Source: a virus | Reading direction: 5' to 3' (one strand) | Length of the DNA stretch: 6,220 bases | Virus genome (UHGV): UHGV-0187156 | In this document: one piece after another, positions 1 to 6,220 of the stretch | Layout: each line of letters opens with the position of its first letter | Position numbering within the stretch: position 1 is the first letter of the stretch | Notes under the pieces: generated by a model | Told to the model about the DNA's origin: nothing | The model's database searches: none | What the model saw: the letters and a program-made list of their open reading frames with translations, nothing else | Made by a program: the position numbers and the translations under genes

Positions 1-261
1 ATGATTCGTATCGAGATTTTAAAATCAGATATTACAACACGTTCTTTTACTTCAAATGGAAAGGACGTAACTTTTTTTGAGCAAACAGCCTACATTCATC
101 TTGGTGATGATTATCCGGCTAAGTTTTCATTAACTCTGCAAAAAAACCAGCAGGCTTATGCACCCGGTGACTATACTGTACATCCTGGTTCTTTGCGTGT
201 CGGTAATTATGGTTCGCTTGAGTTTCAGCGAAATGTAATTTTAGTACCACTAAAACAATAA
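1..261 (+). CDS. V: ssDNA-binding protein (gene V protein family)
   Basis: 86-aa ORF. Recalled similarity to M13 g5p (MIKVEIK...QPAYAPGLYTVH...FGSL...LVPAK versus MIRIEIL...QQAYAPGDYTVH...YGSL...LVPLK here). First gene of the morphogenesis block. If circular, the AGGA at the window end sits 7 nt upstream of this ATG. Confidence 0.88.
   Translation: MIRIEILKSDITTRSFTSNGKDVTFFEQTAYIHLGDDYPAKFSLTLQKNQQAYAPGDYTVHPGSLRVGNYGSLEFQRNVILVPLKQ
63..75. repeat. degenerate motif copy GGACGTAACTTTT (right half-site intact)
   Basis: Inside gene V, encoding KDVTFF in the same frame as the other copies; the left arm diverges. Confidence 0.45.
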
Positions 262-266
262 CCGCC

Positions 267-437
267 ATGATTTTTTCTTTCTGCAATATTGAAACTAAAG
301 CCTGTAATGATTTTGACTTTAACATAGTCATTTCAGGTAGTAATTTCGGTATGTTTGAAGGTTTTTTAATGGTGATCGGCGCTTTCCTTATGGGGTTCGC
401 AATAGGCCATATATGGAAGACAATATTAAGACTTTAA
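267..437 (+). CDS. small hydrophobic minor coat protein, pVII/pIX-like; start uncertain (267, 351 or 369, all in frame)
   Basis: 56-codon ORF beginning 5 nt after the gene V stop with no SD, as in Ff gene VII translational coupling. Hydrophobic core GFLMVIGAFLMGFAIG with basic tail; DFDFNIV loosely recalls the ADFDTIY segment of M13 pVII. Lies between V and VIII, as VII/IX do in Ff. Confidence 0.4.
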   Translation: MIFSFCNIETKACNDFDFNIVISGSNFGMFEGFLMVIGAFLMGFAIGHIWKTILRL

Positions 438-458
438 ACTTTACTTTTGGAGAAACAA

Positions 459-611
459 ATGGAACCTACAAACGCACTGGCTGGACTGCTTAACGCAATT
501 AATTTTTCTGATCTGATCGCAATCATGGTGGGTGTCGGTACAGCCGGTATCTCATTCATTCTCGCTGTGGTTGGCGTGAAACGTTTCTGGACTCTGGTCA
601 AAGGTATTTAA
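459..611 (+). CDS. VIII: major coat protein (pVIII-like), 50 aa, no obvious cleavable leader
   Basis: GGAG at 447-450, 8 nt before the ATG. Acidic N-terminus (E, D), continuous hydrophobic core (IAIMVGVGTAGISFILAVVGV), basic C-terminus (KRFWTLVKGI) as in DNA-contacting tails of inovirus coat proteins. Followed immediately by a strong terminator, as gene VIII is in Ff. Confidence 0.72.
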   Translation: MEPTNALAGLLNAINFSDLIAIMVGVGTAGISFILAVVGVKRFWTLVKGI

Positions 612-627
612 CCCTTAACCATTTTCT

Positions 628-651
628 AAAGGGGCTTCGGCCCCTTTTTTT
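628..651 (+). terminator. rho-independent terminator after the major coat gene
   Basis: AAAGGGGC-TTCG-GCCCCTTT: 5-bp GC stem extended by A:T pairs, TTCG tetraloop, then a run of 7 T (645-651). Same position as the strong terminator downstream of gene VIII in Ff phages. Confidence 0.8.
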
Positions 652-665
652 ATAACGGTGATGTC

Positions 666-725
666 ATGTTTATTTTAGGAATTATTCTTGCACTTGCGTT
701 TATTGCTGGTCTTACGATGAGATAA
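666..725 (+). CDS. hypothetical 19-aa hydrophobic peptide (MFILGIILALAFIAGLTMR)
   Basis: ATG at 666 with GGTGA 5 nt upstream; stop TAA at 723-725, 5 nt before the gene III ATG. Entirely hydrophobic apart from the terminal R. Too short to call with confidence. Confidence 0.25.
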   Translation: MFILGIILALAFIAGLTMR

Positions 726-730
726 CCACT

Positions 731-1966
731 ATGACTACAAAAAAGTTACTTTTGCTCGGTTTATTACTTACCAGCTTTAGTGTTATGCCTTTTATTCAAT
801 TTGCCTATGTCGGAGAATCTTTAATCTCTGCTGGTCTTGGTCGTCTTTTTGCCTCCCGAGCTGCAACAGCTGCAACAGGTGAAGTCTTTACGAAATTACT
901 ACAAAGTACTGTTGCTTCCTCAAAGGCAATAATACAAAAGAACCTTTCAAATATTCCTTTAAAGTCAGCCTTAAGAACCGCTGGCGGTGGTACATTCCTT
1001 GCCGTTCTCGGTCAATCTGGAATCTCTATTTATGACTACTTCACAAACGAAAAAGTAACTTTTGACGGTAATCTAACTGATGAAAATTTAAAAGTAAGTC
1101 GTCCATCTGAAAACTCTTTAGGTGAACTTAAAGAATGGAACGGCACATTTATAGATCTTGTAACTGCTGAGGGAACCTCAGTTCGTGGATATCCGCAGCC
1201 ACCACTACTCAGGAAAGAAACATCAAGCAGATACGCTATTTATTCAGCAACGACTGATCCGAGACTTCAGGAGTGGATACAGAGCAGCAGTCCTACAATT
1301 TTCTCAAACTCCTACGTTCAACAGCCTGACGGTAAGGCGGTAAAGATGGATCTCTATCGTTACCAACGAACCTTCAAGACAGGTGAAACTGTAGACGTGC
1401 CGAAATTGTCGGATAAGGTGACTGGATCGGTTGCTGATGTCGTACCGAAGTCTAAGCTTGAAGAAACCGTACCGATTGATGTTCTTACGGATATGGTGAA
1501 CTCGATAACGCGAAACATTGAGGCTGATGCGACTTATGAGGGTGTATCTTTCCCTGATGTCTGGACTCGCGATCAGGTAGCAGCTGCTTTCCCTGGTGTC
1601 CGCTGGGTAGATTTAGTCAGGCCAATTGAAAAAGACATTCCTTCGATTCCGGTAATTAGCACACCTAATGCGGATGTTGTTCCTGACTGGGGAACTTCCC
1701 CAGATAATGGCGACCTTTCAGATCCTGAGGCGCCACCAATTTCCTCGATTATTCAGCCTTTCAAGATAATGCAGACTGATATAAATAACAGGCTTGGTTT
1801 TAATATTCCTGCTGGTGAATGTCCTGTGTTTACTGTGAACTTCTTCGGAAAAATAAAATCAGACAATACATTTTGTGAATTCATGAATAAGTACGCTGGC
1901 GTGCTTAGGGCAATTTTCTTAGCAATGTCATCAATTCTTGCTGTCCGTATTTTCTTAACTGCATAG
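731..1966 (+). CDS. III: minor coat / adsorption protein (pIII-like)
   Basis: 411 aa. N-terminal signal-peptide-like segment (MTTKKLLLLGLLLTSFSV), C-terminal hydrophobic anchor (AGVLRAIFLAMSSILAVRIFLTA), size and position match Ff gene III. N-terminal receptor-binding part not recognisably Ff-like, as expected for host-range domains. Confidence 0.75.
   Translation: MTTKKLLLLGLLLTSFSVMPFIQFAYVGESLISAGLGRLFASRAATAATGEVFTKLLQSTVASSKAIIQKNLSNIPLKSALRTAGGGTFLAVLGQSGISIYDYFTNEKVTFDGNLTDENLKVSRPSENSLGELKEWNGTFIDLVTAEGTSVRGYPQPPLLRKETSSRYAIYSATTDPRLQEWIQSSSPTIFSNSYVQQPDGKAVKMDLYRYQRTFKTGETVDVPKLSDKVTGSVADVVPKSKLEETVPIDVLTDMVNSITRNIEADATYEGVSFPDVWTRDQVAAAFPGVRWVDLVRPIEKDIPSIPVISTPNADVVPDWGTSPDNGDLSDPEAPPISSIIQPFKIMQTDINNRLGFNIPAGECPVFTVNFFGKIKSDNTFCEFMNKYAGVLRAIFLAMSSILAVRIFLTA
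741..753. repeat. dispersed motif copy AAAAGTTACTTTT (perfect)
   Basis: Exact 13-mer, 10 nt downstream of the gene III ATG (codons 4-8). Confidence 0.9.
1051..1063. repeat. dispersed motif copy AAAAGTAACTTTT (perfect; extended 19-nt identity with the 3211 copy)
   Basis: Exact 13-mer inside gene III, encoding NEKVTF in frame. AAACGAAAAAGTAACTTTT is shared with 3205-3223. Confidence 0.9.
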
Positions 1967-1973
1967 GTGATTT

Positions 1974-2261
1974 ATGTACGCTGTACTCTTATCTGCTTTA
2001 ACACTTATTGCTAAATTCTTCATTAAAGGCACTGTAATAAAATTCGTTTTTTTTTCAGCTCTTGCGTACTTCGTGATCGAAATGGTGCCTTACATAATCA
2101 CATTTTTTATGGGCGGAAATTATCTTGCTGGTGTATTTGATCAAATGCCGTCGGGTATTCTTTACTTTCTGAATGTGATTGATTTCAAGACATCCTTTCA
2201 AATCGTCCTGTCCGCTTATGTGGCGCGTTTTGTGGTAAGACGCTTACCGGTGGTGGGCTGA
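1974..2261 (+). CDS. VI: minor coat protein (pVI-like)
   Basis: 95-aa strongly hydrophobic protein directly after gene III. AGGTGA SD at 1965-1970 overlaps the gene III stop. Its stop overlaps the gene I start (TGATG), as in Ff. Confidence 0.72.
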   Translation: MYAVLLSALTLIAKFFIKGTVIKFVFFSALAYFVIEMVPYIITFFMGGNYLAGVFDQMPSGILYFLNVIDFKTSFQIVLSAYVARFVVRRLPVVG

Positions 2262-3241
2262 TGGCTATAAACCTCTATGTGGGCCTACAGGGCGCTGGTA
2301 AATCATACGAAAGTGTAAAATCCGTTGTCCTCCCAGCTCTTGCTCAGGGACAGCGTGTTGTATCTAATATTGAAGGTCTTGATTCTGAGAAGGTATACGC
2401 CTATGTAAAAAAAATATTTAAGGTAGATGAATCATCAATCGGCGAGCTTGTGTATGTAGAAGACGACCTCATAAAGCGAGATGATTTTTTTCCAACTGAG
2501 GATGGTGATTCACAATACGTAAAATACGGTGATCTGGTTGTAATTGATGAAGCGTGGAGATTTTTTGATAGTGAAAGAACTCTGTTACCTAATCACAAAC
2601 AATTTTTCGGTATGTTGCGCCATTATGGCTGTCAAATGGCTGTCATTAATCAAACAAACGGTTTATGCAAAAGTCTGCTCGGTAGAATACAGACAACCTA
2701 CAAAATGCACCGTGCGTTTTCTGTCGGTTTTAAAACAAGGTACTCAATAATTAGTTACAGCGGCTCTGAGATGCGAAAGCAAGATATTTACAAAACTCAG
2801 GCTTTTCTAAAATACAACCCTGAAATATTCAGTCTCTATAAATCAGAAAAGCAAAAAGCAGCTACAAAACTAGATAAGAGACAAAATATATGGTCGGTAT
2901 TCGGTTTGTTATTACTAACGATCGGCGTGCTGGCTGTCTCTGCTACTTTTCTTTTTAAAAAATTCTACGGTGTGACTCCTGAACGCTCAGTTCCTGCGTC
3001 ATCTACTCCTTTACATCAACAAGTACCAGTGCCTACTTCGAATTTTATAGATACAACACAAAAAGCAACTTCCTACAGATATGTAGGTTTCTATCAGAAA
3101 GATAATCAGCGTTTTGCTCTACTGAGGGATGAAAATCAACTTCTAGTAATCATCCCTTACTCAAGATGCACAAATGAAGGTCGCCGAACCTCTTGTGAGC
3201 ATGAAAACGAAAAAGTAACTTTTTATGGTGGTGTGAAATGA
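2261..3241 (+). CDS. I: assembly ATPase (pI / Zot-like)
   Basis: 326 aa. Walker A GLQGAGKS near the N-terminus, Walker B-like LVVIDEAW, single transmembrane segment IWSVFGLLLLTIGVLAVSATFLF, periplasmic C-terminal tail. Stop overlaps the gene IV start (ATGA). Architecture recalled from M13 pI. Confidence 0.88.
   Translation: MAINLYVGLQGAGKSYESVKSVVLPALAQGQRVVSNIEGLDSEKVYAYVKKIFKVDESSIGELVYVEDDLIKRDDFFPTEDGDSQYVKYGDLVVIDEAWRFFDSERTLLPNHKQFFGMLRHYGCQMAVINQTNGLCKSLLGRIQTTYKMHRAFSVGFKTRYSIISYSGSEMRKQDIYKTQAFLKYNPEIFSLYKSEKQKAATKLDKRQNIWSVFGLLLLTIGVLAVSATFLFKKFYGVTPERSVPASSTPLHQQVPVPTSNFIDTTQKATSYRYVGFYQKDNQRFALLRDENQLLVIIPYSRCTNEGRRTSCEHENEKVTFYGGVK
3211..3223. repeat. dispersed motif copy AAAAGTAACTTTT (perfect)
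   Basis: Exact 13-mer at the 3' end of gene I, encoding ENEKVTFYGG, ending 15 nt upstream of the gene IV ATG. Confidence 0.9.
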
Positions 3242-4452
3242 AAAAAATACTCTTAACTATGACTTTTCTCTTAAACTCCTTTTTCGTGAATGCAACGAAT
3301 ATTGACTTCTCGATAACGGATGCAGGCCTTAACGATGTGATAACCCTCGTATACTCGGACATCTTAAAAAAGCCGTTTATGTTAGATCCTGCAATAGTTG
3401 AGAAACCACAAAAAGTTACTTTTTACTTCACAAAAAATCAGGACTTCGAAAAAACTTTTTATTCCTACCTGAACAGCCTCGGTTACGAAGTGAAAACAAA
3501 ATCAGGTGTCGATTTCATCAGGATTGCTCCTGAGCGTGTTATGGCGCCTCCAAAAACATACGTATACGTTTACCAACCTTTTCACCGTACTGTTTCTTAT
3601 CTTTCAGACATCATTTCGAATTCATTACAAAACAACTTTTCAACTGTAACCGGGATTGGTGATGGGAACATGTCGCCCGGAACTGTAGCACCGGATAGCG
3701 CCGGGCAGCTGCTTAGCAGAACTGGCGATAGACTTGTATTTAATGGCACTCAAGCAAAAATAGAAGAGCTCAAAAAGCTACTAACAGAAATTGATGTACC
3801 TAGTCAGTCAGTAGAGATAACCGGGTATCTATACGAGGTGGCCACAAATAAGAAAAATGGATCAGGTATGCAGCTTGCTGCAAAACTACTTTCCGGAAAA
3901 TTCAAGATCGGCATGGGTACAACACGGGGTTACAGTAACTTCATCTCTCTTTCAACGGGTAGTGTCGATGCTCTCTATGAGCTGTTCTCAACTGATAACC
4001 GGTTCACGGTTGTATCTGCTCCACGTTTGACCGTTGATTCTGGCGAGAAAGCATCTTTTGCCGTTGGTGATGATGTGCCTGTACTCAATACAACAACAAT
4101 TACAGATGGAACTGTACAGCAGGGGGTTTCTTATCAAAGCGCTGGTGTTCTCTTCAATGTTTCTCCGGTTGTTATATCATCAAAAATAAGACTTAACTTC
4201 TCCCAAGAGCTTTCAAGTTTCGTTGAGACAACAACAGGCGTAAACGACTCACCAACCAAAACAAAACGCACAATTCAAAGCGTTGTAACTGTAGACAATG
4301 GCTCTATCATTGTTGTTGGTGGGTTAGCTTCAAGAAAGAAATCTGATAACAAAACGGGTCTCAGTTTTTTGCCTGATATTTTTGCGCAAAATTCAGACTC
4401 TGATGAGCATACTGATTTGATAGCTGTCATTCAGGTAAGAAAGCTGGGCTAG
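3238..4452 (+). CDS. IV: secretin (pIV-like outer-membrane export channel)
   Basis: 404 aa with N-terminal signal-like sequence. C-terminal region matches recalled M13 pIV secretin motifs (VVSAPRLTVDSGEKASFAVGDDVPV versus ILSVPRILTLSGQKGSISVGQNVPF; VVGGLASRKKSDNKTGLSFLPDI versus LLGGLTDYKNTSQDSGVPFLSKI). Confidence 0.88.
   Translation: MKKILLTMTFLLNSFFVNATNIDFSITDAGLNDVITLVYSDILKKPFMLDPAIVEKPQKVTFYFTKNQDFEKTFYSYLNSLGYEVKTKSGVDFIRIAPERVMAPPKTYVYVYQPFHRTVSYLSDIISNSLQNNFSTVTGIGDGNMSPGTVAPDSAGQLLSRTGDRLVFNGTQAKIEELKKLLTEIDVPSQSVEITGYLYEVATNKKNGSGMQLAAKLLSGKFKIGMGTTRGYSNFISLSTGSVDALYELFSTDNRFTVVSAPRLTVDSGEKASFAVGDDVPVLNTTTITDGTVQQGVSYQSAGVLFNVSPVVISSKIRLNFSQELSSFVETTTGVNDSPTKTKRTIQSVVTVDNGSIIVVGGLASRKKSDNKTGLSFLPDIFAQNSDSDEHTDLIAVIQVRKLG
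3411..3423. repeat. dispersed motif copy AAAAGTTACTTTT (perfect)
   Basis: Exact 13-mer inside gene IV, encoding QKVTFYF in frame. Confidence 0.9.
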
Positions 4453-4500
4453 CACGATGCCGGAGCGCCAGCGACGAAAGAGGGATAGACCAGCTTTCTT
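4437..4500. repeat. long imperfect hairpin spanning the gene IV stop (11-bp arms, about 42-nt interior)
   Basis: AAGAAAGCTGG at 4437-4447 is the reverse complement of CCAGCTTTCTT at 4490-4500. In Ff the packaging-signal hairpin lies immediately downstream of gene IV. Confidence 0.45.
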
Positions 4501-4519
4501 TCTCTCTCTCTTCTGTCAG

Positions 4520-4532
4520 AAAAGTTACTTTT
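4520..4532. repeat. dispersed motif copy AAAAGTTACTTTT (perfect, intergenic)
   Basis: Exact 13-mer in the IG, directly after the polypyrimidine tract and before the C-rich run. Confidence 0.9.
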
Positions 4533-4569
4533 CTTCCTCCCCCCGTTTTCGTTGCCTCTGTGTCAATCG

Positions 4570-4605
4570 CTTAATCGTGGGGGCCCCTTTGGGGTTCCGA
4601 TTAAG
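4570..4605. repeat. nested palindrome: 8-bp outer stem around GGGGGCCCC and CCCCTTTGGGG
   Basis: CTTAATCG (4570-4577) pairs with CGATTAAG (4598-4605). The interior holds two mutually exclusive GC palindromes, so alternative folds are possible. Confidence 0.5.
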
Positions 4606-4640
4606 TGATTTACACCACTCCCCTTTTCATACTTCCGCCT

Positions 4641-4672
4641 GGTCGTTGGGGAGGCATTTTTCCCCAACGACC
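4641..4672. repeat. perfect 12-bp stem hairpin with 8-nt loop
   Basis: GGTCGTTGGGGA (4641-4652) is the exact reverse complement of TCCCCAACGACC (4661-4672); loop GGCATTTT. Confidence 0.6.
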
Positions 4673-4697
4673 TGTTAAGCTGGTTTTGCCTTAAGTG

Positions 4698-4708
4698 CCG
4701 CGAAGCGG
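4698..4708. repeat. GNA-triloop mini-hairpin CCGC-GAA-GCGG containing GCGAAGC
   Basis: The heptamer GCGAAGC (4700-4706) is the classic exceptionally stable DNA mini-hairpin, here extended by flanking C:G pairs. Confidence 0.5.
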
Positions 4709-4792
4709 TTTGGGGTTCTAGTGACACCCAAACTTTGGTATGGGATCGCATACTTTTTCACACCCCGCACCGTCCGGAAGTTGACTTTCTAC

Positions 4793-4987
4793 CTAACTTT
4801 TTTTTTCGGCTAAACTGCTGAAATATGCCTCCGTACCGTCAAGGTCGCCGTTTTCCATCAGGTATAATGCAAGCTGAGTCCAGGTGATGCTTTTCTTGTA
4901 TGCGAAGCTAAGTTCAATTGCTTTTTGCTCTAGCCGTTTCTTAGTCGATAACGGCACCCGCATTGAGATAGTTTTTTTTGTATTCAT
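4793..4987 (-). CDS. hypothetical small DNA-binding protein, ribbon-helix-helix-like (candidate transcriptional regulator)
   Basis: 64 aa (MNTKKTISMRVPLSTKKRLEQKAIELSFAYKKSITWTQLALYLMENGDLDGTEAYFSSLAEKKS). Minus-strand context AGCAGGAGGATTC-ATG gives an AGGAGG SD 4 nt before the start. N-terminal basic strand (TISMRVP) followed by two predicted helices fits the Arc/MetJ/CopG ribbon-helix-helix layout. Divergent from gene II. The longer start at 5053 in the ORF track lacks an SD. Confidence 0.5.
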   Translation of the reverse strand: MNTKKTISMRVPLSTKKRLEQKAIELSFAYKKSITWTQLALYLMENGDLDGTEAYFSSLAEKKS

Positions 4988-5023
4988 GAATCCTCCTGCT
5001 CTTACTTTACAGCAGACTTGCAG

Positions 5024-5052
5024 TTGCATAAATAATAGAATATGTGTATACA
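5024..5052 (+). promoter_or_regulatory. candidate sigma70 promoter for gene II (TTGCAT, 17-bp spacer, TATACA)
   Basis: -35-like TTGCAT at 5024-5029 and -10-like TATACA at 5047-5052 with a 17-bp AT-rich spacer, about 40 nt upstream of the gene II ATG. The -10 overlaps the 8-bp palindrome TGTATACA (5045-5052). Sequence-only prediction. Confidence 0.35.
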
Positions 5053-5092
5053 TAGATACAGGGATTCAGGGATACGGGTAAGGTGCTAAATA

Positions 5093-6211
5093 ATGTACTT
5101 TTTTGATTGGCTAGACATCTCTCAGGATTTTGGAACGGATTTACCCATCAAGAGTGATTTAGTGTATCTGCGCCTCAATACAGTAACTGGTGAGCATGGG
5201 GCTGTGAATCAACCAACCATCCGCCATCAGGGCAGTTTTTGCGATCAGCTCATGATAAGCCTTAAGGGCTCAGAATTGCGCGTGTCCGGGAACCCGTCAC
5301 GCTGGGGTCGTCTTGATAATCTGTTTGGTCATGCCACAATTGATCAGTGTGTAGCTGTATATAACGGGGTGCTTCGGTCTATGGGGTTGCCTGAATTTAC
5401 CAAATGTACAAAAACACTTGTCGTACAGGGTGACAGTAACGAAAAAGTAACTTATACCAGCAATGGTGCGATGATAAGAGAAATTCACATCACCACGAAT
5501 ACGGCTGTTGGTCAGGGGAATGTGCTTGATTACATAAAGGCATTAAGCACTCAGAGATACAGAAACTCTACTCCCTATCTGTACCCTAATGGTCGCTCTG
5601 TTGATTGGCGCACCAAGTCAGGTAGTACAAGCCTTGTTTATCCGACCGTTTACGATAAAGCAAATAACCTTATTGATAAAAATTTAAATAAGATAATTAA
5701 GACTTTTGGCGAAAATTCGCAAGAGCATAAGTATTTAAAGAAACTAATTGAATATTGCCAAATCAACGGTGTAGTACGATTTGAGCAAAAGTTAAAAAAT
5801 GAATACCTTCGTAGAAACAATATGCGTTTCTGGGGTATTGCAAACTTTGATCACTTGGAAGTATTACAGAATCAATTCCTTGATATTGATCAGAAACTAA
5901 CGGTGACAGCCATGAACTTTGAAACTATCTCAGATCATCTTATTGCTGAAGGTATCGTAAACAATACAAAAGCCAGCATTACAACAGCTATGTATGCTTA
6001 TTTGTGGATGCAGGGTAAGGAATTTGATTTTTCAAAATCGTCAGTAAAAACGCATCGAGCACGCTTAAGAAAAATCGGTATTGATATTGCTATGCCTTGC
6101 AATATTTCCCAGTTCCAGCCAGTGGTGGTAAAAAATGTACGTCAAATCGAACGTCAGACATTAACCGCGCCAGCCTGGTATAAACAACCGCAATTCCTCA
6201 TGGCCGTCTAA
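5093..6211 (+). CDS. II: rolling-circle replication initiator (pII-like nicking endonuclease)
   Basis: 372 aa with AAGGTG SD 6 nt upstream. Recalled similarity to M13 pII (GVVRFEQKLKNEYLRR versus GLVRFEARIKTRYLKS). Positioned after the IG, as in Ff. Confidence 0.85.
   Translation: MYFFDWLDISQDFGTDLPIKSDLVYLRLNTVTGEHGAVNQPTIRHQGSFCDQLMISLKGSELRVSGNPSRWGRLDNLFGHATIDQCVAVYNGVLRSMGLPEFTKCTKTLVVQGDSNEKVTYTSNGAMIREIHITTNTAVGQGNVLDYIKALSTQRYRNSTPYLYPNGRSVDWRTKSGSTSLVYPTVYDKANNLIDKNLNKIIKTFGENSQEHKYLKKLIEYCQINGVVRFEQKLKNEYLRRNNMRFWGIANFDHLEVLQNQFLDIDQKLTVTAMNFETISDHLIAEGIVNNTKASITTAMYAYLWMQGKEFDFSKSSVKTHRARLRKIGIDIAMPCNISQFQPVVVKNVRQIERQTLTAPAWYKQPQFLMAV
5443..5455. repeat. dispersed motif copy AAAAGTAACTTAT (one mismatch)
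   Basis: Inside gene II, encoding SNEKVTYT. Shares the extended left flank AACGAAAAAGTAACTT with the 1051 and 3211 copies. Confidence 0.75.
5912..6211 (+). CDS. X: pX-like protein from an in-frame internal start within gene II
   Basis: In-frame ATG at 5912 preceded by GGTGA (5902-5906). Product begins MNFETISD, comparable to the MNIYDDSA start of M13 pX. Ff gene X is the C-terminal third of gene II translated independently. Confidence 0.45.
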   Translation: MNFETISDHLIAEGIVNNTKASITTAMYAYLWMQGKEFDFSKSSVKTHRARLRKIGIDIAMPCNISQFQPVVVKNVRQIERQTLTAPAWYKQPQFLMAV

Positions 6212-6220
6212 GGAAAAAAT

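Follow-up and report, generated by a model that had tools for sequence, protein, structure and literature searches.

The 19-codon ORF that lies between the gene VIII (gVIII) terminator and gene III (gIII) in the virus genome UHGV-0187156 is almost certainly, judging from its sequence and that of its relatives, a real gene that has gone unannotated. Its hydrophobic product is under purifying selection as a protein, identical in three lineages whose genes differ at the nucleotide level, and is probably a truncated and divergent member of a family of tiny proteins encoded before gIII in a large clade of inoviruses. The best-supported guess at its function is that of a minor protein of the virion cap or of virion assembly, comparable to pVII and pIX of the Ff phages.

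The window, i.e., the whole stretch of 6,220 nt that was analysed, is a complete-looking inovirus genome (Table 1). The product of gVIII gave weak PHROG matches to inovirus structural proteins, and the layout of this gene is the same as that of ORF44 of the Vibrio phage VGJphi. Exactly two small membrane proteins are encoded beside pVIII in the window, ORF56 and the tiny peptide; ORF56 has two Cys residues in its N-terminal part, a C-terminal transmembrane (TM) helix and a basic tail (HIWKTILRL), and its amino acid identity among the three lineages described below is 86-95%. Regarding the relationships of the genome, the window DNA had neither a near nor a distant match among GenBank phages, save for a 60-nt piece of the intergenic region, and no match among complete E. 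coli genomes. The exact gene I protein corresponds to a RefSeq protein designated "MULTISPECIES Enterobacteriaceae" and was found in many contigs, mostly of ~6.2-6.4 kb, the sources of which are isolates as well as metagenomes of gut and wastewater.

Table 1. Features of the UHGV-0187156 window around the tiny ORF and in the remainder of the genome.
Feature	Position	Strand	Remarks
gV	1-261		
ORF56	267-437	+	small membrane protein
gVIII	459-611	+	major coat protein, 50 aa, without leader; upstream neighbour of the tiny ORF
Rho-independent terminator after gVIII	628-651	+	hairpin 628-647, then T-run
SD-like GGTGA	657-661	+	4 nt 5' of the start codon
Tiny ORF	666-725	+	19 codons and TAA; product MFILGIILALAFIAGLTMR
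Last two codons (ATG AGA), stop and 5-nt spacer	717-730	+	read from the sequence
gIII	731-1966	+	411 aa, signal peptide MTTKKLLLLGLLLTSFSVMPF...; downstream partner of the tiny ORF
gVI	1974-2261		DUF2523 (PF10734); domain calls on related contigs
gI	2261-3241		Zot; domain calls on related contigs
gIV	3238-4452		secretin; domain calls on related contigs
Intergenic region	4453-5092		holds a minus-strand regulator-like ORF
gII	5093-6211		

The tiny ORF consists of an ATG (666-668), 18 further sense codons and a TAA stop (723-725), and the spacer CCACT (726-730, 5 nt) separates this stop from the gIII ATG at 731. In the encoded peptide, MFILGIILALAFIAGLTMR, T17 and R19 are the only polar residues and acidic residues are lacking. 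The peptide is predicted to form a single TM helix of ~17 hydrophobic residues followed by a C-terminal Arg, and it contains the small-residue packing motifs G5xxxA9 and A11xxxG15. The first-pass annotation of this DNA had reported the coordinates and content of the ORF, the GGTGA motif, the hydrophobicity of the product and the 5-nt distance to the gIII ATG, all of which are borne out by the sequence. It had also called the ORF unannotated, in agreement with its lack of annotation in the RefSeq record of a related Citrobacter (NZ_CP073051.1) and its omission from all gene calls made on 17 related contigs. Scans of Pfam, PHROGs and NCBIfam returned no match to the tiny peptide; for Pfam and PHROGs the query was the peptide plus one extra N-terminal residue (window 663-722) with E-values of up to 1, and the positive control, f1 pVII, matched in both. 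When the 77-nt gap was shuffled 50,000 times, a complete ATG-initiated ORF of at least 19 codons was obtained in 2.2% of the shuffles and an equally hydrophobic one in 0.012%.

Regarding the flanking signals, the terminator is formed by the stem-loop AAAGGGGC-TTCG-GCCCCTTT and a T-run, with an 8-pair stem that includes 5 GC pairs. This hairpin is conserved in all three lineages and is the only strong RNA structure within positions 612-790; the tiny ORF lies 3' of it, in the gIII transcription unit. The GGTG core of the SD-like motif is likewise retained in all three lineages, in each of which the 4-5 nt leading to the start codon are different (ATGTC / CAACC / AAATC). The spacer before gIII also varies (CCACT / TCATT / TAAAT), with ATGAGATAA invariant in the three lineages, and GAG at 719-721 is the only purine-rich stretch ahead of the gIII ATG. 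The SD of gIII itself had earlier been called weak; the spacer contains no GGAG-like motif in any of the three lineages, and apart from this purine-rich stretch no SD-like motif precedes the ATG at 731. Apart from the terminator no RNA fold was significant (z -1.2), the Rfam scan detected no family over the tiny ORF, including sRNAs and antisense RNAs, and no promoter-like (sigma-70-like) site was detected on either strand in the region 400-800. An RNA element or promoter as the explanation for the conservation of the ORF was rejected on these three grounds.

A search with the gene I protein revealed only three close lineages, namely the window itself (lineage A), the "plasmid" CP073051 of Citrobacter sp. 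MGH105, also represented by an IMG/VR contig (lineage B, gene I protein 89% identical), and a lineage in Klebsiella pneumoniae (lineage C, 86% identical), and the next relatives fall to 37% or below. Nucleotide identity among the three is 73-90% across genes, with values for A and B of 82% over the whole genome and 79-90% per gene, and for A and C of 73-87% per gene. A metagenome scan for AFIAGLTMR followed by a stop yielded one contig, which belongs to lineage A, and no further lineages. In the alignment of the gVIII-gIII junction the tiny peptide is identical in all three lineages, which together make up the whole basis of the close-group comparison. Its identity of 100%, compared with 76-97% for the other nine proteins, makes it the most conserved product of the genome.

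The 60-nt ORF has 11 variable columns, of which nine fall on codon position 3; the other two are a synonymous first-position change in a Leu codon (CTT to TTA) and the first base of the start codon, which is TTG instead of ATG in the Klebsiella lineage, where the upstream GGTG is retained. The TAA is kept in all three lineages. Substitutions thus follow a strict three-base periodicity, and in codons 2-19 at least 12 substitution events were counted, all synonymous and none non-synonymous, for which P is ~7e-8 given that 25.3% of the possible single-base changes in these codons are synonymous. The remaining five frames over the ORF contain stops or show 3-10 variable residues. Two of them were considered in their own right and rejected. 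The gIII frame, examined for an N-terminally extended pIII or a fusion by frameshift, has no stop within the tiny ORF, but it lacks a start codon there and shows nine variable residues. The one open reverse frame, examined for an antisense ORF, shows three variable residues and contains no ORF that reaches the qualifying length of 20 aa. Because only synonymous changes are found and non-coding explanations (RNA structure, Rfam family, promoter) are lacking, we conclude that purifying selection acts on the tiny ORF at the protein level.

Comparison with more distant phages revealed a tiny hydrophobic ORF, also unannotated, behind the gVIII terminator of two GenBank metagenomic inoviruses with a gene I protein ~34% identical to that of the window. 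The products are MTWQMIFFIWGLLCAYVVIRGIDG in Dulem virus 52 (PP511687.1, 6086-6160) and MLWDFAYFLLGMVCGLVVVLGLNG in Inovirus D_HF5_61, both ORFs have a GGTG-type SD upstream, and in both records gIII is annotated with a start that overlaps the tiny ORF. A survey covered ~160 loci of IMG/VR and GTDB genomes that encode relatives of the gene I protein, and gIII, gVI and gI were located in 136 of them; the hosts include Haemophilus, Mannheimia, Rodentibacter, Klebsiella michiganensis, Undibacterium, Pandoraea, Cupriavidus, Vogesella and Deefgea. Across these loci, the most hydrophobic small ORF beside the gIII start represents one protein family, with the consensus M..N.LWYL.IFAWGIVC[AG]WAV[IV].GL[RK]G. 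A family member was detected at the gIII start in 107 of the 126 usable loci (HMM, at least 15 bits), in which the gene I protein is 27-37% identical to that of the window; the HMM seed consisted of 68 distinct members, for which this census is partly circular. About a dozen of the 19 remaining loci have a different tiny hydrophobic ORF with a stop codon overlapping or abutting the gIII start.

In the 95 non-redundant loci, the members of this family have 22-31 residues (mode 28) and mostly start with ATG (89 of 95). They are preceded by an SD-like motif in 71% of cases, compared with 17% at random positions, and by a strict terminator no more than 110 nt upstream in 31%, compared with 1.2%. 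In many relatives the tiny ORF overlaps gIII by 30-70 nt, and stop/start contact is frequent (distances of -4, -1, +1, and +2), these distances being approximate since the gIII start was taken in the survey as the first ATG of the open frame. Scans of members showed the family to be absent from Pfam, NCBIfam and PHROGs, no annotation of it was found in any record or gene call examined, and a tblastn search of GenBank phages with the family consensus gave only weak matches to Dulem viruses. Five of six relatives inspected have exactly two small membrane proteins beside pVIII, the tiny protein and a protein of 85-98 aa, here ORFx, whose N-terminal part contains Cys and whose C-terminal TM helix is accompanied by a basic tail; the sixth locus, a K. 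michiganensis prophage (L110), has extra small ORFs. ORF56 of the window shares both architecture and position with ORFx and with VGJphi ORF81.

The position before gIII is the norm for a large inovirus clade with Zot-type gI and DUF2523-type gVI and is not peculiar to the window. The suggestion in the first-pass annotation that a pIX/pVII-like gene had been relocated to this place is misleading in this respect, the place being the usual one in 107 of 126 relatives. Conservation in related phages, which it had proposed as a check on the ORF, is evident both as an identical peptide in the three close lineages and as the family found at these distant loci.

Several lines of evidence suggest that the window peptide is itself a member of this family. 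It is encoded by a tiny ORF between gVIII and gIII, as in family loci, and has a ribosome binding site of its own, the GGTGA at 657-661. In hhalign the window peptide matched the family with 86.7% probability (P 4.4e-6, 17 columns), and the controls f1 pVII, f1 pIX and the Vibrio ORF29 profile reached 14.6%, 3.2% and 2.6%, respectively. In hmmsearch it scored 7.8 bits; 30 of 20,000 composition-matched shuffles scored at least as high (p 0.0015). The two invariant columns of the family, G15 and G25, and the near-invariant F12 (numbering of alignment A2) correspond to G5, G15 and F2 of the window peptide, and a gap-free full-length alignment of the K. michiganensis member FFIWGLVSAWAIIVGLRGL with MFILGIILALAFIAGLTMR has 8 of 19 identical residues. 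The member in the K. michiganensis prophage, MGWEMIFFIWGLVSAWAIIVGLRGL (4363-4440), occupies the same place after gVIII and next to gIII. As in the family, the window ORF is preceded by an SD-like motif and its product is a single hydrophobic helix, in which the F, G and G-x9-G-L columns are in register with F2, G5 and G15-L16. Unlike the family, it has 19 instead of 22-31 residues, lacks the acidic or polar N-terminal segment and carries Leu (L4, L8, and L10) at the conserved positions for W (before the first G), C/S (G+3) and W/Y (G+5), so that Leu replaces both Trp and the Cys; it also ends in ...TMR and not in ...GL(R/K)G, and its ORF does not overlap gIII. The window peptide is therefore best described as probably the shortest member of the tiny pre-gIII family, Trp-less, truncated and divergent, with moderate confidence in homology given the modest statistics on which it rests for a hydrophobic peptide of 19 residues.

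Regarding function, the three readings offered at first were a pIX/pVII-like capsid-tip protein, a leader peptide coupling translation into gIII, and a chance ORF, and the first of these is the best-supported guess. In phage f1, the round tip is formed by pVII (33 aa) and pIX (32 aa), each a single helix that has no signal sequence; Arg33 at the C-terminus of pVII touches the DNA hairpin, and expression of both proteins is translationally coupled to their neighbours (PMC10175506). A terminal Arg has been called a hallmark of pVII, and many integrative filamentous phages seem to lack both pVII and pIX, which leaves the start of assembly open in these phages (bioRxiv 10.1101/2023.12.30.573655). 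The helix, the terminal Arg, the number of genes and the precedent of VGJphi ORF29 all speak for the tip-protein reading of the window peptide, which lacks support from profiles: neither the pVII families (Pfam PF19978, Inovirus_G7P_2; phrog_7781) nor the pIX family (phrog_10143) matched it. As exactly two small membrane proteins are encoded beside pVIII, the most economical reading is that ORF56 and the tiny peptide jointly fill the role of pVII and pIX. There is about an even chance that the gene is genuine and translated and that its product fills the pVII/pIX role as a minor cap or assembly protein, with coupling to gIII in addition. A more general proposal, which we hold only tentatively, is that the family may represent the "missing" protein that caps the leading end or binds the packaging signal, i.e., the functional pVII of the large majority of non-Ff inoviruses, and would have been overlooked because gene callers drop ORFs of less than ~30 codons. 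The C-terminus of the family is not consistently basic, with GLES, GIDG and GISN found as well as GLRG and GLKG, and a DNA-contacting Arg is consequently not a family-wide feature.

If the window peptide is such a cap or assembly protein, it would be synthesised at a low level from transcripts that read through the terminator into the gIII-gVI-gI-gIV unit, and would enter the inner membrane without a signal peptide. By the positive-inside rule its topology would be N-out with the C-terminal Arg inside, as for pVIII, pVII and pIX, and oligomerisation could take place through the small-xxx-small motifs. It may then enter the virion in few copies alongside ORF56, as a protein of the cap or of assembly whose terminal Arg would face the DNA. 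Ribosomes that stop at the TAA might reinitiate 5 nt further on at the SD-less ATG of gIII, the segment 717-730 being the presumed termination-reinitiation or weak-SD zone for this gene.

Among the alternatives, an unlikely one is that the peptide acts at the other end of the virion, as a third partner of pIII and pVI at the terminating end, or serves as a membrane chaperone for pIII. The tiny gene follows the terminator and is in one unit with gIII and gVI, a location that would suit the pIII/pVI end just as well. Both in the window and at 107 of the 126 distant loci it directly precedes gIII, frequently with stop and start overlapping, an arrangement that favours production matched to that of pIII; a C-terminus that is not always basic also fits this reading. 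However, the pointy tip of f1 requires only pIII and pVI (PMC10175506). Furthermore, ORF56 alone would remain for the leading end if the tiny peptide were assigned to the terminating one.

It is rather improbable that the peptide is non-structural and functions in the membrane outside the virion, modulating the host envelope or export through pI/pIV, or mediating superinfection exclusion. Tiny hydrophobic peptides of like size serve as membrane regulators or toxins in Enterobacteriaceae (the Ibs peptides of 18-19 aa, KdpF and MgtS), and strong sequence conservation would suit any specific membrane partner. This reading is difficult to reconcile with the invariant place of the gene inside the structural module (gVIII-gIII) across a huge clade, and neither a promoter-like site in 400-800, nor an Rfam sRNA or antisense RNA over the ORF, nor a match of the peptide in PHROGs, Pfam or NCBIfam points to it.

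A pure translational-coupling leader, in which translation of the ORF feeds the SD-less gIII start and the peptide has no function, is very improbable, although its geometry fits in all three lineages: the TAA is 5 nt before the gIII ATG, gIII has no SD, and ATGAGATAA is invariant. A peptide of irrelevant sequence should gather amino acid changes, but none was seen against at least 12 synonymous ones, and no other product of the genome is as strongly conserved. Moreover, the family motif persists where gene I proteins are only ~30% identical, and termination-reinitiation is unlikely in the many relatives whose ORF has its stop 30-70 nt inside gIII. The proposal of a coupling leader thus stands as far as the arrangement is concerned and fails to explain a fully conserved peptide and its family. 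Translational coupling into gIII is plausible in the window, but judging from these comparisons it cannot be the main function, since the peptide is constrained and the ORFs of relatives end so far inside gIII.

The last option, a chance ORF or conservation due to a nucleic-acid element (RNA structure, promoter or protein-binding site), can be practically dismissed: T-rich sequence past a terminator naturally yields Phe, Ile and Leu, and shuffling does give 19-codon ATG ORFs at the low rate above, but the three-base periodic, all-synonymous substitutions rule out chance and neither a significant fold beyond the terminator, an Rfam match nor a promoter-like site speaks for such an element.

Tiny hydrophobic minor proteins of filamentous phages are already known, and VGJphi provides an annotated example at this position. 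What is new is a family absent from the libraries searched and from the annotations checked, its very wide distribution, and a minimal version of 19 residues in an enterobacterial phage. The "intergenic" gap before gIII conceals a conserved micro-gene in this enterobacterial phage and likewise in ~85% of its relatives, more than 100 phages and prophages from Beta- and Gammaproteobacteria. It is a concrete candidate for the cap or assembly component that phages seemingly without pVII and pIX are missing. Annotation would need correction in the two GenBank inovirus records inspected, in which the gIII start overlaps the tiny ORF. As a minimal form, the 19-residue version is easy to mutate, to synthesise and to seek by mass spectrometry. 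If the cap role is true, it would be among the smallest virion structural proteins and a minimal helix for capping a filamentous capsid, and in phage-display engineering a cap helix of 19 residues would be a new module for display or nanorod capping.

Compared with known systems, the window peptide differs from type I toxin peptides such as Ibs in that no promoter of its own or antisense RNA was found and in that its gene is inside a phage structural operon. It resembles coupling leader ORFs in having a stop 5 nt from an SD-less start, and many family members have an ATGA-type overlap with gIII; unlike such leaders, it has a sequence under stronger purifying selection than any other in the genome, which would not be expected of a coupling device alone. 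Like pVII of the Ff phages, it is a tiny hydrophobic helix without a signal peptide that has a C-terminal Arg and an F-x-L-G-I-I motif, and the Ff phages have two such small proteins per genome, pVII and pIX, as has the window with ORF56 and the tiny peptide. Unlike pVII and pIX, with 33 and 32 residues, it has 19 residues and no acidic N-terminus, and the Ff genes lie between gV and gVIII, 5' of the terminator, that of pVII between gV and gIX, whereas the window gene lies 3' of both gVIII and the terminator. In the virion, pVII occupies the leading tip in five copies, in contact with the packaging hairpin.

The closest counterpart in genome organisation is found in the Vibrio phages. ORF29 of VGJphi (MLIALHDIQLIIFALLGGMSGFIAALNFR) is located between ORF44 (pVIII) and ORF493 (pIII), is annotated as "putative minor capsid protein" and belongs to phrog_25361 ("minor head protein"), and homologues, mostly unannotated in GenBank records, are present in fs1, VEJ, VSKK, Vf33, Vf12 and others. 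In the literature on ORF29 or such small ORFs, positional annotations were found and no experimental role, and the function of ORF29 is itself a positional guess. Homology of the ORF29 family (MLxxLHDxxLIVFxLLGGxAGFxAxQNF[RK]G) with the window peptide (no PHROG match; hhalign 2%) or with the beta-/gammaproteobacterial family (2.6%) was considered and rejected, the profiles giving it no support. The position of the terminator also differs, as it follows ORF29 in the Vibrio phages, placing ORF29 in the gVIII unit, and precedes the tiny ORF in the window, placing the latter in the gIII unit; a GGGGC...GCCCC-T hairpin is found 3' of the tiny ORF in VGJphi, V5, Vf33 and a V. cyclitrophicus phage. 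Nevertheless, ORF29 is, like the window peptide, a tiny single-helix protein (29-30 aa) encoded between gVIII and gIII, the two proteins have similar C-terminal ends (FIAALNFR in ORF29 and FIAGLTMR in the window), and the gene order gV-ORF81-gVIII(44)-ORF29-gIII-gVI-gI of VGJphi parallels gV-ORF56-gVIII(50)-ORF19-gIII-gVI-gI of the window.

The 13-nt quasi-palindrome AAAAGT(A/T)ACTTTT occurs in five exact copies in the genome, where shuffled sequences gave an expectation of 0.03, and these are distributed over gene III (two copies), gene I, gene IV and the intergenic region. It specifies the peptide (N)EKVTF in three distinct proteins. The sites are kept at the same positions in the lineage from Citrobacter and are degenerate (AAARGTNACWTTT) in the lineage from Klebsiella. 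The quasi-palindrome could be bound by a DNA-binding protein, either of the host or of the phage, or could be a site related to recombination or restriction.

Features of the inovirus genome UHGV-0187156
Feature	Position (nt)	Strand	Location or sequence
Quasi-palindrome, exact copies	741-753, 1051-1063, 3211-3223, 3411-3423, 4520-4532		
Quasi-palindrome, near-copies	5443-5454		gene II
	66-78		gene V
60-nt element	4561-4621		intergenic region
63-65-aa ORF	4793-4987	minus	large intergenic region; MNTKKTISMRVPLSTKKRLEQKAIELSF...
ORF56	267-437		MIFSFCNIETKACNDFDFNIV...HIWKTILRL

Within the intergenic region, an element of 60 nt has approximately 89-92% identity to the Erwinia filamentous phages PEar1/2/4/6. 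Matches to it were also found in about 96 plasmids of enterobacteria, Salmonella and Escherichia among them; most of these plasmids are conjugative or mobilizable, and the matched DNA is usually unannotated. The element appears to be a shared single-strand initiation site or complementary-strand origin. The 63-65-aa minus-strand ORF of the same region, divergent from gene II, appears to encode a small regulator of the ribbon-helix-helix type; it is present in the gene calls of all related contigs and has no Pfam match on record.

In L010, an ENA contig of 7658 nt from the window's lineage, genes encoding IS-type transposases (rve, HTH_Tnp_1) adjoin the intergenic region at 67-1295. The gene III call of L010 and of a further contig, L011, is 363 aa vs. 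411, with a gap of approximately 150 nt ahead of gene VI; the same gap is found in L014, whose gene III call ends at the contig edge. These appear to be truncated pIII variants.

The tiny hydrophobic ORF preceding gene III is unannotated in the GenBank records of Dulem virus 52 (L022, PP511687.1; 6086-6160) and Inovirus D_HF5_61 (L021, OR148978.1; 6231-6305), in which the annotated gene III starts (6124 and 6236, respectively) lie within it in a different frame. Either the two genes genuinely overlap in these phages or the gene III starts have been mis-set. Most Vibrio inovirus records carry a homolog of VGJphi ORF29 without annotation, with the pattern MLxxLHDxxLIVFxLLGGxAGFxAxQNF[RK]G; the phages examined (L183-L185, hits H66-H86) include Vf33, Vf12, VSKK, VALG_phi8, and V5.

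ORF56, located between genes V and VIII, is missing from the gene calls on all contigs of the window's own lineage, and its conservation across the three close lineages is 86-95%. It is likely a second minor coat or cap protein, and its architecture and position are the same as those of ORF81 of the Vibrio phage VGJphi and of an 85-98-aa ORF in distantly related inoviruses.

Follow-up and report, generated by a model that had tools for sequence, protein, structure and literature searches.

The window analysed here, a stretch of 6,220 nt, is the complete circular genome of an inovirus (a filamentous phage of gut enterobacteria) in which all genes except one are encoded on the plus strand. Related genomes from Klebsiella, Citrobacter, Salmonella and gut or wastewater metagenomes fall into three natural lineages (A, B and C below) that are 77-82% identical. 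A 13-base palindrome, AAAAGTWACTTTT, is present in the window in five exact copies and one near-exact copy. The positions of the exact copies and of the one-mismatch copy were verified and are listed in Table 1, along with sites identified in the other lineages and a gene for a small protein. The A-centred and T-centred forms are reverse complements of each other, and a longer core, AACGAAAAAGTAACTT, is common to three copies (1046-1061, 3206-3221 and 5438-5453). The central base, previously described as A or T only, is also C or G in relatives. Because the centre is free, we write the motif as AAAAGT-N-ACTTTT.

Table 1. Motif copies, lineage-specific sites and the candidate binding protein (positions in the 6,220-nt window).
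Feature	Position	Strand	Context
Motif copy AAAAGTTACTTTT	741-753		Gene III codons 4-8, K-K-L-L-L, signal peptide
Motif copy AAAAGTAACTTTT	1051-1063		Gene III, N-E-K-V-T-F
Motif copy AAAAGTAACTTTT	3211-3223		Gene I 3' end, 14 nt before gene IV ATG
Motif copy AAAAGTTACTTTT	3411-3423		Gene IV, Q-K-V-T-F-Y
Copy found in lineage C only, CAAAGTAACTTTT	3628-3640		Window has CAAAACAACTTTT, 3 mismatches
Copy site, frame K-K-L-L-L	3773-3785		Window has AAAAGCTACTAAC, 4 mismatches
Non-coding motif copy	4520-4532		Intergenic, 68 nt past gene IV stop, CT-rich tracts on either side
Lineage C copy AAAAGTCACTTTT	4777-4789		Between putative plus-strand origin and 3' end of RHH gene; degenerate GAAGTTGACTTTC in window
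Motif copy AAAAGTAACTTAT	5443-5455		Gene II, N-E-K-V-T-Y, 1 mismatch in window
64-aa ribbon-helix-helix (RHH)-like protein	4793-4987	-	Divergent from gene II; candidate binder

The preliminary description placed all coding copies in one reading frame, whereas two are used. The copy at 741 starts at codon position 2 and falls in the signal peptide of pIII; codon position 3 is the start only for the copies at 1051, 3211, 3411 and 5443, which encode K-V-T-F/Y. Two copies (741 and 3211) do lie at translation-initiation regions, as had been proposed. Most are intragenic, and by our own estimate their tendency to cluster near gene starts does not reach statistical significance. No convincing promoter overlaps a motif copy; the best candidate is a weak promoter-like match (ATGAAA-N17-TATGGT, 8/12) with the 3211 copy in its spacer. 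Located past a terminator-like hairpin (4440-4497), the 4520 copy extends in the window to an 8-1-8 palindrome (4518-4534), an extension that is not kept in the other lineages. Three degenerate copies had also been listed. The match at 63-75 has three mismatches and is not kept in the sister lineage, so it is probably due to chance, and that at 4794-4806 is a half-site only. The third, at 4777-4789, is poor in the window (four mismatches) but orthologous to the perfect copy of lineage C.

Exact copies were found in 0 of 200 dinucleotide shuffles, compared to five in the window. Among palindromes of the form 6-N(0-4)-6, maximum recurrence is 5, 4 and 4 in the three lineages, and none recurs more than three times in the shuffles of any lineage; AAAAGT-N-ACTTTT is the sole recurrent palindrome in each. 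Only the full palindrome is enriched (z of 27-39 for the long form vs 0.3-3.2 for GTNAC), and neither half-sites nor GTNAC alone show enrichment.

Each lineage has four or five exact and six to eight near-exact copies. Five positions are common to the lineages and four are lineage-specific; copies have been gained and lost between lineages and copy number has stayed constant. The 741 copy is exact in A and B and absent from C, whose signal peptide differs. At 1051 the copy is exact in A, has one mismatch in B (TTC) and reads AAATGTGACTTTT in C, and at 3211 it is exact in A and B and AAAAGT[C/T]ACATTT in C. The 3411 copy has T at its centre in A and A in B, with AAAGGTAACTTTT in C, and the 4520 copy is exact in A, AAAATTTACTTTT in B and AAAAGTCACTTTT in C. 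The 5443 copy is exact in B and C. New copies occur at new positions (3628, 3773 and 4777), that at 3773 being exact in C and one mismatch away in B. The motif itself is the same in lineages from different host genera. Mismatches concentrate at the symmetry-related positions 4 and 10, which fits the expectation for a two-fold site. The motif is thus two-fold symmetric, repeated and conserved in relatives, as is a multi-copy operator set. A concerted change from AACGA to AATGA in the flank was also considered, and was weakened by the third lineage (pattern C, T, C). Annotated phage and E. coli collections yielded no close relatives, only a match to a 60-bp IG hairpin, and the extended 18-mer returned only chance singletons and the sister phage from IMG/VR. 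Counting the motif in related inoviruses, as had been suggested, we found no copies in If1, PEar1 and the pII relatives.

Selection at the DNA level, laid over coding sequence, had been proposed from the window and is borne out by a codon-shuffle test, by the use of two frames plus non-coding DNA, and by turnover at constant number. The codon-shuffle test, which preserves both protein sequence and codon usage, predicts 0.16-0.26 coding copies vs the 4 observed (0/1000 shuffles). Across the four sites in the KVTF frame, 11 of the 15 third-codon positions other than the centre are identical in the three lineages vs 7.25 expected (P=0.03); the central base, also a third codon position, is identical at one of the four. 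In sum, the motif sites are non-random and under DNA-level selection, and the lineages have either retained or replaced them.

The divergent ORF had been put forward as a possible dimeric RHH-like regulator, and its predicted structure makes this plausible. In a tandem single-chain AF2 model (core pLDDT ~90, pTM 0.70), two helices follow each of the strands at residues 6-12 and 93-99, so that an N-terminal strand and two helices with a paired ribbon are predicted, and the model matches the solved structures of single-chain Arc and TraY. In the monomer model, which gave no Foldseek match, the same N-terminal strand segment is extended. Sequence searches returned no Pfam match for the protein or any of 10 family members and no match among PDB chains; the only profile match of the 64-aa protein is phrog_2503, to which no function is assigned. 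The protein is the sole candidate sequence-specific dsDNA-binding dimer encoded by the phage. Its gene is divergent from that of the rolling-circle initiator, here and in four of four remote homologues. From the model and the synteny, the ORF encodes a plausible RHH dimer and occupies a conserved position for a regulator. The first 27 residues of the protein do not vary between the lineages, and neither does the motif; with both invariant within the clade, their co-occurrence is uninformative. Two types of conserved repeat are found between the RHH gene and gene II, one inverted (14 nt, 4980-4993/5062-5075) and one in tandem (8-bp units, 5051-5075), and as candidate operators of the RHH protein they are the more conventional choice.

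We tentatively favor the reading that the AAAAGT-N-ACTTTT copies are operator-like sites on the double-stranded replicative form (RF) for a symmetric dimer, with the phage RHH protein as the most probable, still candidate, binder. Protein binding at the sites, the identity of the binder and a regulatory outcome are what we infer from the observations above. The link to the RHH protein is unproven: no recurrent palindromes and no copy of the motif were found in the inoviruses of its remote homologues (26-36% identity), and its own divergent promoter region with gene II has no copy. In the proposed mechanism, the two-stranded ribbon of an RHH dimer, with T6, S8 and R10 facing outward, would enter the major groove at the G-T-N-A-C core, and affinity would be raised by the A4 and T4 tracts and possibly by the lysine-rich N-terminal arms. 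The sites are concentrated at and inside low-expression, potentially toxic morphogenesis genes, in gIII (741 and 1051) and gIV (3211, 3411, 3628, 3773 and 4520), with others near the origin (4777) and in gII (5443). Their occupancy would damp or roadblock transcription, perhaps through loops between paired sites 200-310 bp apart, and would in this way favor persistence of the phage as a plasmid-like episome. In a bolder version, which we consider doubtful, a regulatory code would be overprinted on genes III, I/IV, IV and II plus the IG, by which one RHH protein would control the whole RF, so that Klebsiella, Citrobacter and Salmonella would carry the phage in a plasmid-like state. Such control might mean that the secretin and adsorption genes are silenced, that the RF is looped or that the episome is maintained. 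Sites would be continually lost and remade through synonymous and conservative changes wherever the peptide is compatible.

Precedents exist for parts of this arrangement. Other RHH proteins, such as CopG and MatP (at matS), read 13-bp pseudo-palindromes. A parallel in layout is plasmid RK2 (IncP), where the KorB OB and KorA OA operators are 12-13-bp palindromes with a degenerate centre, dispersed in many copies on a small replicon. About a dozen dispersed copies of OB (TTTAGCSGCTAAA) occur on RK2; the plasmid itself encodes the dimer that reads its sites, a global regulator whose action is partly long-range. The phage differs in sequence and protein family (KorB is ParB-like) and in having mostly coding copies, whereas RK2 sites are mostly in promoters or intergenic; on the regulator side the likeness extends only to a candidate binder. 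In Enterobacteriaceae, matS (GTGACRNYGTCAC) is likewise a dispersed 13-bp palindrome with a free central base, read by the MatP dimer through a ribbon-helix-helix. MatP, however, is a chromosomal protein with additional domains that serves to organise the Ter macrodomain, its site is unrelated in sequence, and 23 matS sites are spread over 800 kb compared to six to eight phage copies in 6 kb. As for CTXphi RstR and the Pf4 repressor, a small regulator is encoded divergently from the rolling-circle initiator gene; those proteins act at operators in the divergent promoter, whereas the phage copies are dispersed and intragenic, and we know of no dispersed intragenic sites for inovirus repressors of this type. 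CopG (pMV158) and Arc/Mnt are RHH dimers that read short pseudo-symmetric elements (13 bp for CopG), but each acts at one operator, that of its own promoter, and none resembles the phage protein in sequence.

If the sites are operators, this would be to our knowledge the first inovirus in which most regulator sites lie inside coding sequence, in two frames. They would also constitute a compact natural case of dual coding (protein and protein-binding DNA), with turnover that can be traced across three lineages, and would point to how small episomal filamentous phages restrain toxic morphogenesis genes. Such phages are frequent in gut metagenomes and among clinical Enterobacteriaceae. The 13-bp site and the 64-aa protein provide a defined handle for direct tests.

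A serious rival to the RHH protein as binder is a host factor, a dimeric transcription factor or nucleoid-associated protein common to Klebsiella, Citrobacter and Salmonella, which the phage would recruit for replication, transcription control or RF organisation, or would titrate. We regard this as rather unlikely. The same DNA-level evidence from shuffles, codon shuffles and conservation applies to it, and it would accommodate an identical motif in lineages from different host genera, the copy-free RHH promoter region and the RHH homologues that come without such sites. The lineage C copy at 4777 is also placed like the host-factor (IHF) enhancer beside the origin core of Ff phages. Against a host protein are the other enterobacterial inoviruses (If1 and PEar1) and pII relatives devoid of copies, the 0 copies within one mismatch in a sampled 100 kb of E. 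coli K-12, and a literature search for the motif string, which returned primers and unrelated genomes only and no listing as a binding site. The lack of enrichment of GTNAC alone also argues against a GTnAC reader such as EbfC/YbaB. Borrelia EbfC, the only known GTnAC reader, is a dimer that reads this broken palindrome with a free centre (PMC2665219), and specifies four positions where the phage motif specifies 12. Its E. coli orthologue YbaB showed no dependence on GTnAC, its binding being without detectable change when single positions of the sequence were mutated (PMC2720974), and the EbfC/YbaB lead is not supported for enterobacteria. If the binder is nevertheless a host factor, the phage reveals an undescribed enterobacterial DNA-binding specificity. 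Other consensus sequences, including those of sigma-E, CRP, IHF, Fis, Tus-Ter and OmpR, were compared by eye, and none fits.

It is improbable that the motif acts in plus-strand mRNA, either as a processing, stability or translational-control element or by pairing of A- with T-centred copies over 13 bp, which would sequester the initiation regions of gIII and gIV. Nearly all genes share the plus strand, and in the window the neighbours 741(T) and 1051(A) complement each other exactly, as do 3211(A) and 3411(T), with one member of each pair at an initiation region. Both mRNA processing and translational repression by the gene V product are established in Ff phages. Long-range pairing is, however, not backed by covariation. 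The centres are no longer complementary in lineage B, where the gIV pair is A/A. Lineage C has no copy at 741 to pair with, and its changes at paired positions 10 and 4 give A.G and are not compensatory. In addition, an RNA element would not require its sequence to be two-fold symmetric, local structure is negligible, and copies lie past the terminator-like hairpin (4520) and in the origin region (4777).

The reading that the copies are a functionless by-product, in which common E-K-V-T-F strands in an AT-rich genome with biased codons yield the 13-mer repeatedly, is strongly disfavored and in our estimate very improbable. It draws on the finding that the KVTF segments of pI and pIV are ancestral strands shared with homologues, and not insertions or motif-imposed novelties, as the preliminary description had allowed. 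The 3211 copy encodes part of a conserved C-terminal strand of pI, in which ENEKVTFYGG aligns with DGE[RT]VTxWSG of distant Zot/pI proteins and with HEKVTC of If1, and QKVTFYF of pIV aligns with EITVYS of If1 and NITVFN of PEar1. The motif makes use of compatible beta-strand peptides already present. Isolated copies in unrelated AT-rich genomes also often encode EKVTF, among the matches listed. Codon shuffling, however, predicts far fewer copies than the four observed, and conserved copies occur in the KKLL frame and in non-coding DNA, new copies have arisen at new positions, and 0 copies were found in 237 kb of unselected other loci. A contig scan with AAAAAGTNACTTTTT gave scattered single matches in AT-rich taxa, among the matches listed, and is uninformative.

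Slightly less probable still are structural elements of the ssDNA genome, small hairpins that would serve packaging, priming or pV nucleation. These would suit a palindrome in a phage that packages ssDNA, with an 8-1-8 copy in the IG of the window, but hairpin energies are 0 to -3.8 kcal/mol, four of six are no better than shuffles, and what is conserved is the sequence rather than pairing. We found no compensatory changes and none of the stable, covarying stem-loops of structural elements in ssDNA phages, and the IG extension is not conserved. Least probable is a host-genome-wide signal copied by the phage (of uptake or Chi type) or a recombination or module-boundary site: the copies are dispersed, the motif is taken as orientation-free, and recombination between sublineages exists, but the E. 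coli K-12 sample, taken as a proxy host, has none of the high chromosomal density of USS/DUS sequences, we know of no sequence-specific uptake in these hosts, mosaic breakpoints lie near 250 and 5000 and not at copies, and the phage encodes no recombinase. An engineered origin, which had been left open, is excluded by the existence of three natural lineages 18-23% apart.

An Rfam search of the sequence found no credible family. The IS insertion in L056 abuts ~4199 in gIV, and not a motif copy. No extended blocks of synonymous constraint surround the motif copies; peaks of synonymous constraint were identified in gII at 5777-6031.

The 13-base palindrome AAAAGT-N-ACTTTT is a real, selected and clade-specific DNA element of putative function. 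Five exact copies (starting at 741, 1051, 3211, 3411 and 4520) and one copy with a single mismatch (5443) lie where the preliminary description placed them, and none of 200 dinucleotide shuffles of the window contained any exact copy. When all 6-N(0-4)-6 palindromes were scanned without bias, this was the only recurrent one.

The window is a complete circular inovirus genome of 6,220 bases (40.8% G+C). Terminal assembly overlaps in 16 independent contigs of 6,216-6,221 nt confirm that it is circular and of this length. An NCBI 'MULTISPECIES Enterobacteriaceae' protein known from isolates and from human-gut and wastewater metagenomes matches pI at 100% identity, and relatives derive from Citrobacter sp. 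MGH105 (a 6,219-bp sequence recorded as a plasmid), Klebsiella pneumoniae and Salmonella enterica. Annotated phages and complete E. coli genomes yielded no close relatives; If1, with 55% pII identity, is the nearest phage that has been characterised. Three deep, collinear lineages share 77-82% DNA identity: A (the window and relatives >99.7% identical), B (database sequences L001, L050 and L068) and C (L054, L055 and L072).

Features of the circular genome
Feature	Coordinates	Strand	Domain or remark
pV	1-261	plus	Phage_DNA_bind
56-aa membrane ORF		plus	
50-aa coat-like ORF	459-611	plus	
Strong terminator	628-655		after 50-aa coat-like ORF
pIII	731-1966	plus	
pVI		plus	DUF2523
pI	2261-3241	plus	Zot
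pIV	3238-4452	plus	secretin
Intergenic region (IG)			between pIV and pII genes
RHH-like ORF	4793-4987	minus	sole minus-strand ORF, divergent from gene II
Palindrome TGTATACA	~5045		
8-bp tandem units GATACAGG/GATTCAGG/GATACGGG	5051-5075		
pII	5093-6211	plus	

Lineage C is mosaic: L054 and L055 are ~100% identical over ~300-5000 and ~85% identical over 5000-6220 and 1-250, and L054 and L072 show roughly the reverse. This points to recombination among phages circulating together, with exchange of the replication module. In a metagenomic lineage-A copy (L056, 1-1382), an IS3-family element (rve, HTH_Tnp_1) adjoins window position ~4199, inside gene IV; the junction reflects an IS insertion or else a chimeric assembly.

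The motif is enriched in all three lineages: each has 4-5 exact copies and, when one mismatch is allowed, 6-8 copies. The most recurrent palindrome recurs 5, 4 and 4 times in them, as against never more than three times in shuffles of any lineage. Positions 1051, 3211, 3411, 4520 and 5443 are common to all three. The motif is present at 741 in A and B, at 3773 in B and C (KKLL frame), and at 3628 and 4777 in C only. The centre is written as N because all four bases occur there; mismatches to the consensus concentrate at the symmetry-related positions 4 and 10. Of the copies previously called degenerate, that at 4777-4789 corresponds to a perfect copy at the orthologous site of another lineage; those at 63-75 and 4794-4806 lack support. 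Neither motif copies nor any recurrent palindrome were detected in distant pII relatives, If1 or PEar1, and the motif is absent from 237 kb of unselected other loci. An unrelated AT-rich genome (L147, Gammaproteobacteria MAG Glo_16), with no protein similarity to the phage, has three copies (175, 1896 and 2412) of a longer intergenic repeat, AAAAGTTACTTTTTTATTTGCATTTGTCAATATTA, that starts with the same palindrome.

The core of the preliminary description, selection at the DNA level over coding sequence, holds because of the enrichment, the use of two frames, the conserved non-coding copy and turnover among lineages; several of its details and candidate roles do not. Codon shuffling with every protein sequence and codon usage fixed predicts 0.16 exact copies in coding sequence with an A or T centre and 0.26 with an N centre, versus four observed (0/1000). 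The coding copies had been assigned to a single frame; four do read K-V-T-F/Y, but the 741 copy reads K-K-L-L-L. At the four KVTF-frame sites, the three lineages agree at 11 of 15 third-codon positions outside the centre, where codon-specific backgrounds predict 7.25 (P=0.03); the centre base, likewise a third-codon position, is identical at only one of the four. This comparison is modest evidence of DNA selection. The pI C-terminus ENEKVTFYGG aligns with DGE[RT]VTxWSG of distant Zot/pI proteins and with HEKVTC of If1, and QKVTFYF of pIV aligns with EITVYS and NITVFN. Thus, the motif has been written onto peptides that already permitted it. The preliminary description had named homologues with the same peptide as evidence against its reading; this objection holds in part for the peptide, but not for the DNA.

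Three A-centred coding copies (1046-1063, 3206-3223 and 5438-5455) share an asymmetric 5' extension, AAYGA, giving N-E-K-V-T-F/Y. In this extension, Y is C at all three copies in lineage A and T at all three in B, and reads C,T,C in lineage C. T-centred copies have no mirror image of the extension; short-patch conversion, chance or protein constraint could be responsible. The 741 copy creates A_AAA_AAG (739-745) in the gene III frame (codons 3-5), also kept in lineage B; this heptamer, the classical -1 slippery sequence of dnaX type, is probably incidental, being so early in gene III. The IG copy comes shortly after a terminator-like hairpin (4440-4497) and sits within long pyrimidine (CT) tracts (4497-4545), including CUUCCUCC, which is anti-Shine-Dalgarno-like in RNA.

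We interpret the motif copies as operator-like sites on the double-stranded replicative form for a symmetric dimer. Seven of nine positions are located at gIII and gIV, inside them or immediately beyond gIV; pairs are separated by 200-310 bp, and upstream of gIV one copy occupies the spacer of a weak promoter-like match. This distribution suggests that the sites would damp or roadblock morphogenesis genes that are poorly expressed and potentially toxic, perhaps together with looping. By our own estimate the positional clustering is not significant, and no convincing promoter overlap with the copies was found. In function, the closest analogues are three 13-bp sites: the KorB operators of RK2, which are dispersed, the matS sites that RHH-containing MatP reads, and the pseudo-symmetric CopG operator. 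To our knowledge, dispersed, mostly intragenic palindromic sites are undescribed in any inovirus, and the motif was not found as a binding site in the searchable literature. The resemblance to GTnAC, the specificity of Borrelia EbfC, is no more than that; the E. coli orthologue binds independently of GTnAC (PMC2720974).

The phage's own 64-aa ribbon-helix-helix-like (RHH) protein is, tentatively, the likeliest candidate for the binder. It has no Pfam or PDB sequence matches and belongs to the small-protein family phrog_2503, found as the divergent neighbour of the inovirus rolling-circle initiator gene in all four remote contexts examined; among inovirus repressors, the RstR/Pf4r class is its closest positional analogue. 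The monomer was modelled with three helices and an extended N-terminus, and a tandem single-chain model based on the alignment of the family pairs the two N-termini as strands (6-12 and 93-99; pTM 0.70). Hydrophobic I7, M9 and V11 alternate with polar T6, S8 and R10 along the strand, and residues 1-27 are invariant in all lineages. Several lines thus point to a DNA-binding regulator, and synteny, models, strand pattern and invariant N-terminus make it a credible symmetric dsDNA reader, the only one predicted to be phage-encoded. However, no motif copies occur in its divergent promoter region, where the conserved repeats are of other kinds (an inverted repeat of 14 nt and the 8-bp tandem units), and phages with remote homologues lack dispersed palindromes. 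A host-encoded dimer reading the same sites is a less likely but serious alternative, and some other function or another phage protein is unlikely.

An RNA-level element is improbable. Each adjacent pair in the window comprises one A-centred and one T-centred copy, exact complements that could pair at long range, but the gIV pair is A/A in lineage B, the 741 partner is missing in lineage C and changes at paired positions are non-compensatory (A.G). We give little credence to a functionless by-product, and less to a single-stranded structural element, as hairpin energies are 0 to -3.8 kcal/mol, mostly indistinguishable from shuffles. Least credible is a host-wide signal or recombination site: no copies occur in 100 kb of E. 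coli K-12, which argues against an uptake or Chi-type signal at least in that sample, and the lineage C breakpoints lie near 250 and 5000, away from the motif copies. GTNAC or half-site enrichment is not the basis of the recurrence, and engineering is rejected given natural lineages 18-23% apart.

Other elements were also identified. A hairpin in the IG (4561-4621), with arms at 4560-4577 and 4598-4615, has counterparts of 89-92% identity in non-coding DNA of ~96 plasmids from Escherichia, Salmonella, Klebsiella, Edwardsiella and Erwinia, of which 68 are conjugative, and in Erwinia PEar inoviruses; all probably share a signal for single-strand initiation or of the minus-strand-origin type. The near-invariant IG block GGGGTTCTAGTGACACCC..ACTTTGGTATGGGATCGCATACT (4707-4758), a putative plus-strand origin core, resembles GTTCTTTAATAGTGGAC, the nick region of f1. 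The inverted repeat GTATTCATGAATCC / GGATTCAGGGATAC flanks the divergent RHH/gII promoter region; its conserved arms (4980-4993 and 5062-5075) are 68 nt apart. The repeats of 4980-5075 are candidates for a conventional operator or iteron; an Rfam MIR160 match there (E=0.035) is spurious. The strongest synonymous-site conservation in the genome occurs inside gene II (5777-5836, 5876-5914 and 6005-6031), where it probably marks the point at which the internal gene X begins (ATG 5912), along with the promoter and initiation region of that gene.

Follow-up and report, generated by a model that had tools for sequence, protein, structure and literature searches.

In filamentous phages of the Ff and IKe type, the + strand downstream of gene IV carries hairpin elements in the order [A], [B] with [C], and [D] with [E], the first of which, the packaging signal that is required in cis for encapsidation, overlaps or follows the gene IV stop and is succeeded by a C/T-rich tract. 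Hairpins [B] and [C] constitute the minus-strand (complementary-strand) origin, where RNA polymerase with sigma-70 primes synthesis of the minus strand (PMC3411601), and the plus-strand origin of Ff corresponds to a conserved-loop hairpin closely followed by a second hairpin; in domain A of M13, the nick (T5780/A5781) is found in the loop of the first of these two structures.

Other filamentous phages show other arrangements. If1 (NC_001954) carries in its major intergenic region, at about 5050-5110, a module of three hairpins (CGCGAAGCG, GTTCGGGGTTCTGTGACACCCGAAC and ACCGTGG-TTTC-CCACGGT) that is followed by a reverse-strand ORF; it has no Ff-type [B]/[C] minus-strand origin, and its module lies 2.4 kb from the replication gene, owing to an insertion. 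A limited search of the literature found no experimental study of the If1 origin or of other members of that origin type. In CTXphi, which integrates by means of XerCD, ori(+) is located in ig-1, just past the 3' end of the reverse-strand repressor gene rstR and upstream of the replication gene, and is nicked by RstA. In phiLf and phiLf-UK (Xanthomonas), the origin lies within the replication gene and contains a nick stem-loop (nick motif CTTG) and, downstream of the nick, an adjacent stem-loop with a GCGNAGC G-N-A triloop; deletion of either of these stem-loops (SL2, SL3) abolishes replication.

The DNA considered here (hereafter the window, 6,220 nt in total) is a complete circular inovirus, or filamentous phage, from human metagenomes, and is matched by a circular metagenome contig at 100% identity. 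Its genes are arranged in the order V-VIII-III-VI-I-IV, gap, II, in agreement with their Pfam families, and 340 nt separate gene IV from a small gene on the reverse strand. That gap is probably a cis-acting control region, in which a packaging signal is combined with minus-strand and plus-strand origins of mosaic descent: by sequence comparison, the region is a mosaic of a minus-strand origin of the Ff/IKe/PEar lineage with a plus-strand origin and gene II of the If1 lineage. Among about 141 loci, this lineage was the only one in which an M13-type complementary-strand origin was joined to an If1-type viral-strand origin and initiator. The control region is a new combination of known parts, and is therefore not a new kind of element.

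Hairpins of the intergenic region

The original prediction, made from the letters of the window, placed five hairpins, (a) through (e), in this gap, and proposed that they represent a packaging signal and minus- and plus-strand origin elements. All five were found at the coordinates proposed, and the set of functions as a whole is supported by comparative evidence. The stretch from 4430 to 4800 folds, as DNA, at -65.8 kcal/mol, clearly better than shuffled controls (-43.9 +/- 4.1 kcal/mol; z = -5.3, with 0 of 100 as good), and the order on the + strand (hairpin (a) at 4437-4500, hairpins (b) and (c) within 4560-4680, and a plus-origin module at 4698-4754) agrees with that of Ff and IKe (Table 1). 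Two further features, a hairpin at 4737-4754 and a perfect palindrome at 4519-4533, had been absent from the prediction.

A search of all Rfam families (E up to 1) returned two chance-level matches, neither of them inside the region. An ORF at 4457-4678 (73 aa) was considered as a gene and rejected: it has no Pfam match, and was judged non-coding because a relative that is 82% identical genome-wide (L005) has no ATG at its start and carries indels that disrupt the frame.

Table 1. Features located from the gene IV stop region to the end of gene II
Feature	Coordinates	Strand	Assignment
Hairpin (a)	4437-4500	+	Candidate packaging (morphogenetic) signal, possibly also transcription stop
Pyrimidine-rich spacer	4501-4559	+	Between packaging hairpin and minus-strand origin
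Hairpin (b)	4560-4615	+	Homologue of Ff/IKe hairpin [B]; by homology, first half of minus-strand (complementary-strand) origin
Hairpin (c) with 3' flank CCTGTTAAGC	4641-4680	+	Positional homologue of Ff hairpin [C]; putative second half of minus-strand origin
Mini-hairpin (d), CCGC-GAA-GCGG	4698-4708	+	Upstream element of putative plus-strand origin
Hairpin (e), GTTTGGG...CCCAAAC	4708-4733	+	Predicted nick hairpin; loop GTTCTAGTGACA at 4715-4726
Third hairpin, GGTATG-GGATCG-CATACT	4737-4754	+	Third hairpin of putative plus-strand origin, 3 nt after (e)
64-aa ORF	4796-4987	-	Bounds region on right, outside origins; matches phrog_2503
Gene II (replication initiator)	5093-6211	+	Putative protein partner of plus-strand origin; G2P_X_C, Phage_CRI

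Probable packaging hairpin and minus-strand origin

The arms of hairpin (a), AAGAAAGCTGG and CCAGCTTTCTT, can be extended to 15 nt with 93% complementarity, and the hairpin spans the gene IV stop (TAG, 4450-4452). Its DNA fold (-15.4 kcal/mol, z = -3.5) was matched by 0 of 200 shuffles, and its structure is conserved in L005, where 13 pairs survive 6 substitutions in the 3' arm; among these are a swap of G-C to C-G, three pairs that go from T-A to T.G and a mismatch that is repaired, and L005 gains an inner 8-bp stem (13 + 8 bp). The outer stem of 15 bp has a weak interior and falls below the 22-24 bp reported for IKe and Ff. As with the packaging signals of those phages, a long hairpin comes immediately after gene IV and is oriented as the origin is, and its position is equivalent to that of the IKe 'morphogenetic signal' stem-loop (6141-6196, as compared to the end of gene IV at 6151). 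The proposal that hairpin (a) is a packaging-signal candidate by position is favored by its Ff/IKe-like location and conserved structure, but not by its sequence, which is unrelated to that of the Ff packaging hairpin: a sensitive blastn search of 4430-5100 against all phage records found no match between the hairpin and the packaging signal of Ff, of IKe or any other known one, and the CGGGT...GGTG feature reported for the Ff signal is not present in it, its ascending limb AAGAAAGCTGGGCTAGCACGATGCCGGAGCG containing neither motif. By position alone, packaging is most likely its role.

The tract that follows is pyrimidine-rich (C or T at 51 of the 64 bases from 4497 to 4560, and G at only 7), and C/T-rich tracts likewise occupy this position in Ff, IKe and the relative L262; its identity to L005 is 69% and no more. 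By analogy with Ff, it may serve as a Rho-loading tract. Within it, the perfect palindrome GAAAAGT-T-ACTTTTC encloses a 13-bp palindrome, AAAAGTWACTTTT, that is scattered through the genome, occurring once in the region (4520-4532) and four to five times within genes. It could be bound by the phage's own 64-aa regulator, or by a protein of the host or of a conjugative plasmid; to our knowledge, no genome-wide DNA-binding-factor system of this kind has been described for Ff-like phages.

Hairpin (b) was present as an 8-bp stem at 4570-4605, as predicted, but that stem is only the inner part of a longer structure, a 17-bp stem (4 + 13 bp) with a fold of -15.2 kcal/mol (z = -5.9). The alignment to related inoviruses that had been proposed as a check showed (b), together with the flanks of (c), to be homologous to the Ff/IKe minus-strand origin, a homology that the prediction had not recognized. 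Hairpin (b) is homologous to [B] at 83-92% identity, with compensatory changes; by BLAST, identity is highest to Erwinia phages PEar1-6 (91.7%), followed by IKe at 6336-6392 (86.7%) and f1/M13 at 5626-5676 (82.7%). In the IKe GenBank record the matching stem-loops are annotated as minus-strand origin, the one corresponding to (b) at 6333-6385. In an alignment of only seven sequences, from about five lineages, 95% of [B] cells were paired and five pairs had changed on both sides, as compared to 26-50% paired in control registers slid along the alignment. The hairpin is more stable on the + strand than on the opposite strand (-15.2 versus -12.8 kcal/mol) because of conserved G.T wobbles, and is 91% identical to L005, with flanks that are 56-69% identical. 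The nested GGGGCCCC palindrome that the prediction had singled out is probably incidental, because M13 breaks it (GGGGCTCCC) while a CCCC-TTT-GGGG extension of the stem is kept in 7 of 7 homologues.

Hairpin (c) is a perfect 12-bp stem at 4641-4672 (z = -6.2) that occupies the position equivalent to that of the second minus-origin hairpin of Ff and IKe, with homologous flanks. A multiple alignment and an nhmmer alignment both match the base of its stem and its 3' flank (CCAACGACCTGTTAAGC versus ccatcgccctgttagac) with those of hairpin [C] in five sequences (M13, IKe, PEar1, L262 and L263). Its interior, in contrast, could not be aligned to the conserved [C] sequence (GGGTGATGG...CCATCGCCC); it has been replaced by an unrelated 12-bp stem, and its pairing register is one column off. 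An 11-bp stem of (c) is unchanged in L005, in which the loop is altered. L262 and L263 were the two useful relatives recovered by a strict pattern search of IMG/VR, which also returned two f1-origin matches resembling cloning-vector sequence; this pattern was used in place of a scan with CGATTNAGTGNTTTAC, for which the matches listed were mostly chance. A profile built only from PEar1, IKe, M13, L262 and L263, with the window left out, matched the window at 4561-4690 (E = 1e-18). By homology, (b) and (c) appear to form a minus-strand origin of Ff/IKe type, with hairpin (b) being a clear homologue. In M13, the sequence ACGTAGTGGGCCATCGCCCT corresponds to 5717-5736, and the primer is reported (Higashitani et al. 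1993) to start at 5736; the corresponding RNA primer start in the window is predicted to lie opposite T4673. Recognition of (c) by RNA polymerase is extrapolated from Ff, because its interior cannot be aligned to Ff [C].

Putative plus-strand origin module and gene II

Hairpins (d) and (e) and the third hairpin form a single 57-nt module (4698-4754), in which 56 of 57 positions (98%) are identical in L005, as compared to 53-59% in the adjoining spacers. Both (d) and (e) appear in the predicted fold, and their reality rests on conservation, because the fold energy of the module barely improves on that of shuffles (z = -1.9, with 10 of 200 as good). A profile built from 61 other sequences, with the window left out, matched the window only at 4696-4759 (E = 5e-11).

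The original prediction suspected a plus-strand origin organized differently from that of Ff, and this proved to be the case. Sensitive blastn of 4430-5100 against all phage records found no match to Ff domain A, that is, to the gene II recognition and nick region (nick GTTCTTT/AATAGTGGACTC), with Ff being matched at hairpin [B] alone. The module instead corresponds to that of If1, although its nick-hairpin loop is one base longer (CTAGTG versus CTGTG) and the sequence of its third hairpin differs. Its layout nonetheless parallels that of M13 domain A, with the extra mini-hairpin upstream as a further difference, and also parallels phiLf-UK in pairing a nick stem-loop with a G-N-A-containing one. 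The sole resemblance to the Ff nick region is a GTTCT at the start of the loop of (e). The CTXphi loop, TCTAGTATTA, shares TCTAGT with that of the window, a hexamer that may be due to chance.

Hairpin (e) contains, at 4712-4729, an exact match to the core GGGGTKCT(N)GTRACACCC that is common to If1 (L002, 5065) and at least 120 IMG/VR contigs. Its outer stem varies among lineages in ways that preserve pairing in each (GTTTGGG/CCCAAAC, GTTCGGG/CCCGAAC, GTCCGGG/CCCGGAC and GTGTGGGTG/CACCCACAC). Pair counts on MAFFT alignments were unsuitable for this stem and for [C], because the registers of the lineages differ by one column, and both were described lineage by lineage instead. The third hairpin shows changes on both sides at 7 of 7 pairs, with 91% of cells paired across 63 distinct sequences, and always lies 3 nt downstream of the nick hairpin; its structure is conserved, but its sequence is not. 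Neither the mini-hairpin stem nor that of the inner nick hairpin varies within the close subgroup, and these two stems therefore provide no covariation signal there.

Mini-hairpin (d) contains GCGAAGC, which the prediction had identified as a feature of single-stranded DNA phage origins, and this association is upheld by relatives. In the If1-like subgroup its loop is GAA in most members, GCA in L005 and L034, and CTA in L027; a C-GNA-G triloop hairpin closed by 3 bp or more was found in 26 of 67 distinct upstream segments, as compared to 1% of control windows, and the G-N-A mini-hairpin reappears ahead of the nick hairpin on stems of at least five kinds. The GCGNAGC of the phiLf-UK replication stem-loop is a further instance, although in that system the mini-hairpin is downstream of the nick, and the initiator family and nick motif are different. 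Mini-hairpins of the GCGNAGC type have an unusually high stability, with a Tm of 76.5 C, and are poorly bound by SSB (PMC13037366).

The gene II product is placed in the pII/Cri family of initiators, with an N-terminal Phage_CRI domain (PF05144, 24.3 bits against a cut-off of 21.7) and a C-terminal G2P_X_C domain (PF05155, E = 7.8e-27). It is 55% identical to the If1 replication protein and only distantly related to the Ff gene II protein (pairwise BLAST against IKe pII gave no better than E = 0.087). It shows no similarity to CTXphi RstA, which belongs to another initiator family (Pfam PF02486), and a relationship to RstA and CTXphi was rejected on that ground. Some database records refer to relatives as 'RstA1'.

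A detectable If1-type gene II was found at 85 of 132 loci bearing the motif, with the motif on the same strand and 370-780 nt upstream (circular wrap-around cases excepted); in the window the distance is 381 nt, again on the same strand. If1-type origins accompanied by an If1-type gene II are present in at least 85 other contigs, including Pseudomonas-like prophages. Unlike in Ff, a reverse-strand gene sits between the origin and gene II in the window, as at the CTXphi ori(+). Its 64-aa product, which matches phrog_2503 (function unknown) at E = 7e-8, is probably a small DNA-binding regulator, with an N-terminus (a beta-strand followed by a helix) that looks ribbon-helix-helix-like. Among relatives the type of this intervening gene varies (ribbon-helix-helix-like, helix-turn-helix-like and others), and only 4 of 48 distinct products resemble that of the window; the module therefore tracks gene II, and not its neighbor. 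The structures, their homology, their covariation and this linkage to gene II type were established in the analysis.

From these comparisons we infer every biochemical step, including where priming begins, where the nick falls and how packaging is signaled, as follows. In the incoming single-stranded DNA, (b) and (c) would remain folded and, as in Ff, be recognized by the RNA polymerase holoenzyme of the host, which would make a short RNA primer from opposite about T4673, copying the 3' arm of (c), and host polymerase would complete the double-stranded replicative form. Once the replicative form is supercoiled, the If1-type gene II protein would bind its module and cut the + strand within the loop of (e), with its conserved sequence GTTCT(A)GTGACA; the best guess for the nick position is after G4721. 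The nick would prime rolling-circle synthesis, and the same site would be cut and resealed after one round. Hairpin (a) would mark the strand for assembly as its packaging signal, and may additionally help to end gene IV transcription.

Alternative readings and wider meaning

The hairpins might instead act mainly in transcription, as terminators or RNA-stability elements for gene IV and the converging reverse-strand gene. Such a role would account for the placement of hairpin (a) at the end of gene IV, ahead of a T/C-rich tract, and for the TTTTT found on the + strand after the third hairpin, and the IKe record labels its intergenic stem-loops as 'pot. transcription termination' in addition to origin or morphogenetic signal. 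The covariation in the third hairpin is just as compatible with an RNA hairpin, or with a palindromic protein-binding site of freely varying sequence. A scan of 4300-5200 for promoters and terminators found none, however, and the third hairpin has only two G-C pairs, lacks a following T-run in many relatives and is held at a constant 3 nt from the nick hairpin; moreover, the presence of the module follows the type of gene II at 85 loci, and (b), together with the flanks of (c), shares homology with an origin that has been defined by experiment. We consider this reading improbable as the main function of the hairpins, with a secondary role in termination being possible.

It is likewise very unlikely that 4698-4754 is an operator or other site for the adjacent reverse-strand regulator, with the real origin located elsewhere, inside gene II or at 4988-5092. 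The If1 module adjoins a reverse-strand ORF in spite of its distance from the replication gene, the phiLf origin is itself within such a gene, and the 4988-5092 gap shows strong conservation as well (91% identity to L005). Against this, the module and the gene II family stay linked while the reverse-strand gene between them changes in type, a conserved-loop hairpin with a second hairpin fits known rolling-circle origins, and 4988-5092 is more simply a promoter/operator region, because it lies between two divergent start codons. The notion that XerC/XerD integration uses one of the hairpins, folded from single-stranded DNA, as its attachment site can be given hardly any credence: the CTXphi attachment site is indeed the stem of a + strand hairpin, and several relatives carry dif-like sequences, but the window has no dif-like site (the closest sequence in it departs from dif at 8 of the 22 arm positions), searches of 185,579 species-representative genomes and of complete E. 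coli genomes yielded no integrated copy, and the element was recovered as 6.2-kb circles.

Two further readings are offered tentatively and are doubtful. In the first, a widespread type of rolling-circle origin would depend on the G-N-A mini-hairpin and specifically on its structure; the mini-hairpin might serve as a landmark, resistant to SSB and gene V protein, through which the nick hairpin stays open to termination and resealing, and this, if true, would provide a natural function for the 'extraordinarily stable mini-hairpin'. In the second, AAAAGTWACTTTT would be the site of a genome-wide DNA-binding factor. While the accepted view of how filamentous phages work is unchanged, probable replication and packaging signals have now been located in a filamentous phage that is associated with humans and uncultured, providing a basis for phagemid or host-range work, and the two replication origins of inoviruses appear to have been exchanged as separate modules. 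The comparisons also yield a definition of the If1-type origin, in which an upstream hairpin (often a G-N-A mini-hairpin) precedes a nick hairpin whose loop core is invariant and a third hairpin that covaries; this definition could be used to annotate origins in inovirus genomes.

Folding of the major intergenic region

The hairpins occupy the major intergenic region of a filamentous phage, free-replicating and recovered from human-associated samples, whose genome carries the standard inovirus gene set, all on one strand (see table). A metagenome contig of 6,275 nt, 100% identical to the window and bearing a 55-nt terminal repeat, establishes the genome as a 6,220-nt circle, and a second circular contig (99.7% identity) displays an intergenic region without any difference. 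These circular contigs, the absence of a dif-like site from the window, and the failure to find an integrated copy in species-representative genomes or E. coli genomes together point to free replication. The G+C content of 41% is similar to the base composition of M13 and IKe; the Ff-type minus-strand element was elsewhere found in this analysis in phages of Escherichia, Salmonella and Erwinia, and an enterobacterial host is plausible. Directly past the coat-like ORF, GGGGCTTCGGCCCC followed by seven T residues (631-650) forms a textbook intrinsic terminator, with a weak Rfam match, that is positioned like the Ff gene VIII terminator.

The five hairpins of the original prediction are all present, and the fold energy of positions 4430-4800 as single-stranded DNA is -65.8 kcal/mol, compared with -43.9 +/- 4.1 in shuffled controls (z = -5.3). 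Individually, hairpins (a), (b) and (c) gave z values of -3.5, -5.9 and -6.2, matched by none of the shuffles, and the stretch containing (d) and (e) was only marginal (z = -1.9). The stem described for (b) exists, but had been drawn too short, and in fact comprises 4 + 13 bp; the nested GGGGCCCC palindrome proposed within it is broken in M13, the conserved form being a continuation of the stem, CCCC-TTT-GGGG. Overlooked were a third small hairpin (4737-4754) and a perfect palindrome (4519-4533). The observation itself is confirmed, and its interpretation in terms of packaging and origin elements is supported and refined. A 73-aa ORF within the region lacks conservation and was therefore set aside as coding sequence.

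Features of the phage genome, with protein family or identity to the relative L005
Feature	Position	Strand	Family or identity
Gene V-type single-strand-binding protein	1-261		
Coat-like short ORF	447-611		
Gene III-like ORF	731-1966		
Gene VI	1974-2261		DUF2523
Gene I	2261-3241		Zot
Gene IV	3238-4452		secretin
Hairpin (a)	4437-4500		
Hairpin (b)	4560-4615		91%
Hairpin (c)	4641-4672		85-92% (stems)
Hairpins (d), (e) and third hairpin	4698-4754		98% (56/57)
Intergenic spacers			53-69%
64-aa ORF	4796-4987	minus	phrog_2503, function-unknown family
Gene II-type initiator	5093-6211		
AAAAGTWACTTTT, exact copies	741-753, 1051-1063, 3211-3223, 3411-3423, 4520-4532		
AAAAGTWACTTTT, one-mismatch copy	5443-5455		

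Candidate packaging hairpin and probable minus-strand origin

Near matches in the phage collection are confined to one 60-nt stretch of the genome (4562-4621), which displays 91.7% identity to Erwinia phages PEar1-6, 86.7% to IKe and 82.7% to f1/M13/fd (5626-5676); in the IKe record, 6333-6385 and 6410-6438 are annotated as the pair of stem-loops of the minus-strand origin. A pattern scan added two further inoviruses carrying this element, L262 and L263. Across the resulting seven-sequence alignment the fold of hairpin [B], the counterpart of (b), is paired in 95% of cells, with five pairs changed on both sides, as compared to 26-50% in a slid-register control. Several conserved G.T wobbles render the + strand hairpin more stable than its minus-strand counterpart, as would fit a signal that is recognised on the packaged strand. 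In the alignment, hairpin (c) takes the position of Ff hairpin [C]; the stem base and 3' flank (CCAACGACCTGTTAAGC against ccatcgccctgttagac) are homologous, whereas the interior is not. A profile constructed from five other phages alone matches the window at 4561-4690 (E = 1e-18), and (b) and (c) together very likely form the minus-strand origin.

Higashitani et al. are said to have reported in 1993 that the f1 primer begins at nucleotide 5736, copying ACGTAGTGGGCCATCGCCCT. That sequence is located at 5717-5736 in M13, and the window base aligned to M13 5736 is T4673, opposite which the RNA primer would start if the alignment carries over the reported f1 position. The primer for minus-strand synthesis in filamentous phages is made by host sigma-70 RNA polymerase (PMC3411601).

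Constraint was assessed against L005, a colinear IMG/VR contig of 6,219 nt that is 81.7% identical to the window, and intergenic identity between the two proved patchy. Within hairpin (a), 13 pairs survive in L005 despite six substitutions in the 3' arm; one pair is swapped from G-C to C-G, three T-A pairs become T.G and one mismatch is repaired, and L005 possesses an additional inner 8-bp stem. Because the 5' arm is gene IV coding sequence, substitutions collect on the free arm, and they are of a pairing-preserving kind; a packaging signal is the modestly favoured reading of this hairpin. Between it and [B], positions 4497-4560 are 80% pyrimidine with few G residues, and a tract of like composition occupies the corresponding place in Ff, IKe and L262. 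The f1 intergenic terminator contains a Rho-loading tract, and by analogy the window tract may be another.

Probable plus-strand origin and its initiator

The major intergenic region of If1 holds CGCGAAGCGGTTCGGGGTTCTGTGACACCCGAACTTTACCGTGGTTTCCCACGGT, an element-for-element counterpart of (d), (e) and the third hairpin. At least 120 contigs matched the loop core GGGGTKCT(N)GTRACACCC in an IMG/VR scan, and further loci brought the set to 132 motif loci, 85 of which encode an If1-type initiator (37-57% identity; L005, 95%). The motif lies 370-780 nt upstream of that gene on the same strand, excepting circular wrap-around cases and If1 itself (2.4 kb). Since the intervening gene is of several unrelated types, the module tracks the initiator rather than its neighbour. 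All seven pairs of the third hairpin have changed on both sides, with 91% of cells paired (63 distinct sequences), and the outer stem of the predicted nick hairpin (e) is lineage-specific in sequence with pairing kept in every lineage. A profile built without the window and L005 yields a single window match, at 4696-4759 (E = 5e-11). Positions 4698-4754 are thus likely to be the plus-strand origin.

The association of GCGAAGC with phage origins made in the original prediction is borne out by relatives. Within the If1-like subgroup the mini-hairpin CCGC-GAA-GCGG is retained, the loop reading GCA in L005 and L034 and CTA in L027, and distant relatives carry at the equivalent place a G-N-A triloop hairpin with stems CGGC/GCCG, CTGC/GCAG, GCCGCC/GGCGGC or CCCC/GGGG. 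Such a hairpin occurs in 26 of 67 distinct upstream segments, versus 1% of control windows, and the minimal GCGNAGC heptamer in four more; many of the remainder, judged by eye, have an apparently ordinary GC-rich inverted repeat here. GCGNAGC is unusually stable (Tm 76.5 C for GCGAAGC), is found at phage single-strand initiation sites and is bound poorly by SSB (reviewed in PMC13037366). In Xanthomonas phage phiLf-UK, whose initiator family differs from that of the window, a GCGNAGC-triloop stem-loop adjoins the nick stem-loop, and deletion of either abolishes replication. Hairpin (d) therefore represents a recurrent origin part with a published functional precedent.

The first origin hairpin of M13 has the loop GTTCTTT/AATA, within which the nick falls at T5780/A5781, and a second hairpin follows the first after one base. 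The window loop (4715-4726) reads GTTCTAGTGACA; within ...(N)GT(R)AC, all members of the If1-type motif family share the G-T, the preceding base being variable or absent. The CTXphi ig-1 hairpin (3565-3590), CCCCCG-TCTAGTATTA-CGGGGG, shares TCTAGT with that loop, and a nearby sequence, CCTGTGACAC, is similar to TCTGTGACAC, the loop of If1. The M13 and CTXphi comparisons and the invariant G-T tentatively suggest a nick within 4715-4726, with G4721/T4722 favoured. The CTXphi likeness may reflect chance or convergence, as the initiators come from unrelated families.

The window initiator carries the two pII-family Pfam domains and is closest, among named relatives, to the If1 replication protein (55% identity); its similarity to IKe pII is very slight, and it has no relationship to CTXphi RstA. 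Inovirus initiators form two groups, one with PF02486 (CTXphi, VGJphi, Pf) that relies on UvrD and HU, and one (Ff/IKe/TLC) that relies on Rep helicase (PMC4863604); domain content places the window protein in the latter. In If1 (NC_001954, 7319-8432), the tblastn match to this initiator comes in two pieces and starts at 7319, ahead of the annotated replication CDS ('ORF320', from 7464); a frameshift or a truncated annotation of the replication gene is probable in this old record.

Putative regulatory neighbours and exchange of origins

The N-terminus of the 64-aa ORF looks ribbon-helix-helix-like, and the ORF and gene II are divergent. Positions 4988-5092, which separate the two, show 91% identity to L005 and include the repeats GGGATTCAGGGATAC, and a promoter and operator region is therefore probable here. 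At the position of the 64-aa ORF, relatives encode unrelated regulator types. A 13-bp palindrome, AAAAGTWACTTTT, is present in 6.2 kb in five exact copies (0.0025 expected) and one with a single mismatch; the copy at 4520-4532 is intergenic and the remainder fall in the coding regions of III, I, IV and II, three of them sharing a reading phase (EKVTF/Y in pIII, pI and pII). Its positions are retained in L005 (4 changes in 78 motif positions) while flanking synonymous sites have changed. The palindrome was found in none of the other inoviruses compared; where relatives have repeated palindromes, these are clustered operator pairs, unlike this dispersed element.

The origin homology of the hairpins and their linkage to the initiator make it unlikely that they serve transcription alone, although (a) and the third hairpin may have a secondary function in termination. 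The variability of the neighbouring gene among relatives speaks against an operator at 4698-4754; the absence of dif-like arms excludes a XerCD attachment site.

An Ff-type minus-strand origin accompanies an If1-type initiator only in the window and L005 among approximately 141 loci, and If1 is without the Ff-type element. L263 (IMGVR_UViG_3300007507_000033) displays IKe-like packaging, [B] and [C] hairpins (minus strand, ~5500-5900), and its replication protein has only 22% identity to IKe pII over 199 residues, making it a second case of origin modules exchanged independently of the initiator. These three arrangements indicate that each of the two origins moves as a module of its own. In kind, the region is an ordinary control region of an inovirus, its novelty lying in the combination, and it offers a clean example of an If1-type viral-strand origin.

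Follow-up and report, generated by a model that had tools for sequence, protein, structure and literature searches.

The minus-strand small open reading frame (ORF) that lies between the secretin gene gIV and the replication initiator gene (Rep) of this inovirus is, on the evidence of sequence comparisons, a genuine and conserved gene, and by profile homology its product belongs to the "small RstR" family, which includes RstR-env and RstR-6 type proteins. Structure prediction gives the protein a well-supported ribbon-helix-helix (RHH) fold. We consider it likely that this protein represses both the Rep promoter and its own, acting through the repeats at 5040-5079, with copy restraint, homo-immunity, and a chronic plasmid-like infection as the outcome; Rep is the presumed target of this control.

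The window, i.e., the whole 6220-base stretch of DNA analyzed here, is a complete circular inovirus genome, as it is 100% identical to a 6347-nt human-gut metagenome contig with a 127-nt terminal overlap. The first-pass annotation had described an M13-like backbone, a description that holds for the order of the genes (Table 1) but not for their sequences: the Rep of the window is of the If1 type, with the Rep of phage If1 as its nearest relative at 55% identity, and gI is nearest to uncultured gut inoviruses at ~34% identity, with no Ff phage by name among its matches. The phage thus has an Ff-like gene order only and is not a member of the Ff group (M13/fd/f1). At the DNA level, nothing among phage records is near-identical to the window beyond a 60-nt hairpin. 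Between lineages of this phage, the C-terminal third of gI (window 2901-3100) is the most divergent stretch, with 59 to 65% nucleotide identity versus 75 to 85% elsewhere.

Table 1. Coordinates of genes, sites, and predicted structural elements, in window positions unless another sequence is named
Feature	Position	Strand	Remarks
gV	1-261		
Two small coat-type ORFs	between gV and gIII		
gIII	731-1966		
gVI	between gIII and gI/Zot		
gI/Zot	2261-3241		
gIV secretin	3238-4452		followed by the intergenic region
Probable plus-strand origin / Rep site	4707-4753	+	hairpin with invariant loop GTTCTAGTGACA, then invariant 19-mer TTGGTATGGGATCGCATAC; putative function
Small ORF, RstR-like RHH protein	4793-4987	-	64 aa; MNTKKTISMRVPLSTKKRLEQKAIELSFAYKKSITWTQLALYLMENGDLDGTEAYFSSLAEKKS
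A9 homopolymer	4798-4806	-	last codons (E-K-K-S)
Divergent control region, small ORF to Rep	4988-5092	.	105 bp; 73-92% identical across lineages
Shine-Dalgarno AGGAGG	4992-4997	-	4 nt before the ATG at 4987
Candidate -10 TAAAGT of the small ORF	5004-5009	-	weak consensus match; putative
Invariant block GTTGCATAAATAATA	5023-5037	.	putative overlapping promoter elements
Imperfect 18-bp palindrome ATATGTGTATACATAGAT	5040-5057	.	centre GTATAC; candidate operator, overlaps first 8-bp repeat
Four tandem 8-bp repeats ATACATAG ATACAGGG ATTCAGGG ATACGGGT	5048-5079	+	candidate operator array
Rep, replication initiator	5093-6211	+	372 aa; G2P_X_C / Phage_CRI, PHROG 702
Dispersed palindrome copies	741-753, 1051-1063, 3211-3223, 3411-3423, 4520-4532, 5443-5455		
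Degenerate palindrome copies	near 66-80 and 4777-4789		
N-terminal strand (TISMRVP)	residues 6-12 of the small protein		predicted
First and second helix	residues 13-30 and 36-46 of the small protein		predicted
Third helix	residues 52-62 of the small protein		predicted; variable
If1 (L019, NC_001954): stretches with the small-ORF homologue, transposase, TnpB, and split-Rep features	801-1004, 1070-2768, 2998-4114		

The small ORF as a conserved gene

The 64-aa minus-strand ORF with its AGGAGG Shine-Dalgarno, the 105-bp divergent control region that it has in common with Rep, and the A9 run in its last codons are all present where the first-pass annotation had placed them, and a degenerate copy of the dispersed motif lies just 3' of its stop codon. 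An identical protein is recorded in 66 blocks of public collections, comprising contigs from Salmonella, gut metagenomes, and sequencing runs. Furthermore, three more lineages of the 6.2-kb phage carry the ORF in the corresponding position and with an unchanged start and Shine-Dalgarno, the first (L001/L002 and a 6219-bp Citrobacter "plasmid") with 82% nucleotide identity to the window and the second (L005-L008) and third (L009/L010) with 76% each. The frame is intact in L001/L032, L005, and L009, while synonymous sites between lineages are near saturation in all genes. Codons 1 to 50 show pN/pS values of 0.15 to 0.25 (Fisher P = 3e-4 to 2e-6), indicating purifying selection, whereas the codons from 51 to the end evolve almost neutrally; the conservation expected of a real gene is therefore seen in all three related lineages. 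The 18-nt block GTATTCATGAATCCTCCT that surrounds the Shine-Dalgarno is invariant in four of four lineages.

A metagenomic variant (P0002) departs from the window protein solely at the last residues, at the A9 run, which is consistent with a change of homopolymer length at the neutral C-terminal end. Two other readings of the region were rejected: an overlapping plus-strand ORF (4884-5081), which has stops in L005 and L009, and an 86-aa extension of the small ORF (start at 5053), which is not the conserved form.

A spurious ORF, held open as a by-product of constraint on a DNA or RNA element in the intergenic region, would fit the short length, the absence of a Pfam match, and the almost neutral C-terminal tail. 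Nevertheless, codon-level purifying selection, the conserved Shine-Dalgarno and ATG, distant protein homologues at E = 1e-7 among ~1.8 billion sequences, a confident fold prediction, and an opposite-strand ORF that is broken in relatives all speak against it, and we give it next to no probability: with conserved homologues, purifying selection, and leave-out profile scores as the basis, it is effectively refuted.

Protein family, genomic position, and predicted fold

The search against profile HMMs proposed in the first-pass annotation gave a divided answer, as the small protein falls into PHROG 2503 (phrog_2503, listed with function unknown; E = 7e-8) and matches no curated RHH family. Pfam and NCBIfam returned nothing for the window protein, for 14 family members, or for the family profiles, and a PDB sequence search with the protein and the family profiles was likewise empty. 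When a profile built from the window clade only was run against 1.84 billion representative proteins, it matched small proteins at E values of 1e-7 to 5e-4 (P0006, P0009, P0011, P0013, P0015, P0018, P0020, and P0021). Widening the profile with these matches brought the family to 162 proteins from Enterobacterales, Vibrio, Aeromonas, Pseudoalteromonas, and Shewanella, nearly all of them labeled "hypothetical," with a few named "CopG family transcriptional regulator," "Relaxosome protein TraY," or "Repressor-like protein."

The link to CTXphi-type repressors came through intermediate relatives, with the window protein on its own giving chance matches only in tblastn against phage records. With P0015 and the If1 ORF as queries, tblastn recovered the [quoted passage not shown] of CTXphi IB1617/IB1346 and pre-CTX, the "RstR-like putative transcriptional regulator" of Vibrio phage VAI1, and hypothetical proteins of Dulem viruses and D_HF5_61, which are gut inoviruses with the gI nearest to that of the window. 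Leave-out HMM tests remove circularity from this family link: the window protein reaches 50 bits with a family profile from which its own clade was left out, and environmental RstR reaches 77 bits with a profile that omits the RstR subgroup. These tests supersede an hhalign comparison of a five-sequence clade profile with environmental RstR, which gave a weak probability of 21%. In addition, published cloning primers for the 192-bp rstR-6 gene encode the termini MKKKYTSLRVS... and ...LIHKKTDLKR (Table S2 of PMC11509585), and these match the family consensus, a link made through the two ends of the gene only; scanning viral contigs for exact copies of the rstR-6 primer gave no match. In that study, every rstR allele tested, allele 6 included, is reported to repress the ig-2/rstA promoter that belongs to it, as measured with a lux reporter (PMC11509585). 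What had been put forward as an analogy with the divergent repressor of CTXphi-type phages can be restated as homology to the small RstR alleles (RstR-env / rstR-6 type; PHROG 2503) of CTXphi, pre-CTX, and VAI1.

With respect to genomic position, each of the four distant members with examined surroundings is the immediate upstream neighbor of an inovirus replication operon and is oriented away from it. The Rep is of the G2P type in L023, L025, and L026, as in the window, and of the Rep_trans type in L021. Altogether, the divergent placement upstream of rep is found in the window, L001-L018, L020-L027, CTXphi, pre-CTX, and VAI1, so that the position beside Rep noted in the first-pass annotation is conserved across distant inoviruses. 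Similarity between CTXphi RstA and the window Rep was not found, indicating that this regulator family travels with different replication proteins. L025 is an integrated Escherichia coli prophage, present as a tandem duplication on an 87-kb contig, and L023 is flanked by chromosomal genes. In L025 (5251-6060) and L030 (3200-3406), the regulator is followed by one or two further small ORFs on the same strand.

A homologue is also carried by the classical, nontemperate phage If1 (NC_001954, L019), at 5122-5322 on the minus strand of what the record calls the "major intergenic region," where it is unannotated. It shows 27% identity to the window protein in alignment, and tblastn links also place it in the same family. 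The idea of an oddity in an otherwise Ff-like genome is therefore to be revised: a regulator-like ORF is present as described, but the If1 homologue means that it is no oddity in an Ff genome, and the small ORF is an ancestral feature of the If1-related group and not an intrusion. In If1, an IS200/IS605 element (Y1 transposase and TnpB) lies between the homologue and Rep, and since this insertion is tolerated, tight coupling of the two genes may not be essential. A hairpin ~20 to 40 bp upstream of the If1 ORF's ATG resembles an IS end, the IS boundary being approximate. In the If1 record, "ORF348" corresponds to a TnpB of the IS605 type, next to which lies a Y1 transposase of the IS200 type, and Rep is split over two frames, reflecting either a frameshift or an old sequencing error.

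An AlphaFold2 monomer model (70-sequence alignment) shows an extended N terminus and helices at residues 13 to 30, 36 to 46, and 52 to 62, with a pLDDT of 83. Because RHH proteins fold only as dimers, we modeled a single-chain dimer in which two copies were linked through (G4S)5, the alignment being concatenated to match. This model has strands at 6-12 and 95-101, a core pLDDT of >90, and a pTM of 0.72; as these are its sole strands, they must pair with each other, and the predicted dimer accordingly contains the antiparallel ribbon of N-terminal strands, each followed by two helices within ~45 residues. The dimer prediction thus agrees with the strand-plus-two-helices pattern that had been read from the sequence, and the strand that would read DNA is invariant across the lineages of the clade. 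Foldseek gave no significant match, and the best structural match of the model is TraY of the F relaxosome, with TraM also appearing. Since matches to curated RHH families, to PDB sequences, and in Foldseek are absent, membership in the RHH class is at the fold level only.

Control of Rep and alternative targets

The control region between the two divergent genes is, in its identity across lineages (Table 1), no lower than the genome average. A strict promoter and terminator scan of 4400-5200 returned nothing, with no consensus sigma-70 promoter in the control region, and a relaxed scan gave weak candidates only; because the strict scan was empty, we can only infer that the invariant block comprises overlapping divergent promoter elements and that the repeats next to it serve as operator. 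Within GTTGCATAAATAATA, TTGCAT may be the -35 element of Rep, and the minus-strand TATTAT or TTTATG may belong to the small ORF. The candidate -10 of the small ORF keeps T1, A2, and T6 in all lineages (TAAAGT, TAGAGT, TACAGT). As for the putative operators, GTATACA is invariant in the window lineages, and a GTATACA core also precedes Rep in both If1 and the E. coli prophage L025. The 8-bp repeats, for which TRF reports a period of 8 and 2.6 copies, reach the Rep Shine-Dalgarno, and the array (in a ATACAGGG-like frame) is kept in all lineages, with four clean copies in L005.

In the repressor model that we favor, dimers would place their paired N-terminal strands (residues 6 to 12, with T6, S8, and R10 toward the DNA) in consecutive major grooves along the repeats at 5040-5079, which overlap the putative Rep promoter and leader. 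Binding would lower transcription of the Rep operon and, through the common 105-bp region, probably that of the small ORF as well. The number of double-stranded replicative form (RF) copies and the output of virions would consequently be held down, the host cell would tolerate the plasmid-like infection over the long term, and a newly arriving phage of the same type would be repressed, i.e., the cell would be immune to it.

Other targets have to be weighed against this. Just ~40 nt beyond the stop codon of the small ORF lies the probable plus-strand origin, the stem of which shows compensatory changes between lineages (TTTGGG/CCCAAA versus TCCGGG/CCCGGA), so that the gene sits between this origin and Rep. 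TraY, TraM, and NikA are known for accessory roles with HUH relaxases, and TraY is the best structural match of the model, with TraM also seen. The RHH protein might, then, bind near 4707-4753, bend the DNA, and aid or modulate nicking by Rep. We regard this as unlikely, given that one regulator family accompanies two unrelated Rep families, which is easier to explain with a promoter-level regulator than with a Rep-specific cofactor; moreover, relatives are named repressors and one was tested as a repressor, the conserved repeats lie on the promoter side and not at the origin, and the TraY match reflects the common fold of the single-chain dimer model.

The same intergenic region holds, at window 4560-4615, a hairpin with an 18-bp stem that is 89 to 92% identical over 54 to 60 nt to the intergenic region of Erwinia PEar phages. 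It also matches 96 enterobacterial plasmids; in the one examined, an IncFII plasmid, it lies between repA and a finO/proQ-family gene. This is probably a common single-strand initiation signal of the primase type and hence the minus-strand origin.

A different set of possible binding sites is formed by a 13-bp palindrome, written AAAAGTNACTTTT, AAAAGTTACTTTT, or AAAAGTWACTTTT, of which the window contains five exact copies and one with a single mismatch against 0.09 expected. The positions of these copies are kept across lineages despite saturated synonymous divergence, with a varying central base, and copies inside genes force an (N)EKVTF peptide into gIII, gI, gIV, and Rep. The degenerate copy just 3' of the small-ORF stop is an exact copy, AAAAGTCACTTTT, in lineage L005. 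On these grounds, the main targets of the protein could be the dispersed palindromes and not the Rep promoter, in a role of silencing, RF compaction, or ParG/omega-like centromere binding, and 13 bp is a size that some RHH proteins bind. The palindrome is found only in the window phage clade, in which the RHH strand is invariant: the phages of the other family members that were checked carry no dispersed palindromes of their own, and we rejected such palindromes as general sites of the RHH family for this reason. A host protein is an equally possible binder. Furthermore, the 105-bp control region contains zero copies and the phage lacks a gene for a ParA-type partner. It is thus distinctly improbable that the protein, instead of or in addition to repressing a promoter, recognizes the palindromes in gIII, gI, gIV, Rep, and the intergenic region; if it did, it would be a genome-wide organizer of the double-stranded RF and would serve to silence, compact, or segregate a plasmid-like phage.

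Finally, an orphan antitoxin-like or other small regulator could be aimed at host genes, affecting physiology or the exclusion of other elements, without a role in phage replication. There is no adjacent toxin ORF, and the strictly divergent arrangement with Rep throughout the family points to the adjacent phage promoter, making a host-directed role very unlikely.

Lifestyle and comparison with known systems

The contigs that carry the protein point to a free replicon. Among the 66 collection blocks, no contig with the protein exceeds 10 kb, and all 24 contigs read are 6.2 to 6.35 kb or shorter; the phage has no match among 5,426 complete E. coli genomes, a relative is present as a free 6219-bp replicon (deposited as a "plasmid") in a finished Citrobacter assembly, and searches of the phage gave neither a dif-like site nor an integrase ORF. 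The window phage therefore does not show the temperate, integrating lifestyle of CTXphi, while other family members (L023 and L025) are integrated. Of the regulated or lysogeny-like control first suggested for this genome, repression is supported as far as computation goes, and lysogeny by integration is not. With no integration step, such control would resemble the copy-number control of an episome more than it would classical lysogeny.

These results give a name and a fold to a widespread inovirus family that has no Pfam entry and is listed as "hypothetical," and the models indicate an RHH rather than a helix-turn-helix fold for the short RstR alleles carried by cholera-toxin phages. The same putative switch is found in nonintegrating enterobacterial phages, which are maintained as small, plasmid-like circles in Salmonella, Klebsiella, Citrobacter, and the human gut. 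If the protein throttles replication, it would help explain silent carriage and would represent a compact repressor-operator pair. In the literature searched, the RHH class of short RstR, the If1 homologue, and the switch in nonintegrating enterobacterial inoviruses appear to be unrecorded; at the same time, the small ORF is an ordinary member of a known, little-annotated kind, and current understanding is not overturned.

The closest counterparts are the small RstR alleles (environmental RstR, rstR-6, and VAI1), which belong to the same family, have a similar size (~60 to 67 aa), and are placed divergently upstream of a replication gene; they are only ~17 to 20% identical to the window protein in alignment, the link being made through profiles, and their partner in the CTXphi family, RstA, shows no relationship to the Rep of the window. 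CTXphi lacks a secretin gene and inserts itself at dif, whereas the window phage carries gIV and has been seen in episomal form only. The rstR/ig-2 module of CTXphi is a hypervariable immunity cassette; in contrast, the module of the window phage is not hypervariable between lineages and is conserved like the rest of the genome, which fits copy control better than an immunity cassette. Canonical RstR (El Tor/classical, ~112 aa) is a helix-turn-helix protein and, like other helix-turn-helix repressors of temperate inoviruses, follows the same logic of a divergent repressor beside rep that provides immunity. The fold is another one, as the window protein has no helix-turn-helix match and models as RHH, and the two are analogous, not homologous. 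If1, for its part, has a member of the same small family and a Rep 55% identical to that of the window, with the IS200/IS605 insertion as its own difference.

Outside the RstR group, TraY of the F plasmid and Arc of P22 are structural relatives with 7 to 9% sequence identity. TraY, which acts at oriT, carries its RHH units in tandem on a single chain, and the window protein differs from both in its additional, variable third helix. In functional terms, CopG (pMV158) and omega (pSM19035) are small RHH repressors that control a rolling-circle or plasmid replication gene, as proposed here, and sequence similarity between repressors of this type and the window protein was not detected. Omega binds tandem 7-bp repeats, which are comparable to the 8-bp array in the window. 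As copG is co-transcribed with repB, the repressor lying upstream in the same operon as rep, and the small ORF is on the opposite strand, the resemblance to CopG-type copy control is functional only. A similar control of filamentous phage copy number has been proposed for ORF13 of the episomal Pseudomonas phage PMBT54 (PMC10534721).

Follow-up and report, generated by a model that had tools for sequence, protein, structure and literature searches.

The closest described relatives of the control region analyzed here are operators built from short, phased boxes and read by ribbon-helix-helix (RHH) proteins. ParG, from plasmid TP228, binds as one dimer to each ACTC box, and the boxes are separated by 4-bp spacers (an 8-bp period) and occur in both direct and inverted orientation at the protein's own promoter (PMC3130281). 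The ParG operator O_F lies at or downstream of the -10 element of the regulated promoter, is coated cooperatively, and mediates autoregulation (PMC3130281, PMC3413123). MetJ binds tandem 8-bp met-boxes (PMC3413123), while the omega protein of pSM19035 recognizes contiguous, non-palindromic 7-bp repeats, direct or inverted, that cover promoters controlling copy number (PMC9499535). The annotation of PMBT54, an episomal inovirus, also lists an omega-like ORF, noted on that basis alone (PMC10534721).

Two further precedents come from the filamentous phages themselves. The RstR repressor of CTXphi is a helix-turn-helix protein, and its gene diverges from that of a Phage_CRI-family initiator (rstA), with an adjacent plus-strand origin and repressor-specific repeats in between (the ig-2 region). 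In Ff, control is exerted on the messenger RNA: gVp binds GUUUUUGGGGCUUUUC, a 16-nt operator located between the gene II mRNA's 5' end and its Shine-Dalgarno sequence (PMC5405960).

The DNA considered here, called the window below, is a stretch of 6220 nt whose genes are ordered as in a complete filamentous phage, and it looks like a complete inovirus genome. It begins with the gene for a gene V-type ssDNA-binding protein, pV (1-261; 86 aa, Pfam Phage_DNA_bind). Small coat ORFs lie between this gene and a gene III-like gene (731-1966), and gene VI (1974-2261, DUF2523), Zot/gene I (2261-3241) and secretin/gene IV (3238-4452) follow, the last succeeded by an intergenic region. A small gene on the minus strand (4793-4987) encodes a 64-aa protein, MNTKKTISMRVPLSTKKRLEQKAIELS..., which is a candidate RHH-like repressor, and gene II, for the rolling-circle replication initiator pII, is divergent from it on the plus strand (5093-6211; Pfam G2P_X_C 7.8e-27, Phage_CRI 3e-5). 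The nearest named phage is If1, with a pII 55% identical to that of the window. A regulator gene adjoins the gene II control region in all relatives examined (in If1 an insertion lies between them), and a regulator divergent from a Phage_CRI-family initiator gene and next to the plus-strand origin is the arrangement of the inovirus module, which the window shows. Its layout resembles that of CTXphi rstR/rstA, and fetched relatives with helix-turn-helix regulators show the same divergent organization. Unlike the CTXphi module, however, the window phage carries no integration module, and its candidate operator consists of short phased boxes.

An earlier note on this DNA had drawn attention to two features of the region between the start of the small minus-strand ORF (ATG at 4987-4985) and the gene II ATG (5093), and had suggested that they could form an operator or an initiator-binding site. 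The region was correctly delimited, and both features are exactly as described: a perfect palindrome, TGTATACA, at 5045-5052, and the word CAGGGAT at 5059-5065 and again at 5067-5073, with T5066 between the copies and ACGGG (5074-5078) after them. Neither feature by itself exceeds chance. The window contains 27 perfect 8-bp palindromes, as against 28.1 +/- 5.2 in shuffled sequences, and the exact word TGTATACA turned up in 25 of 200 shuffles (12%). Likewise, an exact 7-mer repeated within 0-3 nt is present in 72% of shuffles, and the TRF score of the CAGGGAT repeat (35) is equalled by five other arrays in the window. Furthermore, the 8-bp palindrome is replaced by TGTATACG in L003 and by GGTATACA in L019/L025, leaving the core GTATAC alone invariant. 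What does exceed chance is a larger phased pattern that holds both features. The note was thus right about a real, divergent control region between a small RHH-like gene and gene II, and about the kind of explanation. An operator is supported by a layout like that of known RHH operators and by strong purifying selection, not by the palindrome or the repeat alone. These are not two separate elements, and instead correspond to boxes 1 and 3-4 of one 8-bp-phased array that has an inverted partner elsewhere.

The array occupies 5046-5075 on the plus strand and consists of four 6-bp boxes of the form G/A-N-A-T-W-C with 2-nt spacers, giving a period of 8 bp. The boxes read GTATAC, AGATAC, GGATTC and GGATAC, with at, ag and ag as the successive spacers, so that the palindrome falls in box 1 and the CAGGGAT repeat runs from boxes 2/3 to box 4. 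Set in 8-nt register (5048-5079), the same stretch reads ATACATAG ATACAGGG ATTCAGGG ATACGGGT. The word ATWC occurs four times at an exact 8-nt period between 5048 and 5075, an arrangement found in none of 200 shuffles, with the pattern defined after viewing the sequence. Ranked by periodicity, the array comes first among 32-nt segments in each of four genomes, always at lag 8, with self-match values of 0.75 (window), 0.88 (L019) and 0.71 (L025 and L003) against 0.61-0.70 for the runners-up. Operators of the phased type have at least two contiguous short boxes at a fixed period of 7-8 bp; three or four such boxes are present in five lineages. A G-quadruplex was also considered for this G-rich stretch and was rejected, as the G-runs are not conserved in the Klebsiella lineage L168.

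In its short boxes, 8-bp period and combination of direct and inverted copies, the array resembles O_F/parH of TP228. It differs from the ParG sites in the box itself (G-N-A-T-W-C with a 2-nt G-rich spacer, rather than ACTC with AT-rich spacers) and in the number of copies (4+2, against 8+12 for ParG). The window system also has no ParA partner, no partition role and no detectable sequence homology to ParG. With the MetJ operators it shares the 8-bp period, pseudo-palindromic boxes in 2-5 tandem copies, and a similar protein ribbon (KKITVSIP in MetJ, KKTISMRVP here; PMC3413123). MetJ, however, is a 104-aa host protein that needs S-adenosylmethionine as co-repressor, and its met-box is AGACGTCT. 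The proposed role, that of a small RHH repressor limiting the replication gene of a small replicon, resembles the roles of omega and of CopG from pMV158. The omega period is 7 bp rather than 8, and copG is co-transcribed with repB, whereas the small gene of the window is divergent from the rep gene.

Conservation was assessed by comparing the window with four additional lineages of this type of phage. Identity to the window is 95% for pII and 77% for the small protein in L003 and L027-30, 92% and 69% in L019-24, 90% and 70-72% in L025/26, and 80% and 45% in the Klebsiella lineage L168-170. Fourfold-degenerate sites of gene II served as the neutral reference in a comparison of the window, L003/L027, L019/L021 and L025 lineages, and these sites are only 39-57% identical between lineages, which is near saturation. 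Between the same lineages, identity over the 105-bp control region amounts to 71-92%, and the 32-nt array starting at 5048 retains 23-29 of its 32 positions (72-91%; binomial P of 1e-4 to 4e-7 against the fourfold sites). By this measure the control region is evidently under strong purifying selection. A plus-strand ORF at 4884-5081 is broken by a 1-nt indel in L019 and L025, which shows the region to be non-coding.

Within the boxes, the conserved positions are 1, 3, 4 and 6, with 2 and 5 free to vary, which leaves the palindromic skeleton G.AT.C. Such symmetric conservation is what would be expected from a two-fold symmetric dimer reading double-stranded DNA. Substitutions hold the phase, as in L019 (ATACAGAG ATACAGGA ATACAGGG ATACAGGG), whose array is sharper than that of the window, with GTATAC, AGATAC, GAATAC and GGATAC each followed by the spacer ag. 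The L168 lineage retains three boxes, GTATAC, GTATAC and GGATTC, with spacers ct and ag, and in its small protein, only 45% identical to that of the window, the outward-facing ribbon residues T, S and R are the same.

The second site, which the earlier note had missed, covers the small gene's start codon. Across the window, the 14-nt two-box pattern GNATWCNNGNATWC is matched just twice, once inside the array (5062-5075, plus strand) and once at 4980-4993 on the minus strand, where it reads GGATTC and GAATAC with the spacer at. Shuffled sequences average 0.06 matches, and two or more occurred in 1 of 200. The two sites were also detected as a 12/14 inverted repeat, and as a pair they provide the combination of direct and inverted boxes that is seen in RHH operators. 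The minus-strand copy is thus a candidate autoregulatory site (O_R). It is invariant in four lineages and absent in L168, and its conservation is partly explicable by translation because it overlaps the Shine-Dalgarno sequence as well as the MNT codons of the small gene. A PWM scan for single boxes ranked this site 7th among all 16-mers (4th outside the array), weak on its own. The strict two-box pattern was the more informative of these two approaches.

Both sites can be placed relative to candidate expression signals. For gene II, the earlier note had apparently taken TTGCAG (5018-5023) as the -35 element, but this hexamer is not conserved among relatives; conserved instead is TTGCAT (5024-5029), which is invariant within GTTGCATAAATAATA in four lineages. 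A candidate -10 element, TATACA (5047-5052), lies inside box 1 and is non-canonical, lacking the final T. The geometry TTGCAK-N17/18-TATAC is kept in all five lineages (in Klebsiella L168 as TTGCAG-N17-TATACC, at the matching 17-nt distance), and no other -35/-10-like pair survives throughout. We infer from this that TTGCAT/TATACA, despite its non-canonical hexamers, forms the gene II promoter, which would put box 1 on the -10 element and boxes 2-4 at about -3 to +17. The Shine-Dalgarno sequence of gene II, AAGGTG (5080-5085), is located 7 nt before the ATG, and GGTGCT is kept in relatives. On the other strand, the small gene has the Shine-Dalgarno sequence AGGAGGA (4991-4997), invariant in all window-type relatives. 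Inspection by eye weakly suggests a promoter for it at 5004-5032, made up of a -35 element TTTATG (5032-5027), a 17-nt spacer and a -10 element TAAAGT (5009-5004), of which TA-N-AGT is kept in relatives (TAGAGT, TACAGT). With this promoter, if it is real, the inverted two-box site would fall at roughly +4 to +17. A consensus promoter and terminator scan of the window reported no promoter and no terminator, these candidates included.

One alternative invokes no dedicated regulator. The conserved stretch could simply hold a promoter, a transcription start and a leader whose AGGG repeats resemble Shine-Dalgarno sequences and affect ribosome standby or mRNA stability, with the periodicity a leftover of slippage. 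That stretch does contain the -35-like and -10-like hexamers along with the Shine-Dalgarno sequence, in a single sequence the repeat falls short of significance, and in L019 and L021 AGGG and GGGG run into the Shine-Dalgarno sequence. This explanation is nonetheless unlikely. It does not account for a phase preserved across four lineages despite saturation at their synonymous sites, with some of the changes moving toward the box consensus, nor for the recurrence of the same two-box word, inverted, at another gene. The consistent presence of a regulator gene beside the gene II control region (with the If1 insertion noted above) also speaks against it.

The candidate favored here as a dedicated reader is the 64-aa protein. 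Its gene is a real one: codon-position identities between the window and L019 are 38, 39 and 25 of 44, and it has a strong Shine-Dalgarno sequence. The protein belongs to phrog_2503 (function not assigned, no Pfam). A profile search of 1.8 billion proteins uncovered a family of relatives of 58-86 aa. Unannotated homologues lie on the minus strand of IKe and If1, and another, likewise unannotated, is encoded in PEar4. AF2 models (pLDDT 79-82) predict that residues 1-12 are extended and that helices span 13-30 and 36-46, with a further helix at the C terminus. This is the order seen in RHH proteins, an N-terminal strand in which polar and hydrophobic residues alternate and then two helices linked by a short turn. 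The ribbon, K-K-T-I-S-M-R-V-P, has a pattern that is kept in the family alignment and resembles the ribbons of MetJ (KKITVSIP), ParG (KRVNVNFD) and CopG (KRLTITLS) (PMC3413123). It is on the basis of the AF2 fold and this resemblance that we call the protein RHH-like, and an RHH fold is probable.

Database comparisons were less telling. Pfam returned no match to an RHH or any other family for the small protein or for 13 family members, and none to a helix-turn-helix domain for the small protein, which in this respect departs from the repressors of the inovirus module. A profile search of PDB sequences with the family gave nothing relevant, and Foldseek found no match to the model in the PDB. 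The hhalign probabilities were 10% for CopG, 7% for ParG and 0.5% for omega, none of them significant. In these alignments the strands were in the right register. As a possible natural knockout, IKe was compared with PEar1, in which the small gene is truncated; the control regions are identical, and the comparison was set aside as uninformative.

Evidence on which protein reads the boxes comes from a broader comparison, in which the intergenic motif was found to change with the type of divergent regulator, each type having its own repeats. GNATWC boxes are found upstream of gene II where the regulator is a small protein with the T/S/R ribbon (the window type and L168). TCATGA-type palindromes are found with the L171 small protein, whose ribbon is RATYNVT, and CCATATGYGG or GGGCACT-type repeats with several helix-turn-helix types. 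There is one exception, in that If1 and the L031 group have the motif TTGTATRCATG in common though their ribbons differ.

Another possible reader is a host DNA-binding protein, either nucleoid-associated or a global regulator, that reads AT-rich GTATAC/ATAC-phased DNA and sets the expression of gene II. GTTGCATAAATAATA and GTATAC are invariant, as such a reader would favor, and a related word, TTGYATRCAT, recurs upstream of gene II in distant phages whose regulators differ (If1, L004, L018, L031-38). We nevertheless regard a host reader as very unlikely: no acceptable LexA (CTGT-N8-ACAG), CRP, Fur or IHF site could be seen by eye, and the motif is wholly different in L171 and in several phages of enteric hosts that have regulators of the helix-turn-helix type.

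The earlier note had also raised control of gene II by its own product. Direct repeats beside an initiator gene are the classic iteron architecture, and pII might bind them to regulate its own gene, or they might give it an auxiliary element of the origin. The core of the plus-strand origin, however, lies across the small gene from the box array, at 4697-4757. It comprises a hairpin, GTTTGGG-gttctagtgaca-CCCAAAC, followed by an inverted repeat, GTATGGGATCGCATAC (4740-4755), and is 72-92% identical in all fetched phages with an If1-type pII, If1 included, with compensatory changes in the stem. The inverted repeat does have GTAT/ATAC half-words in common with the boxes, but the control motif as a whole neither resembles nor covaries with the nick hairpin and inverted repeat. 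Three types of origin inverted repeat (GTATGG, ACCGTGG and GTGCGG) assort independently of the control motif: GTATGG is paired with GNATWC boxes (window, L168), TCATGA (L171) and CCATATGYGG (L011), and ACCGTGG with TTGTATRCATG (If1, L031) and GGGCACT (L173). With the origin located elsewhere and its repeat type uncoupled from the control motif, pII is a most improbable reader of the boxes.

The remaining phage-encoded candidate is pV, whose gene is present in the window and for which Ff provides the precedent (PMC5405960). The G-rich leader repeats would then be an RNA operator controlling the translation of gene II, with the 14-mer at the start of the small gene as a second target. Several observations fit. 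Like the gVp operator of Ff, the array is G-rich, predicted to be unstructured, and situated between the gene II promoter and Shine-Dalgarno sequence (PMC5405960). If TATACA is the -10 element, boxes 2-4 fall in the leader, where the array is predicted to be unpaired. Each 14-mer, moreover, is sense with respect to its own mRNA, and a reading at the level of RNA therefore fits equally well. A structured RNA in the gene II leader was likewise considered and rejected, with a z-score of -0.56 and no covarying pair. Covariation with the control motif cannot tell pV and the small protein apart, since both of them, and pII as well, diverge in parallel.

Other properties of the region make control by pV rather unlikely. 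The Ff operator sequence GTTTTTGGGGCTTTTC is unmatched in the whole window at up to 3 mismatches, and the array has no sequence similarity to it. The number of G-runs varies, with three GGG in the window and one in L168. The window pattern, unlike the Ff operator, is phased and palindromic and extends upstream of the likely transcription start, such that box 1, the best conserved of the boxes, would not be part of the transcript. Recognition of single-stranded RNA also offers no rationale for symmetric conservation or for the perfect GTATAC palindrome, and the palindromic boxes of L171, CTCATGAG, point to a reader of double-stranded DNA.

On balance, a phased-box operator in the style of ParG, MetJ and omega, bound by dimers of the RHH-like protein and repressing both gene II and the protein's own gene, is somewhat more probable to us than its negation. 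The array is most likely where this protein binds, a switch of a known type that here employs a protein family not described before. In this model, the 105-bp region between the small gene and gene II serves as a two-way promoter and operator. One dimer of the 64-aa protein would sit on each box, inserting its two-stranded beta-ribbon into the major groove with T6, S8 and R10 facing outward, and dimers would coat the four-box array cooperatively, as ParG, MetJ and omega do. With the array coated, RNA polymerase would be blocked at the gene II promoter and the level of initiator thereby limited, and binding at the inverted site (4980-4993) would dampen expression of the small protein itself.

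If this model is correct, small episomal filamentous phages of the Enterobacteriaceae, found in Salmonella, Klebsiella, Citrobacter and E. coli assemblies, control their initiator through a plasmid-style RHH copy-number repressor acting on short phased boxes. The well-known alternatives are the helix-turn-helix repressors that temperate inoviruses use and control by pV alone, as described for Ff. The model would also supply a function for a gene that was overlooked in the genomes of IKe, PEar4 and If1, sequenced decades ago. Whether there are 3 or 4 boxes may set the copy number of the phage and the time for which it is carried in its host, and the 30-bp array together with the 64-aa protein would constitute a compact, orthogonal repressor/operator pair.

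Repression of transcription and of translation might also be combined. The 14-nt sequence GGAUUCANGNAUAC, which is sense in the 5' ends of both mRNAs, covers the small gene's start codon and recurs 18 nt ahead of the gene II AUG, and it could act as a shared RNA operator in addition to a DNA operator. In such a dual switch, a single phage protein, either pV or the small protein, would repress the translation of both genes. We consider this unlikely; if true, it would represent an overlooked layer of regulation in classical non-integrating filamentous phages, given the homologues in IKe and If1.

The window element was not matched in complete E. coli genomes, and a metagenome scan with the invariant 17-mer GTATTCATGAATCCTCC yielded 120 chance matches and no relatives. 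A scan of viral contigs recovered a single relative, the already known L003 contig. The same element is present as a 6219-bp "plasmid" in Citrobacter sp. MGH105 and as free contigs of about 6.2 kb in Klebsiella, Salmonella and E. coli assemblies and in metagenomes.

The 6220-nt window has the appearance of an entire circular genome, with gene V beginning at position 1 and the gene II stop codon at 6211. A relative with 86% identity over a 611-nt query (window 4790-5400) was deposited as "plasmid unnamed3" of Citrobacter sp. MGH105 (NZ_CP073051.1, 6219 bp), and its copy of the small ribbon-helix-helix-like gene that diverges from gene II is annotated as "hypothetical".

Unannotated homologues of this small gene (phrog_2503) are also encoded on the minus strand of the classical phages IKe (6613-6801, or 878-1066 of our locus L002) and If1 (5128-5310 of L039), and a further one is present in PEar4 (6530-6718); the small gene of PEar1 is truncated by a deletion. 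The homologues in IKe and If1 adjoin the plus origin. In If1, about 1.9 kb including ORF348 (L039, about 5311-7240) separates the small gene start from the gene II control region, and this segment has probably been inserted, breaking up the divergent small gene/gene II module; the words TTGTATACAT and CTGCATACAT still adjoin gene II, at 7244 and 7288. The small genes of two lineages of the window's phage type (L019:2375-2581 and L025:3001-3182) differ by six amino acids and no synonymous changes across 44 aligned codons. Because all 44 third positions are identical, as against a fourfold identity of just 0.57 in gene II of the same pair, the comparison suggests that the small gene recombined recently and then underwent replacement-only change.

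The small gene start codon is exactly covered by a second palindrome, of 10 bp, ATTCATGAAT (4982-4991), whose 8-bp core TTCATGAA begins at 4983 and which falls within the inverted two-box site. Upstream of gene II, If1 and other distant phages with an If1-type pII (L031-L038, L018 and L004/5) carry two to five copies of TTG[CT]AT[AG]CAT(G), all in the same orientation and spaced by about 20-24 or 44 nt. Two words that lie 20 nt apart in the window, TTGCATAAAT (5024-5033) and GTGTATACAT (5044-5053), may be what is left of this arrangement, which would then be the older one.

The plus-strand origin core (4697-4757) consists of a hairpin, GTTTGGG/CCCAAAC with loop GTTCTAGTGACA (4708-4733), followed on its 3' side by an inverted repeat, GTATGG..GCATAC (4740-4755). 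This core retains 72-92% nucleotide identity across all the compared phages with an If1-type pII, including If1 itself (5052-5088), and the substitutions in its stems are compensatory between these phages, among which the inverted repeat is of at least three types.

A 60-nt hairpin region (4562-4621) shares 92% identity with Erwinia phages PEar1-6 and 87% with IKe 6336-6392, a match that overlaps the annotated minus-strand origin stem-loop of IKe (6333-6385). No other stretch of the window closely resembles described phages at the nucleotide level, which suggests that the minus origin has been exchanged as a module. The intergenic region also contains two strong hairpins, one (4437-4500) with 15-nt arms that straddle the gene IV stop codon, in the same position as the IKe morphogenetic signal, and the other (4641-4672) located between the elements of the minus and plus origins, its 12-bp stem, GGTCGTTGGGGA/TCCCCAACGACC, being perfect.
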